Shown here: piece after piece, positions 1-41,297 of the stretch
How positions within the stretch are numbered: the first letter of the stretch is position 1
How the letters are laid out: each line of letters begins with the position of its first letter
Virus record (IMG/VR): IMGVR_UViG_2897346870_000001
Location: 1 to 41,297 of that record
DNA from: a virus
Lineage: Duplodnaviria > Heunggongvirae > Uroviricota > Caudoviricetes
Length of the DNA stretch: 41,297 nucleotides
Direction: 5' to 3' (one strand)
Notes under the pieces: model-generated
Told to the model about the DNA's origin: nothing
Database searches by the model: none
The model's input: only the letters and a program-made list of their open reading frames with translations
Translations under genes and position numbers: made by a program

Positions 1-1251
1 GTGCTTACCGATACAAAATTAAAAAACCTCAAGCCGCAGGACAAACTGTACAAGGTCTCCGATCGTGACGGGCTGTATGTAGCTGTGCTTACGTCAGGCA
101 CGGTCTCGTTTCGCTATGACTACCGTATCAACGGTCGCCGCGAAACACTGGTAATCGGGCAGTATGGGCGTGACGGTATCAGCCTGGCAGAAGCGCGAGA
201 AGAACTGATTGCTGCAAAGAAGCTGCTTAAAGCAGGCCAGTCACCGGCTGCGGCTAAACGTGACGGTATCAAAAAGATTCGTGGTGCCGAGACGTTTGCG
301 GTACATACCGACAGTTATATGAAACACGTCATCCTGGCTGACAGTACCCGCGCAATGAAACAGGCGGTGATCGACCGTGACATACTTCCGGTTCTTGGCA
401 ATAAAATGATGGCTGAAATTACCACATCGATGGTTCGTGATTTGTGTGACCGGATTGTCGAACGCGGTGGCCGGGCAACAGCAGTGCAGGCCAGGGAGAT
501 CATCAGTAGCGTATACCGTCACGCCAATGACCGTGGTCATGGTTTGTTTAATCCTGCGGCTGACATTAAACCTTCGTCTATCGCCATATTTAAACCACGA
601 GAGCGAACACTGACACCAGAAGAAATTGGCCTGTTCTTCCGCACGCTTGATGCCATTGGTGCTATGGGCACTATGAAAATGGCTTTAAAGCTGGTGCTTA
701 TCACTATGGTTCGTAAAGGCGAATTCACCAACGCAACGTGGGATGAAATAGATTTTAAAAAATGGACATGGACAATTCCTTCAGACCGCATGAAGGGAAG
801 CCGGGCGCACGTTATTTACCTGCCTAAACAGGCACAGGATATATTGGTCGGACTGCAGATGTGCGCTGGTGGAAGTGAATATCTGGTTCCTGGTCGTTAC
901 AACTTCCGGAAGCCATTATCTAATGCCGCGCTGAACTCTCTGATCGACAGAACGGTGAAAATAATAAATGAAAATGGTGAGCATATTCAGGACTTCACCG
1001 TACACGATATGCGCCGTACAGCCAGTACGTTATTGCATGAGGCTGGTTATCCTTCAGACTGGATTGAAAAGGCTCTGGCACATGAGCAGAAAGGTGTGCG
1101 CGCCGTATATAACAAAGCGGAATACGCCAGACAGCGCGCCTGGATGTTGCAGCAGTGGGCCGATATGATTGATTCCTGGATTGACGGGGAGCATACGGAT
1201 CTGATTCCGTTCTCCCCGTCGAAGTTTGAGAAATGGATGGTGGGGGAATAA
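1..1251 (+). CDS. Tyrosine site-specific integrase (P4-type prophage integrase)
   Basis: 416-aa ORF. N-terminus LTDTKLKNLKP...DGLYVAV resembles P4-family integrase N-termini; C-terminal catalytic region HDMRRTASTLL...VRAVYNKAEY. Begins with GTG at window base 1, so the true start may lie just upstream. Confidence 0.9.
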   Translation: MLTDTKLKNLKPQDKLYKVSDRDGLYVAVLTSGTVSFRYDYRINGRRETLVIGQYGRDGISLAEAREELIAAKKLLKAGQSPAAAKRDGIKKIRGAETFAVHTDSYMKHVILADSTRAMKQAVIDRDILPVLGNKMMAEITTSMVRDLCDRIVERGGRATAVQAREIISSVYRHANDRGHGLFNPAADIKPSSIAIFKPRERTLTPEEIGLFFRTLDAIGAMGTMKMALKLVLITMVRKGEFTNATWDEIDFKKWTWTIPSDRMKGSRAHVIYLPKQAQDILVGLQMCAGGSEYLVPGRYNFRKPLSNAALNSLIDRTVKIINENGEHIQDFTVHDMRRTASTLLHEAGYPSDWIEKALAHEQKGVRAVYNKAEYARQRAWMLQQWADMIDSWIDGEHTDLIPFSPSKFEKWMVGE

Positions 1252-1254
1252 CGT

Positions 1255-1449
1255 TTAATTATTCTGCTGATTTTCTTCCATCTCGGCTTCTGCTGCCAGT
1301 GATTCAATTTTATCTGCGAATATTGCTGACAGTGTTGCAAATTCAGCATCAGTGACAGCGGGAATTGGAACAAACCTGATCCCGCTGTGTGCAAGCATGT
1401 TTGCAGTTTCAAGGCATTTCCTTAAATCTGCTGGTGATGCCCTGTTCAT
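1255..1449 (-). CDS. Small hypothetical protein (64 aa, acidic C-terminus)
   Basis: ATG at 1449 overlaps the stop of the upstream methyltransferase (ATGA coupling); convergent with the integrase. Track ORF 1255..1569 trimmed to the internal Met. Confidence 0.35.
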   Translation of the reverse strand: MNRASPADLRKCLETANMLAHSGIRFVPIPAVTDAEFATLSAIFADKIESLAAEAEMEENQQNN

Positions 1450-2096
1450 GCTGCACGCTCCCGCCCCTGGTTGTCTGTTGGTGACAGCGGAGCATTGCTG
1501 AATGCATTTGTTAATCTGGCAATATCCAACGCGTATCCAGGGTGTAGTTGCACTGCCGGGTCTTCGCACTGATTACCCCAAACATCGAAGCCATGAGACG
1601 ACTGGCGGGCGAACAGTTCAATGCGAGAAACATCGCCTAACAATTGCACAAGTTTTTCACGAACGACATCTGGTTTTCTTGAATGCTCAAGCCGCGGTGC
1701 GGTAAATGACTGAACGATCCCTGCATTAATGCGCGTAGGTAGTTTTCCCTTAACTGCAAACAGGCAATCTTCACTATTGGCGCGAGTCATGTGCCCCATA
1801 CCCATAACCAGTTTATCTGGTTGTCGACTACCACATTTTATCCACGTGAAGCCCTTCATGGTCATCAGACGGAATCCCCAGGCTTCAACAACTTTTAGTG
1901 CTTCGAGTGGTTGTGTTGGCACCCACCACATGGCCAACAGACAGTTTTCACCGGCCAAATCCCACACAGGAAGGCGGCAGATATCCAGCACACTCATAAC
2001 CGGATATTTAAAACCGGCACCGCGATTACCATCTGCGGCTTTGTCCCGGTATACCCAGGGTGGATCTGCATAGATTAGTGTGTATTTCTTAGTCAT
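1446..2096 (-). CDS. MT-A70-family N6-adenine DNA methyltransferase
   Basis: Motif LIYADPPW (DPPW catalytic motif), about 215 aa, typical of phage orphan adenine methylases. Start taken at the ATG giving MTKKYTLIY; the track ORF begins 4 codons earlier at GTG. Confidence 0.8.
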   Translation of the reverse strand: MTKKYTLIYADPPWVYRDKAADGNRGAGFKYPVMSVLDICRLPVWDLAGENCLLAMWWVPTQPLEALKVVEAWGFRLMTMKGFTWIKCGSRQPDKLVMGMGHMTRANSEDCLFAVKGKLPTRINAGIVQSFTAPRLEHSRKPDVVREKLVQLLGDVSRIELFARQSSHGFDVWGNQCEDPAVQLHPGYALDIARLTNAFSNAPLSPTDNQGRERAA

Positions 2097-2355
2097 AAAC
2101 CACCCCACAACATCCTATGCCGCTATAGTCGCCACGGCGAAGGCCGTTACCTTTTGTGATACATTGGTCCCTGCGAACCGCGATCCTTGCACGCTCAACA
2201 TCACCAGAAGCAACATCCATACACTGAAGCCAAAGGTGGGCGGCAATGCGGAACTGCCCTTTTTTCTCTCTTTCAATCGCGCGTTTTTCGATCTCTATCG
2301 CCGCAGGAGTAACGGCAACAACCTTTGAATGGCTGCGCATTGAAACCTTGTTCAT
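2089..2355 (-). CDS. Hypothetical protein
   Basis: ORF in the leftward early operon, 3' end overlapping the methyltransferase start; no recognisable motif. Start ambiguous (ATG at 2355 or GTG at 2388). Confidence 0.35.
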   Translation of the reverse strand: MNKVSMRSHSKVVAVTPAAIEIEKRAIEREKKGQFRIAAHLWLQCMDVASGDVERARIAVRRDQCITKGNGLRRGDYSGIGCCGVVYD

Positions 2356-2497
2356 GTGATATTTTTCAAGTCGGCTTAACTTTCTCACTTAATCCAACCC
2401 TCTCTGAAAATTAATGCCAGCAGATAAAGCCATGCTGAAACAGAGGCCAGGAATAAGTACCATCCTGACCATTTGCTCCAGTGCCTTAGCAGCGCAC

Positions 2498-2746
2498 TCA
2501 TGCAGCGTTGCTCACAGGACGATATACACGTTGCTGAACAGGAGGTTTTTTACCCTGGAACTCTGCCGGGCTTGCTGCCTGACGTTCATCAAGCCAACGC
2601 TCAACTTCATCACGGTTCCATGCACAGCGTTTATCGGTGATATACCAGCGTTTAGGAAATTCCCCTGCGCGCTCCATACGGTCGATAGTGCTCCATGACA
2701 GTGGCACCACCGCCAGGAGTTCCTTCTTACCTAATGCACCTTTCAT
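2498..2746 (-). CDS. AlpA-family HTH regulator / excisionase-like protein
   Basis: 82 aa; LSWSTIDRMERAGEFPKRW is the characteristic AlpA/Vis-type helix-turn-helix motif. Confidence 0.7.
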   Translation of the reverse strand: MKGALGKKELLAVVPLSWSTIDRMERAGEFPKRWYITDKRCAWNRDEVERWLDERQAASPAEFQGKKPPVQQRVYRPVSNAA

Positions 2747-2795
2747 AAATACCTCTCTTGGTTGCAGTGCGGCGCGCGTGGCGCCGCGGTGGTGG

Positions 2796-3737
2796 TTACA
2801 TAGATGTTTCGTTTAATTCTTCCCGACGAACGCTGTAAACGTCGGTGGCTTTTGCCAGCAGTTCGTCATCATCTGAAAGTTTTTGTGCAATGTATTTGTA
2901 AGCCTTATCCAGTTCGGAGACAGTGCTGTAATTCATCGCTGCGCTGGTAAAGGCCATCAGCATTTCTTCTGGATCACGGCTATCCGGTTTACGCGTTTGC
3001 TCATCAGGCTTTTTCGCTGGTTTAGCGTTGATCAGACTGTTCATTCCCGCAGCAGTGGTCGTTTGCGGAGTAATGTCTCGCTCAACGCGCGGTGCCGTTT
3101 CCTGTAATTCGTCTGGGGTGTAGACGCCCATGATTACGTCAGGACAGTGCAGGCGAGACCAGCGTTTTGTCGCAAGGTATGCGAGTTGTTGTTTCGGATC
3201 ACTGGCCCAAAGTGTGGAGTTTCTTACCTGTGCTTGAGACAGCATTAACTCAAGCACTCGAGGTTGATCCTCGCCCTTCATGGTTGCCCATACGCGAACA
3301 CCGCAGCCTTCTTCGTCTTTTAGAGTCCAGCCTGGTGCGATATATGGATTGCCGTTTTTGGATGTTTTCTCAACAAACTTACCGATCACGCGTTCCCACG
3401 GCCCGAACCACTCGTAGTTGATGCGATCTTTTGTTGGCGACATCGTTGAGATAACTGCGTTTACTAATTGGGCTTCATAACCTAGCGTGCCGTTCACAAC
3501 ATGGGTTTTCTGAGCCACGGCAAACGGGTTCATTCCCCACTGCGCAGCCTGCATTGCCACGGCCATGCAATCAGCTGGTTTCCCGGCGAGGTGCGCCGGT
3601 ACCGTTACGCGGCTTTGCGCCATTACCTCGGCGAATTTCATCAGTTGGTTCAAGCCGTCTGGGCTGAAAATAGTTGCAGCAGTTCCAGCGATTGCTGTGT
3701 CTACTGGTGCGTTGATGTTTGCGATGTCGTTGCTCAT
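2796..3737 (-). CDS. RecT/Red-beta family single-strand annealing protein
   Basis: About 313 aa; conserved core (CMAVAMQAAQWGMNPF...) and C-terminal pattern comparable to lambda Bet/RecT; directly downstream of and translationally coupled (ATGA at 3734..3737) to a PD-(D/E)XK exonuclease gene. Confidence 0.7.
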   Translation of the reverse strand: MSNDIANINAPVDTAIAGTAATIFSPDGLNQLMKFAEVMAQSRVTVPAHLAGKPADCMAVAMQAAQWGMNPFAVAQKTHVVNGTLGYEAQLVNAVISTMSPTKDRINYEWFGPWERVIGKFVEKTSKNGNPYIAPGWTLKDEEGCGVRVWATMKGEDQPRVLELMLSQAQVRNSTLWASDPKQQLAYLATKRWSRLHCPDVIMGVYTPDELQETAPRVERDITPQTTTAAGMNSLINAKPAKKPDEQTRKPDSRDPEEMLMAFTSAAMNYSTVSELDKAYKYIAQKLSDDDELLAKATDVYSVRREELNETSM

Positions 3738-4555
3738 ATGTACATATCCTGTTTGCGTGCCCACTCAGGGCGTTTAATGATTTCCACACCGCCCCATTCA
3801 TCATTGATGCGGCATTCGTGATAGGTATTCAGATCCCGGCGGAACAGAGCGTGCCCGGCATCGACATCCTGCGCATCCAGCTCGAACACGCGTACCGGAT
3901 ACCGACCACAATCAATGCTTTCGCTCACGGCAAGAAAGAAAAAACCATGCGGCTGACCAGTAACCCTCATTGCGCCTTCGCGGTACATTGCGTCCTGCAC
4001 GTGGTAGCGGAATTCCTCGATGTGGCGTGCAAAACGGTCCATATCTGCAACCTTTTTCACGTCGACGATCACGTTGTGCTCGTTCAGCCATTTGTCTGGA
4101 CGAATTCGGCACAACTCACCCGTCTCTTCATCGTTCCAGTACATTGATGCTTCGCAGTAACCAGGTGCTTCCAGCATCCAGCGTGCCGCCGGATGAGCCA
4201 TTGCGCTATCACGCATCAGCTCCAGTTTTCGCCACTGCTCGACATCAAGTACCGTAATACCCATATCCGCCACATCACGAAGAAATGCTTCTTCGTCAGC
4301 TTTACCTTGTTTTGTCCGACGATCGAACTTCGGTGAAACAATGAAGCGTTTGTCGAATTCTCCAGGCTCCAGAAGCAGACAGTGCAATGCGGTTCCCATA
4401 TCCAGTGCAGACTTTTTCTCTTCGTCTTCTGGTGCTGCCTGAACCCATTTAAGAAGCGCCGGATTCTTGGCAACCATGTCCAGTTGCGACTTACTCACGC
4501 CGTCACCGGCGTGGTAGTCTTCGTTGCTGATGTCGAAATAAATTCCCGGTTTCAT
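3734..4555 (-). CDS. PD-(D/E)XK exonuclease (YqaJ / lambda-Exo-like recombination nuclease)
   Basis: 273 aa; N-terminal GIYFDISNEDYHAG and internal D...E.K signatures of YqaJ-type phage exonucleases; paired with the RecT-like gene. Confidence 0.7.
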   Translation of the reverse strand: MKPGIYFDISNEDYHAGDGVSKSQLDMVAKNPALLKWVQAAPEDEEKKSALDMGTALHCLLLEPGEFDKRFIVSPKFDRRTKQGKADEEAFLRDVADMGITVLDVEQWRKLELMRDSAMAHPAARWMLEAPGYCEASMYWNDEETGELCRIRPDKWLNEHNVIVDVKKVADMDRFARHIEEFRYHVQDAMYREGAMRVTGQPHGFFFLAVSESIDCGRYPVRVFELDAQDVDAGHALFRRDLNTYHECRINDEWGGVEIIKRPEWARKQDMYI

Positions 4556-4851
4556 GCCGCTTCCCTCTGCCCATCAATCCGATCCGCCAGATCCCAGCGG
4601 GCGATAATTGCCATTGCCTCGCGCCGGTAGGCATCCATAAGTTCTTCGAACTCAGGGCTGTCTTTAGCTGCCTCCAGCACTTCCTGGCGAACTCCTTTGC
4701 CTGTTACAGCGTCAAAAGTTGAGGCCAGTTGATGAAGCCGGATGCTCTCGATCAGTTCAACTTGTCGGTCATATAGCTGTTCTGACAGGCGGTAGTCCTT
4801 GTCGAATGCCAGCATGATTTTTTGAAGATTTTTCTGCTGATTAACGTTCAT
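4552..4851 (-). CDS. Hypothetical early protein
   Basis: About 100 aa (MNVNQQKNLQK...), overlaps the exonuclease start; first protein-sized gene of the leftward operon. Confidence 0.45.
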   Translation of the reverse strand: MNVNQQKNLQKIMLAFDKDYRLSEQLYDRQVELIESIRLHQLASTFDAVTGKGVRQEVLEAAKDSPEFEELMDAYRREAMAIIARWDLADRIDGQREAA

Positions 4852-4853
4852 TA

Positions 4854-5006
4854 TCAGCCCTCCCATATCTCGTTATCGTTGGCCACATCGCGAGCTTCTT
4901 TGCTGACGAAAGCCCACTTAATGCCTTCCTGTAAGGTGCGGAACTTCCAGCTCATGAATCCGCATGCAGTAACGCAGTACCAACCGTTGATGATTTTCCA
5001 CTGCAT
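4854..5006 (-). CDS. Small ORF (50 aa) absent from the ORF track
   Basis: Hand translation MQWKIINGWYCVTACGFMSWKFRTLQEGIKWAFVSKEARDVANDNEIWEG; GAGGT Shine-Dalgarno 9 nt upstream; stop is 2 nt before the next gene start. Confidence 0.25.
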   Translation of the reverse strand: MQWKIINGWYCVTACGFMSWKFRTLQEGIKWAFVSKEARDVANDNEIWEG

Positions 5007-5087
5007 AACTTGTTACCTCGGTCTGTTACCGTTGAGGTAATAATTATGCGTATTTGGTTTGATGTCAATAGATATGAGTTAAAAAAA

Positions 5088-5102
5088 TTACCTATTAGGT
5101 AA
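5088..5102. promoter_or_regulatory. OL-like operator palindrome TTACCTATTAGGTAA
   Basis: Near-perfect 15-bp inverted repeat at the head of the leftward early operon, just downstream of the repressor gene terminator. Confidence 0.5.
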
Positions 5103-5111
5103 TAGTATAGG

Positions 5112-5138
5112 CAATAAAAAAGCCGCCAGAAGGCGGCT
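5112..5138 (-). terminator. Rho-independent terminator of the repressor gene
   Basis: GCCGCC-AGAA-GGCGGC hairpin followed by a T-run on the minus strand, immediately 3' of the repressor CDS. Confidence 0.6.
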
Positions 5139-5159
5139 TACTTACTGAAAAGTATGATT

Positions 5160-5744
5160 TTATTGTTTGTTTTTTTCGTTCTGGTTGATGACAAATTCAA
5201 TATAACTTTCGATCTTTGCTTTCTCGGTTTCGGGTAACAATGCGTAGCGCGAGCGGTCATAGTTGATGGTCGCAGGGTCGTGCGGGTGAATCAGTAATTC
5301 ATAGCCGTGACGCCCGAATGCGGATGCAACATTCTCCAGGGTGGAAATGGAAACGCTGACCTCATTGTTTAACAGGCGGCTGATTGTCACCTGGGCGACG
5401 CCGGATGCGCGGTGAAGTTTTCCCTGTGTTGAAAGGTCGCGGCTTTCGCTCATCCAGCGTTCCAGGTTGTGAGCCGCCAGCTGACCAATGTCGCTTGGGC
5501 CGACAGGCTGAAAACCTTCCTGAGAAAGCGAGCGATCGATATCAAGCCAGTTACGTGGTTTATTGGCGGCAGCTTCAATTTTTCGCGCAACCTGGTCGCC
5601 GATAACCTTCTTGCCAAGAGCCCAGCGGTTTACCAGATTTGCCTGAGTTCCAAGTTTTTCTGCCATCCGCGTCTGAACACCATTGAATTCACGGTCGATC
5701 AAGTCGTTGAGATTTTGCCTGCGGACGTCCTGGATACTTTTCAT
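5160..5744 (-). CDS. Prophage repressor, tandem HTH (XRE-type), no peptidase S24 domain
   Basis: 194 aa with two HTH-like segments (TRMAEKLGTQANLVNRW and ASGVAQVTISRLLNN); divergent from the Cro-like gene across a three-operator region; no LexA-like Ser/Lys autocleavage module recognised. Confidence 0.75.
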   Translation of the reverse strand: MKSIQDVRRQNLNDLIDREFNGVQTRMAEKLGTQANLVNRWALGKKVIGDQVARKIEAAANKPRNWLDIDRSLSQEGFQPVGPSDIGQLAAHNLERWMSESRDLSTQGKLHRASGVAQVTISRLLNNEVSVSISTLENVASAFGRHGYELLIHPHDPATINYDRSRYALLPETEKAKIESYIEFVINQNEKNKQ

Positions 5745-5799
5745 TTTCTGGAAAATCGCCTCATATATGAATCAGTAGATGATTCAATTTAAAGCAATA

Positions 5800-5862
5800 T
5801 TACCCAACAGGTAAATGCACCTCATAGGTAACTATCCTTGATTTTTGTTACCTTATGGGTGA
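5800..5862. promoter_or_regulatory. Tripartite OR-like operator region with divergent promoters
   Basis: Three 15-bp sites: 5800..5814 TTACCCAACAGGTAA, 5817..5831 GCACCTCATAGGTAA, 5848..5862 TTACCTTATGGGTGA. Candidate rightward promoter (-35 TTGTTA 5845..5850, -10 TATTAT about 5868..5873) overlaps the third site. Confidence 0.55.
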
Positions 5863-5898
5863 ATATTTATTATCTGAAATAAATATCAGGCAATAGCT

Positions 5899-6129
5899 AT
5901 GAGCGATAACGGACATTTCGATTTCAAAAAGCACTGGCTTGCACTTACTCCGGATGAGCGTGAAGCCTTCGCACAGGAAGCCGGAACGACGAGTCACTAT
6001 ATCCAGACTCACTTAACAGGTAAGCGCAAAATGCCAGGTAAAGTATTGATGAATGGGCTTTTTAAAGCCTGTAAAACAAGACAATGGCTGCGCTCAAAAG
6101 CAGAACTGGCATACTTCTTCTACTCATGA
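5899..6129 (+). CDS. Cro-like small HTH regulator
   Basis: 76 aa, divergent from the repressor across the operator cluster and followed by a tR1-like terminator; family assignment is positional rather than by a strong motif. Confidence 0.5.
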   Translation: MSDNGHFDFKKHWLALTPDEREAFAQEAGTTSHYIQTHLTGKRKMPGKVLMNGLFKACKTRQWLRSKAELAYFFYS

Positions 6130-6151
6130 TATCCAGCCACAACCCTCTGTA

Positions 6152-6173
6152 GACCGCCACCCGGCGGTCTTTT
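6152..6173 (+). terminator. tR1-like rho-independent terminator
   Basis: GACCGCC-ACCC-GGCGGTC hairpin followed by TTTT, directly after the Cro-like gene. Confidence 0.6.
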
Positions 6174-6184
6174 CATATCTATTC

Positions 6185-6199
6185 GCACCTCAAAGGTAA
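6185..6199. promoter_or_regulatory. Operator-like palindrome GCACCTCAAAGGTAA
   Basis: Same family as the OR sites; lies between the tR1-like terminator and the next gene. Confidence 0.4.
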
Positions 6200-6279
6200 T
6201 AAAAAACCAAATCTGGTTGATATTTTTTTTGTGTCAGCACAAAATGACCGTAATCCCAATACTAATAACAGGGCTTACC

Positions 6280-6480
6280 ATGGAAATCATTACACGTATT
6301 GATGCCGCAAAGCGCGGACTTAAACGCTACTACACCGGAAAAACATGTAAGCACGGACATGACAGTGAACGCTGGGTTTACAACGGACACTGTGTTGAGT
6401 GCACCATGGAATCAAACCGTCGTATCAGGGCAGAGATTAAGCAGATCATGATTAATTCCTCCCCACAACATTCAAGCTGA
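6280..6480 (+). CDS. Small zinc-ribbon protein (cII-position hypothetical)
   Basis: 66 aa from the internal Met (MEIITRIDAAKRGLKRYYTGKTCKHGHDSERWVYNGHCVEC); C/H-x2-H...C-x2-C arrangement. Confidence 0.4.
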   Translation: MEIITRIDAAKRGLKRYYTGKTCKHGHDSERWVYNGHCVECTMESNRRIRAEIKQIMINSSPQHSS

Positions 6481-6495
6481 TAGCGTAGATTAATC

Positions 6496-7311
6496 ATGAG
6501 CAGACATGCAACAGATTGGGCCTGGGAGACAGATCCAGGTAGCTCGTCATTAAAGCTCATACTGCTCTCGATGGCTGACAGAGCCGATGAATATAACCTC
6601 TGCTACCCCAGCATAGAACGCCTCGTTAAAGACACTTGCCTGAATAAAAAAACCGTGCAGGCCGGGCTTATATCGCTCATGAAAATGGGGCTTATTTCAG
6701 ATACCGGAGAGAGAAAGGGAGCGACGAAAAGAGTGCGGGTTTTCTCTCTTAATATAACCAAAAACGGGAACATTAAAGGCAACCGGGAAGGGGGTAATGA
6801 ACCCGAAAACGGTAATGTTACCGAAAACGGGAATATACCCAAAAACGGGATGTTGAATGATCCCAAAAACGGGATGTTGAATGATCCCAAAAACGGGATC
6901 CAGAACCAGTCATATAACCAGTCATTTAACCAAGAGAGGGAGAGCAGGACAAAAAGCGGGGATTCTGTGCCTCATGACCCCGGCGCAAACAACGCCGTGA
7001 TGAATAACTTTGTTCCTCCTGGTGGGCCAGGGCAATTAGGCAAATTTGTCATGCATGAACAATGGCAACCATCAGATGACTTTCTTCGGAAAAGCTCATT
7101 GCAGGGGATCTACCTGGACAGTCTGCCAACGGCACAGGAACTTGCAGAGTTCAGAATTTACTGGATGGCTGAGGGTAAGGCATACCATCAGGCGCAGTGG
7201 GAGCAGAAGCTGGCAAGGCGGCTGCAGATTAGCAGACAGAAGCAATCAACATTACCTGATAACAACGTTCCGCACTGGAACAGCCCTGAAGCATGGGAGG
7301 ATTTCTTGTGA
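6496..7311 (+). CDS. Replication initiator (lambda O-like organiser) with internal iterons
   Basis: N-terminal winged-HTH-like region (LKLILLSMADRADEYNLCYPSIERL); central repetitive NG-rich linker encoded by iterons; followed by a lambda P-like gene. Confidence 0.65.
   Translation: MSRHATDWAWETDPGSSSLKLILLSMADRADEYNLCYPSIERLVKDTCLNKKTVQAGLISLMKMGLISDTGERKGATKRVRVFSLNITKNGNIKGNREGGNEPENGNVTENGNIPKNGMLNDPKNGMLNDPKNGIQNQSYNQSFNQERESRTKSGDSVPHDPGANNAVMNNFVPPGGPGQLGKFVMHEQWQPSDDFLRKSSLQGIYLDSLPTAQELAEFRIYWMAEGKAYHQAQWEQKLARRLQISRQKQSTLPDNNVPHWNSPEAWEDFL
6758..6903 (+). repeat. Origin-like iteron array inside the initiator gene
   Basis: Six direct repeats with core CC(A/C/G)AAAACGG(G/T)A starting at 6758, 6802, 6820, 6838, 6862 and 6886, including two identical 24-bp units (CCCAAAAACGGGATGTTGAATGAT). 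Confidence 0.6.
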
Positions 7312-8093
7312 ACAACGTTTTTACCGCAATACAAAACCGTGACGGAGAAGCCCTTTCTCGCATGTCAGGTTATGAGCATCAGTACGTCAACAATGACAAC
7401 GTAGTGAACATGTCAGCAGAGAGGCTTGTTGATGCCCTTTTCAAACAGTTGAAACAACTGTTTCCGGCGGCAGTGGTAACCAACCTGAAGACGCCAGAGC
7501 AGGAAGTTGCTGCAAAACAGCAGTGGATTGCTGCGTTTGCCGAAGGGGGGATCCGAACCCGTGAACAGGTTTCTGCTGGTATGCGCCACGCCCGCGCCAG
7601 TGATTCTCCGTTCTGGCCGTCGCCAGGGCAATTCATCAAGTGGTGCAAAGACAGCAAGATGGTTCTTGGCGTCACCATTGACGATGTGATGGCGGAGTTT
7701 CACCGGTACAGCAAGGAAAAAAGTTTATATCCTGGTGGTCCCGAAAGATTCCCGTGGCGGCATCCGGTTATGTACTGGGTCGTATGTGATACCCGCCGTG
7801 CAATGTATCAGCGCCAGCTTAGCGAGATTGAGGTTGAGAAACACGCGCGCAGGCTGCTCGATGATTGGGCGAAAAAGGTGGCTTCCGGACAGCAGATACC
7901 CGATCCGGTGATCAGCATACAGGCAAAGCCAGAGCCCATGAGTACACCTCCGGACACAGGGAGAGACGTTTACCATCCACCAGGGCGAAGTTTCGGGTGC
8001 ATGCCTAACGCCGCCACCCTTGGGGGAATAACACCGGCGCAGTGGCTGATGGAGGAATACAGGCGAGGAAAGGCGGCAGGATTTATCAAGTAA
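7308..8093 (+). CDS. Replication protein P-like (DnaB helicase loader)
   Basis: Clear similarity to lambda P as recalled (QQWIAAFAEGGIRTREQVSAGMRHARASDSPFWPSPGQFIKWCKD vs lambda RRQWVLAFRENGITTMEQVNAGMRVARRQNRPFLPSPGQFVAWCRE). GTG start overlapping the O-like stop, with GGGAGG Shine-Dalgarno. Confidence 0.75.
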   Translation: MNNVFTAIQNRDGEALSRMSGYEHQYVNNDNVVNMSAERLVDALFKQLKQLFPAAVVTNLKTPEQEVAAKQQWIAAFAEGGIRTREQVSAGMRHARASDSPFWPSPGQFIKWCKDSKMVLGVTIDDVMAEFHRYSKEKSLYPGGPERFPWRHPVMYWVVCDTRRAMYQRQLSEIEVEKHARRLLDDWAKKVASGQQIPDPVISIQAKPEPMSTPPDTGRDVYHPPGRSFGCMPNAATLGGITPAQWLMEEYRRGKAAGFIK

Positions 8094-8130
8094 TACCAGC
8101 GCGATAGCGCATTTTTTTACGTTTCGATAA

Positions 8131-8207
8131 TTACCTGTTAGGTAATAAAATATTCTAAAATCTATTGATTTCGTGTCTTATGTGGTTTTTAATTACCTCA
8201 GAGGTAA
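8131..8207. promoter_or_regulatory. Two operator palindromes upstream of the nin-like operon
   Basis: 8131..8145 TTACCTGTTAGGTAA and 8193..8207 TTACCTCAGAGGTAA; the second overlaps the Shine-Dalgarno of the 8211 gene; motif ATGTGGTT at 8180..8187. Confidence 0.45.
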
Positions 8208-8210
8208 ATC

Positions 8211-8555
8211 ATGAGAAAACAGATACAGGCTCTTGGTCGACTCAAAACAGGACAGATGAACAAAACAGAATCTGCGTATTGCCAGCACCTTGAGCTGCGT
8301 AAACGTGCAGGAGAAATCGTCTGGTATCGATTTGAGGGTATCAAGCTGCGGTTAGCTGACAACACGTTCTATACGCCCGATTTTGCTGTGATGCTCGCCA
8401 CCGGCGAGATGGAACTGCACGAAGTGAAAGGTTTCTGGACCGACGACGCCAGAGTGAAAACCAAAGTCGCCGCAGATCAGTATCCGTTCCGAATCATCGG
8501 GGTAACGGTTAAACCAAAGAAAGCAGGTGGTGGCTGGAACATCGAAGAGTTCTGA
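8211..8555 (+). CDS. PD-(D/E)xK-fold nuclease-like protein (DUF1064/VRR-NUC-like)
   Basis: 114 aa; YTPDFAV ... ELHEVKG resembles the D...E.K motif of small phage nucleases. Confidence 0.5.
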   Translation: MRKQIQALGRLKTGQMNKTESAYCQHLELRKRAGEIVWYRFEGIKLRLADNTFYTPDFAVMLATGEMELHEVKGFWTDDARVKTKVAADQYPFRIIGVTVKPKKAGGGWNIEEF

Positions 8556-8616
8556 ATCGACGATCTTTTTAGTTATCAATGTTATCAATAAGTTATGTGG
8601 ATAAGCGAGGGTAAAG

Positions 8617-9027
8617 ATGGAAAGTAATATTAAAGGGTTAGTTTCCGCCGGGCATGAGATGGCTTCGGAACTGAAAGCAGAATGTGGTGCCGTTGATATG
8701 CGCAGTGTGGCAAAGCTGATCAGCGATTTGGCAACGCAACTGGAAGTGCAACTGGTGCGTGCTAATGTGCTGGCGGCGGAGAATGCGGGGCTGAAGAAGT
8801 TCTGCAAAGACGCTGCATTCGATGCCGATTACGAAGCAGAGCTAGGTATGGAGAGAGGTGGATTCAGTGATGCACTTAACGAAATCAAAACCCCGGCCAC
8901 CGACGCATTCCTGGCTGAAGTACGTGCGCAGGGCGTGGAGATGTTTGCTGACAATCTGTTGTGCCCAGACCTTGATGACACTATCCGTGACTTTGCTGCC
9001 CATCTTCGCAATGGAGGCAACCAGTGA
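8617..9027 (+). CDS. Hypothetical protein
   Basis: 136-aa ORF in the rightward early (nin-like) operon. Confidence 0.45.
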   Translation: MESNIKGLVSAGHEMASELKAECGAVDMRSVAKLISDLATQLEVQLVRANVLAAENAGLKKFCKDAAFDADYEAELGMERGGFSDALNEIKTPATDAFLAEVRAQGVEMFADNLLCPDLDDTIRDFAAHLRNGGNQ

Positions 9028-9323
9028 GTGTATGTCTTATTGATAAACGTCGACGTGGGCAACAAATACCATCTGTTGAAATGCCGAATCATACATGGTT
9101 TTGCGTACTTGATATCGATGGTATGGATACGTTGATCGACACTCGTCATTACTGCGATACCGCAACAGCTACACCTGCAAAAGCAAAGAAAATGGCTGCT
9201 CTGATAGAAAACTGGACTCCACCTGATGGTTGGTGCAATGGGAATGATCGAGATTGGCACGAAAAAATGAAGGGCTATATCTGCGATTTTTTACGTAAAT
9301 GCAATGGATTCAGGGTGATGTGA
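9024..9323 (+). CDS. Hypothetical protein
   Basis: 99 aa; GTG start overlapping the previous stop (GTGA) with GGAGG Shine-Dalgarno. Confidence 0.4.
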   Translation: MSVCLIDKRRRGQQIPSVEMPNHTWFCVLDIDGMDTLIDTRHYCDTATATPAKAKKMAALIENWTPPDGWCNGNDRDWHEKMKGYICDFLRKCNGFRVM

Positions 9324-9324
9324 C

Positions 9325-10140
9325 ATGAGCAAGATTGACTATCAGGCACTGCGTGAAAAGGCAGAGAAAGCAACGTGTGGTGTGTGGTCGCTCGAATATG
9401 GAGAGGGCCGATTTGATGGTGATGATGCACTAATTCATCGCGAGGCTGCTGGATATATTCCCATTTGCAGAATTGAAGGAGCGCATCCTGAAAGCGGTTT
9501 CGATGAAGATTTCCAAATAGAACAGCAGGCCAATGCTGAATTCATCGCCGCAGCCAATCCGGCTACCGTGCTGGCACTACTGGATGAACGGGAAAGAAAC
9601 CAGCAATACATCAAACGCCGCGACCAGGAGAACGAGGATATTGCGCTAACGGTAGGGAAGCTGAGAGTTGAGCTTGAGGAAGTAAAACAACACGCTGAAG
9701 AATTATCCGAAACCAAGGCTGTTCGTAACCAATGGCGGCCAGATATTTGCCCAATAACCGGACGTGCATTTTTCATGTGGATTGAGCATCCAACATTGGG
9801 GAATGTGCCGACATATGGTGGCCCATTAGATAGTTACACCATTCCAACAAAGGACGGTGACGGTGAGTTTTCATGTGAGCGTTACGATCATGATTTTGGC
9901 GGTTGGGTAGAAAGCGAATGTCTTGGGTTATATCTGATTGATGATAGAGAACAATGCAGGGTCTACGAACTGGAGGAACGCGTTAAGGAACTGGATGCTC
10001 GGGAAATATCGCTCCCGGAACGTAGCAGCATGCTTCATCGAACAGATTTTCACGATGATTACCAAACGGTAATGGCATACAAAGTTTCTGAAGTCATCGC
10101 TGCAATCCGCACCGCTGGCATTCGCATCAAAGGAGAGTGA
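9325..10140 (+). CDS. Ea22-like phage protein
   Basis: 271 aa; N-terminus MSKIDYQALREKAEKATCGVWSL... is of the type seen in lambdoid ead/Ea22-like proteins (from memory). Confidence 0.5.
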   Translation: MSKIDYQALREKAEKATCGVWSLEYGEGRFDGDDALIHREAAGYIPICRIEGAHPESGFDEDFQIEQQANAEFIAAANPATVLALLDERERNQQYIKRRDQENEDIALTVGKLRVELEEVKQHAEELSETKAVRNQWRPDICPITGRAFFMWIEHPTLGNVPTYGGPLDSYTIPTKDGDGEFSCERYDHDFGGWVESECLGLYLIDDREQCRVYELEERVKELDAREISLPERSSMLHRTDFHDDYQTVMAYKVSEVIAAIRTAGIRIKGE

Positions 10141-10141
10141 T

Positions 10142-10681
10142 ATGACCCCTTTAACCGATAAGAAACAGTATCCCAGCGAGCAATATCTTAATGAGCTGAT
10201 CACCAACATAGAGTTTGCTGCAAGGGCACCAGTTGAAGTCGTGAGAGCAATGGCAGCAGAGCTACAGAAGCGGCGCGAAGCTGATAGTGCCGAACCTGCA
10301 AGTAATCATGAAGAGTTGCCACTTGATTATCTCCAAGGTCAAAAAGATGGTCTTGAATGGGCTGCGCAGCTTGCAGAAGCAAATCACCCACAAACTGGCG
10401 ACTGGCTTTACGATGACCCGCTGGAGCTGGCTAAAGCTATCAGAAAAGGTCCTGACATGCCCGAATTCGATGGACCAACTCCGGGAACTCCGGATGGTTG
10501 GATAAGCTGTAGTGAGCGAATGCCGAACGACGCGCAGTGGTGCGTAGTGAACACAGAATACGGGTATTACGTGCAATGCTGGTCTGAAGGTCAAGGGTGG
10601 CTTGGTGATGATATCAGCATACCTGAATGCGATGTAATCAATTGGATGCCGCTACCAGAACCGCCGCAGGAGGCGAAATGA
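10142..10681 (+). CDS. DUF551-containing phage protein
   Basis: C-terminal Trp-rich segment ([17 protein letters not shown]...WMPLPEPP) typical of DUF551. Confidence 0.5.
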
Positions 10682-11022
10682 TGGACTATTCACAGTTAAG
10701 TGATTTTGAAATTAACAGAATGGTAGGAGACATAATTTTTAAAGGCCTTTGGGCATGTAAACCGGAAACATCAGGGAATAACACCAACAAATGGTATTAC
10801 GGAAATACTGATACAACTTTTGAGCCATTAAACCCTTTACCTGACTACTGCAATGATCCGAGCGCCTCATGGCCGATTATTGAGAAACACAGGATTTCTA
10901 TCTTAGACCAGTTAACTGAATGGTGTGTGGATGCAAAAGACGTAAGACCAATATTTGATACCAGACCTCTCCGAGCCGCCATGATTGTATTTCTCATGAT
11001 GCAGGAAAATCAGAATGGCTAA
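10678..11022 (+). CDS. Hypothetical phage protein
   Basis: About 114 aa ([16 protein letters not shown]...); ATG overlaps the previous stop; GGAGG Shine-Dalgarno. Confidence 0.45.
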
Positions 11023-11353
11023 ATCAGCAGCAGAGCGCAAAGCCGCTCAGAGAGCCAGACAAGCTGCATCTGGTGTGCGTAAGCTGGAAATTGTGCTTGA
11101 TGCTCAGGAAATTGAAATGCTGGAGCGTAACTGTGCCACGCGTCGCCCCGGGCGTGCGCCTTACGAATTTGGTGAGTATATAGCGTTACTGATCCGCCAA
11201 GATGATGCACGCGTGCACGGGCGTATAAAATCGATCAGCAGAAAACGTTGCGGTAAGTGCGGCGAGAGAGTTCCAGTTAATTCATGTCCGTGTAATGGTG
11301 ACTCACAATGCTGGGTGACTAAAGGCTGGCATGAAACGAAATTAATAGTGTGA
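11015..11353 (+). CDS. Zinc-ribbon protein, candidate late-gene regulator
   Basis: 112 aa; C-terminal [17 protein letters not shown] cysteine cluster; last gene before a promoter-plus-terminator arrangement upstream of the terminase; stop codon lies inside the GTGACATGTCAC palindrome. Confidence 0.4.
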
Positions 11354-11361
11354 CATGTCAC
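11350..11361. promoter_or_regulatory. 12-bp perfect palindrome GTGACATGTCAC (copy 1 of 3)
   Basis: Identical copies at 13615..13626 and 32779..32790, each next to a terminator hairpin. Confidence 0.5.
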
Positions 11362-11402
11362 GAGTAGATTATGCATGATGAATTTGATGGGTTTTGAATA
11401 CT

Positions 11403-11428
11403 GCCGCCAACTATGGCGGCTTTATTTT
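11403..11428 (+). terminator. tR'-like terminator upstream of the late genes
   Basis: GCCGCCA-ACTA-TGGCGGC hairpin followed by TTTATTTT, about 45 nt upstream of the small terminase start. Confidence 0.55.
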
Positions 11429-11471
11429 GCATGGTACTATTACCACAACGGTAACTATTACCACGGTGGTT

Positions 11472-12068
11472 ATGATGCCTGCTGAACCTAAAACCTATAA
11501 ACGCAAATCAACGCAATTTAAGCCACTAACAGCAATGCAGGAGGCTTATTGCCAGTCATACATCAAAACGCCTGAAAACCAGACTCAGGCAGCGATTAAC
11601 GCAGGATTCTCCCCAAATACAGCGGCAGTTAAAGCCAGTGTCATGATGCGCGATGAACGCATTCAAAAACGGATTGCCGAGTTGATGGAGGAGCGCAACA
11701 AACGAATGCGCGTCAGTGCTGATTACGTTCTCATGCGCCTGGTGGAGATCGACCAGATGGACGTGATCGACATCCTCAACGACGATGGGAGCCTTAAACC
11801 AATCCGTGAGTGGCCGAAAATCTGGCGCACTACGCTTAGCGGCTTTGATCTGTCATCGACCATCATGAACATGAACGAGGATTCGATAGAGACAATCCTC
11901 AAAAAAATTAAATGGCCTGACAAGGTGAAGAACCTTGAGCTGATTGGTAAGCATGTTGATGTCAACGCGTTCAAAGAACGCCTGGATGTTAATGTGAATG
12001 TGACAATTGCTGATCGCATAGCGGCAGCCAGGAAGAGACTGAAAGAACGTCAGGATGGCAATCAGTGA
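11472..12068 (+). CDS. Terminase small subunit
   Basis: Terminase_2-type pattern LTAMQEAYCQSYIKTPENQTQAAINAGFSPNTA...IQKRIAEL. Start placed at the internal ATG (MMPAEPK) after the terminator rather than the track start 11394. Confidence 0.75.
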   Translation: MMPAEPKTYKRKSTQFKPLTAMQEAYCQSYIKTPENQTQAAINAGFSPNTAAVKASVMMRDERIQKRIAELMEERNKRMRVSADYVLMRLVEIDQMDVIDILNDDGSLKPIREWPKIWRTTLSGFDLSSTIMNMNEDSIETILKKIKWPDKVKNLELIGKHVDVNAFKERLDVNVNVTIADRIAAARKRLKERQDGNQ

Positions 12069-13540
12069 CAGATACAGCGTTATCTCCTGAAGAGCAGTTG
12101 ATCGAGGATATTGCAGGGTTCACTCACGATCCGCTTGGCTATGCCCTCTATGCGTTCCCGTGGGGGGAAGAAGGGACTGAACTGGCACATGCTACCGGCC
12201 CACGTCAGTGGCAGGCTGATGCGTTCCGAGAGATACGTGATCACCTGCAGAATCCAGCGACGCGCTATCAGCCGCTTATGCTGGCACGCGCTTCTGGTCA
12301 CGGTATTGGTAAATCCGCATTCATCTCAATGCTGATCAACTGGGGCATGTCCACTTGCGAGGATTGTAAGGTCGTGGTGACCGCCAACACCGACAACCAG
12401 CTACGAACGAAGACCTGGCCGGAAATTATCAAGTGGTCGAACCTTGCTATCACGAAAGACTGGTTTACCTGTACCGCTACCGCGATGTACAGCAATGATC
12501 CTGGGCACGACAAGCGGTGGCGAGCTGACGCAATCCCCTGGTCTGAGCACAACACTGAGGCATTCGCCGGACTACACAACGAGCGCAAACGCATCATCGT
12601 GGTATTCGATGAAGCGTCGAACATTGCGGATCTGGTGTGGGAAGTTGCTGAGGGTGCGCTTACGGACGAAGACACTGAGATTATCTGGGTGGCGTTCGGA
12701 AACCCTACACGTAACACCGGGCGTTTCCGCGAATGTTTCCGCAAATATAAACACCGCTGGAAAACTGCGCAGATTGACAGCCGGACGGTGGAAGGCACTA
12801 ACAAACAGCAGTTGCAGAAATGGGTTGATGACTACGGGGAAGACAGCGACTTCGTTAAAATCCGTGTGCGCGGCATATTCCCGGATGCATCTGAATTGCA
12901 GTTTATCCCTACCGGACTTACTGACGAGGCAATGAAACGGGTGGTCACCGCTGCGCAGGTTGCACATGCTCCGGTGATAATCGGCGTTGACCCGGCATAC
13001 TCAGGCGTTGATGACGCTGTGATATACCTGCGGCAGGGGCTGCACAGTAAGGTGCTGTGGACTGGCAACAAGACCACTGACGATCTGATTATGGCGAAGC
13101 GTATCGCTGACTTTGAAGACCGGTACCAGGCTGACGCAGTGTTCATCGACTTCGGTTACGGAACTGGTCTGAAGTCAATCGGTGACGGCTGGGGTCGTAC
13201 ATGGCAACTTGTTCCGTTCGGTGGCGCGTCTACTGACCCGCAGATGCTCAACAAGCGTGGGGAGATGTTCAACTCATGTAAGACATGGCTGAGGCTGGGC
13301 GGCATGCTTGATGACCAGGAAACAGCGGACGACCTGTCGGCGGCAGAGTACAAAGTTCGCGTGGACGGTAAAATCGTTATCGAACCGAAGGAAGATATCA
13401 AGGAGCGGCTTGGGCGTTCTCCTGGTAAAGGCGATGCGCTATTGCTGACGTTTGCTTTCCCTGTGTCGAAGCGTCTGCGAATTCCAGGTCAGCAGAACCA
13501 GCAAGGCAAGGCCATTACAGATTACGATCCCTATGCTTAA
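12065..13540 (+). CDS. Terminase large subunit
   Basis: 491 aa; Walker A-like ARASGHGIGKS and C-terminal nuclease region; ATGA overlap with the small subunit. Confidence 0.85.
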   Translation: MTDTALSPEEQLIEDIAGFTHDPLGYALYAFPWGEEGTELAHATGPRQWQADAFREIRDHLQNPATRYQPLMLARASGHGIGKSAFISMLINWGMSTCEDCKVVVTANTDNQLRTKTWPEIIKWSNLAITKDWFTCTATAMYSNDPGHDKRWRADAIPWSEHNTEAFAGLHNERKRIIVVFDEASNIADLVWEVAEGALTDEDTEIIWVAFGNPTRNTGRFRECFRKYKHRWKTAQIDSRTVEGTNKQQLQKWVDDYGEDSDFVKIRVRGIFPDASELQFIPTGLTDEAMKRVVTAAQVAHAPVIIGVDPAYSGVDDAVIYLRQGLHSKVLWTGNKTTDDLIMAKRIADFEDRYQADAVFIDFGYGTGLKSIGDGWGRTWQLVPFGGASTDPQMLNKRGEMFNSCKTWLRLGGMLDDQETADDLSAAEYKVRVDGKIVIEPKEDIKERLGRSPGKGDALLLTFAFPVSKRLRIPGQQNQQGKAITDYDPYA

Positions 13541-13590
13541 TCCGCTGGTGGGGATAATGTCGTTGATATCCTCTGGTGAGGATAAAACAA

Positions 13591-13626
13591 AGCCAGCTCA
13601 TAGGCTGGCTGTTTGTGACATGTCAC
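13591..13626 (+). terminator. Hairpin after the terminase, immediately followed by GTGACATGTCAC copy 2
   Basis: AGCCAGC-TCATAG-GCTGGCT hairpin 13591..13610, then GTTT and the 12-bp palindrome at 13615..13626. Confidence 0.4.
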
Positions 13627-13630
13627 GGTG

Positions 13631-14137
13631 TTATTGAATTACAATCCAGTCATCAGATAGCAGATCGGTTTGAGATGCCAGCCACGGTACAAAGCAACCG
13701 TCAGCAGTTTTCATCCCAATCCACGGTAGAAGTTTAACGCCAGGTACAAATGTATACTCGTCACCGCATGTAACGTCAAATCGCCAATCGTTCGGAGTGG
13801 CCGATTGCGGTGGCTTAACCAGTTGCAGATACATGCCTTTGCCATTCCATCCGGCACGTGCAATGCGCTTACCATCTTTGAGTGATGACAAAGCAGTGGA
13901 GAAAGATACTGTTGATATTTCAGAACGTTGTGCTGTTATCCAGTCATGGAACGTAACGCTAGTACCATGGTCTTCGCTAAGAGTTAACCCGGCCAGTCCC
14001 TCACTCTGAATTACTTCGTAATGCATTTCATTACCAGCAAAAACGCCATAAAAAACGCAGTCTTCAGCCTGAACGATACGAGAATATTTTAATGGCCATT
14101 CATTTAGATACTTAGCCAACATATCAATTGTTTTCAT
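13631..14137 (-). CDS. DUF2829-domain protein (Tad2-like candidate anti-defence protein) with unknown N-terminal extension
   Basis: C-terminal half carries the DUF2829 hallmarks ARAGWNGKGMYL and WLASQTDLLSDDWIV; leftward gene in an accessory cassette with a tRNA between the terminase and portal. Confidence 0.6.
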   Translation of the reverse strand: MKTIDMLAKYLNEWPLKYSRIVQAEDCVFYGVFAGNEMHYEVIQSEGLAGLTLSEDHGTSVTFHDWITAQRSEISTVSFSTALSSLKDGKRIARAGWNGKGMYLQLVKPPQSATPNDWRFDVTCGDEYTFVPGVKLLPWIGMKTADGCFVPWLASQTDLLSDDWIVIQ

Positions 14138-14335
14138 GATCTCACCTTAAAAAAATGCCCGGCGACCCGGGCGAACTGGAAGCAATGAGTTATGCCTTCC
14201 GTGGCTGTACTGGTTTACAGCATGAAGTCATCGCAATGGCGTCCTGCTGTAAAAAGGGCGGTGATAGTCCTTCAAGGGAAACCATCACCGCCAAGCACCT
14301 GGAACTTCTGGCATCACGGTCCTTAGGCGTGATTC

Positions 14336-14412
14336 TGGCGTGGCATGCAGGATTCGAACCTGCGACCAACCGCTTAGAAGGCGGTTGCTCTGTCCAACTT
14401 AGCTAATGCCAC
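14336..14412 (-). tRNA. tRNA-Arg (anticodon UCU)
   Basis: 77-nt minus-strand cloverleaf: 7-bp acceptor stem GTGGCAT/ATGCCAC, anticodon stem ACCGC/GCGGT with loop CTTCTAA (UCU), T-arm GCAGG-TTCGAAT-CCTGC, discriminator G plus encoded CCA; close to E. coli argU in the 3' half. Confidence 0.85.
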
Positions 14413-14734
14413 AACGCTGAGAGCACTTAGCCTGTTAAGGTGCCACACTTTGTCGCGGCTCCATAAATGCTCTCATCGTTGTACCCTCGTCTCTTCCGAG
14501 GCGTCACACCGAATCGCCGGGATGGTGAATCCCCGTGCGCGGAATAAAACCGCTCGACTTGCACATTCCGGCTACCTGGTTCGTTTGCCCGAGCAAGGGA
14601 GGGTGCCCCTTAAACGTATCCAGACCGCTATCGGCGCATGTGCCATACGCCGTACTGCTCAAAATAAAAGCTCACTCCACCTGTTCAATTTAACGACAAG
14701 CCAGTCAGGTTAATAACCGGAATGAACCATTTGC

Positions 14735-14749
14735 TTACCTGAAAGGTAA
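14735..14749. promoter_or_regulatory. Operator-like palindrome TTACCTGAAAGGTAA upstream of the structural operon
   Basis: Perfect-arm copy of the dispersed motif; CATATGTGGTT at 14791..14801. Confidence 0.4.
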
Positions 14750-14839
14750 TAATTCGTGCGTTAAATGTCAACTATCTACGATAAATAAATCATATGTGGT
14801 TAAATTGGTAATAATTTAATTGCGTACGGAGTCATTGAT

Positions 14840-15046
14840 ATGTGCATGGGTAGCTCACCATCAGTGCCTGCAACACCAGAAGTTCAGGCAGCACCACAGG
14901 AGCAGGATGCCGCCGTTGTTGATGCCCGCGACGAAGAAACACGTCGCCGTCGCGCTGCTGCTGGTCGTAGTTCTACGCTGCTTACCGGTTCTCAGGGCGA
15001 CACATCAACCGCTAATACCAGCGGTAAAACGCTGCTTGGTCAGTAA
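14840..15046 (+). CDS. Small virion-associated protein candidate (Met-Cys N-terminus, T7 gp6.7-like composition)
   Basis: 68 aa, MCMGSSPSVPATPE..., acidic centre then basic stretch; GGAG Shine-Dalgarno; position just before the portal. Confidence 0.4.
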   Translation: MCMGSSPSVPATPEVQAAPQEQDAAVVDARDEETRRRRAAAGRSSTLLTGSQGDTSTANTSGKTLLGQ

Positions 15047-15060
15047 CCGGAGTCATTGAA

Positions 15061-16740
15061 ATGGCGGAAACAACTAAAGAGCGATTGAACAAACAGTTCG
15101 CACAACTTGAAAGCGAGCGTCAGTCGTTCGAGCCGCACTGGCGCGAGTTGAGTGATTACATCAACCCGCGTGGTTCCCGCTTTCTGACTTCTGAGGTTAA
15201 CCGTAACGATCGACGCAATACACGCATTATTGATTCGACCGGGACTATGGCGGCGCGCACTCTTGCCAGCGGCATGATGTCAGGCATAACAAGCCCCGCC
15301 CGTCCGTGGTTTCGCCTGGCTACGCCAGATCCTGAAATGATGGACTATGGCCCTGTTAAGTTGTGGCTTGAGGCGGTGCAGAACCGCATGAACGATATGT
15401 TCAATAAGTCGAATCTCTATCAGTCGCTGCCGCAGTTATACGGAAGCCTCGGCACATACAGCACTGGTGCAATGGCAGTGCTGGAGGATGACGAGGACAT
15501 CATTCGCACAATGCCATTCCCGATAGGCAGTTACTACCTGGCTAACTCACCTCGTGGCAGTGTGGACACCTGTTTTCGCAAGTTCTCTATGACTGTTCGT
15601 CAGCTTGTTCAGGAGTTCGGGCTAAATAACGTCAGCGAATTCGTAAAAAGCATGTGGGAAAGCGGAACCTACGAGAAGTGGATTGAAGTGATGCATTCGG
15701 TTTACCCGAACATTGACCGCGATACATCGAAGCTGGATAGCAAGAACAAGCCATTCAAATCGGTTTATTACGAGGTTGGTGGCGATAACGACAAGTTGTT
15801 GCGTGAGTCCGGATTCGATGAGTTTCCAATTATGGCTCCGCGCTGGGAAGTTAACGGCGAAGATGTTTATGGATCATCATGCCCGGGTATGCTGGCGCTT
15901 GGACCTGTTAAGGCATTGCAGCTTCTCCAGAAGCGCAAGTCGCAGTTGATTGATAAAGCCACCAATCCGCCGATGGTTGCTCCGACTTCCCTCAAGAATC
16001 AGCGTGCCTCCCTTCTTCCTGGCGACATCACGTATATCGATCAGATTACTGGTCAGGATGGTTTCAGGCCTGCTTATCTGGTTAACCCCAGTACAGCAGA
16101 TTTGGTGGCAGACATTCAGGACACTCGTCAAATCATTAACAGCGCCTACTTTGTCGATCTGTTCATGATGTTGCAGAACATCAATACCCGCTCGATGCCT
16201 GTTGAAGCGGTGATCGAAATGAAAGAAGAAAAACTTCTGATGTTGGGGCCGGTTCTGGAGCGTCTGAACGACGAATGTCTTAATCCTCTCATTGACCGCT
16301 CTTTCTCGATGATGGTGCGTAAAAACATGCTGCCGCCACCGCCAGACGTGATGGAAGGTATGCCCCTGAAGGTCGAATACATTTCCGTCATGGCTCAGGC
16401 GCAGAAGTCTATCGGCCTGTCCAGTCTGGCGTCCACGGTTAACTTCATTGGTCAACTTGCGCAAGCGAAACCAGAAGCTCTCGACAAACTCAACGTTGAT
16501 CAGGCGATCGATGCATTCGCTGATATGTCTGGAGTGTCTCCAACCGTCATTGTTCCGCAGGAACAGGTTGAGCAGGCTCGCCAGCAACGGGCACAGCAAC
16601 AACAGCAGCAACAAATGATGGCGATGGGGATAGCGGCGGCACAGGGTGCCAAGACGCTAAGCGAAGCTAAAACTTCGGATCCGAGTGTTTTGTCAGCTAT
16701 GGCGAATGCAGTTAGTGGTCAGGGTGGGCAATCACAATGA
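15061..16740 (+). CDS. Portal (head-to-tail connector) protein
   Basis: 559 aa; position after terminase and before scaffold/capsid; Gln-rich C-terminal tail (QQQQQQQMMAMGIAAAQGA) of the kind seen in T7 gp8-type portals. Confidence 0.7.
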   Translation: MAETTKERLNKQFAQLESERQSFEPHWRELSDYINPRGSRFLTSEVNRNDRRNTRIIDSTGTMAARTLASGMMSGITSPARPWFRLATPDPEMMDYGPVKLWLEAVQNRMNDMFNKSNLYQSLPQLYGSLGTYSTGAMAVLEDDEDIIRTMPFPIGSYYLANSPRGSVDTCFRKFSMTVRQLVQEFGLNNVSEFVKSMWESGTYEKWIEVMHSVYPNIDRDTSKLDSKNKPFKSVYYEVGGDNDKLLRESGFDEFPIMAPRWEVNGEDVYGSSCPGMLALGPVKALQLLQKRKSQLIDKATNPPMVAPTSLKNQRASLLPGDITYIDQITGQDGFRPAYLVNPSTADLVADIQDTRQIINSAYFVDLFMMLQNINTRSMPVEAVIEMKEEKLLMLGPVLERLNDECLNPLIDRSFSMMVRKNMLPPPPDVMEGMPLKVEYISVMAQAQKSIGLSSLASTVNFIGQLAQAKPEALDKLNVDQAIDAFADMSGVSPTVIVPQEQVEQARQQRAQQQQQQQMMAMGIAAAQGAKTLSEAKTSDPSVLSAMANAVSGQGGQSQ

Positions 16741-17033
16741 CAGATTACGAAGACGATCAACTGAAAGAAGAAAACGCCCGTAAGCAACGTGACATGGCAC
16801 AGCGTGAAATTGATGACATTCGCTTTGTCATGAGCAGTGAACAGGGGCGTCGCGTTGTCTGGTCTGTGCTGGAGAAAGGCCGGGTGTTTTCCGCTATCTC
16901 TCCGATGGATGCTATGGCAATGGCATTTAATGAGGGGCAACGCAATCTGGCGCTGGGACTGTTTCAGCGCGTTATGGCGCATTGCCCTGAACAGTATTTG
17001 AAGATGGCCAAAGAGGCCAGTGAACAGGAGTGA
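16737..17033 (+). CDS. Hypothetical head-module protein
   Basis: 98 aa, translationally coupled to the portal stop. Confidence 0.4.
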   Translation: MTDYEDDQLKEENARKQRDMAQREIDDIRFVMSSEQGRRVVWSVLEKGRVFSAISPMDAMAMAFNEGQRNLALGLFQRVMAHCPEQYLKMAKEASEQE

Positions 17034-17035
17034 TC

Positions 17036-17731
17036 ATGAATTTATTTGAGCGTTTGCTGTATCGCCGTCTTTGCAATGAGCAGCCAGCCGATGGCGGGGC
17101 AGCTCCGGCTGCGTCAGAACCGTCAGCGCATGCAGGTGATAACCCTGCTCCAGTTGGTGATCCATCACAACAGGAAGGTGATAAGCCACAACCTGTTGCT
17201 GATGGCGATAAACCTGCTGATGACAAAAAGCATGAAAACGATAAGCAGGGTGAAAAAAAGGACGGCGATAAACCAGAGGGTGCGCCTGAGAAGTACGAGT
17301 TTCAGGCTGCCGAAGGCGTAGAGCTGGATACAGAAGCGTTGAAGGAATTCGAGCCGGTGGCGCGAGAACTAAACCTGACCAACGAGCAAGCGCAAAAGCT
17401 GGTTGATGCTTATCCGAAGATTCTGGCAGGTGTGCAGCAGCGCCAGGCAGAAGCCTGGCAGAAAACAACCGAGCAGTGGGCTGCTGATGTAAAAGCTGAC
17501 AAAGAAATTGGTGGCGACAAGTTGATTTCTAACCTTAGCGCCGCACAGCGTGCGCTTGACCAGTTCGGGACACCAGAGCTCAAAGAATATCTGAACACCA
17601 CCGGACTGGGTAATCACCCTGATCTGGTCAAAACGTTCGTGAAAATCGGAAAGGCGATGTCTGAAGATGGCATGGTCACCGGTGGTAATGAAGGCCAGCG
17701 TAGTGCGGCCGAAGTGCTCTATGGCAAATAA
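17036..17731 (+). CDS. Scaffolding protein
   Basis: Acidic, low-complexity, helix-rich protein located between portal and major capsid genes; AGGAG Shine-Dalgarno before the ATG at 17036. Confidence 0.55.
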   Translation: MNLFERLLYRRLCNEQPADGGAAPAASEPSAHAGDNPAPVGDPSQQEGDKPQPVADGDKPADDKKHENDKQGEKKDGDKPEGAPEKYEFQAAEGVELDTEALKEFEPVARELNLTNEQAQKLVDAYPKILAGVQQRQAEAWQKTTEQWAADVKADKEIGGDKLISNLSAAQRALDQFGTPELKEYLNTTGLGNHPDLVKTFVKIGKAMSEDGMVTGGNEGQRSAAEVLYGK

Positions 17732-17745
17732 GAGAGGAAATGACA

Positions 17746-18732
17746 ATGGCTGTTAAAGGCTTAACTGCGCTGACGCTGGCTGACTGGGGTAAGCGCGTCG
17801 ATCCAAACGGGAAAGTCGATAAGATTATCGAGCTTCTCGGTCAAACTAACCCGATCCTTCAGGATATGCCTTTTGTCGAAGGGAACCTTCCTACCGGACA
17901 CCGAACCACCATTCGTTCTGGTTTACCTTCAGCTACCTGGCGTTTGCTGAACTATGGCGTACAGCCAAGCAAATCAACCACAGTGCAGGTAACCGATTCC
18001 GTGGGCATGCTGGAAACCTATGCTGAAGTCGATAAGTCACTGGCTGATCTGAACGGCAATACCGCCGAATTCCGCCTGTCTGAAGACCGCGCATTTATTG
18101 AAGCGATGAATCAGCAGATGGCGCAGACGCTGTTTTATGGTGATTCCAGCGTTAACCCTCAGCAGTTTATGGGACTGTCCTCCCGCTATTCCAGCCTGTC
18201 TGCGGGTAATGCTCAGAACATCATTGATGCTGGTGGCACGGGTACAGATAACACCTCAATCTGGTTAGTAGTGTGGGGCGAAAACACCGTGCATGGCATC
18301 TTCCCGAAAGGGCAGAAGGCTGGCATCCAGATGGAAGATAAAGGCCAGGTGACACTGGAAGATGCGAATGGCGGCAAGTACGAAGGCTACCGTACCCATT
18401 ACAAATGGGACAACGGACTTGCTCTGCGTGACTGGCGTTATGTTGTTCGCATTGCAAACATCGATGTCAGCAATCTTTCAGAACCTTCCTCTGCCGCAAA
18501 TATTGCGAAGTTGATGGTTAAAGCACTGCATCGCATTCCAAACCGTGGCATGGGCCGCCCGGTGTTCTACATGAACCGCACTGTAGGCCAGGCTCTTGAT
18601 CTGCAGTCTCTGGAGAAAACATCTCTGGCTATCAGCGTAAAAGAGACTGAAGGCGAGTGGTGGACTTCATTCCGTGGTGTACCAATCCGTGAAACTGATG
18701 CGCTTCTGGAAACAGAAGCCCGCGTGGTGTAA
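17746..18732 (+). CDS. Major capsid protein
   Basis: About 329 aa, immediately after the scaffold; GAGG Shine-Dalgarno; followed by small head genes and a strong terminator. Confidence 0.65.
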   Translation: MAVKGLTALTLADWGKRVDPNGKVDKIIELLGQTNPILQDMPFVEGNLPTGHRTTIRSGLPSATWRLLNYGVQPSKSTTVQVTDSVGMLETYAEVDKSLADLNGNTAEFRLSEDRAFIEAMNQQMAQTLFYGDSSVNPQQFMGLSSRYSSLSAGNAQNIIDAGGTGTDNTSIWLVVWGENTVHGIFPKGQKAGIQMEDKGQVTLEDANGGKYEGYRTHYKWDNGLALRDWRYVVRIANIDVSNLSEPSSAANIAKLMVKALHRIPNRGMGRPVFYMNRTVGQALDLQSLEKTSLAISVKETEGEWWTSFRGVPIRETDALLETEARVV

Positions 18733-18783
18733 CGCCTGTTATTAACCTGTGGGTCGTAACAGACCCACTAATGGAGAAAGAAG

Positions 18784-19221
18784 ATGATCACCGACAAACT
18801 GTTGATGTTCTCCGAAGCACAGGCGGTAACTGATACCGCGGCTTCTACTGACGTAATCGATCTCGGTCCAATTGACGGAAAACGTCGTGATATCGGCGTG
18901 GGTTACCCGCTTGAATTTTGGGCGCTGGTTAACACAGCCGCCGCGGCAAGCGGTGATGCAACTGTAAACATCCAGTTGCAAACGAGTGAGAATAACAGCT
19001 CTTGGACCACTATTTATGATAGTGGTGCGTTGGCAAAGGCCACCCTGACAGCAGGTAAGCGAGTTGTTTCTGCAAAGGTGCCAGCCGGTGTTCAGCGATA
19101 TCTGCGTGTTAACTACTCCGTCGCAACTGGCCCACTAACGGCTGGCAAATTCACTGCGGGTATCAGTCTGGATGTTGATGCCAATACGCCGTACCCGATC
19201 CGCTCAAAAGTAACTGGTTAA
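18784..19221 (+). CDS. Putative capsid decoration/cement protein
   Basis: 145 aa, directly downstream of the capsid gene; beta-rich composition; assignment positional. Confidence 0.35.
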   Translation: MITDKLLMFSEAQAVTDTAASTDVIDLGPIDGKRRDIGVGYPLEFWALVNTAAAASGDATVNIQLQTSENNSSWTTIYDSGALAKATLTAGKRVVSAKVPAGVQRYLRVNYSVATGPLTAGKFTAGISLDVDANTPYPIRSKVTG

Positions 19222-19222
19222 G

Positions 19223-19567
19223 GTGATATCGATGTCAGGTGAGAAACCAAGATACCGCGTTCTGCGCCTCTCTCATATCCATAACACACTGTGGCCGGAG
19301 GGGGCAGAAATCGAATACGAAGGTGAGCCTGGTAGCGCACTGGAACCTGTTAACGATGCAGCCAGACAGGCAAAAGCAAAGGTAGCAGGAAAGGTGTCTA
19401 TGGCAGCAACCAGCACCAAAATCATCAACGATGTGTCAGATGATGGTGAACTGGATAAGCTCCGTGAAGAGTACGAATTGCTCTTTAACGAGAAGCCACA
19501 CCATAACGCCAAAGCCGAAACGCTCCGCGAGAAGATCGCAGATAAGCGTAAAGAACTGGGCGTGTAA
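19223..19567 (+). CDS. Hypothetical head-module protein
   Basis: 114-aa ORF ending just before the terminator. Confidence 0.4.
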   Translation: MISMSGEKPRYRVLRLSHIHNTLWPEGAEIEYEGEPGSALEPVNDAARQAKAKVAGKVSMAATSTKIINDVSDDGELDKLREEYELLFNEKPHHNAKAETLREKIADKRKELGV

Positions 19568-19584
19568 GCCTCGCGAATCCGACA

Positions 19585-19605
19585 AGGGGCTTCGGCCCCT
19601 TTATT
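19585..19605 (+). terminator. Rho-independent terminator after the head genes
   Basis: AGGGGC-TTCG-GCCCCT hairpin followed by TTATT. Confidence 0.6.
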
Positions 19606-19617
19606 GCAGGAGTGTAT

Positions 19618-19941
19618 ATGGAACTCGTAAACCTCAAAACCGGCACTGACAGCTACCAGGATGAGAGCGGAGAAACCAGAACTCGCGATGAATACCCGTG
19701 GGGGCTGTGCATCACTCTTAATAACGACACATTGAATAAGCTGAAGGCGCAACCTCAGGGCGTCGGAACAGAAGTGATGATAACTGCAAAGGCTGTTATT
19801 CGAGGCCTGTCTGCCAGAGAAACTGACGATGGTGTTAATCGCAGCGCCGATCTGCAGATCACTGATATGGCGATCGCTCCTGTTTCCGGGGATGTAGAAA
19901 AATCAGCGGCTGAAACTCTGTACGGCAATGGGGGTGAGTAA
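19618..19941 (+). CDS. Hypothetical virion protein
   Basis: 107 aa from the ATG at 19618 with AGGAG Shine-Dalgarno; first gene of the tail operon. Confidence 0.4.
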   Translation: MELVNLKTGTDSYQDESGETRTRDEYPWGLCITLNNDTLNKLKAQPQGVGTEVMITAKAVIRGLSARETDDGVNRSADLQITDMAIAPVSGDVEKSAAETLYGNGGE

Positions 19942-20546
19942 TGGCCTCTGTAGTAGAGATCTGCAATCGTGCGCTGTCCAATATTGGCAATAGCCGCAGC
20001 ATTAACAGCCTGACGGAAGCCAGCAAGGAAGCGGGGGAATGTTCGCTGCACTTTGAGGCCTGCCGTGATGCTGTGCTTTCTGATTTTGACTGGAACTTTG
20101 CTACCAAACGCGTGGCGCTTGCAGATACGAGCAATCCACCGCCTGACTGGGAATATGCGTATCAGTACCCGTCCGATTGTCTGCGCATTACTGAAATTAT
20201 GCTTCCTGGTGTACGCAATCCAACAGCAGCAATGCGTGTTCAGTACGAAGTTGGTGCAGACACCAACGGAACAGGAAAGTTGATCTACACAGACCAGCCG
20301 CAGGCATGGCTCAAGTATGTCTCTCGCGTTACAGATGTGAACATGTTTGATGCCATTTTTATGGAGGCGTTGGCCTGGCGTCTTGCGGCAGCTATTAACA
20401 TGGCGCTGACTGGGAATGCAGACCTCGGTACGTTTGCCCTCAATATGTACAATCGCGTGATTCTTAGTGCTGGCTCGCATAGCCAGAATGAATCACAGGA
20501 ACCACAGCCACCGGTTGACGAGTTTACCATTGCGAGGTTGTCCTGA
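19941..20546 (+). CDS. Tail tubular protein A-like (gp11-type adaptor)
   Basis: 201 aa; position and N-terminal pattern (EICNRALSNIGNSRSINSL) consistent with podovirus gp11-type proteins; weak by-eye match. Confidence 0.45.
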   Translation: MASVVEICNRALSNIGNSRSINSLTEASKEAGECSLHFEACRDAVLSDFDWNFATKRVALADTSNPPPDWEYAYQYPSDCLRITEIMLPGVRNPTAAMRVQYEVGADTNGTGKLIYTDQPQAWLKYVSRVTDVNMFDAIFMEALAWRLAAAINMALTGNADLGTFALNMYNRVILSAGSHSQNESQEPQPPVDEFTIARLS

Positions 20547-23011
20547 TGGCTATCAGTTGGATCCAGCCCAGCTTTGCCGGTGGTGAGATTGGACCGTCGT
20601 TGTACGGTCGTATCGACATGGCGAAGTACCAGGTGGCATTGCGCAAGTGCGATAACTTTATCGTGCGGCAGTATGGCGGCGTTGAGAATCGACCTGGTAC
20701 GCGTTTTGTCGGTGCCGCCAAATACCCAAATCGGAAATGCCGTCTGATCCCGTTCCAGTTCTCGACGGTTCAGACCTATGCTCTGGAGTTCGGACACCAG
20801 TACATGCGCGTTATCAAAGATGGTGCGTTGGTGCTGAACAGCAGCAATGTTATTTATGAAATTTCCACGCCATATACTGAAGCCGATCTGTTCCGAATTA
20901 AATTTACGCAAAGCGCCGACGTGCTTACGCTGGTTCACCCGGCATACCCGCCGAAAGAGGTGCGCCGCTATGCGCATGACAACTGGCAACTGGTTGATGT
21001 GGTAACGAAGAACGGGCCATTTGAAGATATCAATATTGACGAGTCAGTGACGGTTTATGCCAGCGCCAGCACCGGGACAATTACGTTAACGGCAAACGCC
21101 TCTATTTTTGGCGCGGAGCAGGTAGGCAAATTGTTCTATCTGGAACAGCCTGCAGTGGATTCAGTGCCGGTATGGGAAACCAGTAAGAGTACGTCGATTG
21201 GCGATATTCGCCGTGCAGACAGTAACTACTATCGCGCCGTTACAGCAGGCAAAACAGGCACTTTGCGCCCTTCGCATACAGAAGGCACATCATGGGATGG
21301 CTGGGGCGGATCCGGTGATGATGATACCGGCATTGAGTGGGAATATCTGCACAGTGGTTTTGGCATTGCCCGTATCACTGCTGCAAATGGAACTACTGCA
21401 ACTGCCGAGGTGATTTCCTATATCCCTTCGCAGGTCGTTGGCGAGGATAATGCCAGCTATAAATGGGCTAAATATGCCTGGAACAGTGTTAATGGTTATC
21501 CTGGCACTGTTGTTTATTATCAACAACGTCTTTACTTCGCCGCATCGACTGCGTTTCCTCAGACTATCTGGGCCAGCCGTACCGGGGATTATAAGGATTT
21601 TGGCAAAAGCAATCCTACGCAGGATGACGACAGAATTATCTACACCTATGCCGGACGTCAGGTTAATGAGATCCGCCACCTGATTGATGTTGGTTCTCTG
21701 GTGGCGCTGACTTCCGGAGGTGAGTACGTCATCACCGGCGACCAGAACAAAGTGTTAACCCCATCATCATTTGCATTCAGCTCTCAGGGATCAAATGGCT
21801 CAAGCAACGTCCCGCCAATTGCCGTGGCGAATATTGCTCTGTTCGTCCAGGAGAAAGGCAGCGTTGTCCGTGATCTGGCCTACTCATTCGATGTTGACGG
21901 CTATCAGGGGAACGACCTGACCATCCTTGCCAATCATCTTTTTCAGAAGCACAGCATTGTTGACTGGTGCTTCTCGATTGTCCCTTACTCCAGTGCCTTC
22001 TGCATTCGTGATGACGGTAAATTACTGGTGATGACCTATTTGCGTGATCAGCAGGTTTTTGCATGGGCACCACAATCCAGTACCGGAAAATATGAAAGCA
22101 CATGCAGTATCAGCGAAGGCAATGAAGATGCGGTGTATTTCGTCGTTAACCGAACCGTTAACGGGCAAACAGTGAGATACATCGAGCGACTGTCCAGCCG
22201 TTTATTTACCAGCGATGAAGATGCTTTCTTTGTTGATTCTGGCCTTAGCTATGATGGAAGAAATACGTCTGACAGAACGATGATCATCACTGGTGGTTCT
22301 GGCGAATGGGATTACCGCGCGGAATATACAATCAGTGTTTCTGGTGGTGCGTACTTCACCAGTAGTGATGTCGGCGCGCAACTACAGTTCCCTTATACCG
22401 GACCTGATACTGGCGATGAGGTGTCAAAAGAATTACGTTGCGACATTATTTCTGTAACCAGTAATACCGCTGTAGTGGTTCGTGCTAACAGGAACGTCCC
22501 GCCATCCCTCAGGAATGTGGCCACCACGAACTGGCAGATGGCGCGCCGGACATTTGGAGGCCTGTCTCATCTTGAAGGCCAGACCGTAAACATTCTCTCT
22601 GATGCGAACGTGGAACCACAGAAAGTGGTTTCCGGAGGTGCCGTCACGCTGGAATCTCCGGGGGCTGTAGTGCACATCGGCCTGCCAATAATTGCTGAAT
22701 TCGAAACACTGGATATCAACATTAACGGACAGGAAACGCTGCTGGACAAAAAACAGGTGATCCCGTCCGTTACTCTGGTTGTGAATGCCAGTCGCGGCAT
22801 CTGGGCGACTACGCCCGGCGGTAAATGGTACGAATATCCACAGCGTGAATTCGAGTTCTACGATGATCCTGTTGATGATGCTACCGGAAAAGTAGAAGTG
22901 AAACTGGACAGTAACTGGGGCAAAAACGGGCGTGTAAAAATCCGTCAGCTTGACCCGTTGCCGCTGTCTGTTCTTGCCGTTATTCCTCGCCTTACTGTTG
23001 GGGGATTCTGA
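20546..23011 (+). CDS. Tail tubular protein B-like (gp12-type nozzle)
   Basis: 821 aa immediately after the gp11-like gene; N-terminus IQPSFAGGEIGPSLYGRID. Confidence 0.5.
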   Translation: MAISWIQPSFAGGEIGPSLYGRIDMAKYQVALRKCDNFIVRQYGGVENRPGTRFVGAAKYPNRKCRLIPFQFSTVQTYALEFGHQYMRVIKDGALVLNSSNVIYEISTPYTEADLFRIKFTQSADVLTLVHPAYPPKEVRRYAHDNWQLVDVVTKNGPFEDINIDESVTVYASASTGTITLTANASIFGAEQVGKLFYLEQPAVDSVPVWETSKSTSIGDIRRADSNYYRAVTAGKTGTLRPSHTEGTSWDGWGGSGDDDTGIEWEYLHSGFGIARITAANGTTATAEVISYIPSQVVGEDNASYKWAKYAWNSVNGYPGTVVYYQQRLYFAASTAFPQTIWASRTGDYKDFGKSNPTQDDDRIIYTYAGRQVNEIRHLIDVGSLVALTSGGEYVITGDQNKVLTPSSFAFSSQGSNGSSNVPPIAVANIALFVQEKGSVVRDLAYSFDVDGYQGNDLTILANHLFQKHSIVDWCFSIVPYSSAFCIRDDGKLLVMTYLRDQQVFAWAPQSSTGKYESTCSISEGNEDAVYFVVNRTVNGQTVRYIERLSSRLFTSDEDAFFVDSGLSYDGRNTSDRTMIITGGSGEWDYRAEYTISVSGGAYFTSSDVGAQLQFPYTGPDTGDEVSKELRCDIISVTSNTAVVVRANRNVPPSLRNVATTNWQMARRTFGGLSHLEGQTVNILSDANVEPQKVVSGGAVTLESPGAVVHIGLPIIAEFETLDININGQETLLDKKQVIPSVTLVVNASRGIWATTPGGKWYEYPQREFEFYDDPVDDATGKVEVKLDSNWGKNGRVKIRQLDPLPLSVLAVIPRLTVGGF

Positions 23012-23475
23012 TGATCGATGTTCAAATTATTCCCGCCACCGAAGAGCATCTTCAGATGATTTTGCCGGATGTTCGTCAGGCTGATATTGACGAACTGTAT
23101 GCGGTATCGCTGATGACTACCGAAGATGCGCTGCGTGTTGGTCTTCGCACTGCGACTATGGCCTGGTCAGGGTTCGCGAACGGAGAACTGGTAACCATGT
23201 TTGGCGTATCTCCGGCGTCAATGATCGGTGGCAATGGTACGCCCTGGCTGGTCGGAACCAGCCGTATCGAAAAATATCAGAAGACATTTCTTCGCCACTG
23301 CCGCCCTGTATTGCAGCAGATGCTGGCAGTTTATCCGCGCCTGGAAAACTATGTCGACGAGCGAAACCATGTTGCCAAAGCATGGCTGCACTGGCTTGGA
23401 TTCAGGCTTGAAGAAGCCGCGCCTTATGGTGCTCTTGGTCTTAATTTCCACAGATTTCACATGGAGAGAAAATAA
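23011..23475 (+). CDS. Putative virion/internal core protein
   Basis: 154 aa between the tail tube and ejection protein genes. Confidence 0.4.
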   Translation: MIDVQIIPATEEHLQMILPDVRQADIDELYAVSLMTTEDALRVGLRTATMAWSGFANGELVTMFGVSPASMIGGNGTPWLVGTSRIEKYQKTFLRHCRPVLQQMLAVYPRLENYVDERNHVAKAWLHWLGFRLEEAAPYGALGLNFHRFHMERK

Positions 23476-24020
23476 TGTGCGATCCGGTTATTGCTGGTGG
23501 CGCAATGCTCGCCATGAGTGGCATTCAGGCATACACCCAGTACCAACAGGGAAGGTATGCCTCGAAGGTTGCAGAAGCGAACGCAGATATAGCCACAGCT
23601 CAGGCAAATGATGCAATAAACAGGGGTAACGCTGAAGCTGAGCAACGGCGCAGAGAGACCCGACAGCGGCTTGGTACACAGGTGGCGACAATGGGGGCGA
23701 CCGGCGCCGATTTATCTACCGGTAACGCGCTGGATATATTTGGCGACACTGCCCAGTTTGGCACTCTTGATTCGCTGACGACGGTGAATAACGCGCAACG
23801 CGAGGCTTACGGTTATCAGGTTCAGGCTGCCAACTATAAAGCAGAAGCCAGTTCAGCACGTAAACAGGGGAATGTAGGAGCAGCAACAACATTGCTCACT
23901 GCGCCTCTGAAGGCATACGGTGCGTACCAGATGTTTGGTGGGACGTGGAGTCCGTTTACTCAAAGCACTCCTGCGCCAATCGGGGCAGCAGCAGGAACCA
24001 GATTACCCGGAGGATTATAA
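23475..24020 (+). CDS. Internal virion protein (gp14-like)
   Basis: 181 aa, N-terminal hydrophobic segment then Ala/Gln-rich helical region. Confidence 0.45.
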   Translation: MCDPVIAGGAMLAMSGIQAYTQYQQGRYASKVAEANADIATAQANDAINRGNAEAEQRRRETRQRLGTQVATMGATGADLSTGNALDIFGDTAQFGTLDSLTTVNNAQREAYGYQVQAANYKAEASSARKQGNVGAATTLLTAPLKAYGAYQMFGGTWSPFTQSTPAPIGAAAGTRLPGGL

Positions 24021-26641
24021 TGCCAGTCGTACCAACAGTATCCGGACGTCAGGTTGAGAGTCGTGGAGTTCAGTCAGCAGGCTTGCAGACGTTTTCTCAG
24101 CCAGGTATTGGTGATGCTTTTGTTCGGGCAGGGACAGAGGCAATTGATGTTTTGGGGCAGGCAAAACAGCGTGCCAATATCGCTCTGGCTCAGGAGGCAT
24201 CTCTTAACCTCAGTCAGATAAGCAGCGATCTGCTGAATAATCCTGAAACAGGTTTGCTTAACCTGAAAGGGAAAAATGCTATTGGAAAAGGTCAGGAGTA
24301 TACGCAGCAGTTTGATGCTCAGATCGAACAACTGGCTATGTCGCTGCCGGATGAACAGGCTCGTAATGCTTTCATGCAGCAGGCACAGCAGCAGCGCATT
24401 CAGTTCACTACGCAGGCCGGGAGGTACGAAATAGGACAGGTTCGCCAGTATGAGGCGGATATGCAGGATGCGACACTAAAAAACCTATCGATGCAGTTCC
24501 GTAACCCGACAATGGCAAACCAGGCAGGATTGAAGGCATATCATAGCATCATCGCTTACGGCGAAGCCCACGGCCAGAGTCAGGAAGAGATCGAACAGAA
24601 CTGGGTTTCGTGGCGCGAGAATGCCGCGAACGGTGCGGCGGAGGCGTGGTATGTGCCGATGTATCAACAGATGATGGGTCCGAACGGCAAGATTGAGGTA
24701 ACCGATACACCGAGTGAGGCGCAGTTATTCTCTGCAATAATCTGGCAGGAGAGTGGCGGAAATCAGTACGGAAAGGACGGAACACCTCTGGTGTCGCCAA
24801 AAGGCGCTGTTGGCGTAGCGCAGGTGACGGAAGATACTGGCCCCGAAGCTGCCCGCCTTGCTGGCGTGTCGTGGGACCGAGATAAATGGTTGAATGACCC
24901 GCGCTATAATGCCCGCTTGGGGCAAGCTTATTTCGGCGCGCAGATGAAGAAATACGACAATAACCCGGTTCTGGCAGTAGCTGCCTATAACGCTGGCCCA
25001 GGAAAGGTTGACGGCTGGATTAAACAGATTGGCGATCCGCGCACAGGCGAAGTCAGTGACGCCCAGTTTGCCGCAGCTATCCCATACGACGAGACGCGCA
25101 ATTATGTGGCAAAAGTAACTGGCAGTGCTGGAGCTATTCCTGGATCTGCGACGATGGAAAACCTCATCGCACAGCCATTCTGGAACGCCATGAGTCCGGA
25201 CAAAAAGTCGCAGATGATGAGCAAGGTTGCTGGCATGTACGACATGCAGGCTTCAGCCGGTCGCGTTGCGCTACAGAGTCGAATGCAGGATGACCTATCC
25301 AAAATTGAGGCCGGTAAGCAGGTGACGCCTATTTCAGCGCACGAATGGGCCGCCGTTATGCCGCTTCAGGCAGCGCCTGCCGAGCGCCTGCAGATGGAAA
25401 AAACCTTCCAGCAATACCAGCAGGCAATGACGCTACAACCTGTTTATCAGACCATTATGCAGGGCAACGTCCAGCAGGGTACCGCCGCCGTGCAGGCAAT
25501 GGCACCGCAGGAAAACGACCCTGACTTTAAATACAAAGCAGAGCTTTATGCATCGGCAAAGGTCAAGCTTGGGCAGGTACTGAAGGCGCGGGAAGCGGAT
25601 CCGGGGGCATGGCTGCAACAAAACTCTCCGGTTGTGCAAGCTGCATTCCAGCAGTACCTCAATGACCCTTCATCTGGTGAATACCTGGTTTCCCGCATAC
25701 AGTCTGAAAAAGACCGCCTGGGGATAATGAGCAAAAAAGTTTTACCGGAGTCCATGGTCAACGACGTACTGCAGCGTATTGACAACACGCAGGAATCTAG
25801 CGTAAAGGCCATTCAGTCGGTGGCGCAGTCGTTCGGCAAATACTCGGATCAGGTGATGCAGCAGGTTCAGAAGAACGCTTATCCTGCGTTGCAGGTTGTC
25901 ATGGCTACCGAGAACCCGCGCGCGGCAAATGCGCTCTGGCAAAACCGTAGCGTTAAAACTGCTGACTTACGCGGCAGTCTTGAGAAAACCGACGCGGATA
26001 GCGCCGACTCGTCATGGAATGACCAATCGAAAGATTTTGCAGGCACGATGGTTGTTCAGCCTGGTGGCACTGCCGTGTGGAATAACTTCAACGAGCAGGG
26101 AAAACGACTTACTTACATCAACATGCAGCGCGGAATGTCGGCGTCTGATGCAGCAAAACAGGCGTATCAGGACATCCTCGGCGAGCAGTACCAGACCAAT
26201 GGCACTTGGCGGCTACCTAAGCGTGCAGGGATAGATATTCGTGACGTTAACGATGGTGCCAATGCGTATCTGAAAAACCTGTCAGCAGATCAGATTATGC
26301 CGCTTATTGGTGACCCAAGGCTACCTGATGAGGTTAACCGTGAGCAGAGTATCTCCCGCATTCGTGATAATGCGCAGTGGGTTACCAGCAGCGACGAAAC
26401 AGGACTTACCCTGATGCTCAACGGGCTGATCGTCAACGGTGCCGATGGCAACCCGATTACGGTGACGTTCAACGATCTGGCGAAACTGGGAACAACCAAC
26501 CGATCAGTATGGAACCGCATTACCAAGTTCATTGATACTCCGGTGAAATATACTCCCGGACAGTCTAAGGAATACAGCGCAGAAAGTCAGCGCGACAACC
26601 TGATTAACATTTTCCAGAACGGCCAGCAATCAGGACGATAA
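24020..26641 (+). CDS. Internal virion protein with lytic transglycosylase (SLT) domain
   Basis: SLT signatures IWQESGGNQ ... AYNAGPGKV. Start placed at the ATG overlapping the previous stop (GGAGGA Shine-Dalgarno) rather than the track start 23945. Confidence 0.7.
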   Translation: MPVVPTVSGRQVESRGVQSAGLQTFSQPGIGDAFVRAGTEAIDVLGQAKQRANIALAQEASLNLSQISSDLLNNPETGLLNLKGKNAIGKGQEYTQQFDAQIEQLAMSLPDEQARNAFMQQAQQQRIQFTTQAGRYEIGQVRQYEADMQDATLKNLSMQFRNPTMANQAGLKAYHSIIAYGEAHGQSQEEIEQNWVSWRENAANGAAEAWYVPMYQQMMGPNGKIEVTDTPSEAQLFSAIIWQESGGNQYGKDGTPLVSPKGAVGVAQVTEDTGPEAARLAGVSWDRDKWLNDPRYNARLGQAYFGAQMKKYDNNPVLAVAAYNAGPGKVDGWIKQIGDPRTGEVSDAQFAAAIPYDETRNYVAKVTGSAGAIPGSATMENLIAQPFWNAMSPDKKSQMMSKVAGMYDMQASAGRVALQSRMQDDLSKIEAGKQVTPISAHEWAAVMPLQAAPAERLQMEKTFQQYQQAMTLQPVYQTIMQGNVQQGTAAVQAMAPQENDPDFKYKAELYASAKVKLGQVLKAREADPGAWLQQNSPVVQAAFQQYLNDPSSGEYLVSRIQSEKDRLGIMSKKVLPESMVNDVLQRIDNTQESSVKAIQSVAQSFGKYSDQVMQQVQKNAYPALQVVMATENPRAANALWQNRSVKTADLRGSLEKTDADSADSSWNDQSKDFAGTMVVQPGGTAVWNNFNEQGKRLTYINMQRGMSASDAAKQAYQDILGEQYQTNGTWRLPKRAGIDIRDVNDGANAYLKNLSADQIMPLIGDPRLPDEVNREQSISRIRDNAQWVTSSDETGLTLMLNGLIVNGADGNPITVTFNDLAKLGTTNRSVWNRITKFIDTPVKYTPGQSKEYSAESQRDNLINIFQNGQQSGR

Positions 26642-26642
26642 C

Positions 26643-28340
26643 ATGCCAATTTACACAGATGATCCGGGACAGGGCATTAACCAGCCAATTGGCAACGCGC
26701 CAGCAGGGCTTGGCGAATCGCTGCTTTCTTCCCTTAAGCAGGGATTTGAAGAGGGGCCGGTCATGTCCGGCTACCGCTTTGCGCAGGTCGACTCGCTGGC
26801 GAATGACCCAAACTCTACAGTTATCAGTAAGCAGGACGCAGATGAGCTCCTGAAGCAGTACGGCGTAAAGAGCATAAACGTGCCAGATTCTGGCGTTACG
26901 CAGGCTTTTCTCGATCATGTTATTGCCGAACGCAAAGATTCTCTGGCACGCCAGCAGATTGCGATGTCGGCACCGAGCGGGTGGGTAGCCACGCCGCTTA
27001 ATTTCGCAGCCAGCCTAGCTGGTTCAATGGCAGATCCTGGTAACGTGGCGCTGGCGCTGGTTCCGTTCGCTGGAGAAGCAAAGGCAGCTTCTGTGCTTGG
27101 CCGATTTGGCGAGCGATTTGTTGCGGGTGCACGCATGGGGGCAGCGCAGGCGGTGGTGACCGTGCCGCTTACCGGGCTGGCAGCGGCGGCGGAAGGTGAC
27201 GACTTCACCTATAGCAACGCGTTGGAAAGTACTTTCTTTAACACGATGGCTGGCGGTCTAATGCATGCCGGCGGCGGCCTTATCGCCGATATCGTGCGAC
27301 CGCGTCGCGTTCCCGATGCTGCAACGGGAGAGTCCCCGGCGTTTTCTGGCGATGCGCAGCCAACCCCGGTGATAACGCCTGACAACATTCCGGCGGGCGT
27401 GAATATCCCTGAGGTTGGCGCTAACGCAGATCTGGCGGCGGCCATTTCCAATGAAGCGGAGAGCTACGCATACAGCCGGGCTTATGACGACGTGGTTCCT
27501 GACTATATGGCGCGCCAGCAGGAGTTACAGAGCGGACAGATCGGTAACGTTGCCGACCTGCGTGCCGAGCTTGCGGCTAATCAACGTCATGCTGACTCGC
27601 TTGATGCGACGCTGCAGCAGCGCACCAAAAAGTATCAGGGGCAGCGGATGAAGTTTAAGGATGCGCGCTCTAGGGCACTGAAAGAGATTCAGGCCGAGAA
27701 AGACGCCATCGCTGCACGCAATCAGGAGATCAACACATCGCTGGAGCAGAACGCGACAGCAGAGCAGGCGCGCTGGCGCCAGTCTCAGATTTCCCGCGGC
27801 GAGATCCCCGACGACCTGAAAGTCACCATTTCCGAGCGTGCGCAGCAGATCCTGGACGGCATGCAGATGTCGCCGGTCGCTGGCGCAGTTCGCACTGCCG
27901 CAAGCGCCATCAGGGATGCTGACTGGAGCGTGAACCAGCAGGCGTATCGCGCTGCGCTGGCACACATGATGGAAGGACGTAGCCCAGATGTTGAGCCCTT
28001 CTATGAACTGCACAAATCGGCACTGCGCGAACGCGCCATCCATCGCATACAGAACCCGGCACGGCAGGTTGATGAAACGGCTCGCCCAGCAAGCGAAACA
28101 GCCGATCGGGTTTATCAAGAAACGCAAAAGGCAGATCATGAAATTACCGCTGCCGCTGCAGACCTTGATAACGAGCTCAACCTGAGTAACGCCCTGCTTG
28201 ACGATATCGCTGTCGATAACCCTGATCTTGCGACCACGTTGCGCCAGAAACTCAATGATATTCGTGCCGACGCCAGCGACAATAGCATGAGCAACGCTTT
28301 CCGGGCATTTGCCGCCTGTATGATTAACCGGGGGATGTGA
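26643..28340 (+). CDS. Internal virion (ejection) protein
   Basis: 565 aa, Ala-rich, within the run of large late genes. Confidence 0.5.
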   Translation: MPIYTDDPGQGINQPIGNAPAGLGESLLSSLKQGFEEGPVMSGYRFAQVDSLANDPNSTVISKQDADELLKQYGVKSINVPDSGVTQAFLDHVIAERKDSLARQQIAMSAPSGWVATPLNFAASLAGSMADPGNVALALVPFAGEAKAASVLGRFGERFVAGARMGAAQAVVTVPLTGLAAAAEGDDFTYSNALESTFFNTMAGGLMHAGGGLIADIVRPRRVPDAATGESPAFSGDAQPTPVITPDNIPAGVNIPEVGANADLAAAISNEAESYAYSRAYDDVVPDYMARQQELQSGQIGNVADLRAELAANQRHADSLDATLQQRTKKYQGQRMKFKDARSRALKEIQAEKDAIAARNQEINTSLEQNATAEQARWRQSQISRGEIPDDLKVTISERAQQILDGMQMSPVAGAVRTAASAIRDADWSVNQQAYRAALAHMMEGRSPDVEPFYELHKSALRERAIHRIQNPARQVDETARPASETADRVYQETQKADHEITAAAADLDNELNLSNALLDDIAVDNPDLATTLRQKLNDIRADASDNSMSNAFRAFAACMINRGM

Positions 28341-30889
28341 TGGCAGCAAACGAATTTTTGACGCAGTGCGAGCGCAGTGTAAATGCTGCCGCTGGTCGCG
28401 AGCTTTCTTCCGATGAGATGGAGTCGCTGGTGCGTGACATGAACGACACCACTAGGCGAATTCTGGCGACCAATGAGGCGCTGTCTCTGGAAGAGGCCGC
28501 GATGCGCGCAGCGGAAGAACTGAGCAATGCCGATATGCTGGCAAAACAGATTGAGTCTCGCAATAAGGCAATCAACACCCGTATTGCCGCACAACGACTT
28601 AGAGAGCTTCGTACTATCTGGAAAGACCGCCCGGATATCGGGCTTGAAGCAATGCTGGTTGGCCGTAACGATGCGCGTACCGGCGCCCGCCGGTCGGTAT
28701 CTTCGGAGGTGGCGCAACTGCGCGGCAAGTATCATTCCGGTATCAACTACGATTTTGACCGTGCCGGGCTGGTGCAATTCATCGCCAGCGGCAGCAATGA
28801 CAGGGAAATTGCCGATGCAATGTGGCGCATAGGGCGCGGGCAGTCAACTGACGGTATGACAAAGCAATCCGTAAGCGCTGCACAAATCATCATGAAATGG
28901 CAGGAAACTGCGCGCATTGATGAGAACCGTGCCGGGGCATGGATACGCAAAGAGCCGGGCTATATAGTGCGCCAGTCACACGACATCATGAAGATCCGCG
29001 CCGCAGGTTATGAAGCATGGCGAAATGCTATTCTCCCGCGCCTTGATGAGCGCACTTTTGACGGCGTGGCTGACCGCGAGCAGTTCATGCGTAACATTTA
29101 TAACGGGCTGGCTTCCGGCGTGCATCTTACATCTGAAAAGCCCGATTGGATGAATGGCTTTAAGGGATCGGCGAACGCAGCTAAACGCGCCAGCCAAGAG
29201 CGAATTTTGCACTTCAAAGATGGTATCTCGTGGCACGAGTACAACCAGCAATTCGGCACCGGCAGCCTGCGAGAGGCGCTGTTTGGTGGCTTAAACAGCG
29301 CTGCCCGCACAACGGGCATGATGCGCGTATTGGGCACTAACCCACAGAACATGTTTAAGTACCTGACGGACACCATTGCTGAAGATATCAGCAAATCCGG
29401 AAGACCGGCAGCGTTGGCTGACTACATGACGAAGGTGCGTCGCATTAACCGTACCGTAATGCCGCAGGTTGACGGCTCGCTAAATATTCCTGGCAGCGTA
29501 GGCTGGGCCAATGCGTCGGCGGCTGTACGCGGCTGGTTGCGTATGAGCCAGCTTGGTGGCGCGGTAATCTCATCGTTTAACGACGTGCCTATCGCCGCTA
29601 CCGAGATGCGCTACCAAGGGCAGAATTTTATGCAGGCGTTGCTTGGTGCTATGAGAGGCCGCTTCACGCGTTACAACAGCGCGGAGCAGAAAGAGATCCT
29701 TTCCTCTATCGGAGTTTATTCCGACTCCATGACGCAGGAAATCATCCGGCGCATATCTGGTGATGACACGCTGAATGGAAAACTTGGTCGCGCGCAGCAG
29801 CTTTTCTTTAAGTACAACCTCATGAACTTCTGGACCGAGAGCGGTCGCAACAGTAACGCCATGATGATAACCAACTGGCTTGCAAAGAATGCTGACCAGC
29901 CTCATGCGCGGCTACCGGAAGACCTGCGACGCGTGCTGGATCTGCACGGTATTGGCGAACGTGAGTGGGAAATTTTTCGCAACATGGACATGGCCGATAG
30001 CGAAGGTCGTAAGTTCATGACGACCAGCGGCATCCGCGGCGTGCCTGACGAAGTGATTGCCGGTTATGTAGAGAGTAAGGGGATCAAGCCAACGCAGCGC
30101 GCTATCGCTGACGCACGCGATCAATTGGAAGGGCAGTTGCGCGGCTACATCCTTGACCGCCTGAATATCGCCATGTCAGAGCCTGGCGATCGCACGCAGG
30201 CGTTTATGAAGATGGGCACGGTGCCAGGAACGGTGGCTGGGGAAGCAATACGATTCGCTGGTCAGTACAAATCGTTCACTGCAAGCTTCATGCAGAACGT
30301 ACTAGGACGCGAAGTATTCGGGCGTGGTTATATTCCTGCTGGGCTTGGTGAGTCGAAAACCGGATCGCTGACGAATGCGCTGCTGCGTAACGGGAAGGGG
30401 GCTTTCCTTGGTGCTGCAAACCTCTTTGTCTGGGCGACTATGTTTGGTTATATCTCCATGCAGTCAAAACTCATGCTGAAAGGGCAAACACCGCGCCCGG
30501 CAGATGCCAAGACGTTTCTCGCAGCCGCATCTCAGGGGGGCGGTCTTGGCATCTTGGGTGACTTCATGTTTGGCGAGGTCAACCGCATGGGGGCCGGGCC
30601 GGTTACGTCGCTAATGGGGCCGGCAGCATCGAACGCTGACAGCATTATCACGCTGCTCCAGCAGACCACGAGAGGGGATGCAGATTTGGGTGACTGGTAT
30701 CGCACGGCACTTGACAATACGCCATTCCTCAACGTGTTCTGGCTTCGTACGGCGATGAATGGTTTAATATTGAACCGGATACAAGATGCCCTTGACCCTG
30801 GCTCTCTTGAGCGTTATCAGCGCCGTGTTGAGCGTGAGCAGGGTAACGAATTTCTGATTCCACCATCGCAGTTCATGCTAGGGAAGTAA
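28337..30889 (+). CDS. Large internal virion (ejection) protein
   Basis: 850 aa, last of three large core proteins before the tail fibre region. Confidence 0.5.
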   Translation: MMAANEFLTQCERSVNAAAGRELSSDEMESLVRDMNDTTRRILATNEALSLEEAAMRAAEELSNADMLAKQIESRNKAINTRIAAQRLRELRTIWKDRPDIGLEAMLVGRNDARTGARRSVSSEVAQLRGKYHSGINYDFDRAGLVQFIASGSNDREIADAMWRIGRGQSTDGMTKQSVSAAQIIMKWQETARIDENRAGAWIRKEPGYIVRQSHDIMKIRAAGYEAWRNAILPRLDERTFDGVADREQFMRNIYNGLASGVHLTSEKPDWMNGFKGSANAAKRASQERILHFKDGISWHEYNQQFGTGSLREALFGGLNSAARTTGMMRVLGTNPQNMFKYLTDTIAEDISKSGRPAALADYMTKVRRINRTVMPQVDGSLNIPGSVGWANASAAVRGWLRMSQLGGAVISSFNDVPIAATEMRYQGQNFMQALLGAMRGRFTRYNSAEQKEILSSIGVYSDSMTQEIIRRISGDDTLNGKLGRAQQLFFKYNLMNFWTESGRNSNAMMITNWLAKNADQPHARLPEDLRRVLDLHGIGEREWEIFRNMDMADSEGRKFMTTSGIRGVPDEVIAGYVESKGIKPTQRAIADARDQLEGQLRGYILDRLNIAMSEPGDRTQAFMKMGTVPGTVAGEAIRFAGQYKSFTASFMQNVLGREVFGRGYIPAGLGESKTGSLTNALLRNGKGAFLGAANLFVWATMFGYISMQSKLMLKGQTPRPADAKTFLAAASQGGGLGILGDFMFGEVNRMGAGPVTSLMGPAASNADSIITLLQQTTRGDADLGDWYRTALDNTPFLNVFWLRTAMNGLILNRIQDALDPGSLERYQRRVEREQGNEFLIPPSQFMLGK

Positions 30890-30890
30890 T

Positions 30891-31262
30891 ATGAACAGAA
30901 TTATATTAATGATTATTCTTATGCTTTTAGTTGTAAAATCTTTTGCAGATACTACCTCACCGTTAATGATTCAGCCTAAAAATGGGGAAACACTGGAGGA
31001 TTCTAAAAAGCATACAATGGAATATTTTGGATGTATAAAAGGGCAGGCCGTAAAATACGCTAAGACAGGAGAAAGTGTTGATTCTATATCCAAAGCTTCG
31101 GTTGTGTCATGCGAGTCGTACATACAAAAGATTGCTGAATCAAATATATACTATTTAAATTCCTCTCAAGACGGTAAGCGGAAATTTATTGGAAGGCTTA
31201 AATCAGATGGTGAAAGTTTAGCAACGAAATTTGCTATGGATGAAAAGCTAAAAAATAAATAG
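30891..31262 (+). CDS. AT-rich moron: secreted protein with signal peptide
   Basis: 123 aa; N-terminal MNRIILMIILMLLVVKSFA signal peptide, two Cys; GC content visibly much lower than neighbouring genes; start 1 nt after the preceding stop. Confidence 0.55.
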   Translation: MNRIILMIILMLLVVKSFADTTSPLMIQPKNGETLEDSKKHTMEYFGCIKGQAVKYAKTGESVDSISKASVVSCESYIQKIAESNIYYLNSSQDGKRKFIGRLKSDGESLATKFAMDEKLKNK

Positions 31263-31372
31263 GTGACTACATGCAAGCGATAGGATTCATTGGGCTGATG
31301 GTTTGCAGCTAACCTGCAAGTTTGCGAAGTGCCAAACAAATAATCTCACGGCGCTGTTCATCCCCAGGAAGC

Positions 31373-31395
31373 TGCATTGTGATTTTCACAATGCA
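31373..31395 (+). terminator. Perfect 10-bp hairpin TGCATTGTGA-TTT-TCACAATGCA
   Basis: Downstream of the moron gene; followed by GGTTTTAAA; possible end of the late transcript. Confidence 0.35.
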
Positions 31396-31412
31396 GGTTT
31401 TAAACCACTGCT

Positions 31413-31619
31413 TCATTTTCGTAAAGCCATACAAATCATGGCTTGCACCCCACCGGCAGAAGGTATGGTGATTTCCACCATACCCTTCGAGAAGCGTTGA
31501 GAAATCTTCTTATGTTGAGATTTCCAGTCTAGACCCATTCCCTCAACGATAGGTTTCATTGGGGTGTACGGTTCGCCGTTGTGATTGACAACATAAAGTT
31601 CTGCGCCGTGGAATGGCAC
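31413..31619 (-). pseudogene. Possible truncated antirepressor/Rha-like N-terminal fragment
   Basis: 68-aa GTG-initiated ORF (VVNHNGEPYTPMKPIVEGMGLDWKSQHKKI) resembling N-terminal DNA-binding domains of Rha/Ant proteins, with no Shine-Dalgarno and no C-terminal domain. Confidence 0.2.
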
Positions 31620-31766
31620 GTTGATAGTAGTGACAAATTTGAAACATCGCTGGTTGTAAGCCAGCAGATGCTCGTTATTTTACGTCGCGGCACAATTTCT
31701 CGCTGCTGGCTCTTTTACACGCATTAACCAAATATGGTTGATTTTAATATCCACCTGTGCCTATTA

Positions 31767-31846
31767 TTACCTTTGCGGTAAATTTACATCGCACTCCTCT
31801 TGTGCCATAGTAATCGGGCACTGGCAAAATCCAGTGCCGGGATTGG
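31767..31846. repeat. Inverted repeat IR-A, left copy (antirepressor promoter/leader)
   Basis: About 80 bp, near-identical in reverse complement to 34928..35007; includes operator TTACCTTTGCGGTAA (31767..31781) and the palindromic hairpin GCACTGG-CAAAAT-CCAGTGC. Confidence 0.8.
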
Positions 31847-32048
31847 TCTCCCGGATTACTACAGAGGCACATATGCCGCATAAGCGGTTTTTTTATGTGT
31901 AAAGCGCACCTATTCTATGGTGGGCTGTGTGGGGGCACCGAAAGGTGCGCCGGGTTCCTTTGTAGCCGGTAAGACCAACTCTGCACAGTTCACCACCATC
32001 TGATTGGTCTCAGCGGTGGTGATTAACCTAACTACAAAGGTGATCGCC

Positions 32049-32741
32049 ATGAATACCAAACCTTCCATCTTTTCCTTTGAGTCATCCTGCCAGATCCGTA
32101 TGTTCATGATTGACGGAGAACCTTGGTTTGTCACCAAAGATGTGTGCAATGCTTTGAATATTGATGTTACACAAGCGAGAAAACTTGATAAAAAAGGCTG
32201 GAACAAAAAGGGGCTGTATTCAATACAGACCCCTGGTGGAATACAAGAACTATCCATCGTTTCAGAATCAGGTCTCTACATCCTTATTCTGCGTTGCAAA
32301 GAGGCAATGACTGAGGGAACGAGAGCATTCAGATTTCTTGAATGGGTTACAGGTGAGGTTCTTCCTCAGATCCGCCGCACCGGAAGCTACATTAAAAACT
32401 CGCTCCCGCAGGAAGAGCGCATAAAGATGGTTGCCGACCAGGTAGCCAACGCCACGGCGTCAGCAGTAATGCAGGCGATGAAGATAGAGAACAAAACCTA
32501 CAGTGCCCCACTGAAGCCCGGCTACCGCAGCCTGATTCATTCGCCGTCTGGTGTTCTCGGCCTGACGGAGAACTCACTGCTGATGAATCTGCTGAACCAG
32601 TTACAGGAAGACGGGCATGACGTATCGGGCGCGGCGGCGGAGTTGACCACCATGTTCTGCTACATCGTCGGTGTGAACAAATGCCTGCGTGATATCCAGA
32701 CGCACGCGGAGTACATCAACGACAAAGCAGGGTTCTTCTGA
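32049..32741 (+). CDS. Antirepressor, BRO-N N-terminal domain plus shared C-terminal domain (copy 1)
   Basis: N-terminus MNTKPSIFSFESSCQIRMFMIDGEPWFVTKDVCNALNI is a BRO-N-type fold; C-terminal 125 aa nearly identical to the gene at 34013..34723; AGGTGA Shine-Dalgarno. Confidence 0.7.
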   Translation: MNTKPSIFSFESSCQIRMFMIDGEPWFVTKDVCNALNIDVTQARKLDKKGWNKKGLYSIQTPGGIQELSIVSESGLYILILRCKEAMTEGTRAFRFLEWVTGEVLPQIRRTGSYIKNSLPQEERIKMVADQVANATASAVMQAMKIENKTYSAPLKPGYRSLIHSPSGVLGLTENSLLMNLLNQLQEDGHDVSGAAAELTTMFCYIVGVNKCLRDIQTHAEYINDKAGFF

Positions 32742-32743
32742 CG
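32341..32743. repeat. Inverted repeat IR-B, left copy (3' half of antirepressor 1)
   Basis: About 400 bp, near-identical in reverse complement to 34011..34413; produces mirrored 61-aa artefact ORFs in the track (32392..32577 and 34177..34362). Confidence 0.85.
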
Positions 32744-32778
32744 AGCGGCGGCACAGGGATGTGCAAAACGAAACTATC

Positions 32779-32815
32779 GTGACATGTCACAGGCCGCTTT
32801 CGCGGCCTTGTTTTT
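32779..32815 (+). terminator. GTGACATGTCAC copy 3 fused to a strong rho-independent terminator
   Basis: Palindrome 32779..32790 directly followed by AGGCCGC-TTTC-GCGGCCT plus TGTTTTT (32791..32815). Confidence 0.7.
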
Positions 32816-32975
32816 AACGAATGCCACCGCCACCCGGGCGGGAATCCGCAGAACGCCCACCGCAGCGGGAGCCGTCAGCAGCAGTGTCGCTGTCGTGCTG
32901 ACAACGACCGGCAAAGGCCTGAGTTGAAGCTACCAGAGACAACAAAACGAACAGTGCAGCAAATGCTTTTTTCAT
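32814..32975 (-). CDS. Small secreted protein (53 aa) with signal peptide
   Basis: MKKAFAALFVLLSLVASTQAFA signal peptide then a Gly/Arg/Asp-rich 31-aa mature region with two Cys; start at the internal ATG of track ORF 32814..33047. Confidence 0.4.
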   Translation of the reverse strand: MKKAFAALFVLLSLVASTQAFAGRCQHDSDTAADGSRCGGRSADSRPGGGGIR

Positions 32976-33056
32976 TGTGAAATTTCCATCTATAAACCAC
33001 CTCAATGTGGCGTCAATGAGTGTAGCACTGACTTTTGTTTCGTCCATAAAAAACTA

Positions 33057-33569
33057 CTATGCAGGCTTTTTGGATTTGTACGAATAATCCCACGGATAAA
33101 CATTTCTACTAAGTGGAGCTGTATTCGTTCGTTCATGAAATAATTTTGTGAAATTCAATACGGAATCCATCCAAACTTTTGCGTTAGCTTTGGTGTGTGC
33201 GGGCGGGTCCCAATAAGCTAGTAAGGCTGCATCTCTTATTTCATTGACTGCATATATGAGATATGCGTTACTGGTTGGTTTTGGCCTGTAATTTCCTTGT
33301 TCATCAATCAATCCATATGACCACTCATCCCAACACTGTTCAGTACATGAGTATGAATATGATGCATATTCACCAATATTGACATGAACCTTTCTGAGAT
33401 GGAAGCCTAATACTTCCTCTGGTCTTTCAAAAAGAGTATCTTTTCCCAGATCAGGATGATGACCATGACGCCAGTGTTGTTTAAAAGCATCTTTTAGCGA
33501 AATCAGAAAGTCATCAGTTTTAAACTCACCAGTAGGTATAACCTTCCCGCTATACTCACTCAAAAACAT
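33057..33569 (-). CDS. YafO-like toxin candidate (type II toxin-antitoxin family)
   Basis: By-eye alignment to E. coli YafO recalled from memory: HPDLGKDTLFE vs LPDIFGRDALYD, LRKVHVNI vs ERVAHIHL, AYLIYAVNEIRDAALLAYWDPPAH vs AHLVYCQGAFDEQAWLLIAILKPEPH. AT-rich; overlaps the upstream gene by 14 nt. Confidence 0.5.
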   Translation of the reverse strand: MFLSEYSGKVIPTGEFKTDDFLISLKDAFKQHWRHGHHPDLGKDTLFERPEEVLGFHLRKVHVNIGEYASYSYSCTEQCWDEWSYGLIDEQGNYRPKPTSNAYLIYAVNEIRDAALLAYWDPPAHTKANAKVWMDSVLNFTKLFHERTNTAPLSRNVYPWDYSYKSKKPA

Positions 33570-33882
33570 CGAATTCCTCTTCCTTCATATGCGTTTCTAA
33601 TGAGTTAAGCTGGCGGAAAGATATCTCTTTTGATTCTGCAGATGAGAGCTTTTTTATCCGCTTTATATTCTTTGTGATAGGAATAGACATTGTATGCACA
33701 TCAGCGGATGCTCTTGGCTTTGTGCTGATAAAAATATGGCGCAATGCCGCATTTTCACTATTGAACGAGCCAATAGCTGATTTACGTGCTACAACCTTAC
33801 CAGTAAAAATACGACTCTTGCTACGCTTTGCATGAGTTCCGCTTCTTACCGGACCTCTCATCACGAATCCAAGTTTTGTCAT
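33556..33882 (-). CDS. Putative antitoxin/partner of the YafO-like gene (unknown family)
   Basis: 108 aa, basic with acidic C-terminus (MKEEEFDVFE); first gene of a two-gene overlapping operon; GGAG Shine-Dalgarno. Confidence 0.35.
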   Translation of the reverse strand: MTKLGFVMRGPVRSGTHAKRSKSRIFTGKVVARKSAIGSFNSENAALRHIFISTKPRASADVHTMSIPITKNIKRIKKLSSAESKEISFRQLNSLETHMKEEEFDVFE

Positions 33883-33924
33883 CTTTAATCTCCGGTAAGT
33901 TACAGGTATAAAATAAAAACAGGT

Positions 33925-33939
33925 TTACCTTTAAGGTAA
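33925..33939. promoter_or_regulatory. Operator palindrome TTACCTTTAAGGTAA upstream of the toxin-like operon
   Basis: Perfect-arm copy of the dispersed motif, 43 nt upstream of the 33882 start on the minus strand. Confidence 0.45.
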
Positions 33940-34010
33940 TAGTACGCTATTCACCCACAGTCTGCAATCTGTACAGAATTATTTAAAGGCACATCCCTGT
34001 GCCGCCGTTC

Positions 34011-34413
34011 TGTCAGAAGAACCCTGCCTTGTCGTTGATGTACTCCGCGTGCGTCTGGATATCACGCAGGCATTTGCTCACACCGACGATGTAGCAGAAC
34101 ATGGTGGTCAGTTCCGCCGCCGCGCCCGATACATCATGCCCGTCGTCCTGCAACTGATTCAGCAGATTCATCAGCAATGAGTTCTCCGTCAGGCCGAGAA
34201 CACCAGACGGCGAATGAATCAGACTGCGGTAGCCGGGCTTCAGCGGGGCGCTGTAGGTTTTGTTCTCTATCTTCATCGCCTGCATTACTGCTGACGCCGT
34301 GGCGTTGGCTACCTGGTCGGCAACCATCTTTATGCGTTCTTCCTGCGGGAGCGAGTTTTTAATGTAACTTCCGGTGCGGCGGATCTGAGGAAGAACCTCA
34401 CCTGTAACCCATT
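34011..34413. repeat. Inverted repeat IR-B, right copy
   Basis: Reverse complement of 32341..32743. Confidence 0.85.
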
Positions 34414-34723
34414 TGCGAAAGCGGTAGGGGATAGTGCCTGGTGTCACTGCGTCGCGGCAGCGGAGGATCAGTGTGTAGAGGCCTGACTCGGAGATGATGT
34501 TGATCTCTTTTACTCGGCTGTCAAAAATTGCACGATGTTCATGCCCTATGTTGAACATAGACCTTTCATCATCATCCAGTTTTTCAAGTGCTTGGGTGAC
34601 GTTTTGGATACGCAGCGCACTACAAACGTCTTGGGCTACAAACCATGGTTGGCCATCGATAATGATGGAACGGATAGGGTTAACAGATTCAAATTTGAAG
34701 ATGGCAGTTTGAGCATTAGCCAT
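34013..34723 (-). CDS. Antirepressor, BRO-N N-terminal domain plus shared C-terminal domain (copy 2)
   Basis: N-terminus MANAQTAIFKFESVNPIRSIIIDGQPWFVAQDVCSALRI (BRO-N-type); C-terminal domain differs from copy 1 at only 2 of about 118 residues; GGAG Shine-Dalgarno. Confidence 0.7.
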   Translation of the reverse strand: MANAQTAIFKFESVNPIRSIIIDGQPWFVAQDVCSALRIQNVTQALEKLDDDERSMFNIGHEHRAIFDSRVKEINIISESGLYTLILRCRDAVTPGTIPYRFRKWVTGEVLPQIRRTGSYIKNSLPQEERIKMVADQVANATASAVMQAMKIENKTYSAPLKPGYRSLIHSPSGVLGLTENSLLMNLLNQLQDDGHDVSGAAAELTTMFCYIVGVSKCLRDIQTHAEYINDKAGFF

Positions 34724-34927
34724 GGTGGTTATCTCCACTTAGTGATTTTAATCACCACCGCAACGCCAATTACTGGTGGTGAACTGGACAAGGTTGGCGT
34801 ACCGGCCTAAGTGGTACCGGCGTCCTTTCGGACCCCTGCCCAGCCCACCATAATTCGGATATAGCTGTGCTTAACGCATAAAAAAACCACGTCTGGCGTG
34901 GTATGCGCCACTTAGTAACTCGGGACG

Positions 34928-35007
34928 CCAATCCCGGCACTGGATTTTGCCAGTACCCGATTACTATGGCACAAGAGGAGTGCGATGTAAATTTACCTCA
35001 AAGGTAA
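34928..35007. repeat. Inverted repeat IR-A, right copy (antirepressor 2 promoter/leader)
   Basis: Reverse complement of 31767..31846; contains operator at 34993..35007 (TTACCTCAAAGGTAA). Confidence 0.8.
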
Positions 35008-35038
35008 ATATAAGCACTCCACTTGGTAATTGCAAACC

Positions 35039-35296
35039 TTATCTGGTTTGCTTTCGTAATTGTTCGGCACAATAGTCGAGATGTGTTTGCAGATCCTGCA
35101 TAGACATCTGTGAGCTGGTGACGTAGTTAATCAGTGCAGTCAGTTCGGCAAGTGGGCCATCGACATTAAATCCATCCTTATCGAGATCCCGGAGTAATTT
35201 CATCAAGTGCGATCCCTCCACCAGTGATCTGACGCCTCCCGGCGTGTGAATCCTTTCGGTAAATCCCTCTTCCAGTGGATAGTGATACTGCTGCAT
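35039..35296 (-). CDS. Stand-alone paralogue of the antirepressor C-terminal domain
   Basis: 85 aa; TPGGVRSLVEGSHLMKLLRDLDKDGFNVDGPLAELTALINYV...DLQTH parallels SPSGVLGLTENSLLMNLLNQLQEDGHDVSGAAAELTTMFCYI...DIQTH of the two antirepressors; GGAGAAG Shine-Dalgarno. Confidence 0.45.
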   Translation of the reverse strand: MQQYHYPLEEGFTERIHTPGGVRSLVEGSHLMKLLRDLDKDGFNVDGPLAELTALINYVTSSQMSMQDLQTHLDYCAEQLRKQTR

Positions 35297-35372
35297 CTTA
35301 TCTTCTCCATGCAATAACTGTATAAATATACAGTATCAAATAATTTGTTTGCTATCCAGCACGTTTTGCAAA

Positions 35373-35387
35373 TCACCTGAAAGGTAA
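35373..35387. promoter_or_regulatory. Operator-like palindrome TCACCTGAAAGGTAA in the divergent region before the tailspike
   Basis: One-mismatch copy of the motif; CATATGTGGTT at 35418..35428. Confidence 0.4.
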
Positions 35388-35491
35388 TATCTTTTCGTAT
35401 TTATGGGTTATCTATCCATATGTGGTTTTTCAGGTAATAGAATAACCAGATATGCGGCGCAACGGGTGCTGCGACTATCTGGAGATTTAAC

Positions 35492-37894
35492 ATGACGGTC
35501 TCAACCGAAGTTGACCACAACGAATACACAGGTAACGGCGTTACGACATCGTTTCCGTATACTTTTCGAATTTTCAGAAAATCAGACCTGGTTGTTCAGG
35601 TGTCTGACCTGAACGGGAACGTAACAGAATTGGTTCTGGATGCCGGTTATACGGTAACTGGGGCGGGCACTTATAGTGGCGGTTCTGTGGTTCTTCCGTC
35701 TCCGCTTGCTACTGGATGGCGAATTACGATAGATCGTGTGCTTGATGTAGTACAGGAGACAGACCTTCGCAATCAGGGAAAGTTTTTTCCCGAAGTGCAT
35801 GAAGATGCCTTTGACTACCTGACGATGCTGATCCAGCAATGTTTTGGGTGGTTCAGACGTGCATTGATGAAACCATCTTTGCTTGCAAAATATTACGATG
35901 CAAAGCAAAACAGAATTTCTAACCTTGCAGATCCATCACTTGAGCAGGACGCTGTAAATAATCGCTCAATGCGTAATTATGTCGATGCTGCAATCGCCGG
36001 GGTTGTTGGTGGTTTTGGTTGGTTTATTCAGTATGGTTATGGGGCAGTATACCGAACGTTCCAGGATAAAATGAGGGAATCACTCACTCCTGAGGATTTT
36101 GGCGCTGTTGGAGGTGATGCTGATGATACCTTGGCACTGATCAATGCCTTTACTGCAGCAAAGGAAACTGGTCTAGATATTAAGCTTCGTCGTATATACA
36201 ACTGCTCAAGCGACATCTCAGTAACTAATTTTTATAGTGATGTTTTTGGCGTAAGCATGGCTACATGCGGAATAAAATTTGCTGCTGGATATGGTCTTAT
36301 CATTGATAACTCGGGTACGACTGTAGTAAGAAAACCTGTTGGTTTACGTAATTTCACGATAAAAGCTACCGGGCAACTTCAGGGTACTGCGCTTACGTTT
36401 TTAGGGGCAAGGGGAGTCGAATACGCCCGACAACTTATCGTTCGTGACCTGGATGTGTCAAATGATGCTGGTACTCAATCCTCTTTTGATACTGTCTTTA
36501 AGCTAAGCAGAGCTGGTCAGTGTGTATTTGACGGCGTTAACGTAACGGGTGGAGGAACATCTGTACCAGCATATCGAATGGGTAAAATATTCGACCTGCA
36601 CTCAACAAAGAATATCAATATTGTCAATGGTTCTTATCAGAACTTCGACACCTTCATGTACGCGCATGACGATACCGAAGGTGTTGTGGTTTTCGGTAAC
36701 CATATCATTGCTGGTCGCCGCGGAGTTGTTTCTGAAAACAATGTTGGTAACCTGTTCCAGGTTACAAATAACCACTTCAATACTTCCATAAGTGCTGTAG
36801 AGTTGGGTGATTTGTCTAACAACGGAGGAAACCATAGTGTAATTACAGATAACTTTTGTATGGTATGGAATGGTATTCCTGAGGATTTAACCACACCTTA
36901 TATCGGTTTTAAATCATGTGCTCAGTACGGTACGTTCACTAATAATGAGGTGTTATTGACAGGCTTCAGTAAGGACACTACGCATACTCTCCTGACAGGA
37001 AATACCGCTGGCACTAGATTTGCTGCTAATAATACTATTAGTAACTCGCGTGTAAATAATTGCACAAGGGGTATTCAGTTAACTGCTGGTACTAATGCTA
37101 ACAATATTTCTAATATACAGCGAGTTGGTGTATCTCTTGCGAACGTTATTATAGATGGTGGTTCAAACAACAGATACTGGATATTTGATACGGATACTAA
37201 TGCGTTCACAACTAAAGCTATTAAGCTATGTAACCCTGGTGTTGCAGAAGCACAGCAGATTCGCTTTTATTCATCGACGGACTCATCTGTCCCTACAGGG
37301 ATTTTACGTGTCTCTGGTGGAGATCCCGGCGTTACGGGTTCTGGTACAGCAGAAATGACGTCGCACGTATTTGCTGTGAAGCAAATACGTCCTGCCACGG
37401 CAAATACCTATCCTTGCGGGGCAAGTTCGTTTCCGTGGTCTGGTGGATTCACTCAAACGGCGTTCACTATCACGTCAGATGCCATTTGCAAATCAGACCC
37501 ATTACTAATGACTGATGCCATTCTCGATGCCGCAGAAGAGGTTCAGCTAGTCCAGTATAAGTATCTGGATAGGATTAAAGAAAAAGGCGCTGATGGCGCC
37601 CGCTGGCACTTCGGCGCCATTGCTCAACGGTACGTGGAGGCATTCGAAAGGCATGGTCTTGATGCTCATCGCTTTGGTTTCATCTGTTATGATGAATGGG
37701 GTGACACTCCTGCCGTCATAGATGATGAAACCGGTGAGGTAATCACTCCTGCTATAGAAGCTGGTTCCCGTTACGGCATTCGTTATGAAGAAATGTTGGT
37801 AATGGAAGCTGCAATGCAACGAAGGAACTACTCTCGATTACTTGATAAATATGAAGCGCTTCTCGCCAGGATAGAGTTGCTGGAGTCTGAATGA
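35492..37894 (+). CDS. Tailspike/tail fibre with beta-helix depolymerase-like centre and C-terminal intramolecular chaperone (S74-like) domain
   Basis: 800 aa; N-terminal particle-binding-type domain; central Asn/Thr/Gly-rich repeats typical of right-handed beta-helix; C-terminal ...ARWHFGAIAQRYVEAFERHGLDAHRFGFICYDEW... resembles autoproteolytic chaperone domains of endosialidase-type fibres. Confidence 0.75.
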   Translation: MTVSTEVDHNEYTGNGVTTSFPYTFRIFRKSDLVVQVSDLNGNVTELVLDAGYTVTGAGTYSGGSVVLPSPLATGWRITIDRVLDVVQETDLRNQGKFFPEVHEDAFDYLTMLIQQCFGWFRRALMKPSLLAKYYDAKQNRISNLADPSLEQDAVNNRSMRNYVDAAIAGVVGGFGWFIQYGYGAVYRTFQDKMRESLTPEDFGAVGGDADDTLALINAFTAAKETGLDIKLRRIYNCSSDISVTNFYSDVFGVSMATCGIKFAAGYGLIIDNSGTTVVRKPVGLRNFTIKATGQLQGTALTFLGARGVEYARQLIVRDLDVSNDAGTQSSFDTVFKLSRAGQCVFDGVNVTGGGTSVPAYRMGKIFDLHSTKNINIVNGSYQNFDTFMYAHDDTEGVVVFGNHIIAGRRGVVSENNVGNLFQVTNNHFNTSISAVELGDLSNNGGNHSVITDNFCMVWNGIPEDLTTPYIGFKSCAQYGTFTNNEVLLTGFSKDTTHTLLTGNTAGTRFAANNTISNSRVNNCTRGIQLTAGTNANNISNIQRVGVSLANVIIDGGSNNRYWIFDTDTNAFTTKAIKLCNPGVAEAQQIRFYSSTDSSVPTGILRVSGGDPGVTGSGTAEMTSHVFAVKQIRPATANTYPCGASSFPWSGGFTQTAFTITSDAICKSDPLLMTDAILDAAEEVQLVQYKYLDRIKEKGADGARWHFGAIAQRYVEAFERHGLDAHRFGFICYDEWGDTPAVIDDETGEVITPAIEAGSRYGIRYEEMLVMEAAMQRRNYSRLLDKYEALLARIELLESE

Positions 37895-37949
37895 AACCTT
37901 GGTCATTGACGTAGCCATCAATGAGCCTGTTTGCCACTTTGTCTAACTT

Positions 37950-37973
37950 CCTTTTCTCATAAGTGACCGCTTT
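37950..37973 (+). terminator. Hairpin after the tailspike (weak terminator)
   Basis: AAGTGACCG-CTTTGA-CGGTCACTT 9-bp stem; weak T-tract. Confidence 0.3.
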
Positions 37974-38030
37974 GACGGTCACTTAAATCTTATCCAACAA
38001 CTCCTGCAATATCAGTCAAAGCCAGCCAAT

Positions 38031-38056
38031 AGTTGACATCATCAGTTGACATCATC
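38031..38056 (+). repeat. Tandem direct repeat 2 x AGTTGACATCATC upstream of the lysis cassette
   Basis: Two exact 13-bp units each containing TTGACA; followed by a hairpin and an AT-rich region with inverted TGATAAACA / TGTTTATCA. Confidence 0.6.
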
Positions 38057-38207
38057 CACGCCCTTAAGGACGTGGTTTTACGGCACACTGGATAAAAATG
38101 ATAGAAAAATGCGCGAATAATCATAAAAATCACGAGTAATAATTATCCATAAATGGTTTATTGTGTATGATAAACATTTATTTAATGGAGTTGTTTATGT
38201 GAAATAA

Positions 38208-38624
38208 ATGGTGTTTATCATGTCAATTCAGACAACCAGTGATTCTTTGAATCAGTGGCTTAGCATGACTTCTCTGGCGGCGGTGATAGCAGGAGTTCCT
38301 CCCGAGGTTGCTTTGGGGGCTTTGGCTGGAGCGGTAATTTTTGTTACCTCTGCGGTAGAGTATCCCATTCGTCGTCGTGTACTCTTGTCGATGCTTAGCT
38401 TTCTCTGCGGCCTTCTTTTTTATAAACCAGCAGCATCAATTCTTATCGGCATAGCCAGCCTGATCCCTACTATCACGCAGGACTCTTTTGAAAAAGGGAT
38501 TGTTTTCTCTGCTGGCGCATTCGTGTCAGCAATTGTTGCTGTGCGTATTGGTATATGGCTCTACCACCGTTCCGATAATCCACGCGAGTTAATTCCGGGG
38601 AGAAAAGACGATGGTAACGCATGA
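38208..38624 (+). CDS. Holin
   Basis: Small protein with multiple hydrophobic transmembrane segments and charged C-terminus; first gene of the lysis cassette. Dual ATG starts at 38208 and 38220. Confidence 0.6.
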   Translation: MVFIMSIQTTSDSLNQWLSMTSLAAVIAGVPPEVALGALAGAVIFVTSAVEYPIRRRVLLSMLSFLCGLLFYKPAASILIGIASLIPTITQDSFEKGIVFSAGAFVSAIVAVRIGIWLYHRSDNPRELIPGRKDDGNA

Positions 38625-38919
38625 GTTTTTTTTGCTTATCACCAATGCAGTTATTTGTACTGGCATAGCAATTCGTGTTGTCACATTCCGGCGTAACGGA
38701 TCTCAACATCGAAGATGGGGGGGGTGGCTTGCTTATTTCCTGATTGTTGCTGCGGCCAGTATTCCGGTTCGTGTTGCCTATGCAATCTGGTTCCGCACGC
38801 CAATGGCTGTGGATTTATCTGAGGTCATTATCAACGCTGTCATGCTCGCTGCGGTTATTAAAACGCGCGGTAACGTCGTTCAAATTTTCAAAGTATCGAG
38901 GTCTAAACATGGAGATTAA
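38611..38919 (+). CDS. Second holin-like membrane protein
   Basis: 102 aa with 2-3 predicted transmembrane helices; overlaps the holin end and endolysin start; GGGGAG Shine-Dalgarno. Confidence 0.5.
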
Positions 38920-39538
38920 ACAATTCCAGCGAGCTGCTGGTATTAGCGAGGCGCTGGCCGCACGCTGGTTCTCGCATATAACTTCTGCGATGAAAGAGTT
39001 TGGTATCAGCAAACCAGAAGATCAGGCAATGTTTATTGCTCAGGTCGGGCATGAGTCTGGAGGTTTCACCCGGTTGCAGGAAAATTTCAACTACAGCGTC
39101 AGCGGACTGGCTAACTTTGTTCGGGCTGGGCGTCTCACTCAGGGACAGGCCAACGCACTGGGTCGCCGTGCTGGTGAACCGCCATTACCACTCGAGCGCC
39201 AGCGTGCGATCGCAAATTTGGTGTACAGCAAACGCATGGGGAACAATGCCCCCGGCGATGGCTGGAATTACCGGGGTCGCGGACTTATCCAGATTACCGG
39301 TTTGAATAACTATCGTGATTGCGGAAACGGCCTGAAAGTGGACCTGCTGGAGAATCCTGAACTGTTGGCGCAGGACGAATACGCGGCTCGTAGCGCGGCG
39401 TGGTTCTTCTCCAGCAAAGGCTGCATGAAGTATACCGGAGATATTGCACGTGTAACTCTGCTTATCAATGGTGGCCGGAACGGCATTGATGACCGGAGCG
39501 CGCGATACATCACTGCCAGTAAGGTGCTGGCGGTATGA
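38909..39538 (+). CDS. Endolysin, glycoside hydrolase family 19 type
   Basis: GH19 signatures [13 protein letters not shown] and [16 protein letters not shown]; start set at the internal ATG (MEIKQFQ) with GAGG Shine-Dalgarno rather than the track start 38744. Confidence 0.8.
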
Positions 39539-40032
39539 TCTGGGCATTCGCAAAAGCATACTGGAAACAGTTGGTTATCATGGCGATGCTTGCTGTTCTG
39601 GTCATATCAGGAGTTGTAGCCTGGAATGCACACGGTAGTCGTCAGTACGACGCCGGGTATGCACAGGCACAGGAAGATCAGAAACAGGCTGATGATAAGG
39701 CCAGGTCACAACGTGATCAGGAGAAAACACAAATTGAACGTGAAGCACAATCCCGTATCGATGTGGCGCGTGTTGATGCTGAGCATGCTAATGCCGCTGC
39801 TGACAGCCTGCGCGCCGAGCTTGACAAAACCAAGCGACTCGCCGAACACTATACCGGATCTTTCCCCACTGGCACGTCAGCCAGCAAGGTCATCGGTGTG
39901 CTCGCCGACATGCTTGAAGAAAGCAACCGAGTTTACAACGCAACAGCAGCTGAGGCTGAAAAGTATCGGATTGCAGGAGAATCCTGCGAACAGCAATACG
40001 ATTCACTGAAGAAACAAAAATCGTGGCACTGA
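39535..40032 (+). CDS. i-spanin (Rz-like)
   Basis: N-terminal transmembrane helix, coiled-coil periplasmic domain; ATGA overlap with the endolysin stop. Confidence 0.7.
39761..40009 (+). CDS. o-spanin (Rz1-like lipoprotein) nested in the +1 frame of the i-spanin gene
   Basis: [17 protein letters not shown] signal peptide with lipobox LTAC, then a Pro-rich mature region; wholly embedded in the Rz-like gene. Confidence 0.55.
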   Translation: MWRVLMLSMLMPLLTACAPSLTKPSDSPNTIPDLSPLARQPARSSVCSPTCLKKATEFTTQQQLRLKSIGLQENPANSNTIH

Positions 40033-40162
40033 TTTCCGGTGACGGTATATAAAACGGTACGGCGAAAATCAGGTTGCAGAAAGTTGTTATCAGTCAATTG
40101 GTTATGTGTGTCGTAAATAATTGAGTGGGAATGATTTGACCCTGCACTATGAATGAACAAAA

Positions 40163-40189
40163 CCCTCTGTTACTACAGAGGGTTTTTTA
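40163..40189. terminator. Bidirectional rho-independent terminator at the right end of the lysis cassette
   Basis: CCCTCTG-TTACTA-CAGAGGG hairpin flanked by AAAA upstream and TTTTTTAT downstream. Confidence 0.75.
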
Positions 40190-40226
40190 TCTTCAAGAAT
40201 TATAGGATTGAAGTTACTAACATCGA

Positions 40227-40766
40227 TTAATTAAACCAGCTGTCCGATTTGTTCTCTTCTGCTTTGCCCACGCTTTTCATCAGATCGCGACCGCCTTCAG
40301 TCATATTTCTGTTGGCGTCAGCTTCAGATTGCACCACATCGGTTTGCGCAGCTTTGTGCTTCAGTTCCTGATCGATAAATTCGTTTTCTCGCTTAACGCG
40401 GGCTTCTTCTTTCGCCAGCGCCAGTTTTTGTTTCTGAATCTCTAAGCTGCGTAGCTCATCTTCATAACTTTGATCGCGTTTTTTGTCCGCAGAGGCTTCG
40501 GCGTCCAGTTTATCCTGACGAGCTTTCTTATTTGCCGCTGCCGTTGCCGCTCTTTTGTTAGCGGCGGCCTGGGCATTTGCGCGACGTTGCTTCTCTTGCT
40601 GGATTTCCCTGTTGCGCTCCGCGACCCATTCGTCATGCTGCCTTTGCTCTTCATTTTTACCTTGCTGTTCCGCTTCTGCGACAGCAGAGAGTTGATCCTG
40701 CAATGATGAGGCGATAGCCGGATAGCTTAAGGAGGCTAAGATGGCGCAAAGAAAAACTTTCTTCAT
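40227..40766 (-). CDS. Periplasmic coiled-coil protein with signal peptide (flanking or cargo gene)
   Basis: MKKVFLCAILASLSYPAIA signal peptide then a highly charged Lys/Glu/Ala/Gln-rich helical region. Confidence 0.5.
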   Translation of the reverse strand: MKKVFLCAILASLSYPAIASSLQDQLSAVAEAEQQGKNEEQRQHDEWVAERNREIQQEKQRRANAQAAANKRAATAAANKKARQDKLDAEASADKKRDQSYEDELRSLEIQKQKLALAKEEARVKRENEFIDQELKHKAAQTDVVQSEADANRNMTEGGRDLMKSVGKAEENKSDSWFN

Positions 40767-40781
40767 GACTCCTCCTGATTA

Positions 40782-41297
40782 TTAGCTCTTTTCAGGACAT
40801 TTGGTATTTGGCTGAATACGCGTTTCGTTATACGTCGTGGTAATAACAACGGCTAAACCTGTCGTAAACTGGCACTCTTTACCCACCTGGGTAGAGGTAT
40901 ACACTTTGGTGCCTTCCTTATAGGTTAAAGAAACACCTTCCACTAAGGTTTTATCATTCACCATAGAACCCGCTGCCGCGCCTACAGCTCCGCCGCCAAC
41001 TGCACCTGCCGTCGTTCCGGAATTGCTGCCAGACCCGACGTTGTGGCCGATAACACCGCCAGCGACTGCGCCAATAAGCGCGCCGAAGGCTTGTGCGTTC
41101 CGTTTATTTTGGGAGTTGTCTACGGCAACTTTTGCGGGAAGAATGGAAATAATATTAACGGTTTTAGTTTCTTGTTTGGTATTCAGTTGATCGGTTTGAT
41201 AAACATCGGCAGCATGATCGTCAGCATTTGACTGGCATCCTGCCAGAGTGAATGACGCTAACATTGCCACAGGCAGAAGACATTTTTTAAATTTCAT
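40782..41297 (-). CDS. Glycine-zipper outer-membrane lipoprotein (flanking gene)
   Basis: Lipobox LAGC after the signal peptide, then glycine-zipper segment GALIGAVAGGVIGHNVGSG; start codon is the last three bases of the window. Confidence 0.6.
   Translation of the reverse strand: MKFKKCLLPVAMLASFTLAGCQSNADDHAADVYQTDQLNTKQETKTVNIISILPAKVAVDNSQNKRNAQAFGALIGAVAGGVIGHNVGSGSNSGTTAGAVGGGAVGAAAGSMVNDKTLVEGVSLTYKEGTKVYTSTQVGKECQFTTGLAVVITTTYNETRIQPNTKCPEKS

Follow-up and report, generated by a model that had tools for sequence, protein, structure and literature searches.

A probable immI-like anti-immunity region with two convergent, putatively antisense-gated antirepressor operons in an epsilon15-like prophage of Escherichia coli

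The window analysed here, 41,297 nt of the virus record IMGVR_UViG_2897346870_000001, carries, in full, a prophage of E. coli PF9285 that is epsilon15/phiV10-like (Uetakevirus). Between its injection-protein and tailspike genes, two antirepressor genes face each other across a small gene cassette within nested inverted repeats. Are these repeats a switch, the record of a recent exchange between gene copies, or something else? Our analysis makes it quite probable that the segment is an immI-like anti-immunity region, composed of two convergent, paralogous ant operons gated by antisense RNAs, and that the repeats are substrates for recombination rather than a dedicated switch.

Anatomy of the nested repeats

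Self-comparison of the window by a repeat finder and pairwise alignment confirmed the inverted identity reported in the initial annotation: 31767-31846 matches 35007-34928 at 78 of 80 positions (97.5 %), and the 403 bp of 32341-32743 match 34413-34010 at 389 of 404 positions (96.3 %). In the repeat finder the two appeared as an inner pair, 32239-32742 and 34012-34515 (504 nt, 89 %), and an outer pair, 31757-31861 and 34913-35017 (105 nt, 91 %; 91.4 % in the pairwise alignment), with shorter, colinear inverted pieces between them. The core of the outer repeat, 31767-31842, is 97.4 % identical to its partner. The inner repeat proper, 32341-32764 with 33989-34413, reaches 96.5 % with a longest perfect run of 86 nt and comprises the C-terminal coding half of ant together with a 23-nt 3' hairpin. 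Chance cannot have produced repeats this long and this identical.

Just outside 31757 and 32764 the identity falls to 37 % and 31 %, and between the two repeats it amounts to 73 % in the 3' part of isrK, 62 % in C4, 60 % from a2 over b2 to the ribosome-binding site and 56 % in the BRO-N coding part. From this profile, 31757-32764 on the plus strand and 35017-33989 on the minus strand are units homologous from end to end with two blocks conserved across the population, one of promoter and leader and one of the Ant C-terminal domain, which show up as inverted repeats because the unit occurs twice in convergent orientation. The promoters had been described as near-identical. The arms do match, but the outer repeat is more than a promoter: it comprises the promoter, the repressor operator and the 5' part of the IsrK/c4-a1b1 RNA (hairpins 1 and 2), and a C4 antisense RNA follows downstream of it in each arm (Rfam). 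The few mismatches within the outer repeat are specificity determinants of the RNA sites.

Regulatory RNAs, site sets and antirepressor proteins

Judged by its RNA family matches, each arm is a unit of known phage anti-immunity type, in which a C4 antisense RNA and an IsrK decoy leader would gate an antirepressor gene. The order is Rep operator, promoter, IsrK-like leader with the sites a1 and b1 and an intrinsic terminator, C4 with a' and b', the targets a2 and b2, and ant. On the left, all on the plus strand, a promoter-like sequence TTTACA-N17-(TG)CATAGT (31783-31811), the same in both arms, lies 7 nt upstream of the start of the IsrK model. The leader (31818-31894; Rfam RF01394, 74.7 bits, gathering threshold 50) contains a1 (31843-31849), b1 (31859-31867) and an intrinsic terminator (31875-31888 plus T7). 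It is followed by C4 (31913-32000; RF01695, 78.6 bits, threshold 45), whose minimum-energy fold exposes b' CCUUUGUAG (31957-31965) in a hairpin loop and a' AGACCAA (31972-31978) as single strand. The targets (32004-32040) are a2 UUGGUCU (32004-32010) and b2 CUACAAAGG (32032-32040), the latter overlapping the Shine-Dalgarno sequence of antL. On the right, on the minus strand, the promoter and palindrome scans located TTTACA-N17-CATAGT and a Rep-type palindrome TTACCTCAAAGGTAA (34993-35007) within 34963-35007, ahead of the leader (34880-34956; RF01394, 63.5 bits against 50) with a1 (34931-34925), b1 (34915-34908) and terminator (34902-34886 plus T7). C4 (34772-34855; RF01695, 66 bits) holds b' CCACUUAG (34814-34807) and a' ACGCCAA (34800-34794), and the targets (34735-34769) are a2 UUGGCGU (34769-34763) and b2 CUAAGUGG (34742-34735) over the Shine-Dalgarno sequence. 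The c4-a1b1 model RF03163 scored slightly under its gathering threshold of 46.7 bits in both leaders (39.9 left, 43.4 right).

By analogy with P1/P7 and Gifsy-1, a' and b' of each C4 would pair with a2 and b2 of their own operon and block Ant translation; the a1/b1 sites of the short, terminated leader could act as decoys that titrate C4, so that translation resumes. The two modules carry different matched site sets, UUGGUCU/AGACCAA with CUACAAAGG/CCUUUGUAG on the left and UUGGCGU/ACGCCAA with CUAAGUGG/CCACUUAG on the right. Cognate partners form 7 contiguous base pairs at the a sites and 8-9 at the b sites, non-cognate partners 3-5. A wider collection of 143 modules, 51 of them unique, which came from about 130 loci, comprised two a-types and four b-types in seven of the eight possible combinations; its viral contigs were retrieved with an exact leader pattern, so that leader conservation is overstated. 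In every module a1, a' and a2 as well as b1, b' and b2 were matched. For a1:a' and b1:b' together, 98.9 % of the cells were paired, compared with 33-51 % when the sites were slid, and double changes in five pairs (45 cells) were equalled in none of 500 shuffles; for b':b2 the paired fraction was 96.9 %, again reached by 0/500 shuffles. The modules thus have distinct, internally compensated C4 specificities and should therefore be largely orthogonal in vivo, like those of the heteroimmune phages P1 and P7. Since the a-types lie two bases apart and some prophages combine modules that share a or b, this orthogonality may be partial.

The left gene, antL (32049-32741, plus strand, 230 aa), fuses a BRO-N domain (residues 16-106; Pfam Bro-N, 1.8e-13) to a C-terminal domain like the SPC32H antirepressor (residues 149-225; PDB 5D50_E, 9e-14), matches anti-repressor families of PHROG and is followed by an intrinsic terminator (32791-32818, plus strand; stem 32791-32808 and a T run). 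The right gene, antR (34013-34723, minus strand, 236 aa), has the same architecture, Pfam finding Bro-N in both; it is 81 % identical to the anti-repressor ORF4 of ZX5, whose overexpression promotes the lytic cycle (PMC9782041). AntL and AntR are 75 % identical overall, and over the last 133 residues they differ, as annotated, at exactly two (E/D and N/S). A stand-alone 85-aa Ant (35039-35296, minus strand), 42 % identical to the AntL C-terminus, is the orthologue of the SPC32H antirepressor (5D50_E, E = 1.6e-47). Upstream of its gene lie a perfect LexA box, CTGTATAAATATACAG (35318-35333), and close to it a Rep-type palindrome with one mismatch (35373-35387). Each Ant combines a variable BRO-N N-terminus with a conserved domain homologous to the SPC32H antirepressor, and the third copy of this domain, behind the LexA box, should handle SOS induction.

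The presumed target is Rep (5160-5744, minus strand), a repressor of SPC32H type with two HTH motifs (5D50_A, E = 4e-42) in which Pfam detected no S24 peptidase domain. In SPC32H, tetrameric Ant breaks up the tetramer of Rep (PMC9638917), and the fused domain would bind this non-cleavable Rep and disassemble it. The putative Rep operator at the left ant promoter, the palindrome TTACCTTTGCGGTAA (31767-31781), belongs to a set of 14 in the window against 0.64 expected; they cluster around rep, which is flanked by pairs at 5026/5088 and 5800/5848, and occur at all four local promoters. At the ant promoter the palindrome is kept in 20 of 20 modules. As this operator adjoins the ant promoters, C4 production in a lysogen needs explaining, a point which we count against our interpretation. 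A second promoter-like site is present upstream, but promoter matches were not enriched over shuffled sequences.

Inversion isomers, cargo exchange and alternative explanations

Comparison across relatives showed that inversion occurs. The IMG/VR record L024 is, by sequence alignment, an exact inversion isomer of the window: the left flank (99.5 %) and the right flank (95.9 %) run in the same direction, the 3.05-kb interior (98.7 %) lies on the opposite strand, and the crossover zone falls inside the outer repeat (31757-31861), upstream of a1. A second case is the complete genome of MS 196-1, in which the locus runs opposite to the flanks on either side. Modules also change sides, an antR-type module standing on the left in N21 and an antL-type module on the right in UTME-9. 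The orientation of the cargo is nearly fixed in the population, inverted cargo having been found in two of about 125 loci and in 1 of 572 E. coli genomes. No inversion across the inner repeat was found among the relatives; the documented ones use the outer repeat. As had been noted, an invertase is annotated nowhere in the 40-kb prophage, and any inversion must thus use homologous recombination. The prophage encodes a RecT-family recombinase and a PD-(D/E)XK nuclease (2796-4555, minus strand), which could act on the repeats, with a probable dependence on RecA or RecT. In nature, recombination in the outer blocks has turned the full 3.26-kb segment around and left all sets of a1/b1, C4 and a2/b2 intact.

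The interior contains, as described, the terminator, a YafO-like two-gene module and a peptide gene. The YafO-like protein (33057-33569, minus strand, 170 aa), so named by PGAP, scores 20.1 bits with Pfam YafO_toxin, below the threshold of 25 (the allele of TL-2011b reaches 26.3 bits), and had no match in PDB, NCBIfam and PADLOC. The 108-aa partner gene (33556-33882, minus strand), which overlaps it by 14 nt, matched no known family in family searches. The 53-aa peptide (32814-32975, minus strand; phrog_14503, 'membrane associated protein') has an N-terminus resembling a signal peptide, as judged by eye, and its gene is part of the conserved framework in nearly all relatives. The proposal of a cassette-swapping hotspot holds, with at least six different gene sets in this one slot among related prophages; its boundaries, however, are not the antirepressor sequences. 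They are a promoter region (33922-33988) bearing the Rep-type palindrome TTACCTTTAAGGTAA (33925-33939), conserved though the genes downstream differ between relatives, and, at the other end, the conserved gene of the peptide (to 33053), leaving 33054-33921 as the exchangeable slot. This promoter would drive the slot, after which comes the gene of the small, possibly secreted peptide.

Recent gene conversion within this prophage had been suggested for the matching 3' halves of the ant genes. The contrast between 96.5 % nucleotide identity in the C-terminal half and 56 % in the N-terminal half, the sharp boundary at 32341, the extension to 23 nt beyond the stop codon and the presence of the RecT/nuclease system all fit such an event. 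The C-terminal segment is, however, 93-98 % identical across all alleles of all genomes, also behind N-termini of the ORF6N, ANT and P22_AR_N types. Over 296 nt, pairs within a genome differ at 8-18 positions (mean 12.3) and pairs between genomes at 5-22 (mean 13.4); the window's own pair, with 13 differences, is not unusually close, and in 10 genomes the two copies of a prophage do not cluster together. Recent conversion is thus not specifically supported, and we regard it as unlikely. Slightly less credit is due to a redundant duplication, in which either C4 RNA would repress both ant genes and neutral drift would account for the differing sites. The a sites do differ at only two of seven bases and still form 4-5 contiguous pairs with a non-cognate partner, and modules sharing a or b coexist in some prophages; against this stand the co-change of all three copies of each site in 143 of 143 modules, compensatory double changes well above those of shuffles, and merely 3-4 contiguous pairs between the window's b sites and the C4 of the other module. 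In addition, the 15 informative two-module loci are all convergent, and none has both site types in common (about 0.035 by chance, ignoring relatedness), and comparable differences underlie the heteroimmunity of P1 and P7 (PMC12197685).

It is very improbable that the repeats are dedicated recombinase sites of a programmed switch which flips the cargo or the block in the manner of Mu G, P1 C or a shufflon. Natural isomers and nested inverted repeats do exist, and whichever module stands on the right directly follows the 85-aa ant gene under LexA control, no terminator intervening, so that orientation could matter; several relatives, though, have an extra gene between the right leader and the 85-aa gene. 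The prophage has an integrase but neither a serine invertase nor a second tyrosine recombinase, and the repeats are coding or regulatory sequence that phages with a single copy conserve as well. As the block is symmetric, with the same promoters facing inward from both ends, flipping alters no promoter-gene linkage inside it, and the rarity of inverted cargo points in the same direction. That the structure is an assembly artefact or a chance similarity has a negligible probability. Inverted repeats can mislead short-read assemblers, and one isomer rests on an IMG/VR record; yet the window is 100 % identical to the complete genome of PF9285, A_5 has the same layout at 98.1 %, two leaders are found in at least 45 complete genomes, MS 196-1 is complete, and 37 substitutions relative to the window within the block mark L024 as an independent strain.

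Comparison with known systems

The two convergent antirepressor operons share with the invertible segments of Mu (G/Gin), P1 (C/Cin) and Hin a boundary of inverted repeats and the natural occurrence of both orientations. They differ in lacking an invertase, in repeats that are functional sequence and measure 105 and 424 bp, against sites of about 26 bp, in an inversion that swaps neither gene 3' ends nor promoters, and in the rarity of the isomers. The P22 immI region (mnt-arc-ant, sar RNA) has the same position between injection genes and tailspike and the same role. In relatives of our prophage the left slot is occupied by an intact mnt/arc/P22_AR_N-ant module, of which the window retains a remnant, the N-terminal 68 aa of a P22-type antirepressor (31416-31619, minus strand; Pfam P22_AR_N, 6.8e-21; PGAP pseudogene). 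Control in P22 is exerted by the Arc and Mnt proteins and the cis-antisense sar RNA, whereas in the window a trans-acting C4 and a decoy leader are predicted.

For the Rep-Ant pair of SPC32H, an epsilon15-like Salmonella phage (PDB 5D50), the likeness is close: identity is about 90 % between the 85-aa ORF and its Ant and about 50 % between the two Rep proteins, Rep lacks an autocleavage domain, and a LexA box precedes the small ant gene. The literature found describes the small LexA-controlled Ant alone, while the window also fuses this domain to BRO-N in two genes which would be gated by antisense RNAs, not LexA. In the isrK-orf45-anrP locus of the Salmonella prophage Gifsy-1, IsrK terminates partially, with readthrough reaching the antirepressor gene, whose translation IsrK activates in trans (PMC4825925); lysogens transcribe IsrK and STnc1160 under all conditions tested (PMC7067206). 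The window resembles it in a leader above the isrK threshold, a terminator to be read through before the antirepressor gene is reached, and a counterpart to the processed, conserved RNA region between leader and antirepressor gene, a probable C4 equivalent. The published model of trans activation works through coupling via orf45; the window has no conserved coupling ORF and no AntQ involvement, and it has a bona fide C4 and two copies of the unit.

The layout also parallels immI of P1 and P7 (c4-icd-ant), where c4 blocks ant translation and forms the basis of heteroimmunity (PMC12197685). Common to both are a C4 of the same family, target copies upstream (a1/b1) and downstream (a2/b2) of it, b2 at a ribosome-binding site with the antirepressor gene downstream, a promoter adjoining a main-repressor operator, and specificity variants created by a few compensated bases. 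In this 40-kb podovirus an icd-like coupling ORF is missing and b2 covers the Shine-Dalgarno sequence of ant itself, an intrinsic terminator stands between a1/b1 and C4, the effector domain of Ant is of SPC32H type and unrelated to Ant1/2 of P1, and the unit is doubled in convergent orientation with different specificities.

Architecture and setting of the antirepressor locus

The window matches the E. coli PF9285 chromosome at 100 % identity and contains a whole prophage (integrase through lysis genes), with the host genes yfgI and yfgH beyond it. Its nearest phages, phiV10, TL-2011b and vB_EcoP_ZX5 (ZX5), all belong to the genus Uetakevirus (epsilon15-like). In the stretch that separates the injection-protein genes from the tailspike gene, two units face each other, module L with the gene antL (31757-32764, + strand) and module R with the gene antR (35017-33989, - strand). 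A repeat finder detected two strong inverted pairs, 32239-32742 versus 34012-34515 (504 nt, 89 % identity) and 31757-31861 versus 34913-35017 (105 nt, 91 %), with shorter colinear inverted pieces between them. Pairwise alignment of the arms (31730-32790, + strand, against 35045-33965, - strand) revealed two units homologous over their entire length with two highly conserved blocks, the outer repeat at 31757-31861 and 34913-35017 and the inner repeat in the C-terminal coding half of the ant genes (32341-32764 and 33989-34413). Perfect identity ran for at most 42 nt in the outer repeat and at most 86 nt in the inner one. Between the blocks, identity was 73 % in the 3' part of the leader, 62 % in the C4 RNA, 60 % from the a2 and b2 sites to the ribosome binding site (RBS) and 56 % in the N-terminal coding part; just outside positions 31757 and 32764 it was 37 % and 31 %. 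Self-alignment bore out the anatomy of nested inverted repeats in the initial annotation in every particular: the 80-bp repeat had 78/80 identical positions, the 403-bp repeat 389/404. The antirepressors AntL (230 aa) and AntR (236 aa) both contain a Bro-N domain and differ at exactly two positions within their last 133 residues, and a + strand terminator, a 53-aa peptide gene, a 170-aa YafO-like gene and a 108-aa gene lie between them, all as first described. The label of promoter proved too narrow for the outer repeat, which also includes the operator and the initial 45 nt of a regulatory RNA.

Several observations concern the surroundings. A perfect 12-nt palindrome, GTGACATGTCAC (32779-32790), separates the left arm of the inner repeat from the antL terminator. 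Immediately after the last injection-protein gene comes a 123-aa ORF (30891-31262, + strand) with a hydrophobic, signal-peptide-like N-terminus, for which Pfam, PHROGs, NCBIfam and PADLOC yielded nothing. The ORF is common to the window, N21 and the IMG/VR locus L024, and other genes are present there in most relatives. Positions 31278-31700 (- strand) contain the remnant (68 codons, P22_AR_N) of an antirepressor gene of P22 type together with another fragment, marked by a 20-nt direct repeat at 31278 and 31547. The strand of the remnant is opposite to that of the intact mnt-arc-ant modules filling the left slot of APEC E18055 and TL-2011b, an orientation that suggests rearrangement or inversion at an earlier time. 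Between the terminase and portal genes, the opposite strand carries a DUF2829 or Tad2-like (Thoeris anti-defence 2-like) ORF (13631-14137, - strand) and a tRNA-Arg gene (14336-14412, - strand), which could be an anti-defence moron.

Matched RNA sites and the putative repressor network

Each arm has the same order: a TTACC-N5-GGTAA palindrome, a promoter-like sequence, an IsrK-like leader comprising two hairpins and an intrinsic terminator, a C4 antisense RNA, the ant RBS and ant. The leaders matched isrK (RF01394, GA 50) with 74.7 bits at 31818-31894 (+ strand) and 63.5 bits at 34956-34880 (- strand), and their 3' intrinsic terminators were also found independently of this model. The C4 RNAs matched RF01695 (GA 45) with 78.6 bits at 31913-32000 (+ strand) and 66 bits at 34855-34772 (- strand), and the minimum-energy fold agreed with the C4 consensus structure. 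Matches to Rfam c4-a1b1 overlapped those to isrK, scoring 39.9 and 43.4 bits, below the GA of 46.7. A promoter-like TTTACA-N17-CATAGT ends 7 nt before the first IsrK model position. Promoters were called from their conservation and from where they lie with respect to the IsrK 5' end; a promoter scan was not informative (7 hits versus 7.2 expected).

Modules L and R carry different SPECIFICITIES. The C4 RNA of module L presents b' = CCUUUGUAG in a hairpin loop and a' = AGACCAA in the adjoining single strand; these are complementary to the downstream targets b2 = CUACAAAGG, which lies over the Shine-Dalgarno sequence, and a2 = UUGGUCU, and likewise to the leader sites b1 = CUACAGAGG and a1 = UUGGUCU. 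In module R, CCACUUAG and ACGCCAA in the C4 RNA pair with CUAAGUGG and UUGGCGU, and b2 again covers the Shine-Dalgarno sequence. For both modules, contiguous pairing of cognate sites extends over 8-9 bases at b and 7 bases at a, versus 3-5 bases for non-cognate sites. Because they ignore intramolecular structure, duplex energies of the full-length RNAs failed to tell cognate pairs from non-cognate ones, and site-level complementarity and covariation were used in their place.

The sites were compared in 143 modules, 51 of them unique, for which 10 E. coli prophages and about 120 viral contigs were the sources. There were two types of a site and four of b site, seven of the eight combinations being represented, and a1, a' and a2 as well as b1, b' and b2 matched in every module. 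In an alignment of 52 sequences, 98.9 % of the cells of a1:a' and b1:b' were paired, versus 33-51 % with the partner slid by 1-3 columns; five pairs showed changes on both sides (45 cells), and none of 500 shuffles reached the covariation. The same alignment gave 96.9 % paired cells for b':b2, with the observed covariation likewise reached by 0/500 shuffles. All 15 informative loci with two modules were convergent, 2.6-4.8 kb apart, and none paired modules with an identical a and b combination, an outcome with a chance of about 0.035 if loci are assumed independent, which they are not.

A coding annotation can overlie the C4 RNA: this is the case for an 'ash family protein' in ZX5 (positions 1779-1892 of comparison locus L132). 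Going by its description, orf45 of Gifsy-1 would likewise overlie a C4 RNA (PMC4825925); its nucleotide sequence is conserved, its amino acid sequence is variable and the processed RNA STnc1160 arises there (PMC4825925), a pattern that fits the orf45 region being a C4 RNA.

An 85-aa ORF (35296-35039), a stand-alone Ant, matched the antirepressor of phage SPC32H (PDB 5D50 chain E, E=1.6e-47), and the prophage repressor Rep, a 194-aa two-HTH protein (5744-5160), matched the repressor in the same structure (chain A, E=4e-42); in Pfam, Rep had HTH domains only and no peptidase domain. AntL residues 149-225 matched the entire SPC32H Ant (E=9e-14) and are 42 % identical to the 85-aa Ant, which identifies AntL and AntR, at the level of sequence, as BRO-N domains fused to an SPC32H-type Ant domain. 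SPC32H Rep is described as a tetramer on palindromic DNA that is broken by an Ant tetramer binding two Rep dimers (PMC9638917). The fused C-terminal domains of AntL and AntR are predicted to bind Rep and release it from DNA. The BRO-N antirepressor of ZX5, 81 % identical to AntR with a C-terminal half that is nearly identical (one substitution, E/D), shifts the phage towards the lytic cycle when over-expressed (PMC9782041). A perfect LexA box, CTGTATAAATATACAG (CTGT-N8-ACAG), 22 nt upstream of the start codon predicts LexA control of the 85-aa ant gene.

The TTACC-N5-GGTAA palindrome occurs 14 times in the window versus 0.64 expected, and we infer that it is the Rep operator. Four sites belong to the locus, at the promoters of the left ant, the right ant, the cargo and the 85-aa gene; the other ten lie within 5026-5102, 5800-5862, 8131-8207, 11440-11472, 14735-14749 and 38344-38358. 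Pairs 18-62 bp apart flank rep and further copies precede the early and late operons, which looks like a dispersed operator network of an SPC32H-type Rep.

Exchange of modules and cargo, and inversion of the locus

Parts of the locus were present in 698 of 5,426 complete E. coli genomes. Most of the 698 had a single, right-hand module, as have phiV10 and ZX5; at least 45 genomes, ST131 strains among them, had the left junction and two leaders. Comparison of the prophages supported the earlier reading of a cassette-swapping hotspot: the framework is conserved and the genes inside the slot vary by genome. The cargo slot (33054-33921) has sharp, conserved borders, formed by the peptide gene and terminator (32778-33053) on one side and a promoter region with operator (33922-33988) on the other. 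The sets found were the 108-aa and YafO-like pair in two allelic forms, 110 + 62 aa, 288 + 69 aa, 210 aa, 146 + 55 aa, and a longer set with a DUF2335 protein. Relatives L004, L007, L008, L009 and L006 were among those compared, the slot being filled by at least six unrelated small gene sets overall. Since its promoter bears the Rep operator, the cargo may be expressed on derepression and not in lysogeny. The YafO_toxin score was 20.1 bits for the window allele and 26.3 bits for the TL-2011b allele (GA 25); the YafO-like allele of N21, 44 % identical to the window protein, had no match to this family. The 108-aa partner matched nothing in Pfam, NCBIfam, PADLOC or PDB, a YafN/Phd-YefM-type antitoxin included, the window cargo proteins as a whole had no match in NCBIfam, PADLOC or PDB, and none of the alternative sets contained a Pfam family.

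The modules are exchanged as well. BRO-N alleles, an 'Ant' type, a 168-aa + ORF6N type and a P22_AR_N type fill the slots, and every type ends in the same C-terminal segment. The antR-type module is on the left in N21 (97.1 %), whereas UTME-9 (97.5 %) and many genomes with one module have the antL-type on the right; the ORF6N type is on the left in MS 196-1 and on the right in MLI109. The right leader and the 85-aa ant gene enclose a second cargo slot, empty in the window (L004 5903-6631, L008 6426-7154, L010 6075-6803 and L009 6185-7124); it contains a 242-aa ORF in several relatives and, in N21, a different YafO-like pair on the opposite strand.

The near-identity of the two Ant C-termini had been attributed to recent gene conversion, which would leave the copies of one prophage closer to each other than to those of other genomes. 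No such signature was found. Copies of the 296-nt C-terminal segment from the same prophage differed at 8-18 positions (mean 12.3, 10 genomes), copies from different genomes at 5-22 (mean 13.4), and the window's own pair at 13. The similarity is therefore a property of the whole allele population and no evidence for a recent event in this prophage; the block is kept similar by frequent exchange and probably also by the need to bind the same Rep.

Inversion was documented in two cases. In L024 (IMG/VR UViG 2541047735_000003), the left flank (99.5 %) and the right flank (95.9 %) align to the + strand of the window, while the interior of 3,051 nt enclosed by the arms of the outer repeat is on the opposite strand (98.7 %). 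Its left arm joins left-specific upstream sequence to R-type a1/b1 and its right arm right-specific upstream sequence to L-type a1/b1; the crossover therefore lies within the 76 nt between operator and a1, and consequently each a1/b1 stays with its cognate C4 RNA. In the complete genome of E. coli MS 196-1 (L006), a block of leader, antL, peptide, YafO-like and 108-aa genes, 98.6 % identical to 31757-34007, abuts the tailspike-side flank, with the junction at the outer repeat. Within this inverted block (L006 3557-3718 and about 4745-4971), the peptide-gene region is present a second time as a partial copy (window 32827-33053, 96.9 %); the copy lies in an enlarged cargo together with a DUF2335 gene. 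Among about 125 loci oriented by the right flank, the cargo was reversed in these two only. A search of the 5,426 E. coli genomes found the L024 layout in none, and among 572 matching genomes only MS 196-1 itself had the MS 196-1 layout. Both orientations thus exist between strains, not within a clone.

As to the agent, the initial annotation had noted the lack of an invertase gene, and PGAP annotation of the whole prophage agreed, with a tyrosine integrase at the att end only; the prophage encodes RecT and a PD-(D/E)XK nuclease. The role implied for the inner repeat did not hold up: the L024 crossover lies in the outer repeat, and no cargo-only isomer by inner-repeat inversion was found among the about 125 loci. 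One candidate for such an isomer, APEC E18055, was rejected, as it has the ordinary layout with a P22-type left module. The convergent arrangement itself is probably retained by a recombination constraint, because direct repeats would delete one module and inverted repeats only invert.

Proposed function and relation to known systems

In P1/P7, c4 RNA pairs with complementary sequence around the RBS of the ant mRNA, which prevents the antirepressor from being made, and heteroimmunity is rooted in differences of the c4 and target sequences (review PMC12197685). [quoted passage not shown] The RNA families, covarying matched sites, domain homologies, operator enrichment, LexA box, inversion isomers and cargo diversity were observed here; the following mechanism is inferred from P1/P7, Gifsy-1 and SPC32H. 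Each C4 RNA would pair at a2/b2 of its own ant and block translation, and the terminated leader would act as a decoy via a1/b1, the two modules being largely orthogonal. The fused C-terminal Ant domain would inactivate Rep. The small LexA-controlled Ant would permit SOS induction of a non-cleavable repressor, and the RNA-gated Ants would act mainly on superinfection, as anti-immunity.

Two orthogonal modules may, speculatively, widen the defensive and offensive range in contests between related phages, which is consistent with the absence of same-type pairs. That the locus is a selected anti-immunity device of 'two locks, two keys', with the conserved blocks as a scaffold for recombinational shuffling, we consider rather unlikely. 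If it were so, a lysogen with two orthogonal C4 RNAs would silence the antirepressors of more superinfecting relatives, and the phage as invader would need only one Ant to escape the C4 of the resident. Inversion and exchange in the leader and C-terminal blocks would reassort a 2 x 4 code of RNA specificities together with the Ant N-terminal domains and the Rep-controlled cargo slot, and would alter which module is downstream of the SOS-controlled ant gene.

The locus joins three separately studied systems, P1/P7 c4 immunity, Gifsy-1 IsrK and SPC32H Rep-Ant, in one regulatory unit. The prophage group is present in about an eighth of complete E. coli genomes, and these RNAs are unannotated in it. 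It offers at least seven natural matched antisense/target specificities from two independently reassorting sites, which could be tested directly both as orthogonal RNA regulators and for a role in determining heteroimmunity between phages; a documented 3.3-kb inversion via 76 nt of promoter and leader that left every cognate RNA set unbroken; and a defined, repressor-controlled cargo slot with many uncharacterised gene sets. There appears to be no description, in the literature searched, of a C4/IsrK unit in Uetakevirus prophages (unannotated in RefSeq), of such a unit fused with an SPC32H Ant domain, of two convergent modules that differ in specificity, of the code formed by combining a and b types, or of inversion by recombination inside the leader.

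The locus is not a new kind of mechanism, and its components, C4, IsrK, SPC32H Rep/Ant, BRO-N and the P22 immI position, all come from described families. Judged by its predicted elements, each arm has the design of the immI operon of P1/P7 and of the isrK locus of Gifsy-1. As in immI, a' and b' of the C4 RNA are complementary to a2 and b2 with b2 at the RBS, and a second target copy, a1/b1, precedes c4 in both modules. Control of the immI type also involves RNase P, which frees C4 from the operon transcript, and repression of Ant synthesis by C4 in vivo; both may apply here. P1 has icd and Gifsy-1 orf45 coupled to ant, whereas the window modules are without a coupled leader ORF, no conserved ORF ending at or overlapping the ant start in either. 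In Gin, Cin and Hin systems and in shufflons, a dedicated invertase gene adjoins or lies inside the element, unlike at this locus, but both orientations are found, as in L024 and MS 196-1. The small Ant and the two-domain Rep lacking a peptidase resemble SPC32H, the dispersed TTACC-N5-GGTAA sites resemble the scattered C1 operators of P1, and immI of P22-like phages occupies the same place between the injection-protein genes and the tailspike.

Follow-up and report, generated by a model that had tools for sequence, protein, structure and literature searches.

The window, as the whole analysed stretch of 41,297 nucleotides is called here, belongs to a phiV10/epsilon15-like E. coli phage (podovirus). 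It carries two Bro-N antirepressor genes, ant1 and ant2, each of which lies downstream of an isrK RNA and then a C4 RNA on the same strand (Table 1). Both ant open reading frames are intact. The C-terminal halves of Ant1 and Ant2 are nearly identical and their N-terminal Bro-N domains have diverged; the 3' halves of the two genes form a 504-nt inverted repeat that flanks a small ORF and a YafO-like pair. Debris of further antirepressor genes is present in the same region. Of 5,426 complete E. coli genomes, 568 contain parts of this 3.4-kb region and only 2 of these have the twin arrangement in full, which also occurs in two IMG/VR contigs (L074 and L086). No RNA is annotated at these loci in RefSeq or in related phage records.

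The leaders of the two genes are 86% identical over 321 aligned columns, and the differences between the copies are concentrated in six short sites, a1, a', a2, b1, b', and b2, where they compensate each other within each copy. A sequence-only reading of the window had described the leaders as one element of about 270 nt with three common hairpins, H1, H2, and H3. All three hairpins exist in both leaders where they had been placed, and the view of a structured regulatory RNA holds; the single element, however, resolves into two separate known RNA genes, IsrK/c4-a1b1 and then C4, and the transcribed part would be about 231 nt (31818-32048), as 270 nt takes in the promoter and an operator-like palindrome. 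Because two copies of 86% identity cannot alone show selection, each helix was tested on distinct IMG/VR homologues. A pattern based on IsrK retrieved 120 viral contigs, and 118 of the 125 loci also carried C4.

Table 1. Features of the two antirepressor cassettes (numbering of the window).
Feature	Cassette	Position	Strand	Remarks
Operator-like palindrome TTACC-N5-GGTAA	1	31767..31781	.	Adjoins -35 of cassette-1 promoter
Promoter-like TTTACA-17-CATAGT	1	31783..31811	+	TG ahead of -10; predicted start ~31818
IsrK/c4-a1b1, copy 1	1	31818..31894	+	Rfam isrK (RF01394), 74.7 bits (gathering score 50)
a1 UUGGUCU	1	31843..31849	+	Loop of IsrK hairpin 2; exact reverse complement of a'
b1 CUACAGAGG	1	31859..31867	+	IsrK linker; 8 Watson-Crick pairs and one G.U with b' CCUUUGUAG
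C4, copy 1	1	31913..32000	+	Rfam C4 (RF01695), 78.6 bits (gathering score 45)
b' CCUUUGUAG	1	31957..31965	+	C4 P3 loop; complementary to b1 and b2
a' AGACCAA	1	31972..31978	+	C4 three-way junction; complementary to a1 and a2
H3, copy 1	1	31990..32022	+	UCACCACC (31990-97) with GGUGGUGA (32015-22); a2 in loop on 4-bp inner stem
a2 UUGGUCU	1	32004..32010	+	H3 loop
b2 CUACAAAGG	1	32032..32040	+	Over ant1 Shine-Dalgarno (AAGGUGA), 8 nt before ATG; perfect complement of b'
ant1	1	32049..32741	+	Bro-N antirepressor, 230 aa; ATG at 32049; Pfam Bro-N E 1.8e-13
Promoter TTTACA-17-CATAGT and palindrome	2	34963..35007	-	Promoter 34991-34963; palindrome TTACCTCAAAGGTAA 34993-35007
IsrK/c4-a1b1, copy 2	2	34956..34880	-	Rfam isrK (RF01394), 63.5 bits (gathering score 50)
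a1 UUGGCGU	2	34931-25	-	IsrK copy 2
b1 CUAAGUGG	2	34915-08	-	IsrK copy 2
C4, copy 2	2	34855..34772	-	Rfam C4 (RF01695), 66.0 bits (gathering score 45)
b' CCACUUAG	2	34814-07	-	C4 copy 2
a' ACGCCAA	2	34800-34794	-	C4 copy 2
H3, copy 2	2	34752..34782	-	5' arm 34782-75, 3' arm 34759-52; loop carries a2
a2 UUGGCGU	2	34769-63	-	H3 loop
b2 CUAAGUGG	2	34735..34742	-	Over ant2 Shine-Dalgarno (GUGGAG), 11 nt before ATG
ant2	2	34013..34723	-	Bro-N antirepressor, 236 aa; ATG at 34723

The promoter-like sequence is identical in both cassettes and stops 7 nt upstream of each IsrK 5' end. The palindrome TTACC-N5-GGTAA, which adjoins the -35 element of both promoters, occurs at 14 sites in the window against 0.64 expected, and pairs of these sites are located on both sides of a 194-aa HTH ORF (5160-5744). 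It is probably a repressor operator, which would place the cassettes under the control of the prophage repressor, in the manner of the C1-controlled Oc4 of P1.

At curated thresholds, an Rfam scan of the whole window gave four matches at these loci, one isrK and one C4 in each cassette. Hfq binding and the existence of two isoforms, a short RNA and a read-through mRNA, are among the features expected of an IsrK RNA. In addition to the isrK model, the c4-a1b1 model (RF03163), a member of the same Rfam clan as C4, matched the first two IsrK hairpins in a permissive Rfam scan, with scores slightly below its gathering score of 46.7 in both copies (39.9 bits, E 7e-8 in copy 1; 43.4 bits, E 6e-9 in copy 2). 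H1 is IsrK stem 1 (GCACUGG-CAAAAU-CCAGUGC, 31818-24 with 31831-37; copy 2 at 34956-34937 on the minus strand), and the C-to-U change that had been pointed out in copy 2 falls at stem position 2, where a U.G wobble keeps the pairing. Hairpin 2 of copy 1 pairs 31838-42 with 31849-53, and each IsrK is closed by an intrinsic terminator (31875-31888 and 34902-34886, each followed by U7). On 79 distinct IsrK sequences (alignment A3), 99.6% of the cells of H1 were paired and 5 of its 7 pairs were changed on both sides, and the slid-partner controls, calculated for the whole structure of H1 and hairpin 2, gave 19-46% paired. Two covarying 5' hairpins, a1 in the loop of hairpin 2, b1 immediately on its 3' side and a Rho-independent terminator are all found here, which is the layout of the a1b1 motif described by Weinberg et al. 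(PMC2864571 supplement).

The C4 model matches both copies in full length with a three-way-junction fold. In copy 1 the fold is composed of a 17-bp basal stem (31918-34 with 31979-95), helix P2 (31935-48) and helix P3 (31949-53 with 31966-70). H2 proved to be P2: the stem is GCACC-GAAA-GGUGC in copy 1 (31935-31948) and GUCC-GAAA-GGAC in copy 2 (34833-34822), so that both copies have a GAAA loop and the stem carries the paired double change described earlier. The minimum free energy (MFE) structure of each C4 copy is the Rfam structure, every element folded alone takes its Rfam structure, and RNAalifold, unaided, returned the same C4 fold from the 74 homologues. On these 74 distinct sequences (alignment A2), 98.8% of the C4 cells were paired, with changes on both sides at 15 of the 27 pairs, and slid-partner controls were paired at 34-49%; H2 by itself was paired in 97.4% of cells and changed on both sides at 5 of 5 pairs. 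Both C4 copies stop 49 nt before the ATGs of their Bro-N ant genes. By alignment to the annotated C4 of P1, the mature RNA is predicted to comprise 31919-31997 (79 nt) in copy 1 and 34849-34775 (75 nt) in copy 2. A C4 RNA is expected to be released from a precursor by RNase P as a stable molecule of about 77 nt that represses ant in trans. The sequence carries hallmarks of such processing: the AU|G at which P1 C4 is cut is invariant, and the stem is followed on its 3' side by ACCA. We infer a putative RNase P cleavage at the AU|G and a tRNA-like 3' end made up of the stem, ACC, and then A.

The decisive covariation, and the strongest signal in the region, is not within the hairpins but in the intermolecular or long-range a and b sites, which the sequence-only reading had passed over. 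In both copies in the window, an exact 7-nt match links the a sites, and the b sites match over 8-9 nt. Every one of the unique homologous leaders (96 of 96) has an a1 that is perfectly reverse-complementary to its a', a count to be read with the retrieval in mind, as the IsrK-derived pattern fixes part of a1 and limits a-site diversity; a copy of a2 stands 4-9 nt after C4 in the same 96 of 96. The b site varies far more widely: 42 distinct P3 (b') loops were found among the 74 sequences, and they are matched by their own targets, the longest perfect complement of the P3 loop having a median of 8 nt in its own b1 and 9 nt in its own b2, compared with 3-4 nt in leaders with different loops. In 61 of 76 leaders, 7-12 nt separate the end of b2 from the ATG. 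The a and b types also occur in different combinations, for example the cassette-1 a with the cassette-2 b in contig L105 and the reverse in L008, and the codes have therefore been exchanged by recombination. As the two cassettes of the window differ at both sites, they are probably orthogonal, each C4 controlling only its own ant gene, like the heteroimmune pair P1/P7. RNAduplex on longer segments separated cognate (-27.5 to -30.2 kcal/mol) from non-cognate pairs (-14.7 to -25.6 kcal/mol) only partially; because of the shared constant stems such matrices are too noisy, and complementarity restricted to the loops was used instead.

H3, the 8-bp stem with differing loops, is likewise present in both copies, and it folds and covaries as a third hairpin. 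It lies outside both Rfam models (isrK and C4) and is not an independent hairpin: the eight bases of its 5' arm, at the end of the C4 match, also form the 3' strand of the C4 basal stem (17 bp) and the ACC tail. Since this strand is shared, the two helices exclude each other. Folded alone, H3 has -17.1 and -16.8 kcal/mol in the two copies (z -3.7 and -4.1). On the 74 distinct sequences of alignment A2, 95.3% of its cells were paired and 5 of 8 pairs were changed on both sides; slid partners were paired at 29-76%, and 0 of 500 column shuffles reached the observed score. Haplotypes such as CAUCACC/GGUGAUG, the CACCGCC/GGCGGUG type and CGCCACC/GGUGGCG revealed that changes in the C4 3' strand are followed by the 3' arm of H3, also in cases in which the 5' strand of C4 stays constant and pairs by G.U, from which it follows that H3 is selected as a pairing and is not merely a repeat of the 5' strand. 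In P1 an equivalent helix (CCUGC.ACC/GGU.GCAGG, -17 kcal/mol) encloses a2. The comparative evidence from these alignments is clear that the C4 basal stem and H3 are mutually exclusive conformers, both under selection. With H3, all three hairpins covary in large alignments, the kind of check proposed at the outset, and compensatory changes keep each of them paired in 74-79 distinct homologues, so that the earlier claim of selection on RNA structure stands.

The whole leaders fold more stably than shuffled sequences (z -6.1 for copy 1 and -4.2 for copy 2). The MFE of leader 1, -100.5 kcal/mol, combines a duplex between the middle of IsrK and the a'b' region of C4 with H3, and the best conformer with C4 folded is 4.4 kcal/mol higher, at -96.1 kcal/mol; in leader 2 the same two conformers are within 0.6 kcal/mol. 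A candidate extra helix, in which the start-codon region would pair with the 5' strand of C4 or with the 3' arm of H3, is suggested by the MFE of leader 2 (AUGGUGG/CCACCAU) and by constrained folds. In the homologues its Watson-Crick runs are mostly 3-4 nt; the duplex energy exceeds that of shuffles only weakly (-9.9 versus -6.65 kcal/mol), and only 15% of the leaders beat 95% of their shuffles.

Each ant gene is, very probably, governed by a control cassette of the P1 immI type that consists of two known RNAs, IsrK and C4, with a different pairing code in each cassette. The family identity, the structures, the covariation and the complementarity are shown by the sequences; how the cassette would be transcribed and processed, and how and in which direction it would regulate ant, we infer as follows. 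Transcription from the promoter beside the operator-like palindrome would yield IsrK first, that is, two hairpins, the linker and the intrinsic terminator, and read-through would continue into C4, a three-way-junction RNA with a tRNA-acceptor-like end, and into the ant 5' UTR. C4 would be matured from the read-through transcripts. Its patches b' (P3 loop) and a' (junction) would pair with b2 and a2, occluding the ant Shine-Dalgarno and blocking Ant translation. The a1 and b1 sites of IsrK may compete for C4, either in cis, from within the long transcript, or in trans, when IsrK is the short RNA that ends at the terminator. When the promoter fires, IsrK would be in excess and C4 would be titrated, so that the IsrK:C4 ratio would set Ant synthesis. 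H3 would be confined to transcripts that have not been processed and whose C4 is unfolded, and would present a2 in its loop. More tentatively, and as a possibility rather than an expectation, H3, which is conserved between this phage and P1, may be an uncharacterised cis switch of the whole family. Through pairing of the C4 3' strand and ACC(A) tail with a downstream sequence that mimics the C4 5' strand, it would decide between mature, diffusible C4 (folded and competent for RNase P) and unprocessed, translatable ant mRNA displaying a2, with IsrK:C4 pairing in cis picking the conformer.

Several elements of this scheme come from related systems. In P1, C4 is required for full ant repression (PMC8198154) and is excised from its precursor by RNase P; C4 is a substrate of this enzyme (PMC11143913), and a1 and b1 have been proposed as competitors of a2 and b2 for C4 (PMC2864571 supplement). 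The likeness to P1 c4 that the sequence-only reading had suggested is supported, both leaders matching Rfam C4 and isrK above gathering score. The order of elements in P1 immI according to the NC_005856 annotation, i.e., Oc4 operator, promoter, a1, b1, C4, a2, b2, and gene, is the same as here, and the two loci also agree in the position of a1 in a hairpin loop, of a2 a few nucleotides after C4 and of b2 on the ribosome-binding site, and in the C4 fold. P1 and P7 are reported to differ in the specificity of c4 for its target, which is the basis of their heteroimmunity (PMC12197685), and the two cassettes of the window resemble this pair. Unlike P1/P7, the cassettes described here have no icd-like ORF, b2 being placed directly over the Shine-Dalgarno of ant; a Bro-N protein stands in the place of P1 Ant1/2 as the antirepressor; the a1b1 element has its own intrinsic terminator (the IsrK form); and two heterospecific cassettes are inverted around a YafO-like module in one genome, which is that of a phiV10/epsilon15-like podovirus and not of a P1-like plasmid prophage.

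Other phage RNAs share part of this architecture. P22 sar, which was also suggested as a possible model for the leaders, controls ant by RNA pairing at the ribosome-binding site; it is an antisense transcript that spans the arc-ant junction on the opposite strand, whereas the regulator here is encoded upstream on the same strand. It was excluded, since no sar match was obtained at E<=1 in 31700-35100. Neither arc nor mnt lies beside these ant genes; the permissive Rfam scan of the same interval returned only isrK, C4, c4-a1b1, and one chance-level RsmV fragment. A single promoter-like site on the opposite strand (32134-32106) has no counterpart in copy 2, and the number of promoter-like sites is at chance level. 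The CI RNA of P4 (seqA/seqC) and the CA RNA of N15 are similar in that they are processed from the leader of the operon they control and have complementary sites up- and downstream. The N15 CA RNA acts by premature transcription termination. The same is true of the P4 immunity RNA, and IsrK has been called a structural homologue of P4 SeqA by Hershko-Shalev et al. (PMC4825925). The downstream target in the window, in contrast, is a Shine-Dalgarno sequence.

An experimentally tested system with isrK is the isrK-orf45/STnc1160-anrP locus of the Salmonella prophage Gifsy-1, for which two alternative structures were proved by compensatory mutations; the partner of IsrK there is the region downstream of it, bound both in cis ("structure A") and in trans (PMC4825925). 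It resembles the cassettes here in an IsrK with three hairpins including the terminator, a middle part of IsrK complementary to a C4-like region, alternative conformers, and a downstream antirepressor gene; the in vitro RNA used there, estimated at nt 1-180, would end before the H3 3' arm. The tested effect of Gifsy-1 IsrK works via orf45 coupled to anrP, and overexpression of STnc1160 did not relieve toxicity (PMC4825925); on these grounds, the simple logic of repression by C4 and titration by IsrK is for the isrK subfamily a proposal. Positive control of this kind has accordingly been considered for the window: the long transcript would be silent, short IsrK acting in trans would open a leader ORF in the C4 region whose translation switches on ant, and C4 would be a folding domain of the mRNA and not a diffusible repressor. 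Such control is the only mechanism experimentally tested in an isrK-bearing cassette (PMC4825925), and in its favour all 74 homologues keep an AUG in the 5' strand of C4, whose frame remains open as far as the downstream start in 31 of 61 leaders (14 and 10 for the two other frames). The earlier statement that no conserved leader peptide frame exists holds for the window, in which the frame of this AUG (31917 in copy 1) runs for 28 codons in the first copy and for 14 in the second. Gifsy-1 requires translation of orf45 coupled to anrP; the frames here are short and uncoupled, ending 45 and 83 nt before ant, and hence coupling cannot apply as described for Gifsy-1. Moreover, the conserved AUG has no Shine-Dalgarno in front of it, b2 lies directly on the ant Shine-Dalgarno, as P1 b2 lies on the icd ribosome-binding site, and the invariant AU|G is also where RNase P cuts C4 in P1, which accounts for its conservation without translation. 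Positive control through a leader ORF is on balance unlikely at these loci. A leader peptide or translational attenuation was likewise rejected for this window on account of the short frames, the missing Shine-Dalgarno and the absence of coupling to ant, and survives for other subfamilies.

The mutual exclusion of H3 and the C4 basal stem, both of which covary, would also suit a terminator or attenuator, in which C4 folding decides between termination at H3 and read-through into ant. The sequence after H3 is not a U run in either copy (AUUAACC in copy 1, AUUAAAA in copy 2), H3 is not among the calls of the terminator scan, and its loop invariably carries a2, which points to target presentation; this role for H3 is very improbable. 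Of the attenuator idea put forward from the sequence, what stands is the IsrK terminator, which does lie inside the leader. The leaders could finally be decaying remnants of a recent duplication that have no regulatory role, as their 86% identity and the antirepressor debris nearby might suggest. Decay can be given next to no weight: the a/b differences compensate each other within each copy, all helices are intact and both copies score well above the Rfam thresholds, neither ant ORF is broken, and hundreds of E. coli genomes carry these same cassettes.

Under the preferred reading of an immI-type cassette in front of each ant gene, the three hairpins are parts of catalogued RNAs and not a new leader structure, and the loci are new, unannotated members of known families. 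The c4 RNA has been known since 1990, isrK and c4-a1b1 since 2008-2010 and the Gifsy-1 mechanism since 2016; mildly novel are the conserved alternative helix H3 and the stacking of cassettes with different codes. If the switch tentatively assigned to H3 is real, its combination with freely recombining a/b codes would amount to a modular orthogonal RNA switch, stacked in twos, as in the window, or in fours, as in contig L083. Besides the mutually exclusive C4 basal stem and H3, what is of modest wider value is the specificity codes of the family, which are freely exchanged (42 b' loops and several a types), and natural genomes with two or four differently coded cassettes suggest built-in orthogonality. 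Orthogonal cassettes of this type could serve as synthetic RNA regulators, and could also help in understanding the cross-induction of co-resident prophages.

The four bases AUGG at the 5' edge of the C4 RNA (window 31917-31920 in cassette 1 and 34851-34848 in cassette 2; columns 10-13 of A2, the alignment of C4 and downstream sequences) are invariant among the 74 distinct homologues, and they fall where RNase P cleaves P1 C4. In 31 of 61 leaders the reading frame that begins at this AUG has no stop before the downstream start, compared with 14 and 10 leaders for the two other frames; in the window's own leaders it closes before that start. A candidate small variable hairpin also lies between the 3' arm of H3, the helix pairing the C4 3' strand with a downstream arm, and b2, the C4-complementary site over the ant Shine-Dalgarno (window 34755-34742, minus strand; A2 columns ~118-135). 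A few of its bases also belong to the terminal part of the H3 3' arm, copy 2 provides an example (GUGAUUAAAAUCAC), and in homologues the sequence of the interval differs yet can still form a hairpin. Opposite leader 2 and the 5' end of ant2, RefSeq places a "hypothetical protein" (L123:4042-4311, equivalent to window ~34540-34810, plus strand), which is likely an annotation artefact; RefSeq annotates no RNA genes there.

The palindrome TTACC-N5-GGTAA occurs 14 times in the whole window, against 0.64 expected. Pairs of sites flank a 194-aa HTH gene (5160-5744, minus strand), and lone sites lie at the promoters of the two ant cassettes, a YafO-like operon and an ant remnant. The set probably represents dispersed operators of the prophage repressor, as P1 C1 likewise has a dispersed operator set.

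A 504-nt inverted repeat with 89% identity (32239-32742 / 34012-34515) is made up of the ant1 and ant2 3' halves, and the segment bracketed by it could invert via homologous recombination. Antirepressor remnants lie on both sides of the cassettes, and the ant locus looks like a hotspot where antirepressor modules recombine.

Features of the window, including 10 of the 14 palindromic sites
Feature	Position	Strand	Remark
TTACC-N5-GGTAA	5026-5040, 5088-5102, 5800-5814, 8131-8145, 8193-8207, 11440-11454, 14735-14749, 31767-31781, 33925-33939, 34993-35007		
tRNA-Arg (UCU)	14336-14412	-	phage-borne
P22_AR_N fragment	31413-31619	-	antirepressor remnant left of cassette 1; E 7e-21
Small ORF	32814-33047		between repeat arms
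YafO-toxin match, weak	33057-33569		between repeat arms
108-aa ORF, unknown	33556-33882		between repeat arms
91-aa ORF, Ant-C-terminal-like	35039-35314	-	antirepressor remnant right of cassette 2

Outside the window, four isrK-C4-antirepressor cassettes were observed in tandem in another locus of the homologue set (L083:2352-4993, minus strand), with a period of ~850 nt. The b'/b2 code, formed by a C4 antisense patch and its downstream complementary site, is distinct in every one of the four, and three different a codes are present; these tandem cassettes form a natural array of RNA switches that are apparently orthogonal.

Follow-up and report, generated by a model that had tools for sequence, protein, structure and literature searches.

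The window, as we call the whole stretch of DNA analysed here, comprises 41,297 nucleotides of an epsilon15/phiV10-type E. coli prophage (IMG/VR record IMGVR_UViG_2897346870_000001). On its minus strand we found every element that an earlier sequence-only reading had described, namely a 108-aa and a 170-aa gene, a 53-aa gene, an AT-rich stretch and an operator (Table 1). The 108-aa and 170-aa genes overlap by 14 nt (ATGTTTTTGAGTGA). The module had rightly been called AT-rich: the cargo has a GC content of 38.7%, against 49.8% for the whole window and 57.4% for the 53-aa peptide gene. The two genes occupy a slot that closes the antirepressor (immI-like) region, and an isrK/C4 RNA leader was found on both ant units of the window. 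As there is no terminator in the interval between ant2 and the cassette, read-through from Pant2 (operator 34993-35007) is possible. Tandem RNA repeats, a feature of type III (ToxIN-like) systems, were not found in 32700-34050, and an Rfam scan of the same interval for an RNA antidote returned no family. In the collection of papers searched, none gave an experimental account of the cassette or the operator.

Table 1. Features of the cassette, its surroundings and the presumed regulator, in window coordinates
Feature	Position	Strand	Basis or remark
Prophage repressor, presumed operator binder	5160..5744	-	two HTH domains, no S24 peptidase domain
GC-rich hairpin terminator	32791..32808	+	ends the convergent ant1 unit; also just past the 53-aa peptide gene
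53-aa secreted peptide gene	32975..32814	-	separate backbone gene; MKKAFAALFVLLSLVASTQAFA|GRC...
Weak candidate peptide-gene promoter	TTGACG 33016..33011, 16 nt, TATAGA 32994..32989	-	by eye
Variable cargo	33054..33924	-	between conserved promoter/operator and conserved backbone
170-aa YafO-family toxin, predicted RelE/ParE-type fold	33569..33057	-	ORF, Pfam, hhalign, predicted model, RefSeq name
108-aa partner (putative antidote)	33882..33556	-	ORF; Shine-Dalgarno GGAG 33893..33890
Operator TTACCTTAAAGGTAA, perfect TTACC-N5-GGTAA	33925..33939	.	intergenic palindrome abutting the candidate -10
Candidate -10 TACTAT	33939..33944	-	last T is the first operator base
Candidate -35 TTGCAG	33962..33967	-	by eye; 17 nt upstream of TACTAT; 3/6, weak
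ant2 (Bro-N antirepressor)	34013..34738	-	directly upstream of the cassette, same strand

The profile search that had been proposed for the 170-aa protein gave a match to PF13957 (E 7e-4) over profile positions 7-100 of 101, though at 20.1 bits it stays below the gathering score of 25. All of the aligned family members (17/17) matched the same profile with E <= 0.01 (best 8e-6), and TL-2011b gp44, which is related to the 170-aa window protein (tblastn E 3e-19), reached 26.3 bits, above the gathering score. In hhalign comparison with K-12 YafO the GKD.LF, R..H, LIY and P.H blocks were aligned (E 0.004), and G42, K43, D44, R59, H62, Y106 and H125, all within the blocks common to YafO, are invariant in the toxin family. 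The likeness to YafO first noticed by eye was supported by the conserved blocks and by the profile matches of the relatives; RefSeq names the protein 'type II toxin-antitoxin system YafO family toxin'. YafO lacks the terminal extensions of this family and its insertion of 25-30 residues (residues 66-95), in which Cys and Trp are conserved. The AF2 model, of low confidence like that of the partner (pLDDT 54 and 56 for the two models), resembled RelE/HigB/YoeB/YafQ folds, as would be expected of the RelE/ParE superfamily. From these alignments and this model we read the 170-aa protein as a divergent member of the YafO family that adopts a RelE-type fold. YafO itself is a ribosome-dependent mRNA endonuclease (PMC11869752). 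PDB chains, searched both by single sequence and by profile, yielded no relatives of the toxin or its partner, a BFVD fold search gave no match, and the defence models of PADLOC-DB 2.0 matched neither of the two nor the 53-aa peptide.

The 108-aa protein had been said to lack a recognisable antitoxin fold, and our searches agree: it had no match in Pfam (PF02604 included), NCBIfam, PADLOC or PDB sequences. No known DNA-binding domain was detected in it by Pfam, NCBIfam, PDB profile or AF2. An exhaustive HMMER search retrieved only 14 partner proteins, and about a dozen clusters were found among 1.84 billion proteins; the partner belongs to a tiny, unstudied orphan family without a recognisable DNA-binding fold. 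In the low-confidence model it is disordered apart from a helix at 89-107, and the C-terminus is conserved, acidic and predicted to be helical. The C-terminal 37 columns align end to end (E 3.6e-4) with the 139-aa partner from EC.W1-9, a protein that otherwise looks unrelated and whose toxin is 47% identical to the 170-aa toxin. With a pI of 12 the first 78 residues are very basic, and most members begin with a near-invariant MTKLGFVMRG, on account of which the partner might itself bind DNA or RNA. A YafN-like C-terminal tail was suggested by a single-sequence hhalign comparison (E 0.08; …M.EEEFDVFE vs …MTDDDFNDFKE) and rejected, as it disappeared at the family level: nothing aligned between a 24-sequence YafN alignment and an 11-sequence partner alignment. 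The putative cognate antidote does not belong to the YafN (Phd/YefM) type.

In all loci examined the partner gene lies upstream of the toxin gene with the 14-nt overlap, and it was always found together with the toxin. The same overlap recurs, with partners of 104-120 aa, in several contexts among loci of Salmonella, Serratia and Enterobacter. Such a constant overlap, with the partner first, implies translational coupling. The partner evolves faster: its mean pairwise identity was 48.6%, whereas that of the toxin was 72.5%, and the identities of the two genes were correlated (r = 0.75). The genes are adjacent, co-oriented, small, overlapping and co-inherited, with the putative antidote first, as in type II toxin-antitoxin (TA) operons. 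A 987-bp unit containing promoter, operator, both genes and a terminator is 98% identical between one epsilon15-like and one lambdoid prophage; in the latter, an Enterobacter prophage, the copy is preceded or followed by the Q antiterminator on one side and the lysis genes on the other. No third gene was found within this unit, nor, with it, a separate regulator of the paaR2-paaA2-parE2 type. The terminator found elsewhere 3' of the toxin stop codon (AAGCCCGCaTAGCGGGCTTTTT) is broken in the window (aagcctgcatagtagtttttt). The 170-aa toxin is named in 68 complete E. coli genomes, where the cassette is kept intact with 99% identity, a distribution that is uninformative for or against an addictive role. 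AlpA/integrase 'islands' (L007, L008, L018, L024) were considered as independent non-phage contexts and rejected. Judged by the lengths and arrangement of their neighbouring genes alone, they resemble rearranged remnants of epsilon15-like prophages, in which the same large virion genes adjoin the slot, and they were not counted as independent.

The 53-aa gene does adjoin the cassette downstream, as had been described, but the idea of a three-gene cassette did not hold. The peptide gene belongs to the conserved backbone. In other prophages it adjoins unrelated cargo (DUF4760, 210-aa and DUF2335), with a terminator lying between the two, and in six other contexts the module occurs without an adjoining peptide gene. 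The peptide is identical in TL-2011b, is conserved at the protein level in locus L018 and matches PHROG 14503, 'membrane associated protein'.

Comparison with related phages and prophages delimited the exchangeable part. They match the window up to about 33053 and then again from the operator leftwards, that is, only outside 33054..33924, which bears out the earlier view of the module as prophage cargo. Behind the same operator the slot holds unrelated cargo in other elements (DUF4760, a 210-aa orphan, a DUF2335 pair and a second YafO type), and this cargo is rapidly exchanged among related prophages; PADLOC gave no match among the other slot cargo. Of 5,426 complete genomes, 534 contained the slot flanks, so this E. 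coli prophage type is a common one. The promoter and operator are part of the conserved slot and not of the cargo. The operator-bearing promoter, which the sequence-only reading had assigned to the module, is therefore not special to it, being the built-in left end of the slot and standing before other cargo too.

A perfect copy of a dispersed operator had been claimed for the promoter region, and the site at 33925-33939 upholds this. The window contains 14 TTACC-N5-GGTAA sites, 10 of them perfect, against 0.64 expected by chance, and in the epsilon15 RefSeq record (NC_004775) ATTACC-N5-GGTAAT bears the annotation protein_bind 'repressor'. Across the aligned loci there is no variation in the half-sites TTAC/GGTAA, the fifth base being C in 8/9, while spacer and flanks vary. 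The -35 and -10 of the slot promoter were assigned by eye and are weak (7/12), and a consensus promoter scan gave no call; Pant1 and Pant2, both called by the scan, have the same geometry. Plausible -35/-10 pairs were also seen by eye just upstream of the operator in other module-bearing loci. The abutment of -10 and operator recurs in the window at 31762-31781 (Pant1), 35007-34993 (Pant2), 8188-8207 and 11435-11454. Window operators precede several other transcription units and flank the repressor gene, with clusters on either side of it (5026/5088 and 5800/~5822/5848), and the homologues of this repressor in phiV10 and epsilon15 are annotated as repressor. As a promoter-proximal, intergenic palindrome, the cassette site has the sequence features expected of an epsilon15-like repressor operator. 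A Tad2-like anti-defence gene of the window has an operator arrangement like that of the cassette, and Tad2-like anti-defence is a lytic-phase function.

From these observations we consider it somewhat likelier than even (probability roughly 0.55) that the locus is a mobile two-gene toxin-antidote cassette in a dedicated, repressor-gated cargo slot, with the peptide gene independent of it. In the mechanism that we propose, a conserved acidic helix at the C-terminus of the partner would neutralise the toxin, and free toxin would cleave mRNA on the ribosome, as YafO does. The dispersed repressor-binding palindrome covers the candidate -10/+1 region of the slot promoter, which would allow the two-HTH prophage repressor to hold off transcription in trans in the lysogen. 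Silencing in the lysogen, which we infer solely from the position of the operator, is plausible, though a single operator may repress only partly and low-level production of the pair is possible for this reason. When the repressor is absent, or inactivated by Ant, on infection or induction, the pair would be made with the other operator-controlled units. Repression in trans would mean that the prophage repressor stands in for the DNA-binding domain which the antidote appears to lack, and production only with the repressor gone would point to a lytic-phase use rather than to protection of the lysogen. That use could be shut-off or timing of host translation, or harm to competitors; the argument for a lytic-phase function comes from regulation and analogy. 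The fuller scheme, in which the master repressor is the missing DNA-binding component in trans, the toxin is silent in lysogens and deployed lytically, to shut off host translation or against competitors that co-infect or are co-induced, and the slot is a general one for 'lytic-phase cargo' in epsilon15-like phages, is put forward tentatively, as less likely than not.

If the pair instead regulated itself in the ordinary type II manner, the partner or the partner-toxin complex would bind the palindrome, and the match to the phage operator would reflect mimicry or shared ancestry. The very basic N-terminus of the partner, with its near-invariant start, would suit such a role; the palindrome moves with the cassette in the 987-bp unit, and it is there the sole perfect copy in a lambdoid prophage whose repressor is of CI/S24 type. 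This copy is, however, a very recent transfer, given its 98% identity, so that retention of the palindrome says nothing about selection. The same palindrome stands at 13 other sites in the window, bracketing the repressor gene, and at 14 in phiV10, which has no module; it also precedes unrelated slot cargo that comes without the 108-aa partner. We accordingly judged a private operator of the module unlikely, and, with no DNA-binding fold detected in the partner, self-regulation seems to us a rather poor prospect. A protective role was also weighed. Where toxin-antitoxin pairs occupy prophage hot spots they often serve in defence, and an abortive-infection or exclusion role had been favoured in the sequence-only reading. 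In such a module a leaky promoter with a single operator would supply a pool of toxin-antidote complex, to be triggered by an incoming phage. Rapid exchange of the slot cargo and the possible leakiness of a single operator agree with this. A module silent in the lysogen cannot, though, protect the lysogen, so the proposal does not follow from the operator. It is further opposed by the lack of PADLOC matches for the pair and for other slot cargo, by an operator that covers -10/+1 as at lytic promoters, by the shared operator arrangement of the lytic-phase Tad2-like gene, and by the late-expression position of the lambdoid copy. We regard protection of the lysogen as unlikely on balance, and the earlier proposal was not supported.

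A selfish addiction cassette, of no benefit to the phage, would kill or arrest the cell when the genes are lost after expression and would have inherited its operator from the slot. It would fit a self-contained cassette that moves between unrelated phage backbones, and the paaA2-parE2 pair of a cryptic prophage is indeed addictive (PMC8630535). If the cassette is silent in the lysogen, however, no complex would be there for post-segregational killing, and we hold addiction to be improbable. Even less probable, in our view, is that no working toxin-antidote system exists and that the YafO-like protein, accompanied by a basic partner, binds RNA or ribosomes without being toxic. The Cys/Trp insertion, the terminal extensions and the sub-threshold Pfam match could be taken in this sense. 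They are outweighed by the invariance of the YafO-common blocks in the family and by the gene order, overlap and faster-evolving partner, all of which are typical of TA pairs.

Prophage TA pairs are usually read as addiction or defence systems active in the lysogen, whereas the sequence logic of this cassette points the opposite way. In a prophage type that is common in E. coli, the slot forms a hot spot for cargo and offers the same gated promoter to whatever lands there. If confirmed, the cassette would provide a small, clean system (less than 1 kb plus one repressor) in which to ask what a ribosome-dependent RNase does for a phage in lytic growth, how a toxin-antidote pair hands transcriptional control to its host element, and how a disordered, highly basic antidote neutralises a RelE-fold toxin.

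Among known systems, the closest chromosomal one is YafN-YafO of the K-12 dinB operon, which resembles the cassette in its toxin (PF13957, matched by the 170-aa protein below the gathering score), in the aligned blocks and in an antidote gene upstream and adjoining. The ribosome-dependent mRNA cleavage of K-12 YafO (PMC11869752) would, by homology, be expected of the 170-aa toxin. The two differ in toxin length (170 aa with the Cys/Trp-containing insertion, against 132 aa), in the antidote, which in K-12 is of Phd/YefM type and in the cassette of another kind, the family-to-family hhalign comparison being blank, and in setting, YafN-YafO lying in a chromosomal SOS operon and the cassette being phage cargo under a phage operator. 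The paaR2-paaA2-parE2 system of CP-933P likewise embeds a RelE/ParE-superfamily toxin in prophage immunity circuitry, and its antidote is not itself the transcription regulator, a phage CI-like repressor setting transcription (PMC8630535), to which we liken the cassette. There, though, the operon itself includes the regulator gene, and expression of the pair takes place in the repressed (lysogenic) state; the putative regulator of the cassette would act in trans from 28 kb away, at an operator so positioned as to silence the cassette in the lysogen, and the toxin families differ too.

Nearer relatives occur within the same phage group. The gp45-gp44 pair of TL-2011b and the 139-aa/168-aa pair of EC.W1-9 have YafO-like toxins (32% and 47% identity) and are both preceded by TTACC-N5-GGTAA, the slot promoter of TL-2011b being identical to that of the window. 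Their partners differ from the 108-aa protein in length and N-terminal part: the C-terminal segment is common to the EC.W1-9 partner only, and no similarity was detectable between the 108-aa partner and TL-2011b gp45.

Two further systems resemble the cassette in the company it keeps. In the P1 immI operon (c4 RNA-icd-ant) a host-arresting gene also rides an antirepressor operon and is released with Ant. P1 icd encodes a cell-division inhibitor, lies upstream of ant and has no antidote, whereas the window cargo is a toxin-antidote pair downstream of ant with its own promoter. Late prophage cargo of the stx type, located between Q and the lysis genes, would by analogy be a parallel for silence in the lysogen and production with the lytic programme, and the same 987-bp cassette does occupy an stx-like position in the Enterobacter lambdoid prophage. 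The means differ: stx-type cargo is governed by Q antitermination, and the window cassette would be governed by direct binding of a repressor at the cargo promoter.

The prophage, which is of the epsilon15/phiV10 type (Uetakevirus-like) found in E. coli, carries the two-gene cassette between two inverted antirepressor units, each made up of an operator-bearing promoter, an isrK-like RNA, a C4 antisense RNA and a Bro-N ant gene. ORFs, coordinates and GC confirmed the genes, overlap, AT-rich stretch and signal peptide described in the sequence-only reading: GC was 38.7% in the two-gene stretch, against 49.8% in the window and 57.4% in the peptide gene. The ribosome site of the 170-aa gene is purine-rich and lies within the 3' end of the 108-aa gene, and a ACCGGAGAT…ATG ribosome site was common to all seven module-bearing loci. 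The second antirepressor gene, ant2, lies directly upstream of the cassette on the same strand, with no terminator between them. The isrK-like and C4 RNAs preceding both ant genes scored 63-79 bits in Rfam, above gathering; the layout is similar to that of the P1 immI region, and the window holds a duplicated immI-type antisense control of antirepressor expression. The inverted duplication spans the whole ant unit (promoter, RNA leader, ant and a 22-nt tail), and its arms, 89-95% complementary, enclose the cargo and the peptide gene, a segment that could be inverted if the arms recombined. A nearby 68-aa ORF matched the P22 antirepressor N-terminal domain (PF10547, E 7e-21) and is probably what is left of a third antirepressor gene. 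A 91-aa ORF resembles by eye the Ant C-terminal domain (…LMKLLRDLDKDGFNVDGPLAELTALINYV…DLQTHLDY); matched by position and size, it is probably the counterpart of phiV10 p24 and epsilon15 gp19, and would be a stand-alone Ant C-domain protein with its own operator.

Coordinates of the cassette, the operator copies and neighbouring features in the window
Feature	Position	Strand	Remark
Left operator copies	5026, 5088		two-site left operator of repressor gene
Prophage repressor gene	5744..5160	-	two HTH domains, no S24 domain
Right operator copies	5800, ~5822, 5848		three-site right operator of repressor gene
Operator copies			before DUF1064 gene
Operator copies	11440/11458		before terminase genes
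Tad2-like gene	13631-14137	-	
tRNA	14339-14412	-	
Operator copy	14735-14749		perfect; before tRNA and Tad2-like gene
68-aa ORF	31413-31619	-	
Antirepressor unit	31757-32764		inverted arm
isrK-like and C4 RNAs	31818-31894, 31913-32000	+	
53-aa ORF	32975..32814	-	starts 81 bases beyond 170-aa ORF
170-aa ORF	33569..33057	-	14-nt overlap with 108-aa ORF
108-aa ORF	33882..33556	-	Shine-Dalgarno GGAG at 33893..33890
Operator copy	33939..33925		before cassette
10-bp palindrome	33968-33977	-	
Antirepressor unit	33989-35017		inverted arm
isrK-like and C4 RNAs	34880-34956, 34772-34855	-	
Operator copies			before both ant genes
91-aa ORF	35039-35314	-	
Operator-like site	35373-35387		by 91-aa ORF

We found 14 copies of the TTACC-N5-GGTAA palindrome in the window (10 perfect) against 0.64 expected, and all 10 perfect copies were intergenic when compared by eye with the ORF list. 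Operators at the repressor gene and before most transcription units constitute a distributed-operator layout. phiV10, which lacks the cassette, has 14 copies at corresponding places, and the epsilon15 RefSeq record labels ATTACC-N5-GGTAAT 17-mers 'protein_bind: repressor'; the palindrome thus belongs to the backbone of this phage group and is presumably bound by the prophage repressor. The perfect copy that had been noticed before the cassette is one of these 14. It begins at the last base of TACTAT, which follows TTGCAG after 17 nt, and the same abutment of -10 and operator recurs at the two ant promoters (Pant1 and Pant2), 8193 and 11440. The cassette promoter is our own assignment, a weak candidate that the consensus scan did not call. 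Across aligned loci, only the half-sites TTAC/GGTAA were invariant; a diverged prophage (L018) has A for C at base 5 of the left half-site. Directly 5' of the candidate -35 lies a perfect 10-bp palindrome (TCTGTACAGA), kept in the E. coli slot and largely in locus L019. Downstream of another perfect operator, a tRNA gene and a Tad2-like (Thoeris anti-defence 2) gene (PF11195, E 1e-23) sit between the terminase and portal genes.

TL-2011b and several E. coli prophages share with the window the sequence that runs from the ant stop codon through TTGCAG-17-TACTAT up to the operator, but for a few base changes and a short deletion in one of the prophages. Beyond the operator each has other cargo, whether a DUF4760 protein, a 210-aa orphan or a YafO pair of a second type, and the sequences converge again at a terminator, after which come GTGGACGAAAC… and the peptide gene. 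The module was rightly taken for prophage cargo, and the operator-gated promoter is therefore a property of the slot and not specific to the module. In phage EC.W1-9 the main slot holds a DUF2335 plus 108-aa pair (3281-4082, minus strand) with its own promoter and again a perfect operator; a second YafO-like pair (139 aa and 168 aa; 5340-6255, plus strand) lies across ant from it, preceded by an operator with one mismatch. Phages of this group repeatedly carry two-gene cargo gated by an operator.

The peptide gene had been counted as the third member of the unit; it is instead the conserved right flank of the slot, and was absent beside the module at six loci (L006, L009, L010, L020, L021 and L024). 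L018 has a diverged copy, conserved at the protein level (3596 onward). In the 53-aa product, a typical signal peptide (MKKAFAALFVLLSLVASTQAFA|GRC…) is followed by 31 mature residues, GRCQHDSDTAADGSRCGGRSADSRPGGGGIR, two of them cysteines. Of the 534 E. coli genomes that gave a hit, many matched over the stretch 32778-33053, which holds the gene; the annotation in the rows that were examined is this same 53-aa protein, WP_000708858.1. A weak candidate promoter of its own may allow the peptide to be made in the lysogen. The terminator usual elsewhere at the toxin stop is broken in the window, so that transcription could continue into the peptide gene.

The 170-aa protein matched PF13957 (YafO_toxin) at E 7e-4 and 20.1 bits, a score lower than the gathering score of 25, and covered profile positions 7-100 of 101. 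All 17 aligned relatives also matched (best E 8e-6), and TL-2011b gp44, a clear homologue (tblastn E 3e-19), exceeded the gathering score with 26.3 bits. An hhalign comparison with K-12 YafO gave 111 columns at E 0.004, in line with the proposed YafO likeness; the aligned blocks (GKD.LF/GRD.LY, R..H, LIY/LVY and P.H) are invariant across the toxin family, whose members have longer termini than YafO and, in addition, an insertion of 25-30 residues with conserved Cys and Trp. Among PDB chain sequences we found no relative of the family, YafO included.

For the 108-aa partner, searches of Pfam, NCBIfam, PADLOC and PDB sequences gave no match, in agreement with the earlier view that it has no recognisable antitoxin fold. 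A word-indexed search returned 6 relatives, and an exhaustive HMMER profile search of 1.84 billion representative proteins only 14 (9 below 1e-10); the convincing matches form one family of 104-116 aa. Its N-terminus is near-invariant (MTKLGFVMRG…KRRK.R), the middle variable and the C-terminus conserved (ISAE.S.ELSFRMLNSLEDRMKEE.FD.FE). An AF2 model from a shallow alignment predicted disorder apart from a helix at 89-107. At all loci where the toxin was found, the partner lies upstream with an identical 14-nt overlap. It evolves faster (mean pairwise identity 48.6%, against 72.5% for the toxin; r = 0.75 between the sets). Over their full length, the 37 columns at its C-terminus align with the 139-aa partner of EC.W1-9 (E 3.6e-4), which is paired with a YafO-like toxin of 47% identity; the two partners are otherwise dissimilar. 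The pattern is that of a modular antidote, with a toxin-specific C-terminal segment and a replaceable N-terminal part. A likeness of the tail to that of YafN was lost in family-to-family comparison.

A 987-bp segment that takes in both genes, the terminator, the operator and some 90 bp of promoter was 98% identical, with the same toxin protein, between an epsilon15-like prophage (L021) and a lambdoid one (L020/L022/L023), at 9542-10528 in both. The whole unit has recently moved horizontally between phage backbones that are unrelated. The lambdoid copy has the Q antiterminator on one side and the lysis genes on the other, and its operator is the sole perfect copy of the palindrome in 20 kb, a stretch that includes a CI/S24-type immunity region; since the transfer is very recent, this copy is not evidence that the site works without an epsilon15-type repressor.

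On the most likely reading, the repressor would occupy the cassette operator and that of Pant2 in the lysogen, so that the cassette promoter and read-through from ant2 would both be inactive. Transcription of the bicistronic mRNA would follow when the repressor is missing, as on fresh infection, or when Ant has inactivated it. The repressor lacks a self-cleavage domain, and in the related phage ZX5 repressor overexpression blocks the lytic cycle and Ant promotes it (PMC9782041). Production of partner and toxin would be coupled, the partner's C-terminal helix would hold the RelE-fold RNase, and free toxin would cleave ribosome-bound mRNA; YafO is classed among the ribosome-dependent mRNA endonucleases (PMC11869752).

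Regulation alongside the lytic units and the Tad2-like anti-defence gene, together with the stx-like position that the cassette has in the lambdoid phage, speaks for a role in the lytic phase and against protection of the lysogen. The abortive-infection role put forward earlier is not supported, and a leaky defence or abortive-infection module is rather unlikely. The partner has a pI of 12.0 over residues 1-78 and 4.5 over the last 30, and we consider it improbable that the pair regulates itself through this basic protein. A purely selfish addiction cassette seems slightly less probable again. Least credible is a non-toxic pair.

The toxin itself is not new, since the identical protein stands in RefSeq as 'type II toxin-antitoxin system YafO family toxin', and the complete cassette occurs in 68 of 5,426 complete E. 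coli genomes; the novelty lies in the putative antidote family, an orphan, and in a cargo slot that is presumably gated by the repressor. The closest documented case is paaR2-paaA2-parE2, in which a phage CI-like repressor, and not the antidote, controls the pair; there the polarity is opposite and the regulator lies within the operon (PMC8630535).

Follow-up and report, generated by a model that had tools for sequence, protein, structure and literature searches.

In the 41,297-nt stretch of phage DNA analysed here (the window), the 85-aa gene at 35296..35039 on the minus strand most probably encodes the primary LexA-controlled antirepressor of the phage (we put the probability at about 0.9), a protein which would couple the SOS response of the host to the inactivation of the non-cleavable repressor Rep. 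Judged by sequence, the gene is the orthologue of ant of Salmonella phage SPC32H and, as function and structure of the latter have been published, it is already known. The evidence from the window itself comprises the orthology, a LexA box and its conservation, a Rep orthologue, the co-occurrence of Ant and Rep and the synteny of the locus. The window belongs to an epsilon15/phiV10-like podophage of the genus Uetakevirus. The gene and the elements in front of it are:

35296..35039, minus strand: ant, small antirepressor of 85 aa (phiV10 gp24, epsilon15 gp19; PHROG 450), assigned from the ORF and its PDB and PHROGs matches
35305..35308, minus strand: Shine-Dalgarno sequence GGAG, 8 nt before the ant ATG, read from the sequence
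35316..35335, minus strand: predicted LexA (SOS) box TACTGTATATTTATACAGTT, 18 of 20 consensus matches, 20 bp upstream of the ant ATG
35373..35387, no strand: operator-type palindrome TCACC-N5-GGTAA with 1 mismatch, in the ant-tailspike intergenic region, from the palindrome search

The reading frame starts with the ATG at 35296, ends with the stop codon at 35039-35041 and encodes the protein MQQYHYPLEEGF...LRKQTR. 5' of the ATG, the window shares the conserved block GCATGGAGA with SPC32H, phiV10, ZX5, epsilon15, Tyrion and BUCT554. A TTG-extended reading of 91 aa (to 35314) was rejected on conservation, because the orthologues and the crystallised 86-aa SPC32H protein begin at the equivalent ATG. 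In a search of the PDB sequences (phmmer), the sole match to the protein was 5D50 chain E, "Anti-repressor protein" (86 aa), which aligned end to end (E=1.6e-47, residues 2-84). By tblastn, this chain is Ant of Salmonella phage SPC32H, where SPC32H_020 in KC911856 is annotated "ant: anti-repressor protein"; 74 of 83 residues (89%) are identical to the protein of the window. The protein furthermore matches phrog_450 ("unknown function") over positions 2-85 of the 88-position profile (E=1e-47). Pfam and NCBIfam scans returned no family model for it, and DUF724, with 17.6 bits under a cut-off of 38.4 bits, was discarded. The protein is a stand-alone single domain with no other Pfam domain above cut-off; specifically, the N-terminal Bro-N-type domain is absent in the Pfam scan.

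The box in front of ant, scored against the LexA consensus TACTG(TA)5CAGTA, had been missed in the first-pass annotation of this DNA; the window contains no second AT-rich CTGT-N8-ACAG match. Further matches at 14205 and 18747 were rejected as LexA sites; their spacers are GC-rich and their number fits chance. Alignment reveals conservation of the ant box in SPC32H, epsilon15, phiV10, ZX5, Tyrion and BUCT554, with E. coli, Salmonella and Enterobacter as hosts, and relatives from Klebsiella and Cedecea carry a single mismatch (ATGT). The consensus promoter scan called no sigma-70 promoter over the box, where weak hexamers only are discernible by eye. In SPC32H, ant is reportedly repressed by LexA through a site overlapping its promoter, and a single base change in this site (phage SPC32N) is said to render Ant expression constitutive. 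LexA presumably binds at the corresponding box of the window as well. A stand-alone homologue from a metagenome, P0136, adjoins a lysozyme gene and exhibits no LexA box by eye, so that LexA control is indicated for the Uetakevirus clade only.

SPC32H, epsilon15, phiV10 and the window agree in the location of ant, which comes behind the long block of virion genes and in divergent orientation to the tailspike gene. The ant region shares 99.3% identity with Escherichia phage HEMP4 and about 92% with phiV10, in whose record the counterpart gp24 is noted as "similar to epsilon15p19". Orthologues with 60-98% protein identity are found in prophages of Escherichia, Salmonella, Citrobacter, Klebsiella, Enterobacter, Cedecea and Yersinia, and ant together with its upstream region is present in about 10% (528 of 5426) of the complete E. 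coli genomes. All 12 RefSeq E. coli matches listed that fully cover ant bear the label "hypothetical protein", since neither Pfam nor NCBIfam provides a model for it. Among 50,697 phage records, Ant occurs in 35 and full-length Rep in 36, and all 35 Ant records are among those 36. An HMM profile built from small Ants and the two fused domains described below retrieved only 61 clusters from 1.84 billion representative proteins; these are either stand-alone proteins of about 80-100 aa or C-terminal fusions to Bro-N, AntA, pRha or ORF6N domains.

The presumed target of Ant, and the sites to which this target may bind, are located as follows:

5160..5744, minus strand: rep, 194-aa repressor, SPC32H Rep orthologue and presumed Ant target (PDB 5D50_A, E=4e-42)
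5800-5814 and 5848-5862, no strand: two operator-type palindromes in the intergenic region of rep and a divergent ORF (start 5899), palindrome search
31767..31781, no strand: perfect palindrome of the operator type at the -35 element of isrK-1, palindrome search
34993..35007, no strand: perfect TTACC-N5-GGTAA palindrome of the operator type, immediately adjacent to the -35 of isrK-2 and 32 bp past the ant stop codon, palindrome search

Rep of the window contains HTH domains, and the domain scan yielded no match to Peptidase_S24, the self-cleavage domain. With a repressor of this kind, it is likely Ant that connects induction to the SOS response. Rep is 100% identical to Rep of phage ZX5 and 42% identical to SPC32H Rep. 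In the secondary literature on SPC32H, Rep is described to bind DNA as a tetramer, which is broken when an Ant tetramer binds two Rep dimers (PMC9638917), and the C-terminal domain of Rep is assigned to both tetramerisation and Ant binding (PMC9986798). The repressor had also been proposed in the first-pass annotation as a partner of the domain, which agrees with the binding of Rep by the SPC32H orthologue (PDB 5D50). Because Rep is 42% and Ant 89% identical to the respective SPC32H protein, the interaction of both proteins in the E. coli phage of the window is put forward by analogy: Ant would bind Rep. Despite this asymmetry in conservation, the half-sites of the operator are the same in both phages.

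The palindrome TTACC-N5-GGTAA (at most 1 mismatch) occurs at 14 sites in the window (5026, 5088, 5800, 5848, 8131, 8193, 11440, 11458, 14735, 31767, 33925, 34993, 35373 and 38344) against 0.64 expected, and at 18 sites in SPC32H against 0.74 expected. In both phages the sites cluster in the rep intergenic region, SPC32H having three at the place equivalent to 5800..5862. In the window they are mostly intergenic or in promoters and distributed over the genome, not just beside rep. The palindrome about 35 bp upstream of the ant LexA box is present in 7 of 7 aligned phages, and for its epsilon15 copy (ATTACCTTACAGGTAAT) the record of that phage has the annotation 'protein_bind: repressor, lysogeny'. 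In 7 of 8 isrK modules of related phages, a palindrome lies at the -35 of the isrK promoter, at position -51 (-48 in phiV10). From its positions and the epsilon15 annotation, TTACC-N5-GGTAA is a candidate Rep operator, and its distribution suggests direct control of many promoters by Rep, among them the promoters of the isrK modules.

Taken in sequence, induction would proceed as follows. In the lysogen, host LexA would occupy 35316-35335, overlapping the ant promoter region, and keep ant silent. Upon DNA damage LexA would be lost and Ant produced. By analogy with SPC32H Ant, the Ant tetramer would then bind the C-terminal domains of Rep and convert the Rep tetramer into dimers, and Rep, released from the TTACC-N5-GGTAA operators, would give way to lytic growth.

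On the 3' side of ant, the window carries two genes encoding Bro-N antirepressors, each preceded by a leader with two RNA elements:

34991..34963, minus strand: promoter-like TTTACA-17-CATAGT (TG before the second hexamer) for isrK-2, C4-2 and bro-ant2, consensus promoter scan
34956..34880, minus strand: isrK-type sRNA, copy 2, with intrinsic terminator at 34902-34886 (Rfam RF01394, 63.5 bits; gathering threshold 50)
34855..34772, minus strand: C4-type antisense RNA, copy 2 (Rfam RF01695, 66 bits; gathering threshold 45)
34013..34723, minus strand: bro-ant2, 236 aa, Bro-N (Pfam, E=1e-19) plus an Ant-like C-terminal domain at about 34016-34273
31818..31894, plus strand: isrK-type sRNA, copy 1 (RF01394, 74.7 bits)
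31913..32000, plus strand: C4-type antisense RNA, copy 1 (RF01695, 78.6 bits)
32049..32741, plus strand: bro-ant1, 230 aa, Bro-N (Pfam, E=2e-13) plus an Ant-like C-terminal domain at about 32481-32738

The first-pass annotation had described the 85-aa protein as homologous only to the C-terminal domain shared by these two antirepressors, and both parts of the statement hold. By BLASTP, its residues 2-75 match residues 160-233 of the 241-aa ORF 34738..34013 (antirepressor 2; 31 of 74 identical, E=1e-15) and, with the same number of identities, the C-terminal part of antirepressor 1 (ORF 32004..32741; E=6e-16), with no similarity to the Bro-N half of either protein. The C-terminal part of bro-ant2 also matches 5D50_E directly (E=2.3e-13), and an alignment of the 85-aa protein with ten small homologues and the two fused domains contains 21 invariant columns. 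The location of the ORF directly 5' of the promoter and leader of antirepressor 2 is likewise confirmed by the promoter-like site, isrK and C4 at 34991..34963, 34956..34880 and 34855..34772.

The products of bro-ant1 and bro-ant2 are 75% identical overall and almost identical over the last ~115 residues. Over the last 118 codons, 12 synonymous stand against 2 non-synonymous codon differences (dN/dS 0.044), and the fused copies are under strong purifying selection. ORF4 of phage ZX5, an 'anti-repressor', is 81% identical to bro-ant2 and 80% to bro-ant1, with a near-identical C-terminal Ant-like domain. When this Bro-N protein was overexpressed, lysogen titres fell about 1000-fold and transcription of the repressor by 75% (PMC9782041). 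As to distribution, a fused Ant-like domain is found in the phage collection only in records, almost all from Uetakevirus, which also contain small ant and Rep. A Cedecea prophage has the same layout with another N-terminal domain, namely ant, isrK, C4 and then a pRha protein with an Ant-like tail. Epsilon15 and BUCT554 possess the small gene only, without a Bro-N fusion. The Bro-N::Ant-domain gene of phiV10 (4300-4979) is divided between gp23 (194 aa) and gp22 (29 aa), with tblastn locating the domain in two pieces, so the fused copy seems to be broken in this phage while small ant is intact. By this distribution the Bro-N::Ant-domain genes are accessory, fusions that carry the Ant-like domain at their C-terminal end.

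The promoter-like TTTACA-17-CATAGT is kept in both copies of the window and in relatives. For C4-2, the boxes CCACTTAG and ACGCCAA have exact complements in its own isrK and in the bro-ant2 leader with the ribosome-binding site; for C4-1, the boxes CCTTTGTAG and AGACCAA have theirs only in its own isrK and in its own leader with the ribosome-binding site. These pairings come from an exact-complement search, RNA duplex folding of the whole sequences having given global pairings only. C4, isrK and leader boxes change together between the copies (31818-32048 and 34956-34724), so that each C4 is predicted to pair only with its own module, and this covariation supports hetero-immune RNA control, in the style of phages P1 and P7, of two antirepressor genes in one phage. 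On this reading, isrK/C4 RNAs control the Bro-N::Ant genes, and Rep itself probably does so too. A position behind an isrK/C4 leader with complementary boxes is found for bro-ant1 and bro-ant2; the ant ORF is not downstream of such a leader, its end lying 48 bp before the promoter-like site of isrK-2. In SPC32H and epsilon15 there are no isrK/C4 RNAs near ant, which is directly followed by a terminator and convergent virion genes. Homology of the window, or of phiV10, with SPC32H stops right after the ant stop codon, where operator and isrK promoter replace the terminator, and this break points to the Bro-N modules as insertions next to a pre-existing ant. The terminator of SPC32H and epsilon15 is absent at 34960-35039 in the window, likewise in phiV10, so that ant expression may differ from that in SPC32H. 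The first terminator 3' of ant in the window is that of isrK-2 (34902-34886); LexA-controlled ant transcripts may thus end with isrK sequence or extend into C4 and bro-ant2.

The Bro-N modules form inverted repeats, one of 504 nt (32239-32742 / 34012-34515, 89%) and one of 105 nt (31757-31861 / 34913-35017, 91%). The segment of 1.3-3 kb which they flank could be inverted through them. Among 5426 complete E. coli genomes, only 1 contains a match to 80% or more of the two-copy Bro-N region.

Two other readings of the 85-aa gene were weighed. The first-pass annotation had regarded the protein as a domain-only paralogue which could modulate the Bro-N antirepressors through mixed inactive oligomers or competition for the repressor, and would thereby tune induction instead of triggering it. 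The domain is indeed common to all three proteins, and ant and bro-ant2 are adjacent. SPC32H Ant is a tetramer (PMC9638917), which makes mixed assemblies conceivable, and since overexpression of the ZX5 Bro-N fusion favours lysis, the fused proteins are themselves active regulators (PMC9782041). Against this, the SPC32H orthologue acts alone, with neither a Bro-N fusion nor isrK/C4; epsilon15 and BUCT554 have just the small gene; and phiV10 has retained ant while its fused gene is split. Small and fused domains are 42% identical, in contrast to 89% between ant and its SPC32H orthologue across genera, and the LexA box marks ant as an SOS gene of the inducer type. In the phage collection, moreover, fused genes occur only in records that have small ant as well. 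The identification with SPC32H Ant thus speaks against a derived modulator, which we consider improbable, even though mixed oligomers of Ant and Bro-Ant are possible. We also rejected the idea that ant arose when part of bro-ant2 was recently duplicated: no DNA-level repeat involving ant came up in the repeat search, and SPC32H and epsilon15 have ant without a Bro-N gene.

That the ORF is a decaying, functionless remnant of such a partial duplication of a Bro-N antirepressor might be read from its shortness, its label as 'hypothetical protein' and the lack of a Pfam or NCBIfam match. Yet the ORF is intact, with 60-98% identity across the prophages of seven genera and occurrence in 528 of 5426 complete E. 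coli genomes, its ribosome-binding site and LexA box are conserved, and the orthologue has been expressed and crystallised with Rep (PDB 5D50), which leaves this reading a negligible chance. The primary, LexA-controlled antirepressor remains our preferred reading of ant. Since ant of SPC32H and epsilon15 has neither a Bro-N fusion nor isrK/C4 beside it, the gene is expected to work without them and to be the core gene of the locus.

How the three proteins with an Ant domain may act together is a more tentative matter. With Rep-type operators on the isrK promoters and no terminator behind ant, Ant may unlock the Bro-N::Ant genes. We propose, as possible rather than probable, a feed-forward induction circuit with two inputs. 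The first to act would be small Ant, which would remove Rep from its operators; two of these lie on the -35 of isrK promoters. Release of Rep would then unlock the two Bro-N::Ant antirepressors, each gated by its own hetero-specific IsrK/C4 pair, and these would reinforce or lock the inactivation of Rep, or else offer an SOS-independent route through IsrK. Transcripts of ant running into isrK-2 may in addition supply C4-sequestering RNA. Judging from the arrangement, these prophages may integrate several signals for induction, DNA damage via LexA and RNA-gated inputs via IsrK/C4.

The region holds several further small genes. On the minus strand, 33057-33569 encodes a YafO-family toxin-like protein of 170 aa (Pfam YafO_toxin, E=7e-4, below cut-off; YafO family toxin in RefSeq), preceded and overlapped by a 108-aa gene (phrog_5933) at 33556-33882 on the same strand; both follow bro-ant2, an operator palindrome lies at 33925, and the two genes may form a toxin-antitoxin or moron cassette. 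The small proteins encoded at 32814-33047 (minus strand) and 30891-31262 (plus strand) begin with sequences that resemble signal peptides (MKKAFAALFVLLSLVASTQAFA... and MNRIILMIILMLLVVKSFA...); they match no Pfam family and may be morons flanking the antirepressor hotspot. A 68-aa ORF at 31413-31619 on the minus strand (MPFHGAELYVVNHNGEPYTPMKPIVEGMGLDW...) resembles, by eye, a truncated N-terminus of a P22-type antirepressor, and in RefSeq relatives a 'phage antirepressor N-terminal domain-containing protein' is annotated within the matched region. If this ORF is a P22-type remnant, the same hotspot contains a third, decayed antirepressor-type gene. Outside this region, a tRNA gene (Rfam tRNA, 69.2 bits) at 14339-14412 on the minus strand corresponds in relative position to the annotated tRNA-Arg of SPC32H.

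With regard to annotation, the "hypothetical protein" of about one in ten complete E. coli genomes is likely the SOS induction trigger of phiV10/ZX5-type prophages. Literature on the E. coli members of the group (ZX5) credits the Bro-N protein alone with antirepressor activity, and small ant has been overlooked. The Ant fold at the C-terminus of the Bro-N, AntA, pRha and ORF6N "antirepressors" of these phages makes Rep a concrete candidate partner of a domain that had no assignment.

Small antirepressors under LexA control are known from coliphage 186 (Tum), N15 (AntC) and the Gifsy phages (GfoA/GfhA), in which a LexA-repressed small protein inactivates a repressor that RecA cannot cleave. Ant shares this logic, but a sequence relation to these proteins was not found in the profile search, whose 61 clusters are all Ant-like. 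RNA-gated translation of an antirepressor is the principle of the c4 RNA - icd - ant genes in the immI region of phages P1 and P7. The same logic is known from the isrK-orf45-anrP locus of Gifsy-1 (PMC4825925). The Bro-N leaders of the window follow it: they consist of isrK and C4, and the C4 boxes face their own isrK and the ribosome-binding site of the gene behind them. The likeness to Gifsy-1 and P1/P7 concerns the bro-ant genes and not ant, and the isrK promoter of the window differs in carrying the palindrome of the phage repressor. The study of the near-identical E. coli phage ZX5, which assigns antirepressor activity to the Bro-N protein ORF4, contains no occurrence of 'LexA' or 'SPC32H' and leaves small ant unmentioned (PMC9782041); ORF4 corresponds to the bro-ant neighbours in the window and not to the 85-aa gene. 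The closest system is SPC32H Ant itself. The phage of the window differs in its host, E. coli, in a Rep that is only 42% identical, in an operator, isrK promoter, C4 and Bro-N::Ant module in place of the ant terminator, and in a second, inverted module. Shared with SPC32H are 89% identity over the full length of a protein of 85 as compared to 86 aa, the genomic position, the LexA box, the upstream palindrome and an orthologous Rep.
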